Position numbers and translations under genes: made by a program
NCBI RefSeq assembly: GCF_002214165.1
Contig: NZ_CP019964.1
Coordinates: 780,001-812,000 of the forward strand
Source: Candidatus Saccharimonadota bacterium
GTDB taxonomy: Archaea > Micrarchaeota > Micrarchaeia > Micrarchaeales > Micrarchaeaceae
Direction of reading: 5' to 3'
Length of the DNA: 32,000 nucleotides
Part shown: one piece after another, positions 1-32,000 of the stretch
Position numbering within the stretch: the first letter of the stretch is position 1
Layout: each line of letters begins with the position of its first letter
The notes under the pieces: model-generated
What the model saw: only the letters and a program-made list of their open reading frames with translations
The model's database searches: none
What the model was told of the DNA's origin: nothing

Positions 1-498
1 TATGGAATTACAGCAATTGTTGGAGGTGAATTTGGGGCAGGAGAAAAGAATATCAATGGCTTGAAAGTCTATCTGTCGCATGAGATGGGAACATCTAGCG
101 AGAGCAGCTTGGTTAAGTACATAATGGACAAAAGACCTGATAGGCCAGGAGCATTCATATCTGGGCATGACCATATTGCAGAGGCGGGATTTGTAGGCCC
201 TAATTTATTTGTAAAAGGCCCGAGTATGCAGGAGTCTGATAGCTCTTTTATGAACTTCCTACCAATACCAGTAGGTGATTACCCTAAAGGCGCTATCAAT
301 GGCTACACACTCATAGAACTTGATCTTGATAGAGATAGCAGGATATTAGATTCTTCGATCGAATATGTGCTTGCAAGAAATCTTATAAGATCGGATTCGC
401 CTTCTGCGATCATAAGCAAGGCTAATAAGAAAGCAGACAATATAAGCGTGAATTACCACAACCAAGGAGATAAAGAGAAGAGCAAAAGCAGGACCTGA
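1..498 (+). CDS. C-terminal part of a possible metallophosphoesterase-like protein (5' end outside window)
   Basis: Frame 1 is open from base 1 (YGITAIVGGEFGAGEK...) into the listed 61..498 ORF. It contains SGHDH, which resembles the GHxH metal-ligand motif of calcineurin-like phosphoesterases. The functional call is weak. Confidence 0.4.
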   Translation, partial: YGITAIVGGEFGAGEKNINGLKVYLSHEMGTSSESSLVKYIMDKRPDRPGAFISGHDHIAEAGFVGPNLFVKGPSMQESDSSFMNFLPIPVGDYPKGAINGYTLIELDLDRDSRILDSSIEYVLARNLIRSDSPSAIISKANKKADNISVNYHNQGDKEKSKSRT

Positions 499-509
499 AT
501 TCCAATCTG

Positions 510-613
510 CGGGCCCGACGGGATTTTCATGTTTGCTTTTTAGGACAAACAATTTGAACCCGTGACCATCAGCTTAGAAGGCTGCCGCTCTATCCAAGCT
601 GAGCTACGGGCCC
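510..613 (-). tRNA. tRNA-Arg(UCU) with a 29-nt non-canonical intron in the T-loop
   Basis: The minus strand reads GGGCCCG-TA-GCTC-AGCTTGGATA-GAGC-G-GCAGC-CTTCTAA-GCTGA-TGGTC-ACGGG-TTCAAAT-[insert, plus coords 523..551]-CCCGT-CGGGCCC-G. The 7-bp acceptor stem and the D and T stems pair perfectly, and the anticodon loop is CU-UCU-AA. The anticodon stem has one G27:A43 mismatch. 75 nt remain after the insert is removed. The insert is flanked by a bulge-helix-bulge motif (see findings). Confidence 0.85.
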
Positions 614-720
614 ACATACTTTCAAGCCAATATATTCGATACACAATTCAAACAAAATCTGCATAATATCAGCTGATTGGAATAATTTACTTTTAACTCC
701 ATATTTATAAATACTTTTCA

Positions 721-1551
721 TTACTTTTCAGATCTTAATAATGAATTGTGCTCCTCTCCGATGTTGAAGAACCTGCGCGTATTTATGGTCAATTCCTTTG
801 CGGTTTCCTCCAATCCCATCCCCTTGGCCTTGGCTATCAACTCTATTGAGTATATCACGTCTTTTGGCAAAGAGCCCGCAGTTGGAGAGTCCGTTTCGGC
901 CATCAAGTTTTTCATAGGGACTGCTTTTATAACCGCATTCCTTTTTGAGGATGGTAAAGGCGGTATTGATATCATGTATCCATATTCCACTGCCTTCATC
1001 GCTTGTTCAACAGTTCCCTCAAAGAAATGTATATGCGCCTTTTTTACTTTTTTCTTGTGTAGCATATAAAGCACTTCGTCCATCGCTTCGCGGGAATGGA
1101 CCGTCACTGGCAAGTCCAGCTTGTTTGCCAAAGTCAACATCCTTAGGAACAGGCTTCTTTGCTTTGGCTTGGAGCCTTTTATTTGAGAAGCAAATTTATA
1201 GTCTAATCCTATTTCGCCTATGCCTTTTATAGATTTGGAGTGGCGTTTTATGAAATCTATTACATAGTCAACTTCATATTTTTTTAGGGATGCTGCAAAC
1301 TCTGGATGTATGCCAAGACAAGCAAATATGTGCTTGTTATCGGCAAGTTCAAGATTCCTTATATTTGAGGGCATGTCGACCCCGTTCGTCACCATGCCTG
1401 CAATATACATAAGTGAATCATTTATGTCCTCTTGTTTTAGCTGGTCCAAATGGCAATGCGCATCTATTATATTGAATACTCTAATTTCGCCTGTAATTTG
1501 CTCTTTCTTTTGCCTGGTTTGACTCTGTATCTGCAAACTTTGAACCATCAA
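721..1551 (-). CDS. tatD: TatD-family metal-dependent hydrolase
   Basis: The 276-aa ORF carries the ordered TatD motifs IDAHCHLD, GEIGLDY, VTVHSREA, HIHFFEG and LMAETDSP. Confidence 0.85.
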   Translation of the reverse strand: MMVQSLQIQSQTRQKKEQITGEIRVFNIIDAHCHLDQLKQEDINDSLMYIAGMVTNGVDMPSNIRNLELADNKHIFACLGIHPEFAASLKKYEVDYVIDFIKRHSKSIKGIGEIGLDYKFASQIKGSKPKQRSLFLRMLTLANKLDLPVTVHSREAMDEVLYMLHKKKVKKAHIHFFEGTVEQAMKAVEYGYMISIPPLPSSKRNAVIKAVPMKNLMAETDSPTAGSLPKDVIYSIELIAKAKGMGLEETAKELTINTRRFFNIGEEHNSLLRSEK

Positions 1552-1726
1552 AATACCTTGTTTGAGTTAAGATTATCTATGTAAATATTTATTTATATTG
1601 GGAATTAGTATGATTTGCGTTTTGGCTGTTTTGGTTTATTGCTGTTTTATTTGCATACCCTACACATTGCAAAACTTATAAATATATTGAATTTTCTAAT
1701 CAGTTATGTAGTTTGCTGAATTATAG

Positions 1727-2917
1727 ATGTTTAAAATGGCTGAGGATTATTCAAACAGAGATGAAAAAAAGGAGGAGATTAGAAAAAATGAAAAAGGCAT
1801 TAAGAAGCAAAAGTTTGAACTTAATAAATACCTCCCTTACATATTGATATTATTGGTGCTTGTAGTGGTAATCGTATTATTCGCAAGCTTATCCGCACAG
1901 CTAAATTCCATTTCAAGCAAGTTGGAGAATATTTCATCTTCTAAACCGACCACTGCAACGAACAACACTGCAGGAAATGTTACTTTATCCGATCCGTCCT
2001 ATAAGATAACGGGCTCCCTTATAGTTCCGCCTAAATCCTTGCCAAATGATCCAATCATAACTGCAAATGCATCATTTGGGAGCAGACTGACCAATATAAA
2101 CCAGCCATTGAATGCAAGCGAACTGGCAATATTCAACAATGCTAATGACAGTTATTTTGAAGAGGCAGGCCAGATGATTCTGAATGGCACCTTTGGGGGC
2201 TATGTGTTTGGTTCAACTACTGGATCAAATGCAGAAGTTAAAAAATTAGATAACCCATTTGTGGTAAATGGAAAACCTTCCGTAATTTACTTAGGTTCAA
2301 TTACCTGCATTTATTGCGGGGAGAACAGATGGGCCATGGCTTTGGCTTTGGGCAGGTTCGGGAATTTCAGCGAACTTTATAAAGGGTATTCGTCTTTTGG
2401 CGACCATGACATTCCTACAATTTATTGGGCACCTTCGCATTACAACCAATCGGCTGAGGACTTGGGAAACTTTTACAGCAGCAAATATATAAATTTCATT
2501 TCTATAGAGGATACTCTTCCTATAACTGGAGGATTTCAATTAAACCCCATGTCAACGATACAATCAAGGATAAATGCAACAAACAATAGCATTTACATAG
2601 ATGCATTTGACCTAATATTGGGTCTTAACAACTTTGAAGGCACGCCTTACACAATATGGGGCAAATACAATGTTCTTGGAGCGGATGATGCGGACTTTGG
2701 ATTCAAATCCGAGCCAAGCGGCAACCCTTCAATAGAATATAAGACCCATAATATGGTATTCGATAATATAAGCCATCCAGATAGTGAGTTCGGATATTTA
2801 GAATATGCAGGAGCAGACCTTTACATTGCAATGACCTGTGCTACAATAAATAACACTGCGCCTATATGCTCTCTGCCGGTGATACCTAAATTGGAGTCTT
2901 ATGAGGGTTACAACTGA
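1727..2917 (+). CDS. Membrane-anchored extracytoplasmic CxxC protein, DUF929-like (thioredoxin-like)
   Basis: A Lys-rich N-terminal tail is followed by a single TM (YLPYILILLVLVVVIVLFASL) and a large domain containing GSITCIYCGENRWAMALALGRFGNF. That stretch matches my recollection of the archaeal DUF929 signature. There are about 13 N-x-S/T sequons. Confidence 0.7.
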   Translation: MFKMAEDYSNRDEKKEEIRKNEKGIKKQKFELNKYLPYILILLVLVVVIVLFASLSAQLNSISSKLENISSSKPTTATNNTAGNVTLSDPSYKITGSLIVPPKSLPNDPIITANASFGSRLTNINQPLNASELAIFNNANDSYFEEAGQMILNGTFGGYVFGSTTGSNAEVKKLDNPFVVNGKPSVIYLGSITCIYCGENRWAMALALGRFGNFSELYKGYSSFGDHDIPTIYWAPSHYNQSAEDLGNFYSSKYINFISIEDTLPITGGFQLNPMSTIQSRINATNNSIYIDAFDLILGLNNFEGTPYTIWGKYNVLGADDADFGFKSEPSGNPSIEYKTHNMVFDNISHPDSEFGYLEYAGADLYIAMTCATINNTAPICSLPVIPKLESYEGYN

Positions 2918-2919
2918 AG

Positions 2920-3408
2920 GTGATAGCAATTAATTTCAAATCAAAGAGATTGAGAATTTTAAAGGATATATTTTCTAAACCTTTATACTTGGCAATTTTG
3001 GTAGTGGCAGGATTTTTGTATTACTTTCTTCTATATACTATAATAAAAATGAGCTCGTTTCATGGAATTATAATCCTGACTGCTCCTTTATACATGTTTT
3101 ACCTGCTAGTTGCCACTTCTGCAGTTTTAATTACAATAAGCATTTATGGCATAAGGAAGAGGATTGCGATTAAGGATGCTACTGCAGGAGGGGTTGTCAG
3201 TGTTGTCATGCCTTCTGTTGGGGGGTTGGTTGCAGGATGTGGATGCAGTGCACCTTTGCTGTCAAGCTTACTGATACCGGTTTTGGGTAGTATAGGCGCC
3301 GAAAGCTTTATAAGCTACTTATCAGCTTACAACATTTATATATTCGGGGTTTTAGTGTTGATAAATCTGATAATTATTTATTACCAGCTTAATTTGCTTT
3401 CAAAGTAA
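2920..3408 (+). CDS. Small polytopic membrane protein with an intramembrane GCGCSAP motif
   Basis: The 162-aa ORF has about 4 predicted TM segments. Its GTG start lies 2 nt after the stop of the upstream DUF929-like gene, suggesting translational coupling. The paired Cys residues followed by Pro sit inside a hydrophobic segment. Confidence 0.55.
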   Translation: MIAINFKSKRLRILKDIFSKPLYLAILVVAGFLYYFLLYTIIKMSSFHGIIILTAPLYMFYLLVATSAVLITISIYGIRKRIAIKDATAGGVVSVVMPSVGGLVAGCGCSAPLLSSLLIPVLGSIGAESFISYLSAYNIYIFGVLVLINLIIIYYQLNLLSK

Positions 3409-3527
3409 GCTATCTTAAACAACATGTTAAAATAGGTAAGTTTATAAAGGATTGCCTGACAATATTTAGTGAATTTTAAAATAGGCAATATTAGCCAACT
3501 CTATTGGATATTTGTTTCTGTGGTACT

Positions 3528-4967
3528 ATGACATTTGAATTCATGGACAAGATCTCGAAGTACATTCCAGTCATAACGCCGCCCAAAAAACCACTTTCAT
3601 TAAGGGAAAAAATGGTGTGGACTGCGATAATCCTTGGGATATACTTCCTTCTATATAACACTTATGCAATTGGCGTGAACATAACTGATGTAACCCAGCC
3701 TGTACTGCAGCTTATAAGCATAATATTTGCGGCCAGGATAGGGAGTATAATAACAGTGGGAATAGGTCCAATAGTTCTGTCCAGCATAGTATTGCAGCTA
3801 CTTAATGGATCTGGGATAATACACATAGATATGGATAACCCTATAGAAAAAGGAAGATTCCAGAGCTTGCAGAAGTTTTCTGCGATTGCAATTGCAGTTA
3901 TTGAATCTGTTGCATTCGTATTGAGTGGATATGTACCTGTTAGCAATCCGGGATTGGCCGGGGTGGTAATGCTTCAGTTGGCCTTGGGCGCCATAGCTAT
4001 AATTTTCATGGATGAAATGATGAGCAAATATGGCATAACATCTGGAATAAACATGTTCATAGCTGCAGGAGTGTCATATGCAATTGTAGCGGGAACAGCA
4101 ACTGTTATATTCCCTGAAGTTATAGGAGCGATAACGGCTGGAGGTGCAGCAGCTCCTGCAAATGCGGTTCTTGCTTTTGGTCCACTTATATTTGCCATAA
4201 TAGTATTTTTAGTGAGCATATATGCTTACGAGATGAAGATAGAACTGCCTCTTAGCTTTGGCCAAATGAGGGGTGTTGGAGGGCGTCTGCCTATACCATT
4301 CCTTTATGTGAGTGTTTTGCCAGTTATACTTGCGACAGCACTTGAGGAGAGTTTTACTGTTTGGTTTAAGTTCCTTTCTGGAATTACGGGTTCGTTTGCT
4401 AATTTCGCCAAGTTCATAGCTTACTATCAAAATGGGGCGCTTTCAGGAGGTCTTGTCTATCTTATATCTCCTTCTTTCCCTCTGCCATATAGCGCACCTT
4501 ACGGTATAGGAGGTTACTTGCCTTATTTCTCCTATCTGCTAACACATACTTCAGATCTTTTCCTTCCTATGGGGGGCATGATACTGGTTCCGGAATGGAT
4601 CCATGTAATAGTATACATAGTCGTTCTTGAAATACTCTGTGTAGTGTTTGGAAAATTCTGGATAGAGATGACAGGACAAAACCCCGAGAAGCTCGCACAG
4701 CAATTGCAGGACATGGGATGGCAGATACCAGGATTTAGAAGAGACCCTAGAATGATAAAGAAGTTATTGGACAAGTATATACCGGATATAACAGTGCTTG
4801 GGAGCTTGTTTGTAGGGCTTCTTGCAGCAATAGCGACATTGACTGGTGCAATAGGCACTGGGATGGGTATATTGCTTACTGTGGGTATAATATACATGGT
4901 TTACCAGCAGCTAGAGCAGGAGAACTTATATGAGACTTATCCAATACTTAGCAAGATAGCAAAATAA
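3528..4967 (+). CDS. secY: Preprotein translocase subunit SecY
   Basis: The product has a roughly 10-TM layout. The N-terminal KYIPVITPPKKPLSLREKMVWTAIILGIYFLL is typical of archaeal SecY/Sec61-alpha. The listed ORF starts at TTG 3504, but ATG 3528 or 3543 looks more plausible. A TTTATAAA box lies at about 3441-3449. Confidence 0.93.
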   Translation: MTFEFMDKISKYIPVITPPKKPLSLREKMVWTAIILGIYFLLYNTYAIGVNITDVTQPVLQLISIIFAARIGSIITVGIGPIVLSSIVLQLLNGSGIIHIDMDNPIEKGRFQSLQKFSAIAIAVIESVAFVLSGYVPVSNPGLAGVVMLQLALGAIAIIFMDEMMSKYGITSGINMFIAAGVSYAIVAGTATVIFPEVIGAITAGGAAAPANAVLAFGPLIFAIIVFLVSIYAYEMKIELPLSFGQMRGVGGRLPIPFLYVSVLPVILATALEESFTVWFKFLSGITGSFANFAKFIAYYQNGALSGGLVYLISPSFPLPYSAPYGIGGYLPYFSYLLTHTSDLFLPMGGMILVPEWIHVIVYIVVLEILCVVFGKFWIEMTGQNPEKLAQQLQDMGWQIPGFRRDPRMIKKLLDKYIPDITVLGSLFVGLLAAIATLTGAIGTGMGILLTVGIIYMVYQQLEQENLYETYPILSKIAK

Positions 4968-5171
4968 TTTGTTTTCTTCTGTTAATTTATTTTAGTACTT
5001 AGTAAATTTATGCTTTTTATGCTAGTTTTATTATTAGGCAAAAGATAAGCTAATTAATAGAGATAAGTTTGACTTTGTATGAAATTACGGATTGGATATT
5101 AAATAATAATGAGCAGCAAAATATTTTACGAAATAAAAATAGAAGTAAAAATAGGAAAACTTAAAATATAA

Positions 5172-5285
5172 TTAAAGTTCTCCTACTCTACGTTTCTGAG
5201 CTCTCTTTAACCTTTTGCGCCTTTTCTTTTTCCATTTCCAGCGCATCCTGCCTTTCTTTTTCCATTTTCTAGGTATACTTCCCAA
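5172..5285 (-). CDS. rpl41e: Ribosomal protein L41e (mini-gene absent from the ORF track)
   Basis: The minus-strand translation is (L/M)GSIPRKWKKKGRMRWKWKKKRRKRLKRAQKRRVGEL*. The core KWKKKGRMRWKW..KKR..RLKR matches the archaeal and eukaryotic L41e consensus as I remember it. The start is uncertain: TTG at 5285, or ATG at 5246 giving MRWKWKKKRRKRLKRAQKRRVGEL. Confidence 0.65.
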   Translation of the reverse strand: MGSIPRKWKKKGRMRWKWKKKRRKRLKRAQKRRVGEL

Positions 5286-5547
5286 ATATTCACCTGTTTG
5301 AATGAATTAAACTTTTTAATAAACTATTTTGGTACTGTAAAGGCCTGCCATTTGTTTTAGGGCATTGCAATTACAGGTTTAAATACAAATAGTTACTTTT
5401 ATTACTAACTAAAAGTATAAATAAGTATCGCGTATTTGCTTATTTCGGTATCGTCTTGGATTACTCCTCATTCAATAGGCAGTATTTAAGGCTATCAGAA
5501 TTACTAACAATAATTAAATATTTAATCCTGTAAATTTAATTGATACC

Positions 5548-6609
5548 ATGGCGAGTGCTTCTATAGGCGTGATTATTTTAATACTTATAGTAATCGTTCT
5601 AGCCATAGTTGGGTATTTTGAGACAGGAGGATTTAAATTAAATAAAAGTATAAGCGTGACCCCCCCACCACCTGCACCTAAACATGTCAGTAAGCCCAAT
5701 GTTAACAATTCGACTAATTATCTTTATGGTTGTGACAATTATGATTTACAAGCTAATGCGGGTTCGACTTCAATTGGTGCCTGCACGTGGGGTGGAGGAA
5801 CATTGGGAGTATGGGTTTCTACAGGTAAGATGGGTTTTGTAAATTTCAGCATAGTCGGTTCAAATAATAAAACATATGTTAAGCAGGAATACCTTCCTTA
5901 CAGTTGCAGTACATTTTATACTGAGTTTTATGCCCCCGCACAGATTTATTACTTGACTTTGGGTGCAAGTAACTCTACAACTAATGGACCTTGCTTGAAC
6001 AACTATAGTATAGTGACGCTTAATACAAGTGTAAAGGTACTGGTAAATAAGACTTATTATTCATTTTATCAAGGCAATCTTTCAACAGGTACCTATATTG
6101 GCTGGAGCACTTCAGGCACCGCCTTTGGAGGTTTGCCTCTTAATCTCACTTATGCAAATGATGTCGGCTGCTATCCAAAAGACCCTTGGGAGAATTATTC
6201 AGGGATTTATTATATATCATCTTATAACTGCTCGCCAATAGAAAGCACTGGCAATATCACTTCAAGCAGATTCTTAATTGATAAACCTTTCCTGAATTTG
6301 CAGATAATAAGCCCTAAAAACAGTTTGGATTACTTGGAGATAATTCCATCTAATGCAAGCACTCCCTATATAACGGATCAGGTATCGACTTATAGCCTTA
6401 GCCTTTCCAATGGGAGCTTAATAGGCCAGGGGTATAAATTAGAGAATGCAACAATACCGTTGACATCCCTGCTTGGAAAGGTAGTAAGGCTTCGCATAGT
6501 ACAGGAGTCAGATCAGAAATATGAATATATGATAGCAGGAGATATAAGGATGTCAGATTACCCTGATCAAGGTACAGGATTCCTTGACAACATTACTTAT
6601 GAAAAGTGA
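5548..6609 (+). CDS. Membrane-anchored, sequon-dense surface protein (hypothetical)
   Basis: An N-terminal TM (IGVIILILIVIVLAIVGYF) is followed by a PPPPAPK linker and a ~300-aa Ser/Thr/Asn/Tyr-rich domain with about 18 N-x-S/T sequons. I recognise no family. Confidence 0.6.
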   Translation: MASASIGVIILILIVIVLAIVGYFETGGFKLNKSISVTPPPPAPKHVSKPNVNNSTNYLYGCDNYDLQANAGSTSIGACTWGGGTLGVWVSTGKMGFVNFSIVGSNNKTYVKQEYLPYSCSTFYTEFYAPAQIYYLTLGASNSTTNGPCLNNYSIVTLNTSVKVLVNKTYYSFYQGNLSTGTYIGWSTSGTAFGGLPLNLTYANDVGCYPKDPWENYSGIYYISSYNCSPIESTGNITSSRFLIDKPFLNLQIISPKNSLDYLEIIPSNASTPYITDQVSTYSLSLSNGSLIGQGYKLENATIPLTSLLGKVVRLRIVQESDQKYEYMIAGDIRMSDYPDQGTGFLDNITYEK

Positions 6610-6614
6610 ATAGG

Positions 6615-7703
6615 ATGCAGAATTACTCATTTCTGCCATTGCATGGGGGCAATGCCCCTAAATGGCTATTTGGACGGATGGTTAAGCTATCATCCTTAAT
6701 AGCAAATGAGATAATAGATGAATATGGAGCTGATGAATTTGTGAAAAGAGTTGCTGATCCTTATTGGTTCCAAGCTCTTGCATGTGCAGTTGGTTATGAT
6801 TGGCATAGCAGTGGAACGACAACTGTTACCATGGCAGCGCTAAAGCAAGCTCTTGACGGATATAGCGACATATATATAGCAGGAGGAAAAGGCAAAACAG
6901 GGTTAAAAACACCTGATGACATATTGAAGGGTGCAGACCTGTTATCCACCAATAATGCGGAACAACTTGTAAAATACAGCAGGATTACTGCAAAGATAGA
7001 CTCTTCGCTTATATATGATAATTTTGGCATATACCACCATACATTTGTGTTCTCCAAGGATAAGTGGAGCGTTGTACAGCAGGGAATGTTCAACAAAGGC
7101 AACACTGCAGTCAGGTTCCAGATATTCTGTGACAATATTGACAAAAACGATATATCCTGCGAGACAAACAGCGCAGTGGCTTCAGACCTATCTAACAATA
7201 CAGTGGATCTGACATTCAAGGACAATTCAGAAATAAAAGCCAAAAGCCTGGATATGGTAAATGACAATTTAAATGAGATAGTCAATTTTGGGAAAACTTA
7301 CAATCTCCCAGGCAGGCATGAGATAATCCCTTCGTGTGATTTAAGCAAGCAAGCAATAAAGCTTCTGGAGTATGCTAATGATATGAAGCCAGAAAATTAC
7401 AATGATCTTTTATCTATAAAGGGCATAGGTAGGAAAACATTGAAATCCGTTGCCCTGATATCATCTCTCATATACAAGAATGAGATTTATGAAAGGGATC
7501 CTGTTCTTTATTCTTACAATCTTGGTGGCAAGGATGGCATACCTTACAGGATAAATCTAAAAGATTATGATAATGTTATAAGTAGTATGAAGGAAATAAT
7601 AGACAATGCGAAGATTGGCCCACAAGATAGGGGCAAGGTATTGTCAAGGTTAAGCAAGGACTTGGAGGAAAAATATCTCAGGCTGAACAAGTTTGTTGGG
7701 TGA
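6615..7703 (+). CDS. DUF763-family protein with a helix-hairpin-helix element
   Basis: The N-terminal MQNYSFLPLHGGNAPKWLFGRMVKL matches the DUF763 start as I recall it. LSIKGIGRKTLKSVAL is HhH-like. The listed ORF starts at GTG 6606, and ATG 6615 is preferred. Confidence 0.7.
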   Translation: MQNYSFLPLHGGNAPKWLFGRMVKLSSLIANEIIDEYGADEFVKRVADPYWFQALACAVGYDWHSSGTTTVTMAALKQALDGYSDIYIAGGKGKTGLKTPDDILKGADLLSTNNAEQLVKYSRITAKIDSSLIYDNFGIYHHTFVFSKDKWSVVQQGMFNKGNTAVRFQIFCDNIDKNDISCETNSAVASDLSNNTVDLTFKDNSEIKAKSLDMVNDNLNEIVNFGKTYNLPGRHEIIPSCDLSKQAIKLLEYANDMKPENYNDLLSIKGIGRKTLKSVALISSLIYKNEIYERDPVLYSYNLGGKDGIPYRINLKDYDNVISSMKEIIDNAKIGPQDRGKVLSRLSKDLEEKYLRLNKFVG

Positions 7704-7713
7704 TTAAATAGCA

Positions 7714-9168
7714 TTGAAAGTTTATAATACATTAACCAGGTCGGAAGAAGAATTCGTCCCTTTAAATGATAAAACGGTTAACATGTTTGTATGCGGCCAA
7801 ACCCCATATGATGATGCACACCTGGGCCATGCAAGGAACTATATAATATTCGATGTTGTAGCAAGGTGGCTTAGGCATGAGGGCTACAAAGTAAATTATG
7901 TCCAAAACATAACGGATATAGATGACAAGATAATAAACAGGGCGAAAGAGCAAGGCATAACCGCGGAGCAGCTTGAGAGAAGATACGAAAAGAGGTTCCT
8001 TGAGGATATGGAGGTAATAGGAGTAAAGAAGGATATAACAAAATATGCAAGGTCACATGACTACATAGAGGCAATACGCCAGCAGATACAGCTTCTCCTG
8101 GATAAAGGGTATGCATATTATCTTGACGGCGATATATATTACGATGTTGACAAATTCAAGGATTACACAAAGCTTTCAGGAATGAAGCTCGAGGAGCTCA
8201 AGAACCATAGGGTAGAGCCAAAAGAAGGAAAAAAGAACGTATATGATTTTGCTTTGTGGAAAGCGGCAAAGCCAGGGGAGCCGAAATGGGACATTAAGCT
8301 TAATATAAATGGCAAGGAAATGGAGTTACAAGGAAGGCCAGGATGGCATATAGAGGATACCGCGATAACCTACACACTTTTTGGTCCTCAATACGATCTC
8401 CATGGAGGGGCAAGCGAATTGATATTCCCTCACCATACTAACGAGATTGCACAAGCGGAAGCGGCCTTTGGAAAGAAGCCTTTTGTAAGGTACTGGCTGC
8501 ATGTTGGAGTATTGAACATAAACAATGTCAAAATGAGCAAGAGCCTTAAAAATTTCATAACTATAAGGGATGCTTTGGCAAAGTACGATCCTGAAGCGTT
8601 AAGACTGCTTATGGTGTCGGCAAATTATAGGAAGGAGATAAATTATACAGAAAAGATGATGGAGGATTCGCAGGGAAAACTAAACTACATGTACAACTCG
8701 TTCAGCATATTATACAATTACCACAAAATCATAAGCTCTAAAGGTTCCGATGAGAGCAACCTCATTAATGAATTCAAGAAATTTGAAAAAGAGTTTACAG
8801 AATTGATGAATGATGATTTCAATACATCTGTTGCATTGATGAAGCTTATTGCAATCCTGACAACGGTAAGGGCTTATTTGGAGAGCCATGATGGTATTAC
8901 ACAGAGCTCAAAAGATAGCTTGATAAAAGGGATACTGGAATATGCAAACATATTTGGTATTCTTGAAAACACTTATTACAAGGAGAGCATACCTGAAGGC
9001 TTGGAGGACCTTATGAAGGAGAGGGATAGGTTAAGGAAGAGCAAAAATTATGCTGAAGCTGACAAGATAAGGGAGGATATTAAGCAGAGATATGGTGTTC
9101 TCCTCGAGGATACAGAATACGGTACTGTTTGGTATAAGAAAAGAGCACAGGAGAGTACTTCAGCTTGA
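7714..9168 (+). CDS. cysS: Cysteinyl-tRNA synthetase
   Basis: The product has the class I HIGH motif (HLGHARNY) and the KMSKS motif (VKMSKSLKN), and starts with the typical (M)KVYNTLTR. The start codon is TTG. Confidence 0.95.
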   Translation: MKVYNTLTRSEEEFVPLNDKTVNMFVCGQTPYDDAHLGHARNYIIFDVVARWLRHEGYKVNYVQNITDIDDKIINRAKEQGITAEQLERRYEKRFLEDMEVIGVKKDITKYARSHDYIEAIRQQIQLLLDKGYAYYLDGDIYYDVDKFKDYTKLSGMKLEELKNHRVEPKEGKKNVYDFALWKAAKPGEPKWDIKLNINGKEMELQGRPGWHIEDTAITYTLFGPQYDLHGGASELIFPHHTNEIAQAEAAFGKKPFVRYWLHVGVLNINNVKMSKSLKNFITIRDALAKYDPEALRLLMVSANYRKEINYTEKMMEDSQGKLNYMYNSFSILYNYHKIISSKGSDESNLINEFKKFEKEFTELMNDDFNTSVALMKLIAILTTVRAYLESHDGITQSSKDSLIKGILEYANIFGILENTYYKESIPEGLEDLMKERDRLRKSKNYAEADKIREDIKQRYGVLLEDTEYGTVWYKKRAQESTSA

Positions 9169-9702
9169 TTGGTTTTCTGTTGCATCAGGAGCATCTTTCT
9201 TGTCGCTTTTATCTTCGCCGTTGATTACTTTGCTGCCTACCACTGCCCTGTTTTCTATCGCGGTCTTTATGCCTTTAAGTTCATCTGGCTTCATCACTTT
9301 CTCCAGTATGTATTTTGAGTAGTTTACGGATGTTTCAGACAAGTCCATTAGTATTGTCTGCAGCTCAGCACCCGTCAAACGTATTTCGCTTGCAGGCCTT
9401 AATATCTCAACACCTGCAGGTGCATAGTTAAATGCGATTTTAAATGCATAGCTTGGTTTTTCGAATAATGTTGTTATCTCTGCCACTGTGCTATAAACAT
9501 CATCAACTTTAATTGGTTCCTCTATTGCACCATAACAATATATTACGCCTTTTTCTTTTAGGAGCCTGTTGCTTACCAAGTCTATCATCAGGGGCTGGAG
9601 CTTGCTGGCATCTTCGCTCTGCATGTCAAAATAAAGCTTTATCAGCATCCCTCCTTTTTCTATTGTTTCGTCCGTAACCTTATCAACTTCTGATTTTGCC
9701 AT
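9160..9702 (-). CDS. Conserved-looking hypothetical protein
   Basis: The 180-aa ORF has normal composition and an acidic, Lys-rich tail. It converges on cysS with a 9-nt overlap and lies downstream of the signal peptidase gene on the same strand. I recognise no motif. Confidence 0.55.
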   Translation of the reverse strand: MAKSEVDKVTDETIEKGGMLIKLYFDMQSEDASKLQPLMIDLVSNRLLKEKGVIYCYGAIEEPIKVDDVYSTVAEITTLFEKPSYAFKIAFNYAPAGVEILRPASEIRLTGAELQTILMDLSETSVNYSKYILEKVMKPDELKGIKTAIENRAVVGSKVINGEDKSDKKDAPDATENQSS

Positions 9703-9714
9703 TTAATCACCTAA

Positions 9715-10776
9715 TTATGATTCCCAACTGTGTATAATGGTAGAATTGCAACCGGCAGGGGCAGTGAATTTGCCGCTTATCAACAACTTCAGATATCCTA
9801 AATATGGAGCAACGCCTACCACTTTGCCTTCGACCTCACTGCTATTTGGCGGGTAGTTGTCATATTGCATATCAAGTCCTGGATTGTTGTCCCCTTTTGT
9901 CAATATGTAGTAATTCCCACTCTGATTTAATATAGCATATGCCCTATGGACTATGAATGAATCACCCTCCTTGTAAAACAAGTCTGAAGGTTCTGTCTGG
10001 TACACCACGACACTATTGTTAGCGTCACCTTTTATGGTTTTGTTATTTATCCTTATTGACTCCAAATATGCTTCTTCTCCTTCAGTTCCGTTGTTGTATC
10101 TTATGCTTCTAACACCGCAATTGTAGCTTATGGGGTATCCGCTGGTGTTGTTGAGTATCTCATCTCCTGATGATCCCTCTTTGTAAAGCCCTATTGCCCA
10201 TCCCTCCTCATAATACTGGGATACCTCCAATTGCGTGCCGCTATATTTATAGGCAACACAGGACAATGAATCCGGATATCCCTGGGACATTATATACCCG
10301 ATCTCGCTTTTAGTGACATTTACCATAGGGGCTTTTATTTGCTTGATATTTGATATTCCTGAAATCGCTATTATATCTCCCCTATGCAGGTAAGGGAGCA
10401 TGCTGCAGCTTGGCACCACATTGATAGGATAGCGCGTATTCAAGCCGTACATCAATGCAAGCCAAATCACGGCTACGACTATTATAGTTCCGAATATCTC
10501 TATAACAACCTTCTTGCTTCCTTCCTCCCTAACACTCTGTTCAAGCTCAAGCCCTATTATCAGAACAAGGAATATAAACGATAGCAACCCCAGTATTATT
10601 GATAGATATTCGTACCCGCTGAATACTAGGTACAGTGCTATTGATATGAAAAATGCAATATAGAAAGGCAGCAGCTTTATTCCTTGCTTTTTGGAGGGTT
10701 TTTCGGCTGCTTGACTAGGCCTATTGCCTCCTGCCTTGGCATCTTTGTAATCCGCTTTTTTCTTCTTTGACAACAA
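9715..10776 (-). CDS. Signal peptidase I, archaeal/ER (Sec11) type, with an N-terminal multi-TM extension and a large insertion
   Basis: The catalytic boxes appear in order: SCSMLP (Ser box), GDIIAI, VHRA (His box) and TKGDNNPGLD. About 130 aa are inserted between GDIIAI and VHRA. Confidence 0.8.
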   Translation of the reverse strand: MLSKKKKADYKDAKAGGNRPSQAAEKPSKKQGIKLLPFYIAFFISIALYLVFSGYEYLSIILGLLSFIFLVLIIGLELEQSVREEGSKKVVIEIFGTIIVVAVIWLALMYGLNTRYPINVVPSCSMLPYLHRGDIIAISGISNIKQIKAPMVNVTKSEIGYIMSQGYPDSLSCVAYKYSGTQLEVSQYYEEGWAIGLYKEGSSGDEILNNTSGYPISYNCGVRSIRYNNGTEGEEAYLESIRINNKTIKGDANNSVVVYQTEPSDLFYKEGDSFIVHRAYAILNQSGNYYILTKGDNNPGLDMQYDNYPPNSSEVEGKVVGVAPYLGYLKLLISGKFTAPAGCNSTIIHSWES

Positions 10777-10784
10777 ACCCCCTC

Positions 10785-13700
10785 TTATTTATTGAGGTTG
10801 CTTAATTTGACCGCCACGGATCTTGATTCGTCATTCTGATTTACAAAACCTATTACAGCATCAGCTGATGTTATCAGCGTATCGTTGTGGCTCACCACTA
10901 TGAATTGTGATCTTTCACTCATTTTCTTAAGCAATAAGGATAGCTTCTTTGAATTATCCTTGTCTAATGCGGAATCGATCTCATCGAATATGTAGAATGA
11001 TTTAGGATCGCGCATCAGTATAGCAAATAGTAATATTAAAAGATTTAAAGATTTTTCCCCTCCCGATAAGGTTTCTGAATTCGCTTCCCTTCCGCTCTCC
11101 TTCTTCACGATTATGTTAAGCCCGGAATTAAAAGGGTCTTTTGGATTCTGCAGCACTAAACGTCCCTCTGTGCCAATTGTGACCTTGTGAAGGGTTGAGA
11201 AGTTCTCATTTACTTTGCTAAAGGTTTCATTGAATACTTCGAGCTTCTTGCGCTCTACCTCCTTTATCATTGACATTATTGAATTTTTCTCGCTGTCCAG
11301 TGTGTTAAGTTTTAATGCCGCCTCCTCCACCCCCTTACTTTTTTCAAGGTACATTTCAGGGGCTTTTAGGTTTACCTCCCCTAACTTTGAGAGGCTTGAT
11401 TTGAATTCTGAAAGCTTTCTCTCTAATTCCTCTATGCTGCCCTGCATCTCTTCAATTCCTTCATATGTGGATAGTTCTGCTTTTATATCTGACAGCCTTA
11501 CATTTGATTCTATGCTCCCCGACTTTAGGTCATTGATTTCCCTGTTCATTTGGTCAATGTGGGATGATATCCTGCCTTTCTCAAATCCTAAATCTTCAAT
11601 AGTCTTTTCAATACCTGAAAGCTTGTTATAAAGCTCTACACTGTCCTTATCTTGGGCCTTCATTATTGCTTCATTTTCCGCTTTAACCGCTTTCTCATCC
11701 TCCAGTTTGCTTTCAAAATCCTTAATCTGTGACTTTTGAAGTGCTATCTTAGATTCAACTTTCTTCAGTTCTTCTGATAGCTCTTGGAGCTTCGTTTTAT
11801 TTAATGCCACCTCCTTACTCTTTGACGCGTGGTCAACTTTCAGGCTTTCTATCTCTGATCTTAATTTTGGCAGATTCTGTACGCCCGATTTGGCAGGCAT
11901 GCTTGATTCTTTTTCCTCCATGGATTCCTTTAGCTTCTTTATTTTTAGGTCGATCATTGATTTCTCAGAATCGAGCATTTCAACTTCTTTTGAGAGAGAA
12001 CTAAGGTTGCTTTTTAATTCGCTTTCTTTTTCTTGTACTGTGCTTGCAGAATTATACTGTTCAAGCAGTTTTTTCTTGGTCTGTATTTCATTATCAATGT
12101 TCTCCAACCTTACTTGGTTTTGTGAGATCTGCCTAAAAGTCTCATTTATTAGCTCGTCAAGTTCTGCCTGCCTTGATGAAAGCCCTTTCCTTGTGGTCTC
12201 TGTCTCTTCCAGCTCCATTCTAAGCTTTCCTGGGAAAACATTGCTGCTTTTGGAACGCCCTCCTGTCACTATTCCTGAAGGCTCAACCAGCTCGCCATCA
12301 AGAGTGACGAATCTATACTTTCCAATCCCCAGCTTCTTTGCTTGCTCTATGTTGTCTATTATATATGTGTTGGAGAATATATATGCAAAAGCCTTTTCAA
12401 ATTTTGAATCGTACTCTATATGCCTTAAGAGCGGGTCCATCTTGTTCTCCTGCATCGGATAATAGGATATTTCCTCTATAGGTATGAAGGATGCACGCCC
12501 CATCATTGCTCTTTTGAGCACCTTTATGGCATTGTTAGCCGTACTTATGTTGTCCACTACAAAGTAATTCATCCTGCTTCCAGAAGCTGTATTTACGGCC
12601 TCTGAATACTTTTCATCATACCTGCATAACTCATATGCCCTTCCATAAAATCCTTCCTTGATCACGCTTTTAAGCGTTTCCTCCATGCTGTCTCTTGCCC
12701 CTCCGAAGCTTGATAACTGCTCCCTTAGATTTATGCTGCGGATATTTGCCTTGTCTAGTGCACCTCCTATCTCTATCCTCTCTGACTTTAATTGTGATAT
12801 AGATTTCCCTTCCTTGGATATCTCTGAACTCAGCCTTGCCTTTTCTAAGTCAAGGCGGGACAGATCCTCTTTTATGCTTTGGACGCTTTCTCCTGCTGTG
12901 GCAATCTTTGACTGTATTGATGAGTACTCAGATTTTAATTGCTCCAGCCTGACTTTTTTATCCGTATAATCGGAGTTCAATGAATTTAATTTGGCGGATT
13001 GCTCTTCGTATTCTTTCTGCAACGTTTTATATTCTTGCATCCCTGCATCATTTGCTGATTCAAGATCCTTGTAATAATTGGACTTTGACTCTATGTCTTT
13101 TGATATTGCTGCTAGCTCTGCCGATTCCGCCTCTATTAATGAGGATATCTTTGAGATATCTGATTTATGGCTCTCTAAACTGAGTTCTAGTTCCTTGACT
13201 GATTCGTTAAGGTTTGATATGTTTGCCAGGTAAACTGCAATGTTCTTGTTGGCATTTTCTACTGCCGCATTTATCGAGCCAAGCTTGCTGGATTTTAGAT
13301 TTATCTCTTTTGATATTTCATTATGCTTTGAAGATAAATCAGATATTTTTCCATTCAATGAGTCAAGCGAATCTTTCTCCTTTGAAAGAAGTTCGTTTTT
13401 GGCTTTGATTTCCTCATTTATCTTTGACATCCTTGAATCGATCTCCTCAAATCTCCTCTTCAGTACCGTATAATTTATTTTCTTTATTTGTGAGGCAAAA
13501 TGCTGGTATGCCTCTGCATCGTCTTTCTCTTTTTTGAGTTCGTTCAGGAAGCCAAGCCTTTCGCCAAGCAGTGCTTTTGCAGCGCTTATCTTTTCATCGA
13601 CCTTTCCAAGCTCTTTCAGTGAATCTTCACGCTTGTCATCGAATTCCTTAATCCCTGCGGCTATATCTATGAGGTATCTCCTTTCTTTTACGCTCAACCC

Positions 13701-14129
13701 CATAATTTTGTTTATCTCTCCTTGTGTGATGGTATTGGTCTCATTCACAACAGCCCCGTTTCTTGCCAGCATATCTACAATCTCCTGCCGGGTTGCCTTT
13801 TTGCCATCCAGCCTGTACTCTATCTTTCCGTCGCTGTCTACAGACCTGTAAATTTCAAAAGAGGAACTCCCTGAGAACGTGATGCTTACAGATGCGGTTT
13901 TCTTTGATTTTGAGTTCTCCAGTGAAAGACTATTAAGTAAGTCCTTGGTCTTTGAAACCCTCATTCTTTTAAGGGATGTTTCCCCAAGCGCGAACAGCAG
14001 TGAATCGCAGATGTTTGACTTTCCTGCACCATTAGCCCCTACAATACAATTGAAGCCGTTTGTAAACTGTGTAGATGAATTTTTGAAGGACTTAAAATTC
14101 CTAATATGAATTTTGTCAATGTAAAGCAT
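10785..14129 (-). CDS. smc: Chromosome segregation ATPase SMC
   Basis: The 1114-aa product has Walker A GANGAGKS, long Glu/Lys/Ser-rich coiled coils, a central hinge, the signature LSGGEKSL and Walker B FYIFDEIDSALD. Confidence 0.95.
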   Translation of the reverse strand: MLYIDKIHIRNFKSFKNSSTQFTNGFNCIVGANGAGKSNICDSLLFALGETSLKRMRVSKTKDLLNSLSLENSKSKKTASVSITFSGSSSFEIYRSVDSDGKIEYRLDGKKATRQEIVDMLARNGAVVNETNTITQGEINKIMGLSVKERRYLIDIAAGIKEFDDKREDSLKELGKVDEKISAAKALLGERLGFLNELKKEKDDAEAYQHFASQIKKINYTVLKRRFEEIDSRMSKINEEIKAKNELLSKEKDSLDSLNGKISDLSSKHNEISKEINLKSSKLGSINAAVENANKNIAVYLANISNLNESVKELELSLESHKSDISKISSLIEAESAELAAISKDIESKSNYYKDLESANDAGMQEYKTLQKEYEEQSAKLNSLNSDYTDKKVRLEQLKSEYSSIQSKIATAGESVQSIKEDLSRLDLEKARLSSEISKEGKSISQLKSERIEIGGALDKANIRSINLREQLSSFGGARDSMEETLKSVIKEGFYGRAYELCRYDEKYSEAVNTASGSRMNYFVVDNISTANNAIKVLKRAMMGRASFIPIEEISYYPMQENKMDPLLRHIEYDSKFEKAFAYIFSNTYIIDNIEQAKKLGIGKYRFVTLDGELVEPSGIVTGGRSKSSNVFPGKLRMELEETETTRKGLSSRQAELDELINETFRQISQNQVRLENIDNEIQTKKKLLEQYNSASTVQEKESELKSNLSSLSKEVEMLDSEKSMIDLKIKKLKESMEEKESSMPAKSGVQNLPKLRSEIESLKVDHASKSKEVALNKTKLQELSEELKKVESKIALQKSQIKDFESKLEDEKAVKAENEAIMKAQDKDSVELYNKLSGIEKTIEDLGFEKGRISSHIDQMNREINDLKSGSIESNVRLSDIKAELSTYEGIEEMQGSIEELERKLSEFKSSLSKLGEVNLKAPEMYLEKSKGVEEAALKLNTLDSEKNSIMSMIKEVERKKLEVFNETFSKVNENFSTLHKVTIGTEGRLVLQNPKDPFNSGLNIIVKKESGREANSETLSGGEKSLNLLILLFAILMRDPKSFYIFDEIDSALDKDNSKKLSLLLKKMSERSQFIVVSHNDTLITSADAVIGFVNQNDESRSVAVKLSNLNK

Positions 14130-14149
14130 CTTTTACCACTGTTCGTGTT

Positions 14150-15235
14150 TTATTTGGATTGCACACTGCTGATATTTGACATATGCAGGGATATAAATGA
14201 ATCGAGGTGTTGCCTTGATATTACCCCTACTAATGTCTTTCCTTTTGTGACACCGATTATCGGCAGGTTTGTATTCTGCATTTTATTAAATACATCATAA
14301 ACCTTTTTATTGTAATCTACCACTGGAAGAGACAACTTATAATACGAGGAACTCTGCTTGTTTGATATATTTAAATTTAAGGCGTTTATGTTAGGCGCTG
14401 GGAGCTTTGATATCACTTGATATCCTGCTTTGCTCTTGAAAAGTATTATGTTGGTATGGTACTTTATCACAGCGTCATATATTTCCTTCAGGGATGCGGG
14501 CTTTCTGAATAAAATGTAGTTCTTTGAAACGAGTGAACTGATAGATAGGTTCTTGGTGTTTTCCCTTATATAAGCCAATTCCATTTCCGATTTCGCCCCA
14601 CTGTATATGAACATGGCCATGAATATGTCGATAAATATTATGAACTCCTTGTAAACTATTGTGTAATTGGAAACCGCGGCATACACTAACGTTCCTATTA
14701 TGAATAGTATTGTTATTGCATTGCTCACCATCACGGTCTTCTTTGTTGCATTTATAAAAGAGTATTTTTTCCTGAAATATCCCCTTAATACTCTTCCGCC
14801 ATCCAATGGGAACCAAGGTATTATATTGAATACAGCAAGTAGTATGTTAAGGAGGAAGAATATTTGTATGAAGCTCTCAATCTCGCCGCCGGGCATTATG
14901 ACAGCTACTATGCCGAATGCGAATCCCATTATGAAGCTTGCAATAGGTCCGGCTAATGAAATCCTAAATTCAAGCTCTGGATCAAGTACATCAGAATCTA
15001 TTAGGGACCCGCCACCTAGGGGGTATAATATTATCTTTTCTACAGGTACATTGTTCCTGTATGCCGTCAATGTGTGCGACATTTCGTGAAGCAGCACGCA
15101 TGCAAAAAGGATCACAAGCACAAAAAAGAGAGGCACGCTTATTACAAGTGCGAATATCATAAGCAGTACGAATGTCCAATGCAGCTGTATTGGTATGCCT
15201 TTGAACTTTCCTATAATTGGGGACCACATTGACAT
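14150..15235 (-). CDS. M50-family (site-2 protease type) membrane metalloprotease with C-terminal CBS pair
   Basis: HEMSHTL (HExxH) lies in a TM region and there are several TM segments. The C-terminal half contains CBS-like repeats (LPVVDYNKKVYDVF..., LPIIGVTKGKTLVGVISRQHL). Confidence 0.85.
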   Translation of the reverse strand: MSMWSPIIGKFKGIPIQLHWTFVLLMIFALVISVPLFFVLVILFACVLLHEMSHTLTAYRNNVPVEKIILYPLGGGSLIDSDVLDPELEFRISLAGPIASFIMGFAFGIVAVIMPGGEIESFIQIFFLLNILLAVFNIIPWFPLDGGRVLRGYFRKKYSFINATKKTVMVSNAITILFIIGTLVYAAVSNYTIVYKEFIIFIDIFMAMFIYSGAKSEMELAYIRENTKNLSISSLVSKNYILFRKPASLKEIYDAVIKYHTNIILFKSKAGYQVISKLPAPNINALNLNISNKQSSSYYKLSLPVVDYNKKVYDVFNKMQNTNLPIIGVTKGKTLVGVISRQHLDSFISLHMSNISSVQSK

Positions 15236-15312
15236 GATAATTCACTAGTTATTTATACTAAAAAATATAAATAGTAAAGGGTACACAAAGTGATATATAA
15301 CATCTGGCATTC

Positions 15313-16146
15313 TTGGAATTTAGGTTTTGGCTTGAGAAAACAGCAGTTTTATCAAATATTCAAGGTTATAAATTGCTTCATTTGAACAATATAAAGTTTG
15401 TATATGGAAAACCGGCATTGATTGCGAAATCTTACGGGCATAGATGTATGGCCATAGGGGATCTCCACATAGGTTATGAAAACAGACTATTGAAGAAAGG
15501 AATACATATATACAATAATATGGATATAATGGCCTCGAGCATCTTGAAGATGTCGGAGGATTATGGGATCCACAGACTAATTTTGCTTGGAGATGTAAAA
15601 GATAGCATAATGCGTCCTGGAAGATATGAGTTGGAATCGCTGAAAAGATTCTTTGACCTCCTTAGCCCTTTAGATTTGTCAGTGGTAAATGGCAACCATG
15701 ATTCATTTTTAAGTGAAATAACCGGAATAGATACAGTGGATGAACTCTTATCGGGGGACTTTGCCTTTCTGCACGGCAATAGGTTCCCTTCGCTTAAAGC
15801 AATGGGCAAAAAGGTAATAATCACGGCACACAACCATATAGCGGTTGAGATCAATGAAGGCCACAAGAATTTTTACAAGGAGAAGGCTTGGTTGATATCC
15901 AGCATAAACCGTAATAATGCAAAAAAGTTTTATGACGAATTTTCTGCCAGCAAGCTGATAGTTATGCCTGCATTCAACCCTTTTATAATTGGCAGTGCGG
16001 TAAATTTCGAATCGGGCAAGGACAAGAAGAACATAAACCCCTTATTCAGCAATGGCATATTCGATTACAATAAGTCATATGTCTATAGCTTAAATGGCAT
16101 CAAGCTGGGCACGGTCAGCCAGCTAATTGCAAAAAACAATATATGA
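15313..16146 (+). CDS. Metallophosphoesterase (calcineurin-like)
   Basis: The ordered motifs are AIGDLHIG, GDVKD, GNHD, LHGN and AHNH. The listed start is TTG, and the true start is uncertain. Confidence 0.75.
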   Translation: MEFRFWLEKTAVLSNIQGYKLLHLNNIKFVYGKPALIAKSYGHRCMAIGDLHIGYENRLLKKGIHIYNNMDIMASSILKMSEDYGIHRLILLGDVKDSIMRPGRYELESLKRFFDLLSPLDLSVVNGNHDSFLSEITGIDTVDELLSGDFAFLHGNRFPSLKAMGKKVIITAHNHIAVEINEGHKNFYKEKAWLISSINRNNAKKFYDEFSASKLIVMPAFNPFIIGSAVNFESGKDKKNINPLFSNGIFDYNKSYVYSLNGIKLGTVSQLIAKNNI

Positions 16147-16156
16147 TTAGATATAG

Positions 16157-16342
16157 TTATTCCCTTATGACTGTTATTGGTATTACATCTTTCTCAAATT
16201 CTAGCTGGGCTAGGTCAAGTGAGTTTATCATTCCTTCAGGTACCCTTATCAATGGAGGAGCCCCATAAGCCAGCTGAAGAGCTCTTGCCCCTACTATCCT
16301 AGATTTTTCAAATCTTGTATATTCTTTTTCCATAAATTTCAC
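16157..16342 (-). CDS. rpoK: DNA-directed RNA polymerase subunit K (Rpo6)
   Basis: The 61-aa product contains TRFEKSRIVGARALQLAYGAPPLI, the conserved Rpo6/RpoK core. Confidence 0.85.
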   Translation of the reverse strand: MKFMEKEYTRFEKSRIVGARALQLAYGAPPLIRVPEGMINSLDLAQLEFEKDVIPITVIRE

Positions 16343-16360
16343 CTTTGCATTGTGGCCTTA

Positions 16361-17824
16361 TCAGACGGGGTTTGGCTTGAACTTCTCCTTTACTCCCTCT
16401 ATCTCTTTTTTAACGGATTCCCTCCATTTTTCGAAGTTCTCTGGACTGCTTGGATATTCCTCGTATATGCTGTCCAGCTTCTTCATCTTTCCTACTATGT
16501 ATAGAAGGTTAGAGAATGCTTGTATATTTGATGCACCTTTTAATGCAAACTTGAATTTTGATTTCATGCTGAGTTCTGGCACCTTTCCGTTTGTAAGATC
16601 CGTGGCTTCATCAGATGTCAAAAATGTCTTGATCCCATAATTTAATGTATCTACGTTTAACGATTGCAGATAAATCCTGAATGCCTCCAGCCCTGCTGTT
16701 TTCTTTCCATACTCCTGGTTGTATTCGGTATTGTAATTCCACAATCCCTTAAGTGATACGTCCCCTCCTTCTAAGGACTTGACTGCATTCTCTCCAGCCA
16801 ATATGCCTGATATTAGGGCAGGCCCTATCCCTCCTGCACTCAGTGGGTTAGGCATTACCATGCTGTCACCTACTCCCATGTAGCCATTGAATACAAGGCT
16901 TTCCATCTGACGCCTTACTGCAACAGACCATATTCCTTTTCCATTATTGTTCTTGTTGAATAGCTTAAGGTCCTTGAATACAGGCACCCATTTCACATAT
17001 TCGTCTATCAATGTTTGAAGGCTGTCCTTTTTGTTAAGCTTCTGGTTCCTTAAGTCTAAGCTGCTCTTCTGCACGCCTATTCCAATATTTATCTTGTTTC
17101 CGCTCTTAGGGAATACCCATCCATATCCCCCCGGAGCTAGCAATGGATTTAAATGTATAAGGGCATTTTTAGGGTCATAGTACCTCGGATCCTCATGGTC
17201 AAGCTCAAATTCGTATATGTATCTTCCAGTAGATTCAATATCGTCTATATCTACGAATCTGTCGACATATGGATTTTCAGGCAATCTTCTCCTAAGTACT
17301 GTTGACACACCTAATCCATCTATTACTAACTTGGATGAAAATTTCTTTGGCTGCTTGTCCTTGTCCTTACCAAATATACCGACAACGAAATTGTTTTCCA
17401 TCAATGGACCCTCAACTTCAAAATTTGGCACATAATGGGCACCGTTGTCCACTGCAAACTTCAGAAGCTTTGTCTCAAATTCTGGCCTGTCAAGAGTATA
17501 TCCTATTCCATCAAATTTGTATTTTGATTCTAAGTCTGGAGAAAGGGCGTATACGCCTTCTACTTGGTAATCCAATTCAGGTTCTGAGAAATGCAATCCC
17601 GTACGCTCCGTCACAAAATCAAGGTGGGATTTCGCAACTGCATCACCGCATGTCCATCCCCAATTTGTTTTCTTTCCTACTTCTATTTGGGAATTCCTAT
17701 CTAATAAGAGGACATTCAATCCTTTTTTAGCGGCTATCCCTGCTGCTAGATTCCCAGCCATACCTGCTCCTGCGACTATTAAATCGTATTTATCATTCGC
17801 TTCCATAAAAACACTTATGTTCAA
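16361..17824 (-). CDS. FAD-dependent oxidoreductase, geranylgeranyl reductase family
   Basis: The N-terminal dinucleotide-binding motif DLIVAGAGMAGNLAAGIAAKKGLNVLLLDR is present. At 487 aa the product is longer than the canonical lipid GGR. The gene lies 18 nt upstream of rpoK on the same strand. Confidence 0.8.
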   Translation of the reverse strand: MNISVFMEANDKYDLIVAGAGMAGNLAAGIAAKKGLNVLLLDRNSQIEVGKKTNWGWTCGDAVAKSHLDFVTERTGLHFSEPELDYQVEGVYALSPDLESKYKFDGIGYTLDRPEFETKLLKFAVDNGAHYVPNFEVEGPLMENNFVVGIFGKDKDKQPKKFSSKLVIDGLGVSTVLRRRLPENPYVDRFVDIDDIESTGRYIYEFELDHEDPRYYDPKNALIHLNPLLAPGGYGWVFPKSGNKINIGIGVQKSSLDLRNQKLNKKDSLQTLIDEYVKWVPVFKDLKLFNKNNNGKGIWSVAVRRQMESLVFNGYMGVGDSMVMPNPLSAGGIGPALISGILAGENAVKSLEGGDVSLKGLWNYNTEYNQEYGKKTAGLEAFRIYLQSLNVDTLNYGIKTFLTSDEATDLTNGKVPELSMKSKFKFALKGASNIQAFSNLLYIVGKMKKLDSIYEEYPSSPENFEKWRESVKKEIEGVKEKFKPNPV

Positions 17825-17937
17825 ATTTTTATTAACATGTTTCGCTAAAAATGAAAATTTGCGTTAAAATCTATTATTATTTGTTTAAAACTTTTATAAA
17901 CTTATGTTTTACAGTGTCATTTCAATATTATTATTTA

Positions 17938-18678
17938 TTATTTTTCTTTTAGGGTTATCTCTATCCTTTTATTGTGTGAGCCTTTGTTTTCATATTTGGA
18001 TAATTCAATTCTTCCTAGCTCTGATGTGTTTTTGACATGTGTACCTCCATCCAATTGGAAATCAAATCCCTTTATGTCTATTATCCTGAAGGTGTCAAGC
18101 TTCTTCATAAGCTCCTTTCCTGGTTCTGTCCTAGCCAATTCTGGAACCTTCTCCGCTTCCTCTTTAGTCAGGAACTTTACCTCTACAGGGAGTGCATTGT
18201 CTATTACCTGCTGTGACTCCTCGAGAATCTTTAATACCTTGTCTTTATCCAATCCAAGTATATCAAAATCTGCCCTTGCACGGTCATCATATATCTGCCC
18301 TCCTGTCATGCTGCCATTGCCCTCTTTAAACACTACTCCGTCTATTATGTGAAGTGCAGTATGGTATTTCATGTGCTGGTACCTTTTATCCCAGTCAATC
18401 CTCCCTTTTACAGTAGCACCCTCGGACAGCCCAGAGGTATCGGAAACCTTATGAAATACTCTGTCACCTGATTTAGAAACATCTGATACCGAATAGGATT
18501 TTCCATTAAATTCTATAACCCCCGTATCCGAAGGCTGGCCTCCACCAGTTGGATAAAATGCGGTTTTATCCAATTCTACCAATCCCTCACTCTCGTTTAA
18601 GGATATTACCTTTGCCTCAAATTCTTTGAGATAAGAATCTGTGAGATACAATTTTTCTGTCAATACATTACCCTTCAA
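17938..18678 (-). CDS. alaX: Alanyl-tRNA editing protein AlaX (AlaRS second-additional-domain family)
   Basis: The HTALHI and DGGTHV zinc-binding motifs are present, and the N-terminal EKLYLTDSYLKEFEAKV is typical of AlaX-M. The start codon is TTG. Confidence 0.85.
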   Translation of the reverse strand: MKGNVLTEKLYLTDSYLKEFEAKVISLNESEGLVELDKTAFYPTGGGQPSDTGVIEFNGKSYSVSDVSKSGDRVFHKVSDTSGLSEGATVKGRIDWDKRYQHMKYHTALHIIDGVVFKEGNGSMTGGQIYDDRARADFDILGLDKDKVLKILEESQQVIDNALPVEVKFLTKEEAEKVPELARTEPGKELMKKLDTFRIIDIKGFDFQLDGGTHVKNTSELGRIELSKYENKGSHNKRIEITLKEK

Positions 18679-18693
18679 TGATTAATGATGCAA

Positions 18694-18766
18694 TAGCCCC
18701 GGTCGGATTCGAACCGGCGTATGCGGGTCCAAAGCCCGCAGTCCTTGGCCTCTAGACGACAGGGCT
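18694..18766 (-). tRNA. tRNA-Gln(UUG)
   Basis: The minus strand reads AGCCCTG-TC-GTCT-AGAGGCCAA-GGAC-T-GCGGG-CTTTGGA-CCCGC-ATAC-GCCGG-TTCGAAT-CCGAC-CGGGGCT-A, 73 nt in total. The 5' A is typical of archaeal tRNA-Gln. There is one C:A mismatch in the T-stem and one G:U pair in the acceptor stem. Confidence 0.85.
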
Positions 18767-18801
18767 TCATTTAACTACTTATTGCTTTAAAATATTTAAA
18801 G

Positions 18802-19517
18802 CTATATAATTTTAGTCCACTTCTCTATAACGCTTCTTACTTCATCAAATTCCGGCAAGGGCACGAAAAGCAAGTTTTTGAGCTCTTTTTCAAATATACC
18901 CCTTTTATTAAGCAAGGATATTTCAAATTTATCTGGCAAAAACCTATCTCCGATATATTCTAACTTTTTATTCACTAAATTTATATCAAACTTTATATTT
19001 TTTTCCTTTATTAGATAATATAAGTCAATACATCACGTGCTTTATTCCTGCTTGTTATTGCCCTTATCTTTTCTGCACCCACTTCATCTAAATTTATTCC
19101 GTTAAGTACATGTATTGGCAATAGGTATTCAGGAAAATTTAATTTTATAGGCAGGGTTTTGTTTATTAGTTCTTCTCTTTTACTTATTTCTACATATACT
19201 ACACATCTGCTATTTTGGCTTGTATATAGAGGCCCCTGGGCCATTACCTTGAATGAAAATGATTTCTTATCATTAGTTTCAATTTTTGACTCGTTATAGA
19301 TTCCAAAAAGATCTAATCTTTCTGAAACTTTATTCATTATATTGCTTGGAAGATCGGATATCGCGGTAAAATCTAAATCTTCAGAAAAACGGGGCAGCCC
19401 ATTGAAAAACCATAGATAAGTGTCTCCCTTAAAAACTATAGATTCATCATAAAGTGAATTCAATATAGATGCTTGTATATAACGTTTCTCTTCTTGCCAT
19501 GCCTTTAAGCCTCTCAA
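18802..19517 (-). pseudogene. AbiEii/DUF1814-type nucleotidyltransferase toxin, frameshifted
   Basis: The N-terminal ORF (19011..19517) carries FKGDTYLWFFNGLPRFSEDLDFT, the GGTAL..RFSEDLDF-type signature. It stops at ...NKARDVLTYII*. A different frame continues as IDLYYLIKEKNIKFDINLVNKKLEYIGDRF...EKWTKII* down to 18802 and restores the family ARD..DLYYL motif. This implies a 1-nt indel near 19028-19031. Confidence 0.7.
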
Positions 19518-19531
19518 TTTAGCTATCTCAA

Positions 19532-20124
19532 TTAGTGCGTTTTTTTCAATGATGCAATTACCTTATTTATATTTTTACTCCCATAGCCTTTGTAGTTATT
19601 TGCAAGCTCAGTTAACCTCTTTTTATTTAAACTGCCAAGATACTCCTTCAGCTGATCTATCGAATACATACCTAAATATATACCATCGATTATGGCTTTT
19701 TCTGGTTCTGCAACGAATGCATAACTCTGCCCTCTCTCTACTCGTTTATACCCATAAAATAATGAAGGAGGTATCTTATGGTAATTTATCCCAAGCTCCT
19801 CCAATCTAATTGAGTTTACAGTGGTTACACACTCTATATCCCTTGGGACTTGCTGTATTATATCATGAAAAAGTAAGGCAGATTCGATTGATATATAAGA
19901 GGGATTTATTAGCTGGGAGGCTATAGCAAAATTGTCATCCACTAATGAATATTTTCCACGCATAATCCTCTTTGCAAGATTTTTTTAACCATCCGTGCTG
20001 CATAGGCATTCCCAAATTTTTTGGATTTGCCTAATATATTTGCTATTTCTGAGGGTGTTATGACTGCACTTCCTGTTTTCAATGCAAAGTTTTTTATTGA
20101 ATAGAGGTTATTTTCTTTTGCCAT
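19532..20124 (-). pseudogene. AbiEi-type antitoxin/transcriptional regulator, frameshifted in a homopolymer
   Basis: The 60-aa ORF (19942..20124, ...AARMVKKILQRGLCVENIH*) and the 143-aa ORF (19532..19963) join into one AbiEi-like sequence, ...ARMVKKNLAKRIMRGKYSLVDD...PSYISIESALLFHDII..., if the A7 run (plus T7 at 19980..19986) were A8. Confidence 0.65.
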
Positions 20125-20273
20125 TTGTCATCCCCAAATAACTATATAGTTATTCTGGAATGATAAAAATAAAGGCTTGATGTTAATATTAGGCAGTGTA
20201 AGGTAAAGAGGGTGCTTTATGCAGTTAACCGTATTTTGAAGCGCTAAGCTTCGCCCTTAATTTTGCAGGGCCT

Positions 20274-21761
20274 TTAGTAAGACCTTGCAAAATTCACAAA
20301 ATACTTGGCTTCCTTTCCGCAGTATATGCATTTCTTACCATCCAAGTCATGCTGAGCATCAAAAGGCATATTGGTGGCTTTTGCCTTTGTTTCTTCAGCA
20401 ATTTTGTCTTCGCATTCGGTTGAGCCACACCAAGGAGCTTGGACAAATCCAGAGTCCTTGCCTATCAAGTCCTTGAACTTTTCGTAATCATAAACCTTGT
20501 GTATATGTGATTCCAAAAATTCTTTTGTTTTATTGTATAGGTTTTCGTGGATTTTGTCCAATGTTCCTTTGATCTTGCTCTCTGATTCATCTACGTTAAA
20601 GGTAAACTTTTCTCCTGTATCCCTCCTTTTTGCAGTTGCAAACCTTCCCTCGTACTCTTTCTGCCCTATTTCTAATCTTATTGGTATGCCCTTCAATTCA
20701 TATTCGTTGAATTTCCATCCCGGGGAGTATGCATCGCTGGAATCTACATATACACGAAGGTCTTTCATCTTGGATTTTAGCTCTTCGGCATATTTCAATA
20801 TTTTCTCCTTGTTGGAATCATTGTAAATTGGTATTATTACCACTTGTATTTCAGCCAATTTGGGTGGTATTACCAATCCCTTGTCATCGCTGTGCATAGC
20901 AACCATTATTCCTATCATACGAGTGGATATCGCAAATGTATTTTGGTGTACATATTGGTAATTGCCATTCTTATCGGTGAATTTTATGTCAAAACTTTTT
21001 GAGAAGTTCTGGCCATCGTTATGGAAATCCGGGCCTTGTATAGCCCATCCGTCAGGCATAAGCATTTCTATGCTGTAGCTGGCTATAGCTCCTGCGAACT
21101 TCTCCTTGTTTGTTTTCTTGCCGGGCACCCCTTCCAAAGCCAATACCTCTTTCAGCACCTTGCTGTAAATTCCAAGTACCTGTTCCCTTTCTTCAAGTGC
21201 CTCTTTTTCTGTTGCGAATGCGGTATGCCCCTCATTCCAAAGGAATTCCCTGCTTCTTATGAATGGGGTAGGGTGCTTGAACTCCCACCTAACTACATTG
21301 TTCCACTGGTTAAGCCTTAAAGGCAGGTCCCTCCATGATTTAATCCATCTAGAATAACTATCGTACATTATGGTTTCGGATGTGGGCCTTACTGCCAACC
21401 TTTCATCGAATGTTGAGTTTCCTGCACCCGTCACCCAAGCGACCTCAGGATTGAATCCTGCTATGTGCTCCTTTTCCTTGTTCAGGAATCTCTCAGGTAT
21501 AAATAATGGAAAATATGCATCCTTTATGCCCGCTTCCTTAAAAAGCACGTCCGTAGCCTCTCTTATCTTGTCCCATACATAATAGCTGCTAGGCCTAAAC
21601 ACGATTACTCCAGATACCGCACTGTAATCGATAAATTCAGAATTTATCAAAATCTGCGTGTACCACTCCGAGAAATTATCTTTCTTTTTTGCTGTCAATG
21701 CCTTGACCTGCTCTTTTTCATTTTCATCTGACATGGCTATCACTTTATACTTTGATTCCAT
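20274..21761 (-). CDS. proS: Prolyl-tRNA synthetase, archaeal/eukaryal type
   Basis: The 495-aa product has a class II core and a C-terminal Zn-binding-like domain ending ...CIYCGKEAKYFVNFARSY. The terminal Tyr is conserved in this ProRS type. Confidence 0.95.
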   Translation of the reverse strand: MESKYKVIAMSDENEKEQVKALTAKKKDNFSEWYTQILINSEFIDYSAVSGVIVFRPSSYYVWDKIREATDVLFKEAGIKDAYFPLFIPERFLNKEKEHIAGFNPEVAWVTGAGNSTFDERLAVRPTSETIMYDSYSRWIKSWRDLPLRLNQWNNVVRWEFKHPTPFIRSREFLWNEGHTAFATEKEALEEREQVLGIYSKVLKEVLALEGVPGKKTNKEKFAGAIASYSIEMLMPDGWAIQGPDFHNDGQNFSKSFDIKFTDKNGNYQYVHQNTFAISTRMIGIMVAMHSDDKGLVIPPKLAEIQVVIIPIYNDSNKEKILKYAEELKSKMKDLRVYVDSSDAYSPGWKFNEYELKGIPIRLEIGQKEYEGRFATAKRRDTGEKFTFNVDESESKIKGTLDKIHENLYNKTKEFLESHIHKVYDYEKFKDLIGKDSGFVQAPWCGSTECEDKIAEETKAKATNMPFDAQHDLDGKKCIYCGKEAKYFVNFARSY

Positions 21762-22338
21762 ACCTCTTTAGCTGTGGAAGCAATGAATCATAATTCACAA
21801 ATGTTATTGCTTTTATTCCAAGCTCCTCAGCTGCATACGTATTTACCTTCAAGTTATCTATGAATATTGATTCTTCCGGCTTGATATTAAATTGGTTTAT
21901 CACATGCTTATATATATTTTGTTCAGGCTTTACCATCCCTAAGTAGCCGGATAGAAAAGCTCTGTCGTAGTGCAGCTTATAAAGATAAAGCTTTCTCGCT
22001 AAAAGATACCTGGATATGCTTATATTGCTTAAAATTGCGATTTTGTAACTCTTTGATAGCTTATTTACCAGATTCATCATATTTAAGTCAAGGCTTGATT
22101 TTTGATAAAAGATTTTGTTCCAGTCAACATCTCCTTTTATGCCAAGGCCCTTCTTTATCCCGCTATACATATCGTTCAGTTCTATTTCTCCTTTTTCCAA
22201 ACTTTTGTTAAGAGGTTTGAAAGTGTCAATGACCTTCTTGAAATCTACATTAAACCTCTCACTTAGGTATCTGCAATAATAAGCCTCGTTGAAATCTATT
22301 ATCACGCCGCCTAAATCAAATATGACCAATTTAATCAT
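21745..22338 (-). CDS. HAD-superfamily hydrolase
   Basis: The product starts MIKLVIFDLGGVII, a HAD motif I variant. Later LSNIS and FIDN motifs match motifs II to IV. The gene overlaps the proS start by 17 nt. Confidence 0.8.
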   Translation of the reverse strand: MIKLVIFDLGGVIIDFNEAYYCRYLSERFNVDFKKVIDTFKPLNKSLEKGEIELNDMYSGIKKGLGIKGDVDWNKIFYQKSSLDLNMMNLVNKLSKSYKIAILSNISISRYLLARKLYLYKLHYDRAFLSGYLGMVKPEQNIYKHVINQFNIKPEESIFIDNLKVNTYAAEELGIKAITFVNYDSLLPQLKRYGIKV

Positions 22339-22471
22339 TTTAGCACACCATGAGTATTCTCTCCTAAAATTTCAGAAACGTCCCTTTGCCTCTTATAGAT
22401 ACTTATGTAGAAAAATTATTAATGATAAATCGAAATTAGCACTTTAAATAGGTGGTGCATAAACTTAGTAT

Positions 22472-23410
22472 TCAATAAAAAGATTCGATAGCTCTGTGGT
22501 ATGGGTTCTTTTTGTAAGTACCTTCTATTGGAATCTTACAGCCGCATTTCTTGCATCTGTTATCATTATCGAGATCCCACCTGGTTATCCCAAAGCCGTT
22601 CCTCCTTATAACTTCCTCTCCGCAGTTTGGGCAGTAAGTGCTTTCGTGTTCGTTTCCAGGAACGTTCCCTATGTATACGAACCTCAGCCCGTTCTTCTTC
22701 GCTATCTCATAATGCTCTTCCAAGCTCTTTAAGCTGGTATAAGGGTAATTGTACATCTTGTAATCCGGGTAGAACCTTGTAAACTGTATCGGCGTGTCCC
22801 TGCCAATGTTGCCTGCGATCCACTTTGTCAACGAATCTGCTGCCTCCAATGAGTCTCCGACTTTTGGGACTATCAAATCGGTTATCTCTATGTGTATACC
22901 AGCTTTACTCAAGTTTAACAAAGTCTCTTTTATGGGTTCTTCTTTTGGGACTGTTTCGTACTTGTTCATGAATTTCTGATCGCCATTTCCCTTAAAGTCA
23001 ACAACCACTGCATCTATCTTTCCCTTTATCGCTTCCACTGCCTCCTTTGTCATATAGCCATTGCTTACGAATACGGTAAACAATCCGTTCTTCTTGGCCA
23101 AATCGGCAACATCCAGCGCATATTCTATAAAGATGGTGGGCTCGTTATAAGTAAATGCAATACCGTCAACTTTGTTGGCAATTGCCATATCAACCAAGCT
23201 TTCGGGGCTTACATAATCCTGGTTTATCTCTTTTTCCTTGGATATCGCATGATTCTGGCAGAATGCACAATCAAAATTGCATGAATCTGTCCCGACTCCT
23301 AGCACCCAGCTGCCTGGCATGAAGTGGTTGAAGGGCTTCTTTTCTATAGGGTCTATCTGCATCGCTGATAAAGAATCAGGATACCAATAAGGCATACGCA
23401 GAGGTGTCAA
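22472..23410 (-). CDS. Radical SAM enzyme, AmmeMemoRadiSam / PflA-like family (N-terminus appears short)
   Basis: The product has DPIEKKPFNHFMPGS, then CNFDCAFCQNH (CxxxCxxC), and a C-terminal CPNCG...CKKCGC zinc ribbon. The start is TTG 23410 or ATG 23395, and an in-frame stop lies at 23429..23431. Confidence 0.8.
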   Translation of the reverse strand: MTPLRMPYWYPDSLSAMQIDPIEKKPFNHFMPGSWVLGVGTDSCNFDCAFCQNHAISKEKEINQDYVSPESLVDMAIANKVDGIAFTYNEPTIFIEYALDVADLAKKNGLFTVFVSNGYMTKEAVEAIKGKIDAVVVDFKGNGDQKFMNKYETVPKEEPIKETLLNLSKAGIHIEITDLIVPKVGDSLEAADSLTKWIAGNIGRDTPIQFTRFYPDYKMYNYPYTSLKSLEEHYEIAKKNGLRFVYIGNVPGNEHESTYCPNCGEEVIRRNGFGITRWDLDNDNRCKKCGCKIPIEGTYKKNPYHRAIESFY

Positions 23411-23595
23411 ATAATGACAACATACTTCTCAAAGGAATGAGCAAATCAACATTCTTTCAGAGCGTAAACTATTTACAGAACCTTGGATTAATCACCTTAA
23501 TAAAGAAAAAGATTGGCAGATACTATACAATGGAGTCGCAAATATTATTATCAGACGAATCAATAGTATCTGCGGAGCTAAGAAAAAGAATTTGA
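23404..23595 (+). CDS. Small winged-helix-like ORF or gene fragment at the island boundary
   Basis: STFFQSVNYLQNLGLITLIKKKIGRYY resembles a recognition helix plus wing. The GTG start overlaps the radical SAM start on the other strand, and ATG 23437 is an alternative start. It may be a remnant. Confidence 0.3.
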   Translation: MSNNDNILLKGMSKSTFFQSVNYLQNLGLITLIKKKIGRYYTMESQILLSDESIVSAELRKRI

Positions 23596-23621
23596 AAGAA
23601 ATAAGTTTTTATGATATAACA

Positions 23622-23629
23622 TTTATATA
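23622..23629 (+). promoter_or_regulatory. TATA-like box (TTTATATA) about 27 nt upstream of the GC-rich island
   Basis: The spacing fits archaeal TATA-to-start geometry if the island is transcribed from the plus strand. The flanks are AT-rich, so a chance match is possible. Confidence 0.3.
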
Positions 23630-23654
23630 AATAAATTTAAGAGTACATCCTAAA

Positions 23655-24105
23655 TTCCGCTTCGACTCAAATTCACCCCGACTTCGCTCCGCTCAGCCAC
23701 CCCTCTTTGAGCCTCCGCTATTTACTATGTGCCCTCCGCTCGCCTGCACGCCGAGCACAGGACCCCATGCTTCGCCTCCAATCAAAATTCACCCCGTCTT
23801 GCTTACGCAATCCACCCCTCTTTTGATTTACGGCTCGCACTCTTTCTCCGAAAGAGCCCCTCCTTTGCTACGCTCATCTGGGGTGGTGTCCTGTGCTCGC
23901 CGCTCGTGGTGTATGTGTGGTGCTACACACCATCGCTTCGCTTGGTGTTCCACACCACCCACCGCTGACGCTTACACCACTCGGTCCTGCTTCGCAGGAC
24001 TTCCGGCTCGCTTCGGGCACATTATTCTCTCCTGCGGAGTGCAATATAGGGGAGGGGGCTTAAGGGGATGCTTGACCGCACAATGTCGCTTCGCTTAGTG
24101 CGGAT
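23655..24105. ncRNA. GC-rich, hairpin-dense non-coding island; candidate novel structured RNA or ssDNA-active site (strand unresolved)
   Basis: GC content jumps sharply against AT-rich flanks. Five perfect hairpins, a 12-bp long-range inverted repeat and two paralogous stem-loops with compensatory closing pairs are present. The heptamer GCTTCGC occurs four times. Only implausible overlapping ORFs lie here. Details are in the findings. Confidence 0.45.
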
Positions 24106-24167
24106 AAATTGCTTATTTATCGATCATAAATTCTAAATATAAAAATCAAATATATGAAGGATGCTCA

Positions 24168-24341
24168 ATGGATAAGAAAGATGTTGAAAACTTGATGAAT
24201 GCGATTAAAATGACAGTGAACGTAGTTAAAAATGAATTTGATGTATTGGAGGGGATTGATAAAAAAGACCCAAAGAAAACACTTGACAGTATTAGCAAAG
24301 CCATAGATGATTTCTTAACCGATTTAAAGGGATTTAAATGA
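24168..24341 (+). CDS. Small acidic helical ORF (57 aa), hypothetical
   Basis: It reads ATG...TGA as MDKKDVENLMNAIKMTVNVVKNEFDVLEGIDKKDPKKTLDSISKAIDDFLTDLKGFK. It falls below the ORF-track cutoff and I have no homology knowledge. Confidence 0.3.
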   Translation: MDKKDVENLMNAIKMTVNVVKNEFDVLEGIDKKDPKKTLDSISKAIDDFLTDLKGFK

Positions 24342-24368
24342 ATCTTAAAATAGATTGGATATAATCTA

Positions 24369-24548
24369 TTATTTTCTTACGAATTTTACATTTACGTTTG
24401 GTACAAACCAAGAAGGAGTTCCCACGTCGATTTCATTTAGTTCAAATTTTCTTTGTCTGGTCTTCCTATCAACATTTTTAGTATATCCTCTTACGTATGT
24501 TCCATCTCTTCTTTTGTACGGCTTTACCCAAGCCTTATTAATCCACAT
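24369..24548 (-). CDS. Small basic ORF (59 aa), hypothetical nucleic-acid-binding protein
   Basis: The product is MWINKAWVKPYKRRDGTYVRGYTKNVDRKTRQRKFELNEIDVGTPSWFVPNVNVKFVRK. It lies antisense to the listed hydrophobic ORF 24355..24573 (TTG start). Which of the two, if either, is real cannot be decided here. Confidence 0.3.
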   Translation of the reverse strand: MWINKAWVKPYKRRDGTYVRGYTKNVDRKTRQRKFELNEIDVGTPSWFVPNVNVKFVRK

Positions 24549-24678
24549 TATAATATCATATCAAAATGATTAAAAACATTTTCTATTTTAGTATTCACTT
24601 AAAACATTAATCAAATCCCGACCGGTCCATTTAAACTATTAATCGAATACTTCTTATGCCATTACTCGTTATGCTATC

Positions 24679-25949
24679 ATGACCATTCAGCCCAAGTATC
24701 AGGATCTTCTTCTTGATGAGGATGTGCGGAGATGGTTTGAAAATTTAAGGGCAAAGTCAGTTTTGACTGCAACGGTGGCATTGAGAAACCTCGGTCATTA
24801 TTGCGAAATGACAGGAACAACGCCCAAGCAGATTCTCGAAAAGGCAAGGAAAAACGAGAAGGATTTCCGCTATGAATTTTCTGATTTTGTAAGGGAAATG
24901 GAGAGTAAAGGAAAAGCGGGCTCATACATTGCAAGGTTCAAGAAGGTTATTCTGTCATGGCTGAAGTTTAACGGTATCCGTTTACAGTTAGCCGTTAACA
25001 TATCCGGAGAGAACGAAACGCCGACGATAGCAAATGAGAGAGTGCCCAGCAAGGAAGAGCTTGCAAGAATATTGAGAAAAGCGACATCGCGAGGAAGGGT
25101 TATCATAGCATTAATGGCATTTTCAGGGCTAAGACCGGAATCGCTTGGAGATTACGAGGGCACTGATGGATTGCGATTGGGAGATTTAAAGGAGTTAAAA
25201 CTATCAGACGAGATACAGTTCGACAAGATCCCTGTTACTGTAATGGTGAAGAGCAAGCTTAGCAAGGCAAGGCATCAGTATTTCTCATTCATAGGTGAGG
25301 AGGGAGCAACATACATAAAGGAATACCTCGAAGAGAGGAGGAAACAGGGAGAGGAACTGACCTATGATTCGCCGCTGTTGCAGTTCGATGTCCGAGGAAT
25401 AAAGAAGAATGCATTCCTAAGGACAACGCTCGTTACAAGGGATGTCAGAGATGCAATATACGGGGCAGCGTATTAAGGGCGTATTTCTCAATGGCACTTG
25501 ACATAGCAGAGAGCAAGGGCTTAATATCGCATCCTTGGAGGCAGTTCATAATGGGGCACAAGGGCGATATCGAAGCCAGATACAGCACGAACAAGAGACT
25601 GCCTCCGGACATGATCGAGGAGATGCGCGAATCGTACAAGAAATGCTTAAAGTACCTCGAAACAAGGATAACAGAGCCATCGGAGATCGATGCAAAAATA
25701 TACCTACAACAGCAACTGCTTCTCGCAGTGGGCTACAAACAGGATGAAATCGATATGATGAACCTTGCTGAGATGGACAACGATGCATTCCAGAAACTTC
25801 TTCGCGACAAGGTTGCTGGCGCAATGTCAGGCAACGGCTCAAAGCAGAGGCTCGTGCCTGTAGATGAAATAGAAAAATTCCTCAGTCAAGGCTACGAGTT
25901 TCAGGCAGTTTTGCCCAACGGAAAGGCTATAATGAAAATGCCGTTTTAA
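24679..25949 (+). pseudogene. Tyrosine recombinase/integrase (archaeal integrase family), split by a frameshift
   Basis: ORF 24679..25476 has a SAM-like N-domain and box I (AFSGLRPESLGD). ORF 25491..25949 has box II (HPWRQFIMGHKGDIEARY). The conserved VLRAYFSMALDIAE segment is readable in frame 3 from 25461 (RGSVLRAYF...), while frame 1 ends ...RDAIYGAAY*. This implies a 1-nt indel around 25455-25465, next to a G4 run. Confidence 0.85.
25912..25942 (+). repeat. Direct repeat copy 1 (31 nt, inside the last codons of the integrase)
   Basis: TGCCCAACGGAAAGGCTATAATGAAAATGCC is identical to 27736..27766. Confidence 0.95.
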
Positions 25950-25971
25950 TTGTTAAAATATCATAGTAAAG

Positions 25972-25986
25972 TATATATATATATAA
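25972..25986 (+). promoter_or_regulatory. TATA-rich box upstream of cassette 1
   Basis: TATATATATATATAA is centred about 24 nt upstream of ATG 26003. This suggests a leaderless or short-leader mRNA and matches the geometry at cassette 2. Confidence 0.35.
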
Positions 25987-26002
25987 TTTTGATCTAATTA
26001 TT

Positions 26003-26878
26003 ATGGGTAGCCGTAAAAATGAATTAATAATGAGCGGAGCTGTGATAGTAAGCAAAGATGGAAACGTTTTGAAAACAAAGATTAATAACTACAAAACACC
26101 GATAAAAGTGTCACCAAAGATTCCAACCCCCAACGTTATCGCCAACAGTGGCTTGAAAAATATGTCTCTGATTTTCTCAGATAAGACACAGGGTTACCAC
26201 ATGGCATTCCGGGAAATGAATTATGACATCACAGAAAAGCAGGTAGTTCAGTCAGGAAAAGCATATTCATTATATTTTGAGATAACAGATGATGAAGACA
26301 CGACATATTTGGAAGGAAATATAATCCCTCTCGAAAGCAATAAAGGCGTTTTATTTTTATCGGTTAATGTTTCTCCCAAGAATCCAGAAAATGTTGACCT
26401 TTTTTCCCTTCCCATAGTCATTCGTTATAAAGGAAGCTTTCTGTCCATAATAAAAGACTTGAGTTCCATCATAAGTAATTTGAAAAAAGATGCGTCGACG
26501 AAACGAAACAGAATTTATGGAAAAATGGTGTCTCTTCTTGAAGCTTTTCCTGACATATATGCAAATAATCGAAATCGATTAGATATCATAAATAATCTAG
26601 AACTATCGTTCAAAGTTACCCTTATGGATTTTAATTTTACATGTTGTCTCGAAAATGCATTAAGTTTGACCGATTGTGTGCTTAGTGTTCCAGATATTGA
26701 AGAAATATGTGCTGAATGTTTGGTTTTACCCGATTGCTTGGCAGCTTGCTTTGACTTCCTAACACTCCCTGCATGTCTTGTCTGTTTTAGTCTTGATGTT
26801 CTTGCTTGCGCCTATTGTGTATATAAAGCAGGAGAATGCACTGAAGATGCAATAAAAGTGATTGACTGCTGCAAGTAA
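26003..26878 (+). CDS. Cassette 1 lead protein: Cys-free 213-aa N-domain plus a 78-aa hydrophobic C-terminal region with 14 Cys (candidate archaeocin precursor)
   Basis: The 291-aa product has no Cys in residues 1-213. Its Cys residues fall at 214, 215, 225, 236, 239, 245, 249, 258, 261, 269, 272, 279, 289 and 290 (nt 26642..26875). No N-terminal signal peptide is evident. Confidence 0.7.
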   Translation: MGSRKNELIMSGAVIVSKDGNVLKTKINNYKTPIKVSPKIPTPNVIANSGLKNMSLIFSDKTQGYHMAFREMNYDITEKQVVQSGKAYSLYFEITDDEDTTYLEGNIIPLESNKGVLFLSVNVSPKNPENVDLFSLPIVIRYKGSFLSIIKDLSSIISNLKKDASTKRNRIYGKMVSLLEAFPDIYANNRNRLDIINNLELSFKVTLMDFNFTCCLENALSLTDCVLSVPDIEEICAECLVLPDCLAACFDFLTLPACLVCFSLDVLACAYCVYKAGECTEDAIKVIDCCK

Positions 26879-26887
26879 AGTGACTTT

Positions 26888-27292
26888 ATGATTATAACCA
26901 GCAAGAGAAAGTTTTATGAATCCATACTTTCATATAGCATAGCTTGGATTTTCTTATATCTGTCAGTATTCCTATCACAGCACATAAAATATGATGGAAA
27001 CTTTACATCCGCAATACCTATATTATTTCCTCTGGTATTTGCCATGGTAGCCATAGGGGTCTCCATTTTGTTTATTCTTGGAAAGGAATATCCGTGGTTC
27101 TTTAGAACTGGAATTATGAGTCTTGCTATCGGAGTAACCCTATTCATTTTCGGGATAATAACGTATTATTCTGGTGTTGAATCTCTACTCTGGGGAGGGT
27201 CAGTAGGAATAGGCGTTTTGTTTGTAATTGCAGCAATTGTTAGATTAACTATACAAGGTGGCTTAAGTGCATACAGAAAAGCAAAGAATTAG
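26888..27292 (+). CDS. Small polytopic membrane protein (about 4 TM), cassette 1
   Basis: The 134-aa hydrophobic ORF starts 9 nt after the lead gene's stop. Confidence 0.6.
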   Translation: MIITSKRKFYESILSYSIAWIFLYLSVFLSQHIKYDGNFTSAIPILFPLVFAMVAIGVSILFILGKEYPWFFRTGIMSLAIGVTLFIFGIITYYSGVESLLWGGSVGIGVLFVIAAIVRLTIQGGLSAYRKAKN

Positions 27293-27494
27293 AGCAGTAT
27301 TTCTTTTGAGCTTTGGAACTGTATTTCTTATTTCAGGTATTGCGGGTCTATTATCGTTATCCATTTCCTATAACATTAAATCTTTTGGAACAGTAATTGC
27401 ATCGTTATCTGTTATTGCTGGAGCGTATTTTCTCCTCAATGCGTATTTTGTTTGGAACAACACAGCGACTAGAGGATTGGGAGAAGACACATGA
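27267..27494 (+). CDS. Small membrane protein (2 TM), cassette 1
   Basis: The 75-aa ORF has a GTG start that overlaps the previous ORF by 26 nt. Confidence 0.5.
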   Translation: MHTEKQRIRAVFLLSFGTVFLISGIAGLLSLSISYNIKSFGTVIASLSVIAGAYFLLNAYFVWNNTATRGLGEDT

Positions 27495-27700
27495 ATCCGT
27501 ACAGATATCACATCATCCTTGTGACCATTGTATCTTTTGTTGTTCTGATAATCAATATTATGGCTTATTTAGCAAAGGACGAGACCAATTATCTCTATCT
27601 TTTTGACATGGCTTATGTAGTTGGAAATAGTGCTCATTTTATAGCCTTATCCATCTCCTCAAATGGCATAAATATTGAAGATGAAAAGAAGGTAAAATAG
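27491..27700 (+). CDS. Small membrane protein (2 TM), cassette 1
   Basis: The 69-aa ORF shares an ATGA start/stop overlap with the previous ORF, indicating translational coupling. Confidence 0.5.
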   Translation: MNPYRYHIILVTIVSFVVLIINIMAYLAKDETNYLYLFDMAYVVGNSAHFIALSISSNGINIEDEKKVK

Positions 27701-27713
27701 CTTTGTATTCCGG

Positions 27714-27728
27714 ATTCTATAATAGAAT
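27714..27728. repeat. Perfect palindrome ATTCTAT-A-ATAGAAT
   Basis: It lies 14 nt after the last cassette-1 stop and 6 nt before the integrase-tail remnant. Confidence 0.8.
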
Positions 27729-27734
27729 TATAAT

Positions 27735-27773
27735 CTGCCCAACGGAAAGGCTATAATGAAAATGCCTTTTTAG
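27735..27773 (+). pseudogene. Orphan integrase C-terminal remnant (13 codons, LPNGKAIMKMPF*) containing direct repeat copy 2 (27736..27766)
   Basis: CTG CCC AAC GGA AAG GCT ATA ATG AAA ATG CCT TTT TAG encodes the same peptide as 25911..25949. It differs only at synonymous positions (TTG/CTG, CCG/CCT) and in the stop codon (TAA/TAG). Confidence 0.85.
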
Positions 27774-27901
27774 ATATTCTTTCAAAATGTAATCAAAATA
27801 TGCATCAAGGTAATATTAACTACGATATTATCTTTGCTTAGTAAGTTCCATAAACTAATTGAAACATTGAATTTGTCAAGTTTTCTCACATACTGGAAAA
27901 A

Positions 27902-27913
27902 TTTATATATAAT
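27902..27913 (+). promoter_or_regulatory. TATA-like box upstream of cassette 2
   Basis: TTTATATATAAT is centred about 24 nt upstream of ATG 27931. Confidence 0.35.
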
Positions 27914-27930
27914 ATTTTCATTCATAATTT

Positions 27931-28572
27931 ATGACCTGCAGTAATTGTTTTGATGCAAATGGTAGAAAAATAACAAGAATAAGTGTGCCACATAAGGAGG
28001 AATATACAGAGGGGAAACTAAAAATAACGGAAGGTGTGACAATTGTTCATTACAAAGAGGGCCCAGGGACGATCCTAAATTGGAAACAAATAATTGAGGG
28101 CAATACCTCCTCCATTGCAGACATAACTTATATTATACAATATAATGGTAAAAATATTACAAACAAGTTTAAAACCAAATACATTGACACAATAAATGGC
28201 AAGAAACTTGTTCACGTTGACGGAACTGGATTGGGCTCTAATGGGAAAGTAAACGTAACTAACAAGGATATTGCTCTTTCAAATGTAAAATCAGATCCAA
28301 ACGCCATTGAATGTCTTATTTGTCATGCTCTTGGAACCGTGCTTTGTACACTTCTTGCAGAGGGTGTATCAGAGGACTTAGCTTGTGAAGAGGCATCTGG
28401 CATCGTATGCTTAGAATTCATAGAGGATCCTATTGTTTATGTCGTTTGTTTTGGGGTTGTCGCATCAATTTGCGATGTTGTTCTACAAACAGTAATAGAT
28501 ATTGGTGTTCATGTTGCATGCGACCTTGGTGCAGACTACATATGCGAGAAGGCGATTGGATGTTCTTTATGA
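27931..28572 (+). CDS. Cassette 2 lead protein: beta-rich N-domain plus an 86-aa hydrophobic C-terminal region with 10 Cys (candidate halocin-C8-like precursor)
   Basis: The 213-aa product has the C-terminal spacing C128-x2-C-x7-C-x12-C-x7-C-x12-C-x7-C-x15-C-x7-C-x5-C211 (nt 28312..28569). A CxxC sits at residues 3-6. No signal peptide is evident. Confidence 0.7.
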   Translation: MTCSNCFDANGRKITRISVPHKEEYTEGKLKITEGVTIVHYKEGPGTILNWKQIIEGNTSSIADITYIIQYNGKNITNKFKTKYIDTINGKKLVHVDGTGLGSNGKVNVTNKDIALSNVKSDPNAIECLICHALGTVLCTLLAEGVSEDLACEEASGIVCLEFIEDPIVYVVCFGVVASICDVVLQTVIDIGVHVACDLGADYICEKAIGCSL

Positions 28573-28617
28573 AGGCTTAAATAAATATTCCTTCCTATAA
28601 TTTCAGGTGATAGGTAA

Positions 28618-29145
28618 ATGAGATATAGATTAATCTATTTAAGCATTGGCATTGCAATAATGGTCATTGACATATTACTTGCTCTCAAGTATCCAAAAAT
28701 ATTGATCTATAGCCTATGGGGTTCCTTCCTAGGTTTCTTCATTCCTTTTGGTATAGGATTTTCGACCCTACTCTACGGAGCATTTAAGGCCAAGGATTAT
28801 GGGATAAATCCGGTAATTGGAACAATAGGCTCAGGAGGCTTCACCAGAGTGATTAGGCAGAACAGGATTCAGGGCACAAGAACTTGGAAGACTGACCATG
28901 ATATACTTTCTGAACTTCCTGGGGCCCTAAAATCCCCTGACGGGAAAACAGTTGAATACAGCAGTTTGTTCATAAGAAAGCCCTATGGATCAACAAAATA
29001 CACGAAAAGACTAAACGAAGCGGCCAATAAGTATATTGCAGGGGAAATAGATGAGGAAGGATTTTATAACTATGTCGGAAAGCGTGGACCCAAGGAGGAA
29101 CAGATGCTTGAATTTATCAAAAAATTCAAGAATGATTATAGGTGA
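28618..29145 (+). CDS. Membrane protein (2 N-terminal TM plus a ~100-aa soluble domain), cassette 2
   Basis: The 175-aa ORF has normal composition, and I recognise no family. Confidence 0.6.
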   Translation: MRYRLIYLSIGIAIMVIDILLALKYPKILIYSLWGSFLGFFIPFGIGFSTLLYGAFKAKDYGINPVIGTIGSGGFTRVIRQNRIQGTRTWKTDHDILSELPGALKSPDGKTVEYSSLFIRKPYGSTKYTKRLNEAANKYIAGEIDEEGFYNYVGKRGPKEEQMLEFIKKFKNDYR

Positions 29146-29157
29146 GGTGATGACAAA

Positions 29158-29418
29158 ATGGTTAAATTTCATCCTATAAACAAAACAATGACTGTTGGAA
29201 CCTTTATGTTCATAGGTTCCATGATAATAATCGCACTGGGAGCTTTGTTTCATTACCTGCACTACTCTGCTTCAATTTACCTTTCATTCTTCTTTTATGG
29301 TCTAGGAATATTCTTCCTTTCAGCGATAATATTGTTCATCGGAACTCTGCTGGCAGCAAAAAGTGGCAAGTTGCAGAAAAGGGCAAGCGACATTTTCAAC
29401 AATAGAAAATCGAAATAA
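29158..29418 (+). CDS. Small membrane protein (2-3 TM), cassette 2
   Basis: The 86-aa hydrophobic ORF starts 12 nt after the previous stop. Confidence 0.55.
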   Translation: MVKFHPINKTMTVGTFMFIGSMIIIALGALFHYLHYSASIYLSFFFYGLGIFFLSAIILFIGTLLAAKSGKLQKRASDIFNNRKSK

Positions 29419-29464
29419 AGATAGGCTGATATTTTAACATAAACGATTAAGTTGTTCAAATTTC

Positions 29465-30094
29465 ATGATCTTTGACACCCCTATTGATTATTTTTACCCT
29501 CCTGACAGGCGAGCGGAAGCGGTTCTAAGGGCAATACAGGACAGGGAGCGCAAATTCCAGCACACGTTCACTAGCGATCTGTACATGGCATTATCAAACA
29601 TTCCAAAGGAAAAGATTCACTCCTCAAACCAGCTCAAGCACGAATGGATAGACAAAAGAATCGATATGCTTGCAAACATGAATTTCATAGAGAGGCTCGA
29701 AGATGAAACTGATAAAAGAAGGATAGAGATCAGAACCAAGCCTGAGGAGATCTATACCTACATGATTGGCAGAGACCCCATGCTTTTCTGGAATCTTATT
29801 GAGAATGATTATTTCTATTTCATAGTCAGATTCGCTCAGACCGGAGGCAACGTTTTATGCCCGAAGTGCCAGAGGGAATCAAGTATATCAATCAATTCCA
29901 CTAAGAAAAAGACCGCCAGATACCCTATTAGCGATGATATGCACATAGATGTGATATTTACCCATCTGATTATATCGTTCAATTGTGAATGCTGTTATTC
30001 CTACAATGACGAGATTGATATGGTTGATCCTGCAACCATGGAGGATTTTCTGAGGCTTATGGATGCTTCCAATAACCGTCGTAATCCCCGCTAA
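29465..30094 (+). CDS. Putative DNA-binding protein: winged helix plus Cys4 zinc ribbon
   Basis: MLANMNFIERLEDETDKRRIEIRTKP is MarR-like (recognition helix plus wing). CPKC...CECC forms a putative zinc ribbon. Confidence 0.55.
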   Translation: MIFDTPIDYFYPPDRRAEAVLRAIQDRERKFQHTFTSDLYMALSNIPKEKIHSSNQLKHEWIDKRIDMLANMNFIERLEDETDKRRIEIRTKPEEIYTYMIGRDPMLFWNLIENDYFYFIVRFAQTGGNVLCPKCQRESSISINSTKKKTARYPISDDMHIDVIFTHLIISFNCECCYSYNDEIDMVDPATMEDFLRLMDASNNRRNPR

Positions 30095-30127
30095 ATCGAC
30101 GTATTACCCATCACGCAATATTATATT

Positions 30128-30310
30128 GTGGAAAAGGCAGACGTTGACATAACAAAGGTAAAATCAACATTCGCCAGCAAATTCCCAGAGCACCCGTTAA
30201 CAAAAATACTGATTTCAGAGCCGGATTACTTAACGGCAGAAGAATTCCTCGCAAAGGTACAGACATGGCTTGCCTTTTTCAACGGAGATGGAGAAGATGG
30301 AAAGAACTGA
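30128..30310 (+). CDS. Small hypothetical ORF
   Basis: The 60-aa ORF has a GTG start and overlaps the next ORF. Confidence 0.35.
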   Translation: MEKADVDITKVKSTFASKFPEHPLTKILISEPDYLTAEEFLAKVQTWLAFFNGDGEDGKN

Positions 30311-30635
30311 AAGGATTGTTTTGAGAGGAGAGGAAGAGCCTCAGGTAATAAGGTATGTGATGGCAGACCCTCAGAAGAAGGGCACGCTCGAAAGGCTCCA
30401 GGAAACCGTTATCGAGAAAACGGTTAACCAGTACGAGCTTGAGGACCGCAGGCAGATAGATTCGGTGATGAGATTCATGGAACGCAATCCGGACATAAGC
30501 TATGTTGAATATGAATCGAATCCTGTTTTCCGGATAGATCGGACGATAACAAAGCTCGGTCTCATATTTAGGCGTGAGGAGGCAACAATATCGGCAACGA
30601 TAACACCGAACAGAAGATTCAGGGCCCAGAGGTAA
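30288..30635 (+). CDS. Hypothetical protein of the element
   Basis: ATG 30288 (MEKMERTERIVLRGEE...) is preferred over the listed TTG 30270. Composition is normal. Confidence 0.5.
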   Translation: MEKMERTERIVLRGEEEPQVIRYVMADPQKKGTLERLQETVIEKTVNQYELEDRRQIDSVMRFMERNPDISYVEYESNPVFRIDRTITKLGLIFRREEATISATITPNRRFRAQR

Positions 30636-30638
30636 AGC

Positions 30639-31043
30639 ATGGACGAAGATACATTAATCCTGACATTTTTGGTATCAGCCCCTGCTTTTTTCATAACGAG
30701 TTTGCTATGGCCCGGACTATTTCAGCATCTCATATCCATGGCGACCTCAGGCAACATTTTTTACGAGATTATTGGCATTGCAGGCATCGCTTATGCAGTC
30801 ATCGGTGCTGTCATAATCATAATATTCGCATTCACACTGCTGATTTACATACTAGTATTCGGAGTTATCTTTTTCTTCCCTGCTTACCTCATATACACAA
30901 TGCTTGGCTTAGAATATTCACTGATCCTAGTTGCAGTTCTATGCACCATCGCAATACTCTATTTCTTGGAGACACACACGGTCAGCGTGGAGCACTATAC
31001 GATTGTTGTAAACCCGCACAGGCGATACATAATTAAAAGGTAG
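30639..31043 (+). CDS. Polytopic membrane protein of the element
   Basis: The 134-aa ORF has 3-4 TM segments. It starts 3 nt after the previous stop and lies directly upstream of the ATPase. Confidence 0.55.
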   Translation: MDEDTLILTFLVSAPAFFITSLLWPGLFQHLISMATSGNIFYEIIGIAGIAYAVIGAVIIIIFAFTLLIYILVFGVIFFFPAYLIYTMLGLEYSLILVAVLCTIAILYFLETHTVSVEHYTIVVNPHRRYIIKR

Positions 31044-31084
31044 CCAAATACGATTAAATATCTGGAAAACAAAAGAGCAGGATT

Positions 31085-32000
31085 ATGAAGGAAACTGGCT
31101 TCTCTGACTTTGTAAACGCAAGGAAGATCCTCTCAAAGCCGATAATAGAACTACCAATAAGAAATCAGGAGAGGCTTTTCTATAACCCATTTTCAAGGCT
31201 AAAGAGGTTCGCAGGGCATTCAGCGTTGGCCTATGCCATTGTTCCCGATATGGAAAAGGGAAAGTTCAGGAGGGAGGAATGCTCAGCAAGAGCCATTGAT
31301 TTAAGGGATTACATAGAGCACAAGGGAAACAGGAATGTGTCCATAACAGGTGTATCAGGGCAGGGAAAGAGCTATCTCACGATACATTTACTATCGAAGT
31401 TCAGCGAGAAGCAGAGGATCATATTCTCGTTCAAGCCCGATGACCATGAAGTCCATCTTGGAATACCAGTAATAGATGCAAAGCAGTGCTTACCGAATCC
31501 GTTCAGGGACATAAATGCCTTCTCAGAGGCTTACATGACCGCATTTTTCAGTGAGAAGACAAGCACAGGAATACAGCTACAGCAGACACCAGCTTTTCTG
31601 CAGGAAATAGCCTCCCAGAGCAACGACTGGAAGACATTCATGAAAATGATATCCGAAAAAAGAAAATCAGCCTCGAAGAACCAGATCGAAACGCTCAACG
31701 CAATAGAGCAGAATGTGAAATCGCTCATAATCGATGACATGGGAAGCGTGGAAATAGGCAGTGAAAGCATTGTGTTTGATTTCTCAACATTACCGACGAA
31801 GCAGTCCCAGAACTTCTATGCCGAGCTTATGCTAAGGCAGATCTACAGGGAGATGGAGGAACGCAAAAGAAAGGATGTTTTGATATGCATAGACGAGGCT
31901 CACAGGCTTACGAAATCCTATCATACTATTCTTGATGTAATGAGCCGTGAGATAAGGGACAAGGGAATGCTCTGGATAATAACGCAGAACCTTATCGATA
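31085..32000 (+). CDS. P-loop NTPase, HerA/VirB4/DUF87-like (3' end outside window; absent from the ORF track)
   Basis: The frame is open from ATG 31085 to the window end (305 codons). Walker A is ITGVSGQGKSY and Walker B is DVLICIDEAHRL. Confidence 0.8.
   Translation, partial: MKETGFSDFVNARKILSKPIIELPIRNQERLFYNPFSRLKRFAGHSALAYAIVPDMEKGKFRREECSARAIDLRDYIEHKGNRNVSITGVSGQGKSYLTIHLLSKFSEKQRIIFSFKPDDHEVHLGIPVIDAKQCLPNPFRDINAFSEAYMTAFFSEKTSTGIQLQQTPAFLQEIASQSNDWKTFMKMISEKRKSASKNQIETLNAIEQNVKSLIIDDMGSVEIGSESIVFDFSTLPTKQSQNFYAELMLRQIYREMEERKRKDVLICIDEAHRLTKSYHTILDVMSREIRDKGMLWIITQNLID

Follow-up and report, generated by a model that had tools for sequence, protein, structure and literature searches.

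A hairpin-rich non-coding module with covarying helices in plasmid-like elements of Micrarchaeota and Thermoplasmatales

In the 32,000-nt window analyzed here (positions 780,001 to 812,000 of contig NZ_CP019964.1, a Micrarchaeota genome), the left breakpoint of a block of foreign DNA is marked by a 5′-truncated host gene for an AmmeMemoRadiSam-type radical SAM protein (22472-23410, minus strand; Pfam Radical_SAM). In the closest relative (L012) this protein has 352 residues, with about 45 more at its N terminus, and the 3′ end of the 23S rRNA lies upstream. A plus-strand ORF of 63 aa follows (23404-23595), a gene remnant that corresponds to the C-terminal winged-helix fragment of an Orc1/Cdc6-like protein: by BLASTP it clusters with the C termini of a 368-aa (L138) and a 196-aa (L100) protein, and its full-length homolog at L007, a match to the orc1/cdc6 NCBIfam model (6.5e-29), shares 45% identity with Cdc6 of the Picrophilus oshimae plasmid pPO1. 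Next comes the subject of this report, a GC-rich island at 23659-24103, then two small ORFs without family matches (24168-24548; 57 aa on the plus strand, 59 aa on the minus strand) in a slot between island and element end that holds variable cargo in other family members. The segment closes with an attR-type junction (24590-24629, plus strand), where the conserved right-terminal motif GTATTCACTTAAAACATTAA precedes the att core TCAAATCCCGACCGGTCCA; this core represents the tRNA-Ala 3′ end (24611-24629) and is repeated at 18861-79 of L006, another stretch of the same genome. The same type of junction is found in L113, L129 and L132 and at L006 18863, and an intact tRNA-Ala occupies the junction position in L007, L008, L011 and L128. 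Beyond it lies the left end of a neighboring element, E1 (24630-25949, plus strand), whose tyrosine integrase is split into ORFs of 265 and 152 aa, with an intact 429-aa homolog in L128. Both elements of this genome are defective.

This arrangement revises the initial annotation, which had assigned the island to the edge of the integrase-bearing element; that element begins at 24611 with the tRNA-Ala 3′ fragment, and the island is part of the right-end remnant of an older, tandem one. It sits between Orc1/cargo and attR of a tRNA-Ala-integrating element, in the orientation shared by its family, and is itself a relic in that the element has lost everything to the left of the last 63 Orc1 codons. 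The suggestion that the island might be an att site or integration target does not hold either: the att site is tRNA-Ala, its core being that gene's 3′ end. A host ncRNA gene as integration target was likewise rejected, because 67 related Micrarchaeota genomes have no such island upstream of their radical SAM gene, the closest relative carrying 23S rRNA there instead. Nor is part of the island repeated as an att sequence at the other element end (no att-type duplication longer than 12 nt in the window); what lies near the far end of the neighboring element, outside the window, is a complete paralog (L006 16763-17280, ~88% identical and 13.7 kb downstream). An 11-nt repeat that flanks the island is confined to the window, the flanks at other loci being different.

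The abrupt rise in GC content noted earlier is borne out, with 0.58 at 23701-24000, while the adjacent 300-nt segments have 0.33 and 0.38. Only two ORFs of at least 60 aa fall in the island, overlapping on the plus strand (23727-24098, 123 aa; 23729-23968, 79 aa) and with Cys/Pro/Arg/Ala-rich products, together with eight shorter ones over both strands, and no reading frame is conserved among homologs. Coding is excluded because a 1-nt indel separates two samples of the same organism, the hairpin at 23840-23856 differs by 2 nt between the window copy and all homologs, and indels of hairpin size occur among the homologs; these frameshifting indels, along with the covariation described below, also rule out a degraded coding fragment. 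An AT-rich box, TTTATATA, is indeed present upstream (23622-23629), and such boxes occur on both flanks, but homologs do not share the plus-strand TATA box, which is hence no evidence for a gene. The enrichment of the heptamer GCTTCGC stands as described: four of its seven occurrences in 32 kb lie in the 450-nt island (23769, 23935, 23989 and 24088), reading GCGAAGC on the minus strand. The predicted fold is far stronger than that of shuffled sequences, with z-scores of -5.7 (plus) and -6.4 (minus) under RNA parameters and -5.6 (plus) and -6.2 (minus) under DNA parameters, a range of -5.6 to -6.4 that is uninformative on strand or molecule. For the window copy and for full-length type A and type B sequences, scans of both strands against Rfam 15, which includes RNase P, SRP, tRNA, rRNA, group I/II introns, GOLLD, ROOL and HEARO, gave no match at the gathering threshold and none that was meaningful even at E ≤ 10. 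A known RNA family was thereby rejected, the only strong Rfam matches being tRNAs and, in a relative's locus, 23S rRNA.

All five perfect hairpins first described in the island are present (23840-23856, 23984-24000, 23944-23956, 24029-24039 and 24076-24103), and the minus-strand loops of the four with triloops read GGA, GAA, GGA and GCA, a G-N-A pattern that extends across the family. At the left end, hairpin H1 (23664-23713) has the closing stem GACTCAAA/TTTGAGCC and the conserved loop blocks AATTCACCCC and CCACCCCTC, separated by a variable sub-hairpin. Helix P2 encloses the core by pairing its 5′ arm ATGTGCCC (23727-23734) with the 3′ arm GGGCACAT (24015-24022), and 98% of its cells are paired according to RNAalifold and pair counts. 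The 12-bp long-range inverted repeat reported earlier is real and in fact longer, forming the 19-nt helix P4 with 89% complementarity between 23749-23767 and 23884-23902. Within P4 lie H2 (23780-23828; closing stem AATCAAAA/TTTTGATT), whose sub-hairpin TTGC-TTAC-GCAA has the loop GTAA on the minus strand, and H3 (CTCTTTC-TCC-GAAAGAG, 23840-23856; minus-strand loop GGA). The paralogy of H1 and H2 is confirmed, with 0 matches expected by chance and closing stems that covary over five lineages. On the other side of P4 are the branched hairpin H4 (GTGGTGTA...TACACCAC, 23906-23980), with a 24-nt insertion hairpin that some homologs have and some do not, and H5 (GGTCCTGC-TTC-GCAGGACT, 23983-24001), one C-G pair of which in the window is T-A in all other homologs. 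H6 (CTCC-TGC-GGAG, 24029-24039) reads CCCT-TGC-AGGG in half of the family, a compensatory swap of two pairs (UA:9/CG:8 and CG:9/UA:8; 100% paired), and H7 (CCGCAC...GTGCGG, 24076-24103), tipped by a GC-TTC-GC mini-hairpin, is where conservation of the window copy ends. On the minus strand the terminal loops are, almost without exception, 3-nt G-N-A with a C-G closing pair and a free middle base; one is a GNAA tetraloop. The G-tracts of the island are also present, among them the block GGGGAGGGGG ... AAGGGGA (24047-24070, plus strand), which is complementary to the CCCCTC/CACCCC loop blocks of H1 and H2 and is invariant, as are they. A long-range or tertiary pairing between the two is possible, and the corresponding regions pair in the minimum-free-energy structure of L116; C-rich loops engaged with G-rich tracts might form a pseudoknot, or else a G-quadruplex or i-motif suited to an acidic cytoplasm.

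The proposal to collect homologs by BLASTN and test them for covariation was fruitful on both counts, and that the island has relatives is a new result. The window copy, copy 1 of what we call the type A module, matches the family profile with an nhmmer E value of 1e-150 and is assigned to the minus strand as the one on which the loops read G-N-A, the functional strand being putative. It shows the family hallmarks, namely the AATTCACCCC ... CCCCTCTT loop hairpins, the long-range helix GAGCACAGGAC/GTCCTGTGCTC and the G-tract block. Matches were obtained in 41 metagenome stretches, 16 of them near full length at 75-98% identity, and at least 25 relatives lie on contigs from acidic hot-spring metagenomes. 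The window copy shares 75-87% identity with 16 members, and contigs L100-L140 stem from acidic hot springs and acid mine drainage. The GC-rich intergenic region IG2 of pPO1 is also homologous (BLASTN E = 1e-8 over a 48-nt block with 94% identity), and the module spans two archaeal phyla, in element types with little else in common. Full-length relatives continue into a 3′ module consisting of a ~30-nt AT-rich loop on a 9-12-bp GC stem clamp and then the small hairpin ACCTTTTGGAAAAGG; it is found in copy 2 (L006), L116, L110, L120, L132, L101, type B and pPO1 and is missing from the window copy, which stops after H7 with neither the ACCTTTTGGAAAAGG hairpin nor the AT-rich-loop hairpin. Deletions at microhomologies, or from one paralogous hairpin to the other, have given rise to many derivative copies (L140, L133/L139, L124, L126 and L112). 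Metagenome contigs often end inside the module. Among PLSDB plasmids pPO1 is the only match, and no circular contig, the sign of a free plasmid, was found among L100-L140. A viral origin was rejected, since pattern scans of IMG/VR gave only chance matches and the INPHARED phage collection contains no match to the module; so was a MITE or other small mobile repeat, for which the other loci offer neither terminal inverted repeats nor target duplications, and synteny is constant.

The relatives show that the fold itself has been maintained. In the type A alignment 88.5% of helix cells are paired, compared with 36-47% in slid controls, and the covariation score of 0.082 (0.058 in shuffled alignments) was reached in 0 of 500 shuffles. 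The closing stem of the C-loop hairpin (H1) occurs in five different sequences that are 96.9% paired, with six of its eight pairs changed on both sides and none on one side only. Comparison of type A, type B and pPO1 reveals compensatory differences in P4, which in pPO1 reads GAGCAGACGACAC/GTGTCGTCTGCTC and is compensatory relative to the window, in the 3′ hairpin and in one inserted hairpin. Compensatory changes affect at least six helices, and some helix arms lie 120-290 nt apart. Together, these data demonstrate homology, a structure conserved with covariation, a constant position and orientation, and the absence of a conserved ORF; covariation is selection on pairing and says nothing on the type of molecule.

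The plasmid pPO1 gives the module a free-living counterpart. Its IG2 shares with the island the two C-loop hairpins and the long-range helix with compensatory changes, shares with the family the GGGGAGGGG block and the 3′ hairpin module, and has the same neighbors, Cdc6, a methyltransferase and an FtsK-like ATPase. The two differ in that the 7.6-kb pPO1 exists free in a Thermoplasmatales host and the window copy is an integrated relic in a Micrarchaeota genome, and the central domain of IG2 departs from the window copy and is type B-like. Previously, IG2 was described as having a deviant GC content, no Tn5 insertions and possible DNA secondary structure, with no function assigned (Angelov et al. 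2011, PMC3177234). The module is the conserved non-coding backbone of pPO1-related, plasmid-like elements that integrate into the tRNA-Ala 3′ end, encode a membrane-anchored FtsK/HerA/VirB4-like ATPase and often Orc1/Cdc6, and exchange defense cargo (restriction-modification, toxin-antitoxin, nuclease) on both sides of it. The DNA-translocating ATPase is the only protein common to type A, type B and pPO1, in the last of which the module lies directly upstream of its gene. Wherever a locus has both int and att, the module keeps one orientation with respect to them.

Such surroundings might be expected of a selfish or structural palindromic spacer with no specific function, for example a transcription insulator between cargo modules or a homology patch for cargo swapping, reduced to inert debris in the window. 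Variable defense cargo always flanks the module, many copies are deletion derivatives, metagenome contigs frequently break within it, and both elements here are defective. We nevertheless consider a spacer highly unlikely: the module is retained, in fixed orientation and position, across dissimilar element types and two phyla, its pairing is under selection, its 450-600 nt with invariant unpaired blocks go far beyond the needs of an insulator, and the other loci lack the terminal inverted repeats or target duplications of a selfish repeat.

A double-stranded site, either a replication origin or a partition or translocase-loading site, is slightly more probable but still unlikely. Here the GAGGGG(T)/CACCCC repeats, which lie on the minus strand in the left half of the module and on the plus strand in its right half, would be bound by Orc1/Cdc6, by the FtsK-like ATPase or by the element's 209-aa wHTH-zinc-ribbon protein, in the manner of ORB G-strings, KOPS or the clt repeats of Streptomyces TraB. 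The invariant G-rich 6-9-mers in inverted orientation around a core, the ATPase with its FtsK/TraB/CedD-like affinities, the presence of Orc1/Cdc6 upstream in type A elements and pPO1, and helices equally good on both strands, as would fit a DNA-level feature, all accord with it. However, a protein-bound duplex explains neither the compensatory changes in at least six helices nor the distant arms, type B has the module without Orc1, and variable cargo separates Orc1 from the module where both occur. The region is moreover GC-rich (0.58), with no AT-rich core or unwinding element between the motif sets, and the CACCCC/GAGGGG repeats are not dyads, no canonical ORB dyad being apparent. In pPO1, the origin was placed by its authors at the AT-rich IG1 (PMC3177234).

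Of the two options left by the initial annotation, a new ncRNA or a ssDNA-active site, both stand, the att-region variant of the latter being refuted as described above. Our tentative preference, at somewhat less than an even chance, is for a folded ssDNA site that acts in cis, slightly ahead of a new large ncRNA. The helices are nearly pure Watson-Crick and their minus-strand caps are C(GNA)G triloops, and this leads us to lean toward DNA: among helix cells 1565 are Watson-Crick, with 86 G-U on the plus strand and 27 on the minus strand, and the G-U share of predicted MFE pairs is 2-9%, compared with 14.5-17.6% in a close relative's 23S rRNA fragment and 11-14% in shuffles. Minority mismatches (33, 27 and 25 cells) show no wobble preference on either strand, and the count of 33 G-U vs. 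27 A-C minority cells is uninformative for strand assignment. Low G-U could also stem from thermophily or from recent decay of many defective copies. C-G-closed G-N-A triloops are reportedly the signature of exceptionally stable DNA mini-hairpins, as studied by Hirao, Yoshizawa and SantaLucia, and the d(GCGAAGC)/d(C-GNA-G) type is known from the phage G4 and phiX174 origins. The module likewise contains GCGAAGC four times on its minus strand and ends most of its hairpins in C-GNA-G, but where the bacteriophage origins have single short hairpins, those of the module form the tips of helices within a far larger nested structure. The genetic context favors the same reading, as the ATPase is the only shared protein and neither a promoter nor a terminator is conserved at the module boundaries, which border on variable cargo.

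In the ssDNA-site scenario, element DNA would become single-stranded during replication or cell-to-cell transfer, and its minus strand would fold into 8-10 GC-rich hairpins in a nested arrangement, with C(GNA)G mini-hairpin loops at their tips and the conserved, unpaired G-rich and C-rich blocks exposed. Recognition of the folded strand would then allow complementary-strand synthesis to begin or mark the DNA for the translocase, a role presumably analogous to that of single-strand origins and ssi/leading-region elements of bacterial plasmids; in full-length relatives the adjacent 3′ module may, more speculatively, provide an entry or nick site. The bacterial ssoA/ssoU origins of rolling-circle plasmids and ssi/Frpo elements of the conjugative leading region, active only as a folded single strand, are similarly non-coding, plasmid-borne and fixed in orientation, combine imperfect hairpins with conserved unpaired blocks, and compare in location with the module, which adjoins an AT-rich-loop hairpin. 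They differ in having no sequence similarity to it, in their bacterial rather than archaeal hosts and in their length of ~130-300 nt, and the module's 450-600 nt, exceeding known single-strand origins, argues against a ssDNA site. So does the fact that Pfam, PHROGs and NCBIfam scans of element proteins, several of which received no assignment, detected no rolling-circle Rep (HUH), relaxase or other nicking enzyme, in a further difference from the bacterial systems. Finally, the pPO1 authors did not detect single-stranded intermediates (data not shown) and favored theta replication from IG1 (PMC3177234), which also weighs against it.

The principal alternative, possible if somewhat doubtful, is a new large structured ncRNA of ~450-600 nt, encoded by the elements and most likely transcribed from the minus strand, with GNA/GNRA loops and G-rich or C-rich loop-loop contacts, that acts in trans or as an RNP, for instance in copy control, in anti-defense or as a scaffold comparable to the GOLLD and ROOL RNAs of bacterial mobile elements. 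In the AT-rich genomes of thermophiles, islands of high GC content have classically been RNA genes, large RNAs typically have long-range nested helices, a multi-branch architecture and peripheral hairpins that come and go, and GNA and GNRA loops are stable in RNA also; these precedents count against a ssDNA site. The module fits them as a GC island within the AT-rich element of a thermoacidophile, with a closed multi-branch fold, long-range helices maintained by covariation, peripheral hairpins gained and lost as modules, highly conserved unpaired blocks and a very strong RNA-parameter fold that is best on the minus strand. A sub-hairpin loop is, moreover, limited on that strand to GUAA, GAAA and GGAA, and the sub-hairpin GACC-TAAA-GGCC has a G-U pair there but an A-C mismatch on the plus strand. 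GOLLD, ROOL and HEARO/omega RNA also span several hundred nt, are multi-branched, reside in prophages or plasmids near tRNA or att, and were found as GC-rich or conserved intergenic regions. Unlike them, the module is archaeal, has no Rfam match or IscB/TnpB partner, and is very low in G-U and dominated by triloops, which outnumber tetraloops by ~6 to 1, an excess unusual for natural RNAs. The rarity of G-U pairs without strand asymmetry also speaks against a transcript, as do the lack of a conserved promoter or oligo-T terminator at either boundary, where flanks are locus-specific, and the ending of upstream ORFs ~30 nt short of the module. A 57-aa minus-strand ORF to the left of many copies was considered as the downstream gene of a leader RNA and rejected; its antitoxin-like reading and own promoter-like flank have it counted as cargo.

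Whether DNA or RNA, the module may be an undescribed class of large folded nucleic acid, specific to mobile elements that move between DPANN symbionts (Micrarchaeota) and Thermoplasmatales, a proposition that we place just short of an even chance. As an RNA it would found the first family of large structured ncRNAs from archaeal plasmids; as DNA it would be the first single-strand origin, or the first "leading" element for transfer, in archaea. To our knowledge, the cis-acting replication and transfer signals and the ncRNAs of plasmids from Thermoplasmatales and DPANN archaea are almost wholly unstudied. The RNA case would give the enigmatic large RNAs of bacterial mobile elements an archaeal counterpart, and the folded-DNA case would supply the first evidence of a single-stranded stage for the elements described here. 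It accounts for the GC-rich IG2 of pPO1, a puzzle since 2011, as a member of the module family. The cultivable Picrophilus oshimae, whose strain DSM 9789 has pPO1 at about 12-15 copies per genome, provides a system in which the module is a defined target and for which a shuttle vector is still sought. Thermoplasmatales are the lineage of known Micrarchaeota hosts, and no other non-coding feature of the element family, which is present in both lineages, is as conserved as the module; since one lineage includes the known hosts of the other, the module points to probable gene flow between the lineages of symbiont and host.

The island (window 23659-24103) has a GC content of 0.58, set off by sharp edges from the 0.33-0.38 found alongside, and inspection of the sequence located every hairpin, repeat and motif where the initial annotation had placed it. 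The hairpin-dense structure described there also holds up in single-strand folding, which beats dinucleotide shuffles on both strands with RNA parameters (z = -5.7 plus, -6.4 minus) as well as DNA parameters (z = -5.6 plus, -6.2 minus). The island is non-coding, as had been proposed, because a 1-nt indel separates two samples of the same organism and 2-nt and hairpin-sized indels separate homologues; a protein-coding island is thereby ruled out. The recommended Rfam scan returned no family for either strand, even at E <= 10, and full-length relatives of the island likewise matched none.

Relatives of the island were found both by BLASTN and by pattern search. Against plasmids, BLASTN matched 48 nt of Picrophilus oshimae plasmid pPO1 (94% identity, E = 1e-8), within a 480-nt GC-rich intergenic region that shares the island's features. 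In the pPO1 paper (PMC3177234) this region is named IG2; its deviant GC content, its lack of Tn5 insertions and a possible secondary structure of the DNA are remarked on, no function is given, and the putative origin is put at the AT-rich IG1. A pattern built from the features common to the window and pPO1 yielded 41 metagenome stretches, comprising 16 near-full-length homologues of 75-98% identity (type A), about ten pPO1-like ones (type B), several deletion derivatives and four chance matches. A profile search further revealed that this genome has a second copy, outside the window and ~13.7 kb farther right (16763-17280 of L006, the locus that continues rightward), which is ~88% identical to the window copy and lies inside the neighboring, intact-looking element, 1.6 kb before its right-end junction, attR. 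Full-length members carry an additional 3' module, a 9-12-bp GC stem clamping a ~30-nt AT-rich loop and then a small hairpin; the window copy is without it and is a truncated relic. Miniature derivatives of 110-300 nt (metagenome contigs L140, L133/L139, L124, L126 and L112) stem from deletion at short microhomologies (e.g. CCTGC) or from the paralogous pair of C-loop hairpins recombining with each other, so that module decay is stereotyped.

The covariation test suggested in the initial annotation came out positive. In the type A alignment (17 sequences), the proposed structure has 88.5% of its cells paired, compared with 36-47% once partners are shifted by 1-3 columns, and the covariation score of 0.082 (0.058 shuffled) was reached by 0 of 500 shuffles. 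The hairpin H6 (window 24029-24039) occurs in two forms, CTCC/GGAG and CCCT/AGGG, in about equal numbers. The closing stem of the C-loop hairpin takes five unrelated sequences, GGCTCAAA, AATCAAAA, GGCAAAAA, TGCACGAA and TAAAAAAA, each with its exact complement; 96.9% of its cells are paired (score 0.777 vs. 0.25), with two-sided changes in 6 of 8 pairs and one-sided changes in none. In pPO1 the long-range helix reads GAGCAGACGACAC/GTGTCGTCTGCTC, type B and pPO1 differ by compensatory changes in an inserted hairpin and the 3' hairpin, and peripheral hairpins are gained or lost across the family as whole units. Judged from these alignments, the module's structure is under selection, and we regard a module with no specific function as highly improbable.

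The initial annotation placed the island at the edge of the integrated element. It is indeed mobile-element DNA, but it is part of what survives of an older tandem element, a right-end remnant of 1.2 kb; this conclusion was drawn from the junction at 24590-24650, a truncated radical SAM gene and an Orc1/Cdc6 C-terminal ORF. The visible integrase-bearing element starts only at 24611, so the island cannot be part of it; from there on, 99% identical DNA adjoins an intact tRNA-Ala(TGC) in three other genomes. Here, that tRNA is reduced to its last 19 nt, TCAAATCCCGACCGGTCCA, which are repeated 14.9 kb onward (L006 18861-18879). The motif GTATTCNCTTAAAACNTTAA lies within 20 nt left of the 24611 core and precedes every attR in the family, and 24590-24650 therefore reads as one element's right end butted against the next element's left end. 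The host radical SAM gene (22472-23410, AmmeMemoRadiSam-type) is missing ~45 N-terminal codons, a Cys-rich motif among them, and L012, the closest relative, has the 3' end of 23S rRNA 110 nt upstream of this gene; this implies that an inversion or translocation broke the DNA both at the radical SAM gene and within Orc1 of the remnant element. The 63-aa ORF at 23404-23595 corresponds to an Orc1/Cdc6-like C-terminal winged helix (intact relatives, 366-368 aa). The host is a Micrarchaeota (DPANN) MAG, and an origin of the island in host DNA was rejected, as 67 related Micrarchaeota genomes lack the island in the syntenic region. Elsewhere in the window, an Rfam tRNA match at 555-613 (minus strand; 32.3 bits, barely over the gathering score, with 3 nt covering 18 model positions and no ARAGORN call) may represent a tRNA that has degenerated, a piece of one, or a further att remnant. 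At 19011-19963 (minus strand), a 168-aa ORF for an AbiEii-type nucleotidyltransferase toxin and its 143-aa upstream partner form a type IV toxin-antitoxin pair that adjoins tRNA-Gln (18694-18766) and is possibly another small island.

Type A elements run from tRNA-Ala through integrase, small membrane and Cys-rich proteins, ATPase, further genes, resolvase and Orc1/Cdc6 to variable cargo, module, further variable cargo and attR; type II/III restriction-modification and toxin-antitoxin genes lie left of the module, and OLD nuclease and others fill the 0.5-3 kb between module and attR. The type B element L128 (~7 kb) has no Orc1. Only one protein, an ATPase of 580-660 aa, is common to type A, type B and pPO1; it has weak but consistent affinities to HerA/DUF87, AAA_10, VirB4, CedD, TraB and the STIV B204 packaging ATPase, and in the type B representative inspected (L103) it carries N-terminal membrane helices. 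The module of pPO1 sits immediately upstream of the ATPase gene.

Both elements of this genome are defective, with an integrase split into two ORFs and an ATPase whose N-terminus has been joined to the C-terminus of Orc1. The two ORFs of the tyrosine integrase (24679-25949), 265 aa and 152 aa long, occupy different frames; every sample of this organism shows the split, as do L007, L008 and L011, and the L128 homologue is intact (429 aa, 83-88% identical). The split could reflect a frameshift pseudogene, or possibly programmed frameshifting. The 465-aa fusion ORF (31085-32000 and beyond; L006 10447-11844) arose by a 7.3-kb deletion relative to L007, where the FtsK/HerA-like ATPase has 581 aa; ParA, the resolvase and a CI-like S24 repressor were among the genes lost. 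Inside the element, all versions keep a 37-nt direct repeat (97% identical), with one copy at the 3' terminus of the C-terminal integrase ORF (~25912-25948; L006 5274-5310) and one in the intergenic region ahead of the 213-aa gene (~27736-27772; L006 7098-7134). The 291-aa (26003-26878) and 213-aa (27931-28572) proteins end in unusual Cys-rich hydrophobic tails and matched no Pfam, PHROGs or NCBIfam family; these two proteins, along with several small membrane proteins, suggest a surface, vesicle or virion-like function for the element. Near the module, a conserved 57-62-aa ORF (L107, L117, L119, L120, L122, L110; L006 16569-16745), consensus MxxxxSRLVSIPKSDLESLEATxETLENEYVMDQLERSEQDIQKGRVRNVREFLKEL, points away from the left edge of many copies and is read as antitoxin-like; its L006 copy shares 4 nt with a convergent ParE-toxin ORF, and the conserved flank CAGATTTTAATACCTTTTGG looks like its promoter.

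As to what the module does, we tentatively favor a folded site of single-strand DNA that would act in cis, in the manner of an sso, ssi or leading-region element, and work together with the element's DNA-translocating machinery. Its helices are almost wholly Watson-Crick (1565 cells, with 86 plus-strand and 27 minus-strand G-U), and minority mismatches (33 plus-strand wobble, 27 minus-strand wobble, 25 other) therefore show no wobble preference. Predicted G-U content in four members is 2-9% on either strand, compared by the same method with 15-18% for a relative's 23S rRNA fragment and 11-14% for shuffles, and the cross-lineage closing stem has zero one-sided changes. Nearly all hairpin tips carry, on the minus strand, a C-G-closed 3-nt G-N-A loop with a free middle base; d(GCGAAGC) with its GNA triloop bonuses is the classic ultra-stable DNA mini-hairpin, and natural RNAs favor tetraloops. 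A conserved promoter or terminator is absent at both module boundaries, and flanking cargo differs in every locus, which also counts towards DNA. A new large ncRNA is a slightly weaker contender, in keeping with the reasoning applied to GC islands in thermophiles, a closed fold with multiple branches, peripheral hairpins that behave as modules, invariant unpaired blocks, and a sub-hairpin loop restricted on the minus strand to GUAA, GAAA or GGAA. Counting against the folded DNA site, no Rep or relaxase was found in the elements, and no ssDNA was seen by the pPO1 authors (PMC3177234). A duplex origin or protein-binding array seems unlikely, and ranks below both the folded DNA site and the ncRNA and above a lack of specific function. 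For archaeal plasmids, either a folded single-strand DNA site or a large ncRNA would be a novelty; it is the family revealed by the window copy, rather than the relic itself, that is of interest, and this family is open to testing in the cultivable Picrophilus oshimae.

Follow-up and report, generated by a model that had tools for sequence, protein, structure and literature searches.

A conserved 29-nucleotide integrase tail borders exchangeable cassettes in a family of archaeal integrative plasmids

In the window (the whole 32,000-nucleotide stretch of DNA analysed here), the 3' end of an integrase gene is repeated, without the gene, behind a cassette of small genes, and in related loci the same sequence borders cassettes that are present, absent, reordered or attached to other backbones, with homology breaking at the repeated core. 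We put at roughly 50% the probability that integrase-led units accreted at a tRNA gene and that their conserved integrase tails then served as short homologies for recombination.

A repeated integrase tail beside a broken integrase

The window carries the following features, all on the + strand.

23404-23595, +, remnant (last 63 aa) of an Orc1/Cdc6-type replication initiator (clustering, blastn)
24591-24650, +, tRNA-type att junction (comparison with the tRNA site of relatives)
24679-25949, +, tyrosine-recombinase (integrase) pseudogene (comparison with intact 429-aa genes; XerA_Arch)
25912-25948, +, repeat copy 1: 29-nt core at 25914-25942, then Pro-Phe-stop (repeat search, synonymous-site diversity)
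26003-26878, +, cassette A gene A1, 291 aa, C-terminal 80 residues Cys-rich and hydrophobic (family clustering)
26888-27292, +, A2, predicted multi-pass membrane protein, 134 aa
27267-27494, +, A3, predicted membrane protein, 75 aa
27491-27700, +, A4, predicted membrane protein, 69 aa
27701-27735, +, spacer between A4 and copy 2, homologous across core-ended cassettes (alignment of 10 cassette ends)
27736-27772, +, repeat copy 2: orphan core at 27738-27766, then Pro-Phe-stop, without a gene (repeat and integrase searches)
27931-28572, +, B1, first gene of cassette B, 213-aa halocin-C8-like precursor (TIGR04449, Cys pattern)
28618-29145, +, B2, cassette B membrane protein, 175 aa
29158-29418, +, B3, cassette B membrane protein, 86 aa
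29465-30094, +, backbone gene B4
30128-30310, +, backbone gene c4
30270-30635, +, backbone gene B5
30639-31043, +, backbone gene B6
31085-32000, +, 5' part of backbone P-loop ATPase c10, open at the window end (translation)

The first-pass annotation had reported an exact 31-nt direct repeat, and our searches recovered it: TGCCCAACGGAAAGGCTATAATGAAAATGCC occurs twice on the + strand, at 25912-25942 and 27736-27766, with no third copy even when 3 mismatches were allowed, and 0 of 100 dinucleotide shuffles contained a match (chance expectation, none). A repeat search extended the match to 37 nt at 97% identity with one mismatch (25912-25948 versus 27736-27772), and this is the sole long direct repeat in the 18-32 kb part of the window. 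Copy 1 forms the final codons of ORF 25491-25949 (ending in AVLPNGKAIMKMPF and a stop), while copy 2 lies in an open frame of 15 codons with a stop on either side (NYNLPNGKAIMKMPF). Beyond the identical core, the copies differ as the annotation had described, by synonymous changes and the choice of stop codon (TTG/CTG, CCG/CCT, TAA/TAG). Its claim that nothing integrase-like precedes copy 2 also held: tblastn and blastn-short with the full-length integrase found no such sequence in 25950-27734, and only the 12-residue tail at 27735-27770 matched. Comparison with relatives narrows the functional unit to the 29-nt core (25914-25942 and 27738-27766) followed by N-TT-Y-TA-R (Pro-Phe-stop).

The duplication of the integrase 3' end was thus correctly recognized, but the annotation had overlooked that the integrase itself is a frameshifted pseudogene. 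It is broken into ORFs 24679-25476 and 25491-25949, in different frames, by a net 19-nt loss at ~25466-25474 that removes GMKMRPYV relative to the intact 429-aa genes of related loci (numbered with an L prefix) L002, L005, L014 and L019; the identical deletion is found in L054-L062. The best NCBIfam match was XerA_Arch (NF040815, E 2.5e-11, 43.6 bits against a cut-off of 220), with further matches to XerC and XerD. PF00589 matched weakly when searched directly; precomputed annotations list it for many of the homologues that are at least 80% identical. Intact copies carry the catalytic signature R..K..(H/Y)xxR..(H/W)..Y (GLRPES, YVLRAYF, GHKGDIEARY), and the YVLR box is out of reading frame in the window. 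Of 1995 matches to the integrase, the best 120 were at least 80% identical.

The primary att site of this integrase family is the 3' end of tRNA-Ala or tRNA-Val, which in relatives sits 50-70 nt upstream of the integrase gene. Most relatives have a complete tRNA-Ala (CGC or TGC) or tRNA-Val (CAC) at the place where the window has a right arm (GTATTCACTTAAAACATTAA, 24591-24610), a 19-nt tRNA-Ala 3' end (TCAAATCCCGACCGGTCCA, 24611-24629) and a left arm (TTTAAACTATTAATCGAATAC, 24630-24650). This junction, which had gone unnoticed together with the decay of the array, is a tandem or attP-like joint with no complete tRNA. The same right arm plus att lies behind cassettes in L006 and L080-L083. The layout is the classical one of tRNA-integrating elements (pNOB8-type), in that the tRNA adjoins the integrase gene and the 19-nt tRNA end is repeated in L006 and L080-83; of the repeated tRNA end, the window keeps the junction copy only.

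The backbone is that of an integrated plasmid, with ParA, a serine resolvase (PF00239, E 2.8e-44), Orc1/Cdc6 and a P-loop ATPase. The Orc1/Cdc6 remnant groups with the C-terminal ends of Orc1/Cdc6-like proteins (361-417 aa) encoded by L003 and L023 and has 79-81% blastn identity to L003, L023 and L065; it represents the gene at the right end of a different element belonging to this family. The c10 homologue in L003 matches Pfam AAA_16 and AAA_10, and in the same genome c10 is truncated and joined to an Orc1 tail (L054 15083-16480, 465 aa). B5 and B6 are kept in nearly all loci. The window cassette B lacks the A4-like gene and terminal core that close cassette B in relatives. The window contains a decaying member of the family whose array is frozen: it combines a frameshifted integrase with a truncated backbone and has lost the core behind cassette B.

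Genes of the cassettes

Cassette A encodes a Cys-rich ORFan and small membrane proteins. A1 has its own TATA-rich leader (25972-25993) and belongs to a family of 7 unnamed clusters; it had no match to Pfam or to halocin_C8_dom, and hhalign against the B1 family gave a nonsignificant E of 0.084. An A4-family gene stands ahead of every orphan core seen, and core-ended cassettes all share one 3' module of A4 gene, spacer and core. In the alignment of 10 cassette ends, the final ~17 bases of the spacer (27701-27735) resemble a decayed integrase tail; L005 and L074 retain GGTTYCAGKCAGTCCTG at this position.

Halocin C8 is made from a precursor, ProC8, that combines an N-terminal immunity part with a C-terminal 76-aa Cys-rich peptide (TIGR04449). 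This two-part layout is common to the B1 family, of which one member scores above the TIGR04449 cut-off. B1 itself, with its Cys-rich domain at residues 128-211, matched the whole 69-position profile at E 6.2e-4 and 20.7 bits (cut-off 24), while its homologue in L034 reached 53.3 bits (cut-off 24). Aligned over their whole length, the two proteins share 10 invariant Cys, and the Cys pattern is conserved family-wide. Cassette B is predicted to encode a halocin-C8-type toxin precursor together with small membrane proteins, and the small membrane proteins of the cassettes probably serve immunity or export. Compared with halocin C8, the B1 family is without a Tat or Sec signal and without ABC transporter or HalR neighbours; its neighbours are small membrane proteins, its hosts are wall-less acidophiles, and homology of A1 to halocin C8 is undetectable.

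The core in related elements and a proposed route to stacked cassettes

A near-invariant 29-nt core closes every integrase gene at ~60 loci in Thermoplasmata genomes and metagenomes, with Cuniculiplasma, Acidiplasma and Ferroplasma among the hosts. It recurs as an orphan copy behind cassettes of 0.7-2 kb, and at either place it forms the left border of the next module, either the backbone operon or an archaeocin cassette. Polymorphic core-bounded arrays are found in the window, L005, L007, L015, L017, L047, L060/61 and L074. The window arrangement recurs at 99.7-100% identity in 8 further assemblies, while L060 and L061 match it only up to core 2, at ~99%; homology with L060 ends at 27769. The first-pass annotation had proposed looking in related genomes for further copies and for variants of the segment at 25943-27735. 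Both exist: relatives lack the segment, carry another in its place, have it in a different order or possibly have it twice, and copies and polymorphism together favour a real recombination junction over a one-off relic.

A repeat without any role, whether duplicated once or left over from decay and then fixed across the relatives, is therefore very improbable, and so is an artefact of assembly. The broken integrase and fossil-like array of the window would fit such an origin, as would the duplicated unit of L005, which consists of two copies, 1992 bp each and 100% identical, with a repeat of 56 nt against a usual k of 55, so that an assembler loop may be responsible. Against it stand the 8 further assemblies, the near-invariance of the core at ~60 loci and the polymorphic cassette content, the very outcome that the first-pass annotation had named as contrary to a relic.

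We favour a history in which units of integrase, core and cargo would have stacked in tandem at the tRNA att site and inner integrases were then lost. The first loss would be a deletion that spared the tail, and later losses could follow when the short identical cores of units that are co-resident or in tandem recombine with one another. The outcome would be the order integrase, core, cassette A, core, cassette B, backbone, and core-to-core exchange could also swap, delete and re-attach cassettes and backbones. Tandem att junctions occur in the window (24591-24650), L068 and L006, in support of accretion. Moreover, every window segment that follows a core is found elsewhere directly behind an intact integrase gene and its core: cassette A in L006 and L063; cassette B in L005, L007, L013, L034, L039, L065, L068 and L071-77; and the B4 backbone in L003, L008, L022 and L023. 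A backbone flank of 98-99% identity likewise lies behind different integrases, with or without a cassette.

Homologous recombination, one of three origins that the first-pass annotation had offered, is active in these elements. The C-part of the window integrase is 97% identical to L014 and the N-part 87.5%. In a comparison within one host strain, 8.5 kb of flank match at 100% identity and the integrase has 0 mismatches, while the right 540 nt of cassette A are 4.6% diverged and the sequence beyond core 2 is unrelated. These mosaic breakpoints inside the integrase and cassette A demonstrate homologous recombination at work. A second origin, tandem elements whose inner integrase was deleted down to its tail, could not be traced in the window but is seen in Cuniculiplasma divulgatum PM4, where residues 328-429 of a second integrase (300 nt, 69% identity) lie behind the cassette and end in a diverged core. 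Integrase tails ahead of orphan cores range from 300 nt in PM4 through 17 nt in L005 and L074 to the decayed remnant in the spacer. Coreless cassette joints (B3/B4 in the window, L068-70, L034) are compatible with an untidy past of general recombination. An empty/occupied pair that was clean, with both flanks identical, did not turn up among the relatives, and the elementary event was thus not seen directly.

General recombination at short homologies would suffice for these exchanges of cassettes and backbones. The core may be kept intact because it is coding within the integrase gene and also acts as a putative promoter for the following gene, GGAAAGGCTATAATG of the core lying at the expected BRE/TATA position. 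Across six gene types, the first backbone gene starts 12-24 nt past the core, in agreement with the spacing in A1 and B1, whose TATA-rich leaders lie 21-29 nt upstream of the ATG; the start 7 nt past the core in PM4 is short for such a role. Two further observations count against the favoured route. An identity of 29-37 nt is short for general recombination, and the broken-integrase element occurs at >99.7% identity in three chromosomal contexts, which indicates that trans-acting site-specific mobilisation is clearly active in this system.

Site-specific recombination and known cassette systems

Synonymous-site diversity is 0.12 over the 29-nt core compared with 0.40 over the whole integrase gene, and the drop coincides exactly with the repeated 29 nt, also in elements without cassettes. 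This constraint supports the favoured route, and it also speaks for dedicated site-specific recombination, a serious rival to which we give less weight. The core would then be a second site in the integrase 3' end, and the tyrosine recombinase of the family would capture and release integrase-less circular cassettes (A4, spacer, core) in cis or in trans. Placement at the 3' end would spare the integrase on insertion, making the system a functional analogue of integrons. Several features agree with this. In many left/right combinations, homology is lost at the edges of the core, the conserved 3' module closes each core-type cassette, and each cassette start restores the Pro-Phe-stop of the integrase. 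Orphan cores are intact while their flanks decay: conservation ends abruptly on the left, with CCCAAC persisting outside coding sequence and upstream of any BRE next to 17 integrase-like bases that have decayed; this points to a function as a site or to gene conversion that recurred. The orphan core of L010 and PM4 has diverged in its left 13 nt and is perfect in its right 16 nt, as in a hybrid site. Archaeal integrases whose target lies within their own gene are common (PMC8371274). Finally, the system appears to move units that lack an integrase at the tRNA att, as in the L080-83 arrays, which read tRNA-Ala, then A1-A2-A4-arm-att, then DUF4037 unit-arm-att. The same cassette type can end in a tRNA-type att arm (L006, L080-83) instead of a core, an analogy that would make the core, too, a possible recombinase site.

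Other evidence runs against a dedicated site. The dyad symmetry is unconvincing (9/14 positions around AACGG..CCGTT), with the right arm missing in many copies. The core has no significant similarity to the tRNA att of the family or to arm plus att, and is unchanged between tRNA-Ala- and tRNA-Val-specific elements. No attC-like hairpin was conserved in single-stranded DNA folds of five core sites (four cassette-end copies and the integrase-linked copy; six folds, with both strands of one; z -0.03 to -1.07). The core is missing at several joints, PM4 holds its second integrase remnant, and neither a circular cassette form nor a clean empty/occupied pair was found.

Another recombinase, either the serine resolvase of the element or the host XerA (IMEX-like, at a dif-like site), is a far less probable agent. 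The resolvase is encoded in the backbone, and integrase-less elements that exploit Xer are known in bacteria. However, res sites are dyad-symmetric crossover sites that the resolvase binds, as a rule just ahead of its gene, and the resolvase here has its own conserved res-like block directly upstream of its gene (TGTCACTAAACTTGTAATTTTAGTAACGCCACTAAAC; 8 loci), which shares nothing with the core, so we rejected a res-like identity. Mini-elements of integrase and cassette without a resolvase (L006, L071) keep the core. Xer/dif sites are 28 nt long, a 6-nt spacer separating two 11-nt inverted repeats, and the archaeal dif has this 11-6-11 form (PMC8371274), unlike the core, whose best symmetry by inspection has a 1-nt centre; a dif-like site was likewise rejected.

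The remaining origin in the first-pass annotation, integron-like capture, stands as far as the cassette-array architecture goes and fails on the defining features of integrons. As in integrons, a tyrosine recombinase gene precedes an array of short cassettes that each end in one conserved site, a promoter may lie within the integrase gene, and cassette content is polymorphic. Unlike integrons, including those reported from archaeal MAGs, which have IntI and a folded attC, these elements have a linear 29-nt identity; the array is co-directional and its site is within the 3' end of the integrase gene, a separate ordinary tRNA att exists, and catalysis at the core is hypothetical. An IntI/attC integron was rejected for want of an integrase match at the level of IntI, which has a specific insertion, as was the arrangement of attI upstream of intI with mostly promoterless single-gene cassettes transcribed from Pc, since the site is in the integrase 3' end and the cassettes have 3-4 genes with their own leaders. 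That the core is a true site-specific site, and the system an independently evolved archaeal counterpart of integrons in which a non-IntI tyrosine recombinase takes up and releases self-promoted archaeocin/immunity cassettes lacking an integrase, is a tentative reading; on it, the system would operate beside a second cassette system of the same element family that uses the tRNA att.

SSV-type integrases, with an attP inside the integrase gene that matches part of a host tRNA and with integration that splits the gene into N and C parts at the element ends, share a joint within integrase coding sequence. Here the integrase gene stays whole beside the tRNA, and the internal element is distinct from the chromosomal att and is at the extreme 3' end of the gene, with only Pro-Phe-stop exchanged. 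A suicidal SSV-type integrase was rejected because the core is not tRNA-like (nothing by ARAGORN or Rfam) and the integrase gene is contiguous at all intact loci. Redder et al. 2009, as cited in PMC8371274, describe module exchange between tandem archaeal elements. As in such elements and in the CIMEs of Streptococcus thermophilus, found with ICESt1/ICESt3, integrase-less units bordered by the att of a resident integrase element line up in tandem at a tRNA (L080-83, L006, window 24591-24650), and the inner recombination module is then lost. The picture of CIME-like units fits the att-flanked flavour only (L080-83), which would be mobilised in trans. In CIMEs the joint is att, whereas here it is the integrase tail, the units are very small (1.8-2 kb) and at least cassette B bears a putative archaeocin gene. 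Orphan arrays of CDI/Rhs systems similarly stack toxin-immunity modules downstream, each after a 3' fragment of a conserved gene; they are thought to arise by homologous-recombination displacement, with old immunity genes advantageous. Their upstream gene encodes a delivery domain, whereas here it encodes an integrase, toxin fusion is absent and the peptides are archaeal and halocin-C8-like.

We found no description of this integrative-plasmid family of acid-mine Thermoplasmatales in the literature searched, and a large family is now defined. The zone just 3' of the integrase is a hotspot where halocin-type cassettes are stacked and exchanged between elements within one strain, and stacked cassettes would build up weapons and immunities. 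The family illustrates modular evolution of archaeal mobile elements around very short conserved joints. Cultured C. divulgatum PM4 has an intact integrase and a core-flanked cassette, so site-specific and homologous exchange can be told apart at the bench. If exchange is site-specific, the core would represent an independent integron-like platform and a possible integration tool for archaea lacking genetics. For a natural community that is well studied, these elements offer a concrete, testable path by which archaeocins and their immunities could turn over.

The integrase-tail repeat in the window

The 31-nt sequence TGCCCAACGGAAAGGCTATAATGAAAATGCC occurs exactly twice in the whole window, both times on the + strand. 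No third copy with up to three mismatches was found there, and 0 of 100 shuffles matched. Allowing one mismatch, the repeat reaches 37 nt; no other long direct repeat lies in 18-32 kb. Copy 1 supplies the final codons of the second ORF of a tyrosine-recombinase gene (int), and copy 2 sits in a 15-codon open frame (stop-NYNLPNGKAIMKMPF-stop) that belongs to no gene. The first-pass annotation had described a perfect repeat at the int 3' end and downstream of it, and both coordinates were confirmed. Comparing the copies bore out that their differences outside the core (i.e., the 29-nt conserved int tail preceding Pro-Phe-stop) are synonymous only, and, as also claimed, nothing integrase-like was detected between the copies upstream of copy 2.

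Features of the window around the repeat
23404-23595: Orc1/Cdc6-like C-terminal 63 aa, left of the joint
24591-24650: three-part joint of conserved right arm, last 19 nt of tRNA-Ala and left arm (precedes int in all relatives)
24679-25476 and 25491-25949: the two ORFs of the int pseudogene
25912-25942, + strand: repeat copy 1 (core 25914-25942)
Downstream of copy 1: cassette A, with A1 (Cys-rich C-terminus, 291 aa), three small membrane proteins (A2, A3, A4), then a 35-nt spacer
27736-27766, + strand: repeat copy 2 (core 27738-27766)
Downstream of copy 2: cassette B, with B1 (213 aa), B2 and B3
After cassette B: backbone, with B4, c4, B5, B6 and the first part of a P-loop ATPase

The int product is a divergent tyrosine recombinase (XerA_Arch, E 2.5e-11; PF00589 on many homologues); a PDB sequence search with it returned nothing useful. 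Intact homologues are 429 aa long (...RDVRDAIYGAGMKMRPYVLRAYFSTALD...), and relative to these the window gene lacks a net 19 nt at ~25466-25474, which shifts the frame and splits the gene in two. The Orc1/Cdc6 tail and the joint at att (the 3' end of tRNA-Ala or tRNA-Val) show that what lies left of int is not simply host DNA but the right end of a further element belonging to this family. Within this remnant, a GC-rich, ORF-free stretch (23640-24110) folds far better than shuffles (z -5.6 on the + strand; z -6.5, -195 kcal/mol, on the - strand), carries many GCGAAGC motifs and has no copy in loci outside this genome; an unknown structured RNA is one possible reading. Rfam had no match at the core or across the GC-rich 23300-24700. 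At 555-613 (- strand), Rfam called a tRNA that ARAGORN missed, probably Arg(TCT), broken within the T-loop (…GGTTCAAAT/tgtttg). The break coincides with the start of the att identity of the window's integrase family and may mark the edge of another integration or rearrangement.

Relatives and cassette arrangements

A degenerate pattern accepting all synonymous variants of PNGKAIMKMP matched 23 loci among species-representative genomes, every one from Thermoplasmata (E-plasma, I-plasma, Acidiplasma aeolicum and Cuniculiplasmataceae), and 9 relevant metagenome contigs; no core copies were found in IMG/VR viral contigs. Protein-identity look-ups added ~30 further loci, among them that of the cultured strain Cuniculiplasma divulgatum PM4 (L065, LT719092.1, about 1,678,800-1,690,800), whose genome is complete. 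The integrase family is large, with 1995 matches, of which the best 120 are at least 80% identical; its hosts include Cuniculiplasma, Acidiplasma and Ferroplasma. Over the compared 6.5 kb the window is matched at 100% identity by two MAG/metagenome contigs, L054 and L055. In the ERZ27236xxx-ERZ27237xxx assemblies and JGI 3300024473, several variants of the array occur within one host strain. In most loci a complete tRNA-Ala (CGC/TGC) or tRNA-Val (CAC) ends 50-70 nt upstream of int. In one locus (L016, ~5260-5410), at least 34 nt from the 3' end of the tRNA-Ala region are doubled just upstream of int, the copies lying 131 nt apart and enclosing a short insert and a run of N.

Arrangements of int, core and cassettes among loci (L numbers; PM4 is L065)
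int-core, then backbone gene directly: L001-4, L008, L009, L011, L012, L014, L016, L018-24, L040-45
int-core-[B1 B2 B3 A4']-core-backbone: L007, L010, L074, PM4
B unit [B1 B2 B3 A4'] doubled: L005
[A]-core-[B]-core-backbone: L017
int-core-[A]-core-[B]-backbone: window, L054-59, L062
int-core-[A]-core-other backbone: L060, L061
int-core-[B], then A-like cassette, coreless between: L068-70
int-core-[A] ending in tRNA-type arm + att: L006

Homology between the window and L060 (98.9%) ends at 27769, the right edge of copy 2, and the sequence that follows copy 2 in L060 and L061 (TTTCTAGCCATGCGTGAATGC...) directly follows int-core in L004, L009, L011, L020 and L024. A single lineage of int tails, at least 93% identical across 120 nt, is linked to four unrelated right flanks, and one right flank to several left flanks. 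The annotation had allowed that the repeat might be a relic, with the 31-mer found nowhere else and the arrangement fixed. We found instead that the core recurs and the cassettes are polymorphic among relatives; the joint is thus real and recurrent, and a relic or artefact is scarcely credible. A four-gamete style test of left against right flank types gave many-to-many links and no strict incompatibility, and no clean empty/occupied pair whose two flanks are both near-identical turned up among the loci. As for the far end of the element, where the annotation proposed to look for the same core, L054, which reaches 4.9 kb past the window end, has no third core.

L005 (3424-7436) carries two 1992-bp cassette units that are 100% identical, in a 5x SPAdes contig whose repeat (56 nt) is just above k=55, and L074 has the unit once; the doubling may be genuine, or it may come from a loop made by the assembler. 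In L034 (4034-5470, - strand), a 478-aa transposase-like gene lies where a core is expected after the second halocin cassette.

The window array itself is a fossil: int is frameshifted, cassette B lacks (between 29418 and 29465) the A4-like gene and core with which it closes in relatives, and past the window end a shortened backbone ATPase is joined to an Orc1 tail, followed by a methylase and a helicase-type gene. The 19-nt-deleted int allele with cassettes A and B is shared by the window and L054-L062 at >99.7% identity in three chromosomal contexts (a radical-SAM/Orc1 remnant, AA_kinase-tRNA-Ala(TGC) and DEAD helicase-tRNA-Ala(CGC)), which indicates a recent move of the broken-int element, presumably through mobilisation in trans. 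The same metagenome contains a PM4-like element (L066) whose integrase is intact; this element could act in trans.

Constraint on the core and origin of the repeat

Across 15 distinct full-length int genes (each 1290 nt, gap-free), third-position diversity at invariant-amino-acid codons averaged 0.40 and fell to 0.12 at codons 418-426. Variation returned exactly at the limits of the repeat: to its left with the Leu codon, to its right with CCN TTY TAR. The low diversity is not a search artefact, since the pattern accepted all synonymous codons, and by this measure the core is a constrained DNA element. No partial core copies were found elsewhere in the loci (e.g., near the resolvase gene). A second patch of very low synonymous diversity (0.08 vs 0.40) covers int codons 93-108 (~24955-25002; TGGCTGAAGTTTAACGATATCCGTTTGCAGTTAACCGTTAACATA, with two GTTAAC), and AACGG/CCGTT motifs recur at fixed int positions 93, 300, 314, 1174, 1258 and 1282. 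In six different gene types the first backbone gene has its start codon 12-24 nt past the core, a spacing that places GGAAAGGCTATAATG where BRE and TATA stand upstream of A1 and B1. This promoter position would give a non-recombinase reason for the constraint; no promoter consensus was derivable from host genes in the window, where start sites are too uncertain.

We give roughly even odds (about 0.5) to the repeat having been made by accretion of elements together with short-homology recombination at this int tail, which would bear a promoter. Several observations count for accretion and general recombination: tandem att joints in the window, L068 and L006; modules that stand behind a core in the window and each occur elsewhere directly behind an intact int; remnants of int; mosaic genes; and several joints that are wholly coreless. 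In PM4 (11928-12255), a left-degenerate orphan core (i.e., one without an int gene) runs into residues 328-429 of a second integrase, which is 69% identical, lies between cassette and backbone and ends in a diverged core, CTGACTGGAAAGGCTATAATGAGGCTGCC; the fusion point has microhomology, AAATGC, in common with int codons 322-324. The earlier proposal that a second integrase was deleted down to its tail thus has a counterpart in PM4, but nothing integrase-like remains between the window copies. L005 and L074 keep 17 int-like bases ahead of the orphan core, and the spacer shared by the cassettes looks like a decayed form of this tail. A longer int tail comprising the A4 C-terminus and spacer reached significance in 1 of 36 comparisons (L047 vs L014) and was dropped because the att-type A4 of L006 has the same C-terminus.

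Homologous recombination, also proposed earlier, is active. The C-part of the window int shares 97% identity with its counterpart in the tRNA-Val element L014, the N-part only 87.5%; this change is a recombination breakpoint within int, and it may divide target specificity from catalysis. Within one host strain, 8.5 kb of flank are 100% identical and int has 0 mismatches, the last 540 nt of cassette A are 4.6% diverged, and the rest is unrelated.

A weighty though less likely alternative is that the core is a dedicated site for site-specific recombination. Non-coding orphan cores are conserved with a sharp left edge, all core-type cassettes end in one 3' module (A4-spacer-core), and the near-identity of the broken-int element in its three contexts also speaks for such a site. 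So does the occurrence of cassette A with a tRNA-type arm and att in place of the core, a form that builds integrase-less tandem arrays in L080-83 (tRNA-Ala / A1-A2-A4-arm-att / DUF4037-arm-att) and makes trans mobilisation of integrase-less units part of the system. However, the similarity between core and att is not significant, and the core is unchanged in tRNA-Val elements, which argues against the integrase using it as att. Likenesses between core and tRNA attP noted by eye (CCCAACGG vs CCCGACCGG, CTATAATGAAAAT vs CTATTAATCGAAT) were equalled by shuffles in 19-81% of trials, and spacer plus core showed no significant similarity to right arm plus att. Each unit of the L080-L083 arrays (e.g., L081 135-3315) ends in the right arm and a 19-nt tRNA end, and these arrays, built at the tRNA att, are CIME-like or integron-like.

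That other recombinases act on the core is very improbable: it lacks the 11-6-11 symmetry of dif/Xer, and upstream of the serine resolvase gene stands a separate conserved res-like block that bears no relation to the core. This 85-nt block (L003 5820-5904; same place in L009, L011, L019, L023, L024, L044 and L047) contains ACTAAAC repeats and an ACTAAA/TTTAGT inverted repeat, and the DNA to its left varies between loci; it is likely a res site and a second module boundary. Integron-like capture, as first suggested, fits in that the cassette array at the core is polymorphic. An integron proper was rejected: the integrase is not IntI, the site lies in the int 3' end, the cassettes are multi-gene with their own TATA-rich leaders, and a fold test did not support an attC-like hairpin at the core. 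The array resembles a cassette platform in its working but stands outside the integron family.

Cassette contents and the element family

Residues 128-211 of the window B1 match the whole TIGR04449 model (halocin C8 domain) at E 6.2e-4 and 20.7 bits, below the cut-off of 24; a B1 homologue in the second cassette of L034 scores 53.3 bits, and the two proteins align throughout with a conserved Cys pattern. The N-terminal part of the halocin C8 precursor is the immunity protein (bioRxiv 10.64898/2026.07.27.741052), and B1 shares this layout. A1 has a Cys-rich hydrophobic tail resembling that of B1, with no detectable homology to the halocin C8 domain or the B1 family. The A1 family falls into seven clusters, without annotation, and the B1 family into five. 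No family was assigned to the small membrane proteins, which we infer to serve in immunity or export, and PADLOC gave no match on the cassette and backbone proteins.

Gene order of the full element
1: int, wHTH-like B4-type gene, c4, B5, B6
2: P-loop ATPase, 590 aa
3: ParA (PF13614, E 1e-62), then a small protein
4: serine resolvase (PF00239, E 2.8e-44)
5: Orc1/Cdc6

The element is an integrated plasmid. Integrase relatives were absent from PLSDB plasmids and INPHARED phages, and the literature searched held no description of the family. Together, these results identify the repeat as a conserved int tail at which the cassettes of an archaeocin array are joined, in a family of integrative plasmids of Thermoplasmatales that had not been characterised before.

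Follow-up and report, generated by a model that had tools for sequence, protein, structure and literature searches.

A candidate archaeocin-like cassette with a new cysteine-rich module beside halocin-C8-like cassettes in an integrated element of acid-mine archaea

The window (the whole 32,000-nt stretch of DNA analysed here) contains the left end of an integrated element, whose integrase gene is followed by two gene cassettes (Table 1). Cassette 1 consists of a lead gene and three small genes for Cys-free hydrophobic proteins of 134, 75 and 69 amino acids, joined in gene order by a 9-nt gap, a 26-nt overlap and an ATGA overlap. A TATA-like box centred ~24 nt upstream of the lead ATG, which L008, L009 and L013 also have ahead of their lead genes, is its presumed promoter, and the transcript is likely leaderless. 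An in-frame stop at 25967, 12 codons upstream of the ATG, excludes a longer lead N-terminus and a signal peptide hidden in it. The four-gene order is kept in every related locus with enough sequence, the 134-aa gene always lying 3' of the lead, and the GTG start of the 75-aa gene is kept in L015 and L016. This conserved order, and the high identity of the lead's Cys-rich module despite saturated synonymous sites, indicate that the genes of cassette 1 are real and selected.

The 134-aa protein, which matched no family in Pfam, NCBIfam, PHROGs or PADLOC, is a candidate immunity or export component. Cassette 2 of L007 and a type-3 cassette of L029 both end in copies 62-65% identical to the 69-aa protein, and a homologue follows cassette 2 in C. 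divulgatum; since these homologues also close cassettes of the halocin-C8-like (HalC8-like) types, the 69-aa protein is a generic 3' cassette component. The preliminary description of this DNA had given the ORF sizes, the spacings and the TATA box, a lead with 14 Cys, all within its last 78 residues and none in residues 1-213, and accompanying membrane proteins of no nameable family. All of these were confirmed, no cassette-1 protein matching any entry of the family libraries.

Table 1. Features of the integrated element and its cassettes in the window
Feature	Position	Strand	Basis
Left end of integrated element and tyrosine-recombinase (integrase) gene	24611-25949	+	identity breakpoint, family match
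Integrase pseudogene, two pieces	24679-25476, 25491-25949	+	ORFs
Direct repeat copy 1, att-like cassette boundary	25912-25948	+	repeat comparison
TATA-like box of cassette 1, run TATATATATATATAA	25972-25986	+	read from sequence
Cassette-1 lead gene, 291 aa	26003-26878	+	ORF call
Lead N-terminal domain, aa 1-205, Cys-free, no signal peptide	26003-26617	+	AF2 model
Junction motif TLMDFNF, aa 206-212	26618-26638	+	family alignments
Cys-rich C-terminal module, aa 214-291, 14 Cys	26642-26875	+	composition, AF2, selection analysis
134-aa gene, ~4 TM, Cys-free, specific to cassette 1	26888-27292	+	ORF call, hydropathy
75-aa gene, 2 TM, Cys-free, GTG start, specific to cassette 1	27267-27494	+	ORF call, hydropathy
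69-aa gene, 1-2 TM, Cys-free, ATGA overlap	27491-27700	+	ORF call, hydropathy
Direct repeat copy 2, right boundary of cassette 1	27736-27772	+	repeat comparison
Cassette-2 lead, 213 aa, no signal peptide	27931-28572	+	ORF; TIGR04449 match
Halocin-C8-like domain of cassette-2 lead, aa 128-211	28312-28563	+	TIGR04449
Cassette-2 membrane protein, 175 aa	28618-29145	+	ORF, hydropathy
Cassette-2 membrane protein, 86 aa	29158-29418	+	ORF, hydropathy

The N-terminus of the lead, MGSRKNELIMSGAVIVSKDG, is not hydrophobic and carries no Tat or Sec signal peptide. AF2 predicted the N-terminal domain as a β-sheet (strands between residues 9 and 144) followed by long helices (146-197), in a model of pLDDT 70 and pTM 0.70. 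It is followed by the junction motif, whose D-F-[ND] core is kept throughout the alignments of the lead family and which is a candidate processing point. Besides the 14 Cys, the last 78 residues hold 13 D/E and 3 K/R, making the module acidic as well as hydrophobic, and the longest uncharged stretch in the lead measures 13 residues. The chance that 14 Cys placed at random among 291 residues would all fall within the last 78 is ~1e-8. They form the framework CC-x9-C-x10-CxxC-x5-C-x3-C-x8-CxxC-x7-CxxC-x6-C-x9-CC and, by helical-face analysis, are confined to single helical faces; modelled alone, the module was predicted to fold into a compact bundle of 4-5 helices (pLDDT 81, pTM 0.69). Between lineages it retains 88-99% amino acid identity with saturated synonymous sites (pS 0.6-0.9), and its dN is ~0.05 against ~0.25 in the N-domain, which evolves 4-5 times faster. 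The module is thus under strong purifying selection; recent gene conversion as the source of its conservation was rejected because its synonymous sites are saturated.

Identity with a second chromosomal context (L037-L039) begins at 24611. The integrase matched Phage_integrase/phrog_1 weakly, and intact 429-aa homologues occur in Acidiplasma (the A. aeolicum VT integrase being intact) and C. divulgatum; the frameshift seen here was caused by a 19-nt deletion. The same split was found in five independent assemblies, and so an assembly error is unlikely. A 37-nt direct repeat, its copies identical at 36 of 37 positions, brackets cassette 1. Copy 1 is made up of the integrase gene's final 12 codons and its stop; this gene ends in the same 37-mer in L008, L009, L015, L017 and L022-L029, and the position of copy 2, after the 69-aa gene, is likewise occupied in L007, L008 and L010. 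Both at the integrase 3' end and after cassettes, the repeat is present in the window, L007, L008, L015 and L029. Between otherwise collinear elements, the array contains no cassette, cassette 2 alone, cassette 2 with type 3, type 3 alone, or cassette 1 with cassette 2; in C. divulgatum (S5/PM4) the integrase is followed directly by cassette 2, without cassette 1. The integrase-3' remnants differ in size, from 37 nt here through at least 51 nt in L007 to about 295 nt in C. divulgatum, and so serial integration of whole elements with subsequent deletion explains the pattern as well as integron-like shuffling does.

Ca. Mancarchaeum acidiphilum, a DPANN symbiont, encodes a protein (Mia14_0856) 100% identical to the lead, as does a Thermoplasmatota MAG, and the window is 99.99% identical to a contig with Mia14-type flanks. 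The host of the window therefore probably lies outside the Thermoplasmata. By type, the element itself belongs to the Thermoplasmatales, and an identical element is present in both the DPANN archaeon and the Thermoplasmatota MAG. Its carriers are acid-mine archaea, from samples of metal-rich mines; the relatives' island also holds restriction-modification and toxin-antitoxin genes, and the Mia14 island a copper P-type ATPase.

Cassette 2 spans 27931-29418. Its lead covered the full TIGR04449 (halocin_C8_dom) profile at 23.9 bits (E=6e-5; 20.7-23.9 bits across searches), where the cut-off is 24, and it aligned end to end with the type-3 leads of sister elements, which scored 41-49 bits, as well as with a haloarchaeal protein annotated 'halocin C8-like domain-containing protein'. 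The HalC8-like domain contains 15 D/E here versus 2 in Halorubrum. All three cassette types are built alike: a lead whose N-domain is β-rich and whose C-terminal module is rich in Cys, genes for small membrane proteins, and the 37-nt integrase-3' repeat. None of their Thermoplasmatales-type leads has a signal peptide. In L015 and L024 the toxin-like domain of cassette 2 is deleted and both membrane genes are intact; the left breakpoints differ, and the two deletions are independent events. The cassette-1 lead of L040 is split into 106 and 177 aa ahead of three intact membrane genes, possibly through a sequencing error.

By comparison with halocin C8, cassette 1 had been described as the precursor and immunity/export locus of a disulfide-stapled antimicrobial peptide, carried as cargo on an integrated element in a non-halophilic archaeon. 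The unit as a discrete cassette and its setting are borne out by the array, the architecture of the lead does parallel that of the halocin C8 precursor ProC8, and the comparative patterns given below fit a toxin/immunity reading, but membership of the halocin C8 family falls by the refuting condition that the description itself had set, the lack of a detectable relationship. TIGR04449 matched neither the lead nor its last 92 aa at E<=10, and hhalign of the Cys module against three versions of the HalC8-like profile gave probabilities of 0.2-0.5% (Thermoplasmatales profiles and Thermoplasmatales plus haloarchaeal profiles); hhalign of the N part showed no relationship either. The HalI-type N-terminal immunity domain (PF22862) was not found in the lead by Pfam search, BLASTP of the lead against that of cassette 2 revealed no relationship, and cassette 1 contains no signal peptide, protease or ABC transporter gene. 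Its Cys spacing (0,9,10,2,5,3,8,2,7,2,6,9,0) differs from that of the cassette-2 lead (2,7,12,7,12,7,15,7,5) and does not match the ten-Cys framework CxxC-x7-C ... GY.IC ... G.C. That cassette 1 nevertheless works like halocin C8 is something we infer by analogy.

Wider searches were equally negative for the lead, which matched nothing in Pfam, NCBIfam (halocin_C8_dom included), PHROG, PADLOC or PDB. The Pfam searches extended to E<=1 for the whole protein and to E<=10 for the N-domain or module alone. Foldseek of the full-length model against PDB and BFVD returned nothing at E<=0.001, and the family profile met only designed helical proteins among PDB sequences, at E>0.09. No relative was found in IMG/VR, among INPHARED phages or PLSDB plasmids, and no match to viral or conjugative proteins turned up. 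A virus or plasmid origin was considered and, with no relative in these three collections, rejected; PHROGs gave none either.

The lead belongs to an unannotated family that is very small and keeps its Cys framework fixed; the members come from acidophilic Thermoplasmatales, Pyrobaculum and a few metagenomes. The distant members (Pyrobaculum and metagenomes) carry N-terminal signal/TM segments and many N-x-S/T sequons, which indicates that they are extracytoplasmic. Modules of members without a signal peptide hold 8-16 D/E and those of members with one 2-7, the latter also having 50-67 consecutive uncharged residues. A small multi-TM gene lies directly 3' of the lead in five of six deep lineages; a downstream membrane gene is present in all Thermoplasmatales loci and also in L006, L020, L021, L032 and L034, and none follows the lead in the Pyrobaculum variant P0031. 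Since the 134-aa protein has no detectable homology to the downstream proteins of Pyrobaculum, L032 and L034, the association across deep lineages is positional only. The two Pyrobaculum variants P0029 and P0031 are ~70% identical in their N-domains up to ...KKAPTVAxxTD and continue into unrelated Cys-rich hydrophobic modules; they diverge exactly at the junction motif, which is thus the point of module swapping. A constant N-domain with an exchanged C-module is a hallmark of polymorphic toxins. The Thermoplasmatales clade, with its nearly invariant module, showed no such swap.

Because cassette 1 adjoins, and is built like, halocin-C8-like cassettes, the most likely explanation is that it forms a new toxin-plus-immunity unit whose previously unannotated lead family is functionally analogous to the halocin C8 system. 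In its full form, namely that cassette 1 is a self-contained, horizontally exchanged, archaeocin-like toxin/immunity unit of a protein family unrelated to halocin C8, we hold this explanation to be about evenly poised between right and wrong. The 291-aa lead would be a precursor. Its C-terminal part, a bundle of 4-5 helices with a mass of 8-9 kDa and up to seven disulfides, would be the active, membrane-directed portion, carried and probably shielded by the β-rich N-domain. The 134-aa (4 TM) and 75-aa (2 TM) proteins would protect the producer, help the lead across the membrane, or both, with the 69-aa protein as a generic cassette component. In the Thermoplasmatales-type versions, whose leads have no signal peptide, the Asp/Glu-rich module would be soluble in the near-neutral cytoplasm and become uncharged and hydrophobic at the pH ~1 of the exterior. 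The unit sits in a variable array just 3' of the integrase gene, bounded by copies of that gene's 3' end. What the sequence comparisons show directly is the anatomy and conservation of cassette 1, the variability of the array, its HalC8-like neighbours, toxin-domain losses with membrane genes kept, and the module swap; we infer that the lead is toxic, exported, cleaved and disulfide-bonded, that immunity is conferred and that pH acts as a switch.

Several comparative patterns favour the toxin explanation. The position and build of cassette 1 match those of the bona fide halocin-C8-like cassettes in the same array, which is hypervariable and has lost toxin-like domains while keeping membrane genes. 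The Cys module is selectively maintained, and the distant members of its family are extracytoplasmic; a small multi-TM gene follows the lead in five of six deep lineages, and modules were swapped in Pyrobaculum. The D/E contrast between members with and without a signal peptide, which recurs in the HalC8-like domains, and the lack of relatives in the virus and plasmid collections, PHROGs and PADLOC also fit. Other observations argue against a toxin. Nothing in cassette 1 proved homologous to a known family of toxins, bacteriocins or immunity proteins (libraries, profiles, PDB), and export is not accounted for, as the cassette has no signal peptide, protease or ABC exporter. The near-invariance of the module in Thermoplasmatales runs counter to the expectation from a toxin/immunity arms race, no homology was detectable among the downstream membrane proteins of different lineages, and one Pyrobaculum variant has no such gene. 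Finally, the orphan-immunity pattern concerns mainly cassette 2 rather than cassette 1, and the best, non-significant fold matches of the modelled module are copper storage proteins.

These fold matches lead to a metal-handling alternative, which we consider very improbable: that the Cys-lined bundle binds Cu(I) or other thiophilic metals, like Csp1/Csp3, and that the membrane proteins move or sense the metal, as an adaptation to copper-rich acid mine drainage. The top Foldseek matches of the module-only model were all Cys-lined four-helix copper storage proteins (S. lividans Ccsp, B. subtilis and Methylosinus Csp3), though none was significant (TM 0.42-0.52, E>=1.1, probability <=0.69) and four-helix bundles are generic. 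The single-faced Cys placement, the missing signal peptide (as in cytosolic Csp3), the metal-rich mine samples and the copper P-type ATPase on the Mia14 island would suit metal binding. The module, however, matched neither the Csp family (DUF326) in Pfam at E<=10 nor any PDB chain by sequence, and the Pyrobaculum relatives have almost no polar surface residues, unlike a soluble Csp. The adjoining cassettes of like build are HalC8-like, and neither module swapping nor toxin-domain loss would be expected of metal storage.

The extracytoplasmic relatives also suit a second alternative, in which the lead serves the mobile element as an envelope or recognition protein and is not toxic, its Cys module being an anchor embedded in the membrane or a fusion-type segment. 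Together with the small membrane proteins, the lead would bring about contact between cells, recognition of self and non-self or transfer of DNA; the partners would be wall-less acidophiles, or a DPANN symbiont and its host. The Pyrobaculum and metagenomic members do resemble type-I glycoproteins in their signal/TM segments, many sequons and 50-67 uncharged C-terminal residues, and in the element backbone the gene for a multi-TM protein precedes that for a 695-aa AAA_10/AAA_22-type ATPase, an arrangement like that of transfer modules. The identical element in the DPANN archaeon and the Thermoplasmatota MAG points the same way, and cassette polymorphism also fits specificity determinants. Yet with no signal peptide and no uncharged stretch above 13 residues, the window's lead cannot be a classical TM anchor at neutral pH. 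Matches to viral or conjugative proteins are lacking, and an adhesin would not readily account for the repeated loss of the Cys domain from cassettes that keep their membrane genes. The only tested function of the domain in the sister cassettes is antimicrobial, according to a preprint's summary of Sun et al. 2005. We regard the envelope alternative as unlikely.

A cassette without a signal peptide in any of its three types could also act inside the cell, as an addiction or abortive-infection module: the lead would never be exported, and the bundle would damage the cell's own membrane unless neutralised by the membrane proteins, thereby stabilising the island or killing infected cells. Tight translational coupling of the four genes, the acidic and soluble nature of the module and the restriction-modification and toxin-antitoxin genes on the relatives' island are consistent with this, but the distant relatives and the haloarchaeal HalC8 proteins are clearly exported, PADLOC gave no match, and the 14 conserved Cys suggest an oxidising, extracellular site of action. 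Deletions of the toxin domain that leave the 'antitoxins' fit this model and the exported toxin alike. Taken together, we find intracellular action quite improbable.

Returning to the exported toxin, its features can be combined into one joint reading, a leaderless, pH-switched archaeocin that is shuffled integron-like and shared between symbiont and host, which with all its parts together we consider rather improbable. Here, 13-16 Asp/Glu would keep the Cys-rich bundle soluble in the cytoplasm, the three small membrane proteins would move it out without a Sec/Tat signal, and protonation of the carboxylates at pH ~1 would leave it uncharged, as a membrane-active peptide locked by disulfides. 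The neighbouring HalC8-like cassettes, which are unrelated, would have arrived at this device on their own. Shuffled at a site formed by the integrase 3' end, the cassettes would be common to Ca. Mancarchaeum and Thermoplasmatales hosts and could police their partnership.

The locus adds a new family of Cys-rich modules, a compact cassette format with candidate immunity genes and, within the material searched, the first clear halocin-C8-like genes documented in Thermoplasmatales-type elements. The literature searched contains no characterised antimicrobial protein from extreme acidophilic wall-less archaea or from DPANN archaea. The locus also raises the questions of how a signal-less, disulfide-rich protein is exported and whether symbiont and host exchange toxin/immunity cassettes, and it occurs where cultures are available for testing it (C. 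divulgatum with Mia14, and Acidiplasma aeolicum VT). Were the metal alternative true, the module would represent a new type of metal store lined with Cys, carried by copper-mine archaea on a mobile island.

Among known systems, integrons have attI next to intI and cassettes bounded by attC. The array resembles them in being a variable set of promoter-proximal cassettes directly 3' of a tyrosine-recombinase gene, in having cassettes bounded by copies of a short site that abuts this gene, and in carrying the newest-looking cassette nearest to it. It differs in that coding sequence, from the 3' end of the integrase gene, serves as the repeat in place of a hairpin-forming attC, and in that each cassette has its own promoter and several genes. 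With Csp1/Csp3 (DUF326), the module may share a predicted helical bundle with many Cys at inward-facing positions, and these proteins likewise exist without a signal (cytosolic Csp3) and in exported form (Csp1). Sequence similarity is absent and the fold match does not reach significance; the module, moreover, is joined to a β-rich domain of 205 aa and comes with three coupled membrane proteins, and its relatives have nearly apolar surfaces.

Polymorphic toxin/bacteriocin-immunity cassettes of archaea have reportedly been surveyed by Makarova et al. in 2019 (mBio), a survey that may already list the arCOGs of this locus. Cassette 1 is similar to them in the constant N-part and exchangeable C-module (P0029 versus P0031), the small membrane-protein gene directly downstream, presence/absence polymorphism and a mobile-island location; remnants that lack the toxin and keep the downstream genes are clear for cassette 2, where cassette 1 offers a single frameshifted lead (L040). 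It differs from them in lacking RHS/YD, LXG or another known delivery domain and a known toxin fold, and in a Thermoplasmatales module that is highly conserved rather than diversified. From ProC8 (Natrinema; TIGR04449, PF22862), the lead is set apart by the absence of sequence or profile similarity, of a Tat/Sec signal and of a HalI-like N-domain, by 14 Cys in another framework with CC...CC ends against 10 Cys, by three small downstream membrane-protein genes in place of ABC-transporter genes, and by a module that is acidic, whereas that of halocin C8 is uncharged. The two nonetheless share a precursor length of ~280-290 aa with an N-part of ~200 aa, last ~80 residues that are hydrophobic, Cys-rich, helical and probably disulfide-stapled, and a location on mobile DNA, and in the cassette adjoining cassette 1 the equivalent slot is held by a true HalC8-like gene.

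The observation in the preliminary description of cassette 1, a four-gene unit in which a 291-aa lead protein precedes three small membrane proteins, proved real as a whole. The four ORFs have the sizes and junctions reported (the first two genes lie 9 nt apart, the third begins at a GTG and overlaps the second by 26 nt, and the last two overlap at ATGA), a TATA-like run lies ~24 nt 5' of the lead ATG, and the 134-, 75- and 69-aa proteins are hydrophobic (~4, 2 and 1-2 hydrophobic segments, respectively) and all devoid of cysteine. Residues 1-213 of the lead indeed contain no cysteine and residues 214-291 contain 14, a distribution with a chance of ~1e-8 by position alone. These last 78 residues are hydrophobic, yet strongly acidic (13 D/E versus 3 K/R), and in the module counted from residue 206 (86 aa, 14 D/E in all) the longest charge-free run is 13 aa.

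What is new here is the protein family of the lead. Seven matching clusters came out of a word-indexed search across 5.8 billion proteins, and profile searching with HMMER, exhaustive over 1.84 billion representatives, gave only 17 proteins; every family member is annotated as 'hypothetical'. Full-length members divide into a Thermoplasmatales-type clade (Acidiplasma aeolicum VT, I-plasma, Thermoplasmataceae and Thermoplasmatota MAGs, and the DPANN symbiont Mia14), 277-aa proteins from other Thermoplasmatota MAGs, and Pyrobaculum proteins together with a few unplaced metagenomic ones. The Cys framework and the junction motif D-F-[ND] are kept across the whole family; CAEC in the window protein corresponds to CP[LY]C in distant members, and one metagenomic member (P0024) carries a signal peptide and a rhodanese (sulfurtransferase) domain ahead of the N-domain (aa 1-205 in the lead) and the Cys module. 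Since the Pyrobaculum and metagenomic members begin with signal/TM segments and are rich in N-x-S/T sequons, they are extracytoplasmic. In the lead itself an in-frame stop 12 codons upstream of the ATG excludes a hidden signal peptide, and we regard it as unlikely that this protein serves as a surface or recognition protein.

Modules of signal-bearing members are nearly uncharged (2-7 D/E, 50-67 uncharged residues in a row), whereas those of members without a signal segment hold 8-16 D/E, a contrast that HalC8-like domains repeat between acidophile and haloarchaeon. We infer that carboxylates might maintain the solubility of the acidophile module inside the cell and become protonated to neutral outside.

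In the AF2 model of the full-length lead (pLDDT 70, pTM 0.70), a β-sheet domain (9-144) leads through long helices (146-197) and a strand (200-208) into a helical C-module; no PDB or viral fold matched it at E<=0.001. The module alone, predicted from a deeper alignment (pLDDT 81, pTM 0.69), forms a compact 4-5-helix bundle whose cysteines gather on single helical faces. The only fold neighbours of this model are Cys-lined copper storage proteins, a likeness that raises a rival reading of the module as a metal-binding bundle; the matches reach only E>=1.1 and TM ~0.5, no sequence support for copper storage was found, and we consider this reading very improbable.

Mia14_0856 of Ca. Mancarchaeum acidiphilum and MCL4345824.1, from a Thermoplasmatota MAG, both share 100% identity with the lead, and the window matches, at 99.99% identity, a contig whose flanks are the same (ProRS, HAD hydrolase and radical-SAM gene). 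This agrees with what has been published on the largest Mia14 genomic island, a 36.5-kb insertion in the pyruvate-formate-lyase-activase gene MIA14_0850 with an abundance of small transmembrane 'dark matter' proteins (PMC5498576). The same element also occurs surrounded by other chromosomal sequence, in a context that is assigned to a Thermoplasmatota MAG. In the window its integrase is frameshifted through a 19-nt deletion, and the resulting split is common to the related contigs L035-L039, which represent both contexts; the genomes bearing the element with a broken integrase possibly belong to two phyla. The GC-rich stretch to the left of the element has a far more stable predicted fold than its shuffled controls (z = -5.55), and no Rfam family matched it; two ORFs outside the island may constitute a toxin-antitoxin pair.

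Features of the window and their positions (window coordinates)
Feature	Position	Strand	Remark
Rfam tRNA match, 32 bits	555-613	-	no ARAGORN call
168-aa ORF	19011-19517	-	counterpart on 99.99%-identical contig L035 has Pfam AbiEii match
143-aa ORF	19532-19963	-	adjoins 168-aa ORF, upstream of ProRS gene
GC-rich stretch	23640-24110		between radical-SAM gene fragment and element's left end
Candidate ATG ORF, 372 nt	23727-24098	+	inside GC-rich stretch
Element shared by both contexts	24611 onward		99.8% identical
Integrase	24679-25949		265+152 aa
Direct repeat, copy 1	25912-25948		last 12 codons of integrase gene
Cassette 1	26003-27700
Direct repeat, copy 2	27736-27772		3' flank of cassette 1
Cassette 2	27931-29418
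Asp-Pro motif	28290-28312		aa 121-128 of cassette-2 lead
Backbone	30639-31043 onward		134-aa multi-TM protein, then ATPase

Cassette 1 is flanked by a 37-nt direct repeat (36/37 identical), and scanning metagenome contigs for this repeat uncovered collinear elements with the order integrase, array, 121-aa gene, multi-TM gene and 695-aa ATPase, the array holding 0, 1 or 2 cassettes of three types in all. The integrase gene ends with the same 37-mer in all related elements, and a canonical cassette comprises its own promoter, a lead, 1-2 type-specific membrane genes, a 69-aa-type gene and the repeat; the cassette idea stands on firmer ground than the preliminary description could know. In one related locus (L007) the 37-mer follows cassette 1 and recurs after cassette 2, in another (L029) it stands on either side of a type-3 cassette, a further HalC8-like type, and in A. 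aeolicum (L015) it stands after a cassette remnant, while in Cuniculiplasma divulgatum cassette 1 is absent and cassette 2 directly follows the integrase. Because homologues of the cassette-1 69-aa protein (62-65% identity) also terminate HalC8-type cassettes, this protein is a generic component; the 134- and 75-aa proteins, by contrast, are specific to cassette 1. Single cassettes may recombine at the repeats, as in integrons, or the repeats could be left over from whole elements that inserted into a resident integrase gene and were later deleted; the integrase remnant measures 37 nt in the window, at least 51 nt in L007 and ~295 nt in C. divulgatum. The backbone multi-TM protein and the 695-aa AAA_10/AAA_22-type ATPase behind it, a pair also seen at 6265-8453 of L015, may form a DNA-transfer module; the genome of the window type carries a shortened, 465-aa ATPase with methyltransferase and ResIII genes downstream.

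Where synonymous sites have become saturated between lineages (pS 0.6-0.9), identity is 88-99% in the module (dN ~0.05) and 47-77% in the N-domain (dN ~0.25). Cassette 2 lost its HalC8-like domain in two deletions that differ in their left breakpoint (L015, 3379-3789; a second locus, L024, 10565-10912), each time precisely and with the two membrane genes and the upstream region left intact, and in the complete genome CP133596.1 the cassette-1 lead is broken into 106+177 aa beside three intact membrane genes. Two Pyrobaculum proteins share a common N-domain and continue from the junction into unrelated Cys-rich hydrophobic C-modules. Of six deep lineages, five have a small multi-TM gene directly 3' of the lead gene, the downstream membrane proteins of different lineages showing no detectable homology to one another. 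Together, module conservation, domain deletions, module swap and downstream TM genes match the pattern of toxin/immunity cassettes, though a near-invariant module within Thermoplasmatales is atypical of an arms race. We hold, with moderate confidence, that cassette 1 most likely encodes a new toxin resembling archaeocins, together with membrane proteins serving as its immunity/export partners; that it is instead an intracellular addiction module seems quite improbable.

The proposed kinship of the lead with halocin C8 was not supported. Neither the whole lead nor its last 92 aa matched the halocin C8 family or any other among the Pfam and NCBIfam entries at a cut-off as loose as E<=10, BLASTP found no similarity between the cassette-1 and cassette-2 leads, and hhalign, queried with a family alignment of 16 sequences, gave only 0.2-0.5% probability against three HalC8-like profiles, for N and C parts alike. 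The literature consultable on these organisms yielded no mention of halocins or bacteriocins; HalC8 homologues are known in general outside haloarchaea. Cassette 2 comprises a diverged halocin-C8-like gene without signal peptide and 175- and 86-aa membrane proteins, and in the window has lost the terminal repeat and 69-aa-type gene that L007 and C. divulgatum retain. Its lead and the type-3 leads of L014 and L029 share a conserved Asp-Pro (SDPN / NDPS) that directly precedes the HalC8-like domain's first Cys and is missing in one homologue (P0012); as Asp-Pro is the most acid-labile peptide bond, non-enzymatic release of the domain at pH ~1 is conceivable, if speculative. The cassette-2 lead matches the full halocin_C8_dom profile at 23.9 bits (cut-off 24) and type-3 leads in sister elements at 41-49 bits (E down to 8e-13); the two align with each other end to end, and their C-domain aligns with a Halorubrum trapanicum protein annotated as halocin-C8-like. 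True HalC8-like genes, then, occupy the equivalent slot of the same array with the same architecture as cassette 1, and this is the main basis for viewing cassette 1 as a functional analogue.

Follow-up and report, generated by a model that had tools for sequence, protein, structure and literature searches.

Gene content of the cassette

The window, the whole 32,000-nucleotide stretch of DNA analyzed here, belongs to the genome of Ca. Mancarchaeum, a DPANN archaeon. At positions 27931..28572, on the forward (+) strand like all features described below, lies a gene encoding a precursor protein of 213 aa. The translated ORF, for which no upstream extension is possible, is identical to ASI14144.1 of Ca. 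Mancarchaeum acidiphilum, whose public annotation is "putative metal-binding protein". The precursor contains 12 Cys, at residues 3, 6, 128, 131, 139, 152, 160, 173, 181, 197, 205, and 211, and its C-terminus reads ...VACDLGADYICEKAIGCSL. Ten of them fall within the last 86 residues, and the spacing that an initial annotation of this DNA had given for this tail, CxxC-x7-C-x12-C-x7-C-x12-C-x7-C-x15-C-x7-C-x5-C, is exact in the translated ORF. The other two form an N-terminal C3xxC6, absent from that annotation, which brings the CxxC motifs to two.

Upstream of the gene, a TATA-like box, TTTATATATA, was read from the sequence at 27902..27911, corresponding to -29 to -20 of the ATG. A box placed 20 to 29 nt 5′ of the start codon suggests a leaderless or near-leaderless transcript. 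The TATA run of the preceding cassette, termed cassette 1, ends at -18, in keeping with the common TATA-to-ATG geometry of the two cassettes that had been noted initially.

Two genes for membrane proteins follow the precursor gene, as the initial annotation had described, and each product has two hydrophobic helices. The first gene (28618..29145) encodes a 175-aa protein in which two transmembrane helices at the N-terminus precede a soluble domain of ~110 aa. It is identical to ASI14145.1, annotated as "membrane protein", and had no family match in Pfam, NCBIfam, and PHROGs searches. The sequence GGTGA upstream of its start marks it as an internal gene of an operon. The second gene (29158..29418) encodes an 86-aa two-helix membrane protein. 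Neither partner has BLASTP similarity at E≤1 to the membrane proteins of cassette 1, which upholds the initial view that the two sets are unrelated. A Pfam search with all cassette proteins gave nothing above threshold.

The cassette as part of an integrative element

The cassette lies inside the published genomic island of strain Mia14, and transfer between Mia14 and Cuniculiplasma has likewise been published (PMC5498576). By blastn, the element is 99.9% identical between the DPANN genome and Thermoplasmatota genomes, which indicates recent inter-phylum transfer. This context of a mobile element in a DPANN host was not part of the initial annotation. The left end of the element, together with its tyrosine-recombinase gene, is at 24611..25949, as placed by the blastn boundary between loci L001 and L003, where position 6681 of L001 is position 24611 of the window. 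The recombinase gene is split here into parts of 265 and 152 aa, with XerA-type and phage-integrase matches. In a PHROGs search the integrase was matched and nothing else, and there is therefore no evidence of a virus. An Rfam search of the G+C-rich stretch to the left of the element found nothing. Other genes of the element are those for ParE, restriction-modification, and ParA, and a copper ATPase is encoded in the same island.

A 37-bp repeat occurs twice near the cassettes. The first copy (25912..25948) coincides with the final codons of the integrase gene, and the second (27736..27772, core TGCCCAACGGAAAGGCTATAATGAAAATGCC) marks the boundary between cassettes 1 and 2, the blastn self-match being at 97% identity. 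Both align with the copies of the repeat in L007 and L023. It is this repeat of the integrase 3′ end that bounds the cassettes. Cassette 1 (26003..27700) comprises genes for a 291-aa precursor with 14 Cys, membrane proteins of 134 and 75 aa, and a 69-aa product. The last had been counted with cassette 1, and proved to be a cassette-end gene that is shared. The idea that the tandem cassettes are modules was borne out, since in other genomes they are found alone, combined, or tandemly duplicated, with the 37-bp repeat at their bounds. An alignment of the C-terminus of the cassette 1 precursor with that of cassette 2, a check proposed initially, showed the two to be unrelated (hhalign probability 0.14%, no BLASTP hit). 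Cassette 1 also gave no match to the halocin C8 domain model TIGR04449 and none to the PDB.

The C-terminal domain and the halocin C8 family

[quoted passage not shown] It consists of five helices and is hydrophobic and very acidic (D+E 15 vs K+R 2 over residues 120-213). The initial annotation had likened its Cys spacing to a halocin C8 pattern. That pattern is borne out, in that haloarchaeal HalC8-like proteins start with CxxC-x7-C and end with C-x8-C-x5..7-C. The domain examined here has ten Cys in the same order at the C-terminus of its precursor, with the CxxC-x7-C start and the C-x5..7-C end of halocin C8-like proteins. Six of the nine Cys spacings are equal or within ±1, two are lengthened by insertions (+9 and +7), and the remaining one, 12 compared with 12-13, is inside the haloarchaeal range.

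The NCBIfam model TIGR04449 (halocin_C8_dom) matched the window protein from end to end, positions 1-69 of 69 aligning to residues 128-211 with E=6.2e-4, at a score of 20.7 bits that falls below the curated cut-off of 24 bits. The model matched nine of the ten family members tested, with scores above the cut-off for P0056 (43.0), P0063 (36.2), and P0062 (25.8), and none of eight shuffled sequences in which the Cys were held fixed. The A1 family profile in turn matched P0056 at E=6e-22, and membership of the window protein in TIGR04449 therefore holds by transitive homology only. Direct comparison with classical haloarchaeal HalC8, run both ways with hmmsearch, phmmer, and hhalign, gave at most 9 bits and a probability of at most 4.5%, with haloarchaeal profiles that are shallow (3-8 sequences, from Haloferax, Halobacterium, and Natrinema). 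The proposed echo of halocin C8 thus survived at the level of the family, where the end-to-end matches fail with shuffled sequences, but not in the score of the window protein itself or in the classical comparisons. From these alignments, we judge the link to halocin C8 to be real but remote.

The likeness extends to gene arrangement. In ProC8, the halocin C8 precursor of Natrinema sp. AS7092, a hydrophobic ten-Cys domain also ends a precursor of 200-300 aa, with the same Cys order, the CxxC-x7-C start, three consecutive C-x7-C units, and the C-x5-C end. A small membrane-protein gene is found immediately 3′, as it is directly downstream of the haloarchaeal HalC8-like genes. According to bioRxiv 10.64898/2026.07.27.741052, which cites Sun et al. 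2005, the N-terminal part of ProC8 is HalI, an immunity protein, whereas the toxin is formed by the 76 aa at the C-terminus. Unlike ProC8, the window precursor is without a Tat signal, which the haloarchaeal HalC8-like proteins carry, and its N-domain is a predicted beta meander lacking PF22862. This family (HalI, Hac8_like_N) is present in all the Haloferax homologues listed (at least six) and matched none of 13 family members at E≤10. A comparison by hhalign of the N-domains of the family with those of haloarchaeal HalC8 also gave nothing. A Sec-type signal is present in the relative P0059. Further differences from halocin C8 are the length of the domain (84 aa vs ~70 aa), the hosts (a DPANN archaeon and extreme acidophiles rather than halophiles), and the location of the gene in a cassette that an integrative element carries. 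Homologues of HalC8 were reportedly surveyed most fully by Makarova et al. 2019, who may already list the acidophile subfamily.

Similarity of the C-terminal domain to saposins

When a profile of the family was searched against all PDB sequences, saposins were the only matches, with saposin A at E=9.2e-5 and saposin C over its full length. Neither of two segment-shuffled profiles matched a saposin, and the window sequence alone had no match in the PDB. The similarity in sequence is visible at the profile level only, and Pfam SapB_1 and SapB_2 matched none of 13 family members at E≤10. Because a profile of classical HalC8 found no match in the PDB, the saposin link is established for the acidophile subfamily only. 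The saposin relationship of the precursor, which had no place in the initial annotation, is new here.

The AF2 model of the C-terminal domain (pLDDT 88.5) is predicted to have the compact four- to five-helix saposin fold. Foldseek aligned it with human saposin A (2dob; TM 0.72/0.81, rmsd 2.4 Å, 89 columns) and 4uex (TM 0.66/0.75), followed by NK-lysin (TM 0.50/0.57) and the saposin domain of acid sphingomyelinase, with E-values that were weak (0.33) despite the high TM-scores. No match was obtained among the viral structures of BFVD.

Disulfides in the saposin-like proteins (SAPLIPs) pair as 1-6, 2-5, and 3-4. The HMM alignment with saposin A matches residues C128, C131, C160, and C173 to saposin Cys 1-4. 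From the span of the saposin C match (profile 4-88) and the shared C-x5-C end, we infer that C205 and C211 correspond to saposin Cys 5-6. A pairing by twin Cx7C hairpins (C131-C160, C139-C152, etc.) was dropped for the saposin-type pairing after the saposin alignment. The predicted disulfides are C128-C211, C131-C205, C160-C173, C139-C152, and C181-C197.

Saposins, which are acidic, are cleaved from a larger precursor and exert their action on membranes at low pH. The window domain resembles the SAPLIPs (saposins A-D, NK-lysin/granulysin, amoebapores, surfactant protein B, and plant-specific inserts) in its predicted fold and in the profile match to saposins A and C. Unlike them, it has a prokaryotic host, a precursor with a single such domain and no signal peptide, and no Pfam SapB match; it is much more hydrophobic and has four extra Cys, probably forming two more disulfides.

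The N-terminal domain and linker

Residues 1-121 (27931..28293) are modeled as a basic, seven-stranded antiparallel beta meander, whose strands span residues 14-115 of the full-length AF2 model (pLDDT 82.7, pTM 0.79). Over residues 1-123 the charged residues number 17 K+R vs 12 D+E. No Pfam family, PF22862 included, matched this domain, and with the full-length model Foldseek returned no significant match, weak lipid-binding beta-barrel look-alikes alone being found. The N-terminus, MTCSNCFDANGRKITRISVPHKEEY, is hydrophilic. No signal peptide of either the Tat or the Sec type was found in the precursor, and no hydrophobic segment precedes residue 124.

The linker between the two domains contains Asp122-Pro123 (28294..28299), six residues ahead of the first Cys. 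An Asp-Pro is found 5-6 residues N-terminal to the first Cys in 6 of 11 aligned rows, representing five divergent lineages. We hypothesize that the bond may be an acid-labile processing site.

Conservation and loss of the Cys-rich domain

Homologues P0001-P0005 have 55-95% identity to the precursor. With homologues of 203-213 aa and a gene of full length, the ORF does not represent part of some larger surface protein, as the initial annotation had allowed it might. All ten Cys of the C-terminal domain, whose conservation in homologues was to be checked, are invariant in the 10-13 family members compared. Because this is so at identities down to 27%, the ten-Cys pattern is not a matter of chance. 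This conservation does not extend to the N-terminal CxxC, which P0005 and more distant members do not share.

In a comparison of the window with C. divulgatum, 2 nonsynonymous and 36 synonymous differences fall in the Cys domain (dN/dS ~0.01), which is under very strong purifying selection. For residues 1-123, the N-domain, dN is 0.156, or ~15 times the C-domain rate. The initial description of the locus as diversifying does not fit the putative toxin domain, which is almost frozen. Many interference toxins diversify, whereas this domain does not, an observation that counts against a toxin.

Homologues of the 86-aa membrane protein directly follow divergent precursors. One is directly 3′ of P0056 (L016; 55% identity) and another directly 3′ of P0063 (L028; 39% identity, E=2e-11), such that a gene of this type follows precursors of just 27-30% identity. 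Other small membrane proteins adjoin precursors P0054, P0057, P0059, and P0062. The 86-aa protein is the most consistently linked partner and the best candidate for immunity.

The Cys domain has been lost in the copies of Acidiplasma aeolicum, I-plasma, and Ferroplasma. Two such loci were mapped, L026 (C-domain deleted) and L027 (internal deletion), and in both the 175-aa and 86-aa genes are intact. The search for related loci was patterned on the N-domain and covers close relatives only. Loss of the Cys domain with retention of the membrane genes reads as a toxin/immunity signature. Orphan homologues of the 86-aa and 134-aa proteins are present at L007 15687-16421, in the element of C. divulgatum.

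Discussion

The best explanation, to which we give a little better than an even chance, is that the locus is a mobile cassette carrying a membrane-attacking toxin/self-protection operon, composed of a two-domain precursor with a saposin-fold, halocin C8-like tail and two membrane genes. Judging from the model, the C-terminal domain is a bundle of ~90 aa with five putative disulfides, a divergent member of the halocin C8-like group having a saposin fold. In acid mine drainage, the integrative element moves between Ca. Mancarchaeum and Thermoplasmatales hosts. The basic beta domain would mask the acidic toxin domain and keep it soluble as long as it is in the near-neutral cytoplasm. Outside, at pH ~1, the 15 carboxylates would become protonated and the domains would come apart, perhaps accompanied by cleavage at the acid-labile Asp122-Pro123 bond. 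The freed saposin-like domain could then insert into the membranes of neighbors, while the small membrane proteins would protect the element-carrying cells. The pTM of the full-length model, the opposite charges of the domains, and the conservation of the linker Asp-Pro were counted in favor of masking and a pH switch. Counting against a toxin, no recognizable export signal was found in the precursor and no transporter gene in the cassette.

Several bacteriocins with a saposin-like helical bundle, namely the leaderless aureocin A53 and lacticin Q and the circular AS-48, are encoded beside small multi-pass membrane immunity proteins. Peptides of this type are cationic, 40-70 aa long, and without disulfides, usually have ABC exporters, and in some cases have no leader peptide. 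The cassette would resemble such bacteriocin-plus-immunity operons in having a membrane-active compact bundle encoded beside small membrane proteins. It is unlike them in its 213-aa precursor, acidic domain, five putative disulfides, and lack of a transporter. Another parallel is the SSV9 viral toxin of Sulfolobus, a mobile-element-borne archaeal toxin (PMC8628083). By analogy, a toxin borne by an integrating or chronic element would favor carriers over element-free relatives. The proteins are unrelated, and the type of element is different.

The element, exchanged nearly unchanged between symbiont and host, carries interchangeable cassettes of toxin type, which is relevant to the stability of the consortium. 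To our knowledge, genes are known for very few archaeal protein toxins, halocin C8 among them, and neither its structure nor its mode of action has been solved. The locus would extend the halocin C8-like family to wall-less extreme acidophiles and a DPANN symbiont. The saposin fold, with the predicted disulfide map, would explain membrane activity and suggests an acid-triggered mechanism. It also hints at archaeal relatives of the Cys-framework saposin domain, which is usually held to be eukaryotic. One could go further and take the entire HalC8-like family as a prokaryotic, disulfide-stapled branch of the saposin superfamily, homologous to eukaryotic saposins, NK-lysin, and amoebapores. We put this forward tentatively, as a proposition with a good deal less than an even chance. 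The acidophile subfamily would then be acid-triggered, by protonation and possibly Asp-Pro self-cleavage at pH ~1, and, borne on an element common to symbiont and host, it could also police the range of hosts open to the symbiont.

The operon may instead serve the element as an addiction (post-segregational killing) or exclusion module, in which the saposin-like domain hits the membrane of the producer from inside and the membrane proteins neutralize it, with no need of export. The precursor without a signal peptide would suit this role, as would the tight linkage of toxin and membrane partners and the position of the operon, which adjoins the integrase on an element with ParE, restriction-modification, and ParA genes. 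We nonetheless consider it unlikely, since the ten invariant Cys, set in a saposin framework, imply the disulfides that proteins outside the cytoplasm typically have, and since P0059 and the classical HalC8-like proteins bear Sec-type and Tat signals, respectively. Moreover, the toxin-less copies that keep the partners are a better fit to orphan immunity against an external toxin.

There is a similarly small chance, in our estimate, that the precursor is a non-toxic factor for lipid handling or membrane fusion. Its domain would, as in saposins, extract or transfer lipids or bring membranes into contact at low pH, for lipid uptake by the DPANN symbiont or for transfer of the element between wall-less cells. 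Such a factor could well have a saposin fold and saposin-like sequence, and an element recently transferred across phyla at 99.9% identity, with the Mia14-Cuniculiplasma transfer (PMC5498576), is what it might produce. It would not account for the link to the halocin C8 family, the repeated decay of the Cys domain with partner genes kept, or the second, unrelated Cys-rich precursor cassette alongside, and tandem duplication and shuffling of cassettes are typical of conflict loci.

Hydropathy windows of ≥1.6 over residues 124-147 and 157-195 raise the question whether the C-terminal helices are transmembrane anchors, the precursor then being an integral membrane protein that serves the element and has no part in antagonism. 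This we hold to be quite improbable, as the same region contains 15 acidic residues and the ten invariant Cys, is homologous to a secreted toxin domain, and is modeled as a compact saposin-like bundle whose helices are 16-25 residues long and whose turns are tight. That the protein binds metal, as the public Mia14 and C. divulgatum annotations have it, is scarcely credible, for despite its 12 Cys with two CxxC, a metal-rich habitat, and the copper ATPase in the same island, each hydrophobic helix contains one or two Cys, at saposin disulfide positions, no metal-binding family was matched in Pfam and NCBIfam, and the N-terminal CxxC is not conserved. The "metal-binding protein" of the published Mia14 genomic island is re-annotated here as a putative halocin C8-like precursor.

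Organization and conservation of cassette 2

The precursor gene of cassette 2 (27931-28572, + strand) encodes, on translation, a 213-residue protein with Cys at residues 3, 6, 128, 131, 139, 152, 160, 173, 181, 197, 205, and 211. Ten of these lie within the C-terminal 86 residues in the pattern CxxC-x7-C-x12-C-x7-C-x12-C-x7-C-x15-C-x7-C-x5-C, identical in number and spacing to that described in the initial annotation. The genes for the 175-aa (28618-29145, + strand) and 86-aa (29158-29418, + strand) membrane proteins follow, each product having two hydrophobic helices and each gene preceded directly by GGTGA. In place of GGTGA, the precursor gene carries TTTATATATA at -29 to -20 relative to the ATG, bearing out the TATA-to-ATG geometry claimed to be common to cassettes 1 and 2. 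The TATA-like box before the first gene and GGTGA before the other two together suggest a three-gene operon whose first gene is leaderless.

The precursor family is very small, with only 15 representatives among 1.84 billion in word-index and exhaustive HMM searches. Homologues are 203-213 aa long, and therefore the gene is not a fragment of a larger surface protein. When 10-13 members with identities as low as 27% were aligned, the ten Cys were the sole invariant residues, so that the Cys pattern is indeed conserved. Between the window and C. divulgatum, the C-domain (residues 124-213) shows 2 nonsynonymous versus 36 synonymous differences (dN/dS 0.01), and the N-domain (residues 1-123) a dN of 0.156. 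The near-frozen state of the toxin-like domain runs counter to the diversifying locus initially expected.

The 291-aa precursor of neighboring cassette 1 has a nearly invariant 14-Cys C-terminus, and we found no relation of this protein to cassette 2, to TIGR04449 (NCBIfam halocin_C8_dom), or to any PDB entry. Comparison of the two Cys-rich C-termini thus revealed unrelated sequences, and the membrane partners of the two cassettes are likewise unrelated, as had been claimed. The cassettes are nonetheless analogous in architecture, with a variable N-terminal part and a frozen, Cys-rich hydrophobic tail followed by membrane protein genes.

Relationship to the halocin C8 family

TIGR04449 aligned over its full length to residues 128-211 of the 213-aa protein (E=6.2e-4), with a score of 20.7 bits that falls below the curated cut-off of 24 bits. 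An end-to-end match was likewise obtained with 9 of the 10 family members tested, and the homologues P0056 (43 bits), P0063 (36.2), and P0062 (25.8) exceeded the cut-off. As none of eight shuffled sequences with fixed Cys matched the model, the score reflects more than Cys spacing or composition.

The "halocin C8-like domain-containing" proteins of Haloferax and Halobacterium plasmids have the pattern CxxC-x7-C-x3-C-x7-C-x12/13-C-x7-C-x8-C-x8-C-x6/7-C, and relative to these the window domain, matched Cys to Cys, has insertions of +9 and +7 residues. They possess a Tat signal and an N-terminal part about 200 aa long, and downstream of each lies a gene for a small membrane protein. The halocin C8 precursor has a signal peptide and the immunity domain HalI (PF22862), whereas the 213-aa protein has no signal peptide and its N-domain no PF22862 match. 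Direct comparison of the family profile with the classical sequences by HMMER and hhalign was not significant in either direction, so that the anticipated alignment with halocin C8 lacks significance, and we do not regard the 213-aa protein as a demonstrated homologue of halocin C8 itself. The proposed link is upheld at the level of the family model, at a sub-threshold score and with neither signal peptide nor HalI domain. We therefore treat the protein as related to the TIGR04449 family but diverged and below threshold, the link running through the members that pass the model.

The C-domain resembles saposins

When searched against all PDB sequences, the family profile retrieved only saposins. 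The C-domain profile matched saposin A (E=9.2e-5, 25.9 bits) and aligned with saposin C across the full domain (E 0.07-0.19). The saposin A alignment superimposes C128xxC131 on the CxxC of saposin and matches C160 and C173 to its third and fourth Cys; the common C-x5-C ending and the full-length saposin C matches indicate that C205 and C211 correspond to saposin Cys 5 and 6. Neither of two control profiles, with columns shuffled within the inter-Cys segments, found saposin in the PDB. As single queries against the PDB, P0056 returned saposin A as all of its top five hits, none significant, and the window sequence returned no match.

AlphaFold2 modeled the C-domain alignment as five helices (pLDDT 88.5). 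The Foldseek neighbors in the PDB were human saposin A (2dob; TM 0.72/0.81 for query/target, rmsd 2.4 Å), saposin A (4uex; 0.66/0.75, 2.5 Å), NK-lysin (0.50/0.57, 4.1 Å), and the acid-sphingomyelinase saposin domain (0.49/0.12, 4.4 Å). The Pfam SapB models reported no match in the cassette 2 family, and the classical halocin C8 profile had no match in the PDB; the saposin relationship is therefore demonstrated for the acidophile subfamily only. We found no halocin-saposin fold connection in the literature within a search that did not extend to Makarova et al. 2019. Of all the findings, the saposin link is of the greatest interest and the easiest to test.

Cassette 2 is carried by a mobile element

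The window ProRS shares a 90% cluster with the Ca. Mancarchaeum acidiphilum Mia14 enzyme. The truncated radical-SAM protein encoded to the left of the element has an identical counterpart in Mia14, as do the 213-aa (ASI14144), 175-aa (ASI14145), 86-aa (ASI14146), and cassette 1 291-aa (ASI14140) proteins. These sequence matches place the window in a Mancarchaeum-type DPANN genome (MAG GCA_027353625.1). A 36.5-kb genomic island inserted into a radical-SAM gene has been described in Mia14 (Golyshina et al. 2017; PMC5498576), and the cassette genes fall within it, the 213-aa protein being annotated there as a "putative metal-binding protein."

From 24611 to the window end, the element has a 99.9% identical counterpart at a different chromosomal site of a Thermoplasmatota MAG (L003); identity is 98.8% for the Cuniculiplasma sp. 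MAG (L005) and about 76% for the C. divulgatum version (L007). Such near identity between DPANN and Thermoplasmatota genomes implies that the element passed very recently between the lineages of symbiont and host.

The tyrosine-recombinase gene is split into ORFs of 265 aa (24679-25476) and 152 aa (25491-25949) in different frames, where C. divulgatum has a single ORF of 429 aa and a junction longer by about 20 nt. All six window-type copies share the split, yet between them they are inserted at no fewer than two chromosomal sites, in different phyla; either the split gene still yields a functional integrase, as two pieces or by frameshifting, or the element is moved in trans.

Modular units and precursor decay

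A tblastn map of related loci revealed a conserved unit comprising the integrase, 213-aa, 175-aa, 86-aa, and 69/70-aa genes, followed by a short repeated copy of the 3' end of the integrase gene. Cassette 2 occurs alone directly 3' of the intact integrase in C. divulgatum, a Thermoplasmata MAG (L023) carries the whole 213-175-86-69 unit as a tandem duplication repeating every 1992 bp, and both cassettes are present on another contig of that MAG (L024); the cassettes are thus real modules, as initially proposed. The 69-aa gene, previously assigned to cassette 1, is instead shared by all units as their final gene. Its single-helix product, ending …YLYLFDMAYVVGNSAHFIALSISSNGI.IEDEKKVK, is encoded terminally whichever precursor is present (window 27491-27700; L007 11679-11879; L016 982-1194), and in the window the gene follows cassette 1 and is absent after cassette 2.

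The 37-bp repeat brackets cassette 1 in the window (25912-25948 and 27736-27772). It is identical to the last integrase codons (core TGCCCAACGGAAAGGCTATAATGAAAATGCC) and recurs after each toxin cassette, as in L023 (3390-3520, 5366-5496, and 7358-7488); it might act as a recombination site for cassettes, as in integrons, or merely offer a substrate for unequal crossing-over.

The 86-aa family is also found 3' of precursors only 27-30% identical, its members there being 55% (L016) and 39% (L028, E=2e-11) identical to the 86-aa protein, and other divergent precursors have other small membrane proteins downstream. In Acidiplasma aeolicum (L026 3379-3768) the Cys domain is deleted beyond residue 130, and in I-plasma (L027 1154-1340) only residues 1-41 and 193-213 are left; both loci retain intact 175-aa and 86-aa genes. 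Precursor copies from Ferroplasma and others (P0013, P0016) are likewise truncated; these losses of the Cys domain, by truncation or internal deletion, are independent of one another and leave the N-domain in place. In the C. divulgatum element, a homologue of the 86-aa protein (51% identity) adjoins one of the cassette 1 134-aa protein (40% identity) at L007 15687-16421 with no precursor gene, and the pair resembles orphan immunity-type genes. A toxin gene closely tied to its partners, loss of the toxin where the partners persist, partners standing alone, and shuffled or duplicated cassettes together form the pattern of bacteriocin-type toxin/immunity loci.

At the P0062 locus (L030 3004-3384 and 3807-4379), a second precursor of 190 aa shares the leader-like N-region of P0062 (…GLSKLV.KQLQEYD.EIL…) and ends in a different Cys-rich domain, a polymorphic-toxin-like modular design.

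Proposed activity of the precursor

The full-length model (pLDDT 82.7, pTM 0.79) combines a seven-stranded beta meander over residues 14-115 with the helical bundle C-terminal to it, and had no significant structural neighbors. The N-domain is basic (17 K+R versus 12 D+E, residues 1-123), and the C-domain is extremely acidic (15 D+E versus 2 K+R, residues 120-213) and 57% hydrophobic. An Asp-Pro dipeptide 5-6 residues before the first Cys is conserved in five divergent lineages (Asp122-Pro123; 28294-28299, + strand). On the basis of these features, we propose masking with a pH switch. At cytoplasmic pH the basic beta domain would mask and solubilize the acidic hydrophobic C-domain; at an external pH of about 1 the carboxylates would become protonated, the domains would part, and the bundle would become membrane-active, an acid-triggered activity resembling that of saposins and plant-specific inserts, which act at acidic pH. 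Since the Asp-Pro bond is chemically acid-labile, Asp122-Pro123 is a candidate self-cleavage or self-processing site at that external pH.

We modestly favor cassette 2 as a mobile-element-borne module for a halocin-C8-like membrane toxin with a saposin fold, which would be synthesized as a precursor that masks itself and against which the small membrane proteins would protect. The main weakness of the toxin reading is that no export signal was found in the 213-aa precursor, and because of this we retain two alternatives, that cassette 2 is an addiction module, or that the 213-aa protein is a lipid-transfer or fusion factor. From the initial interpretation, the halocin C8 lead, at the family-model level, and the modular cassettes stand, whereas the expected diversification does not; the signal peptide and HalI domain, two features that define the halocin C8 precursor, are absent.

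Other features of the window

The radical-SAM (AmmeMemoRadiSam-type) gene at 22472-23410 (- strand) is truncated to 307 aa, versus 351 aa in insertion-free genomes. The 1.2-kb interval separating it from the end of the element (23411-24610) includes debris resembling the 3' end of an AAA gene in the C. divulgatum element. G+C content is 0.448 in the region 23000-24000, versus about 0.38 elsewhere, and this region gave no Rfam match. Just outside the island, an AbiEii-type toxin gene (PF08843; 19011-19517, - strand) lies amid housekeeping genes (AlaRS, ProRS). Rfam reported two tRNA genes, at 555-613 and 18694-18766 (both - strand; 32.3 and 51.7 bits), and ARAGORN only the latter, as tRNA-Gln; the 59-nt match at 555-613 may represent a tRNA that is partial or contains an intron.
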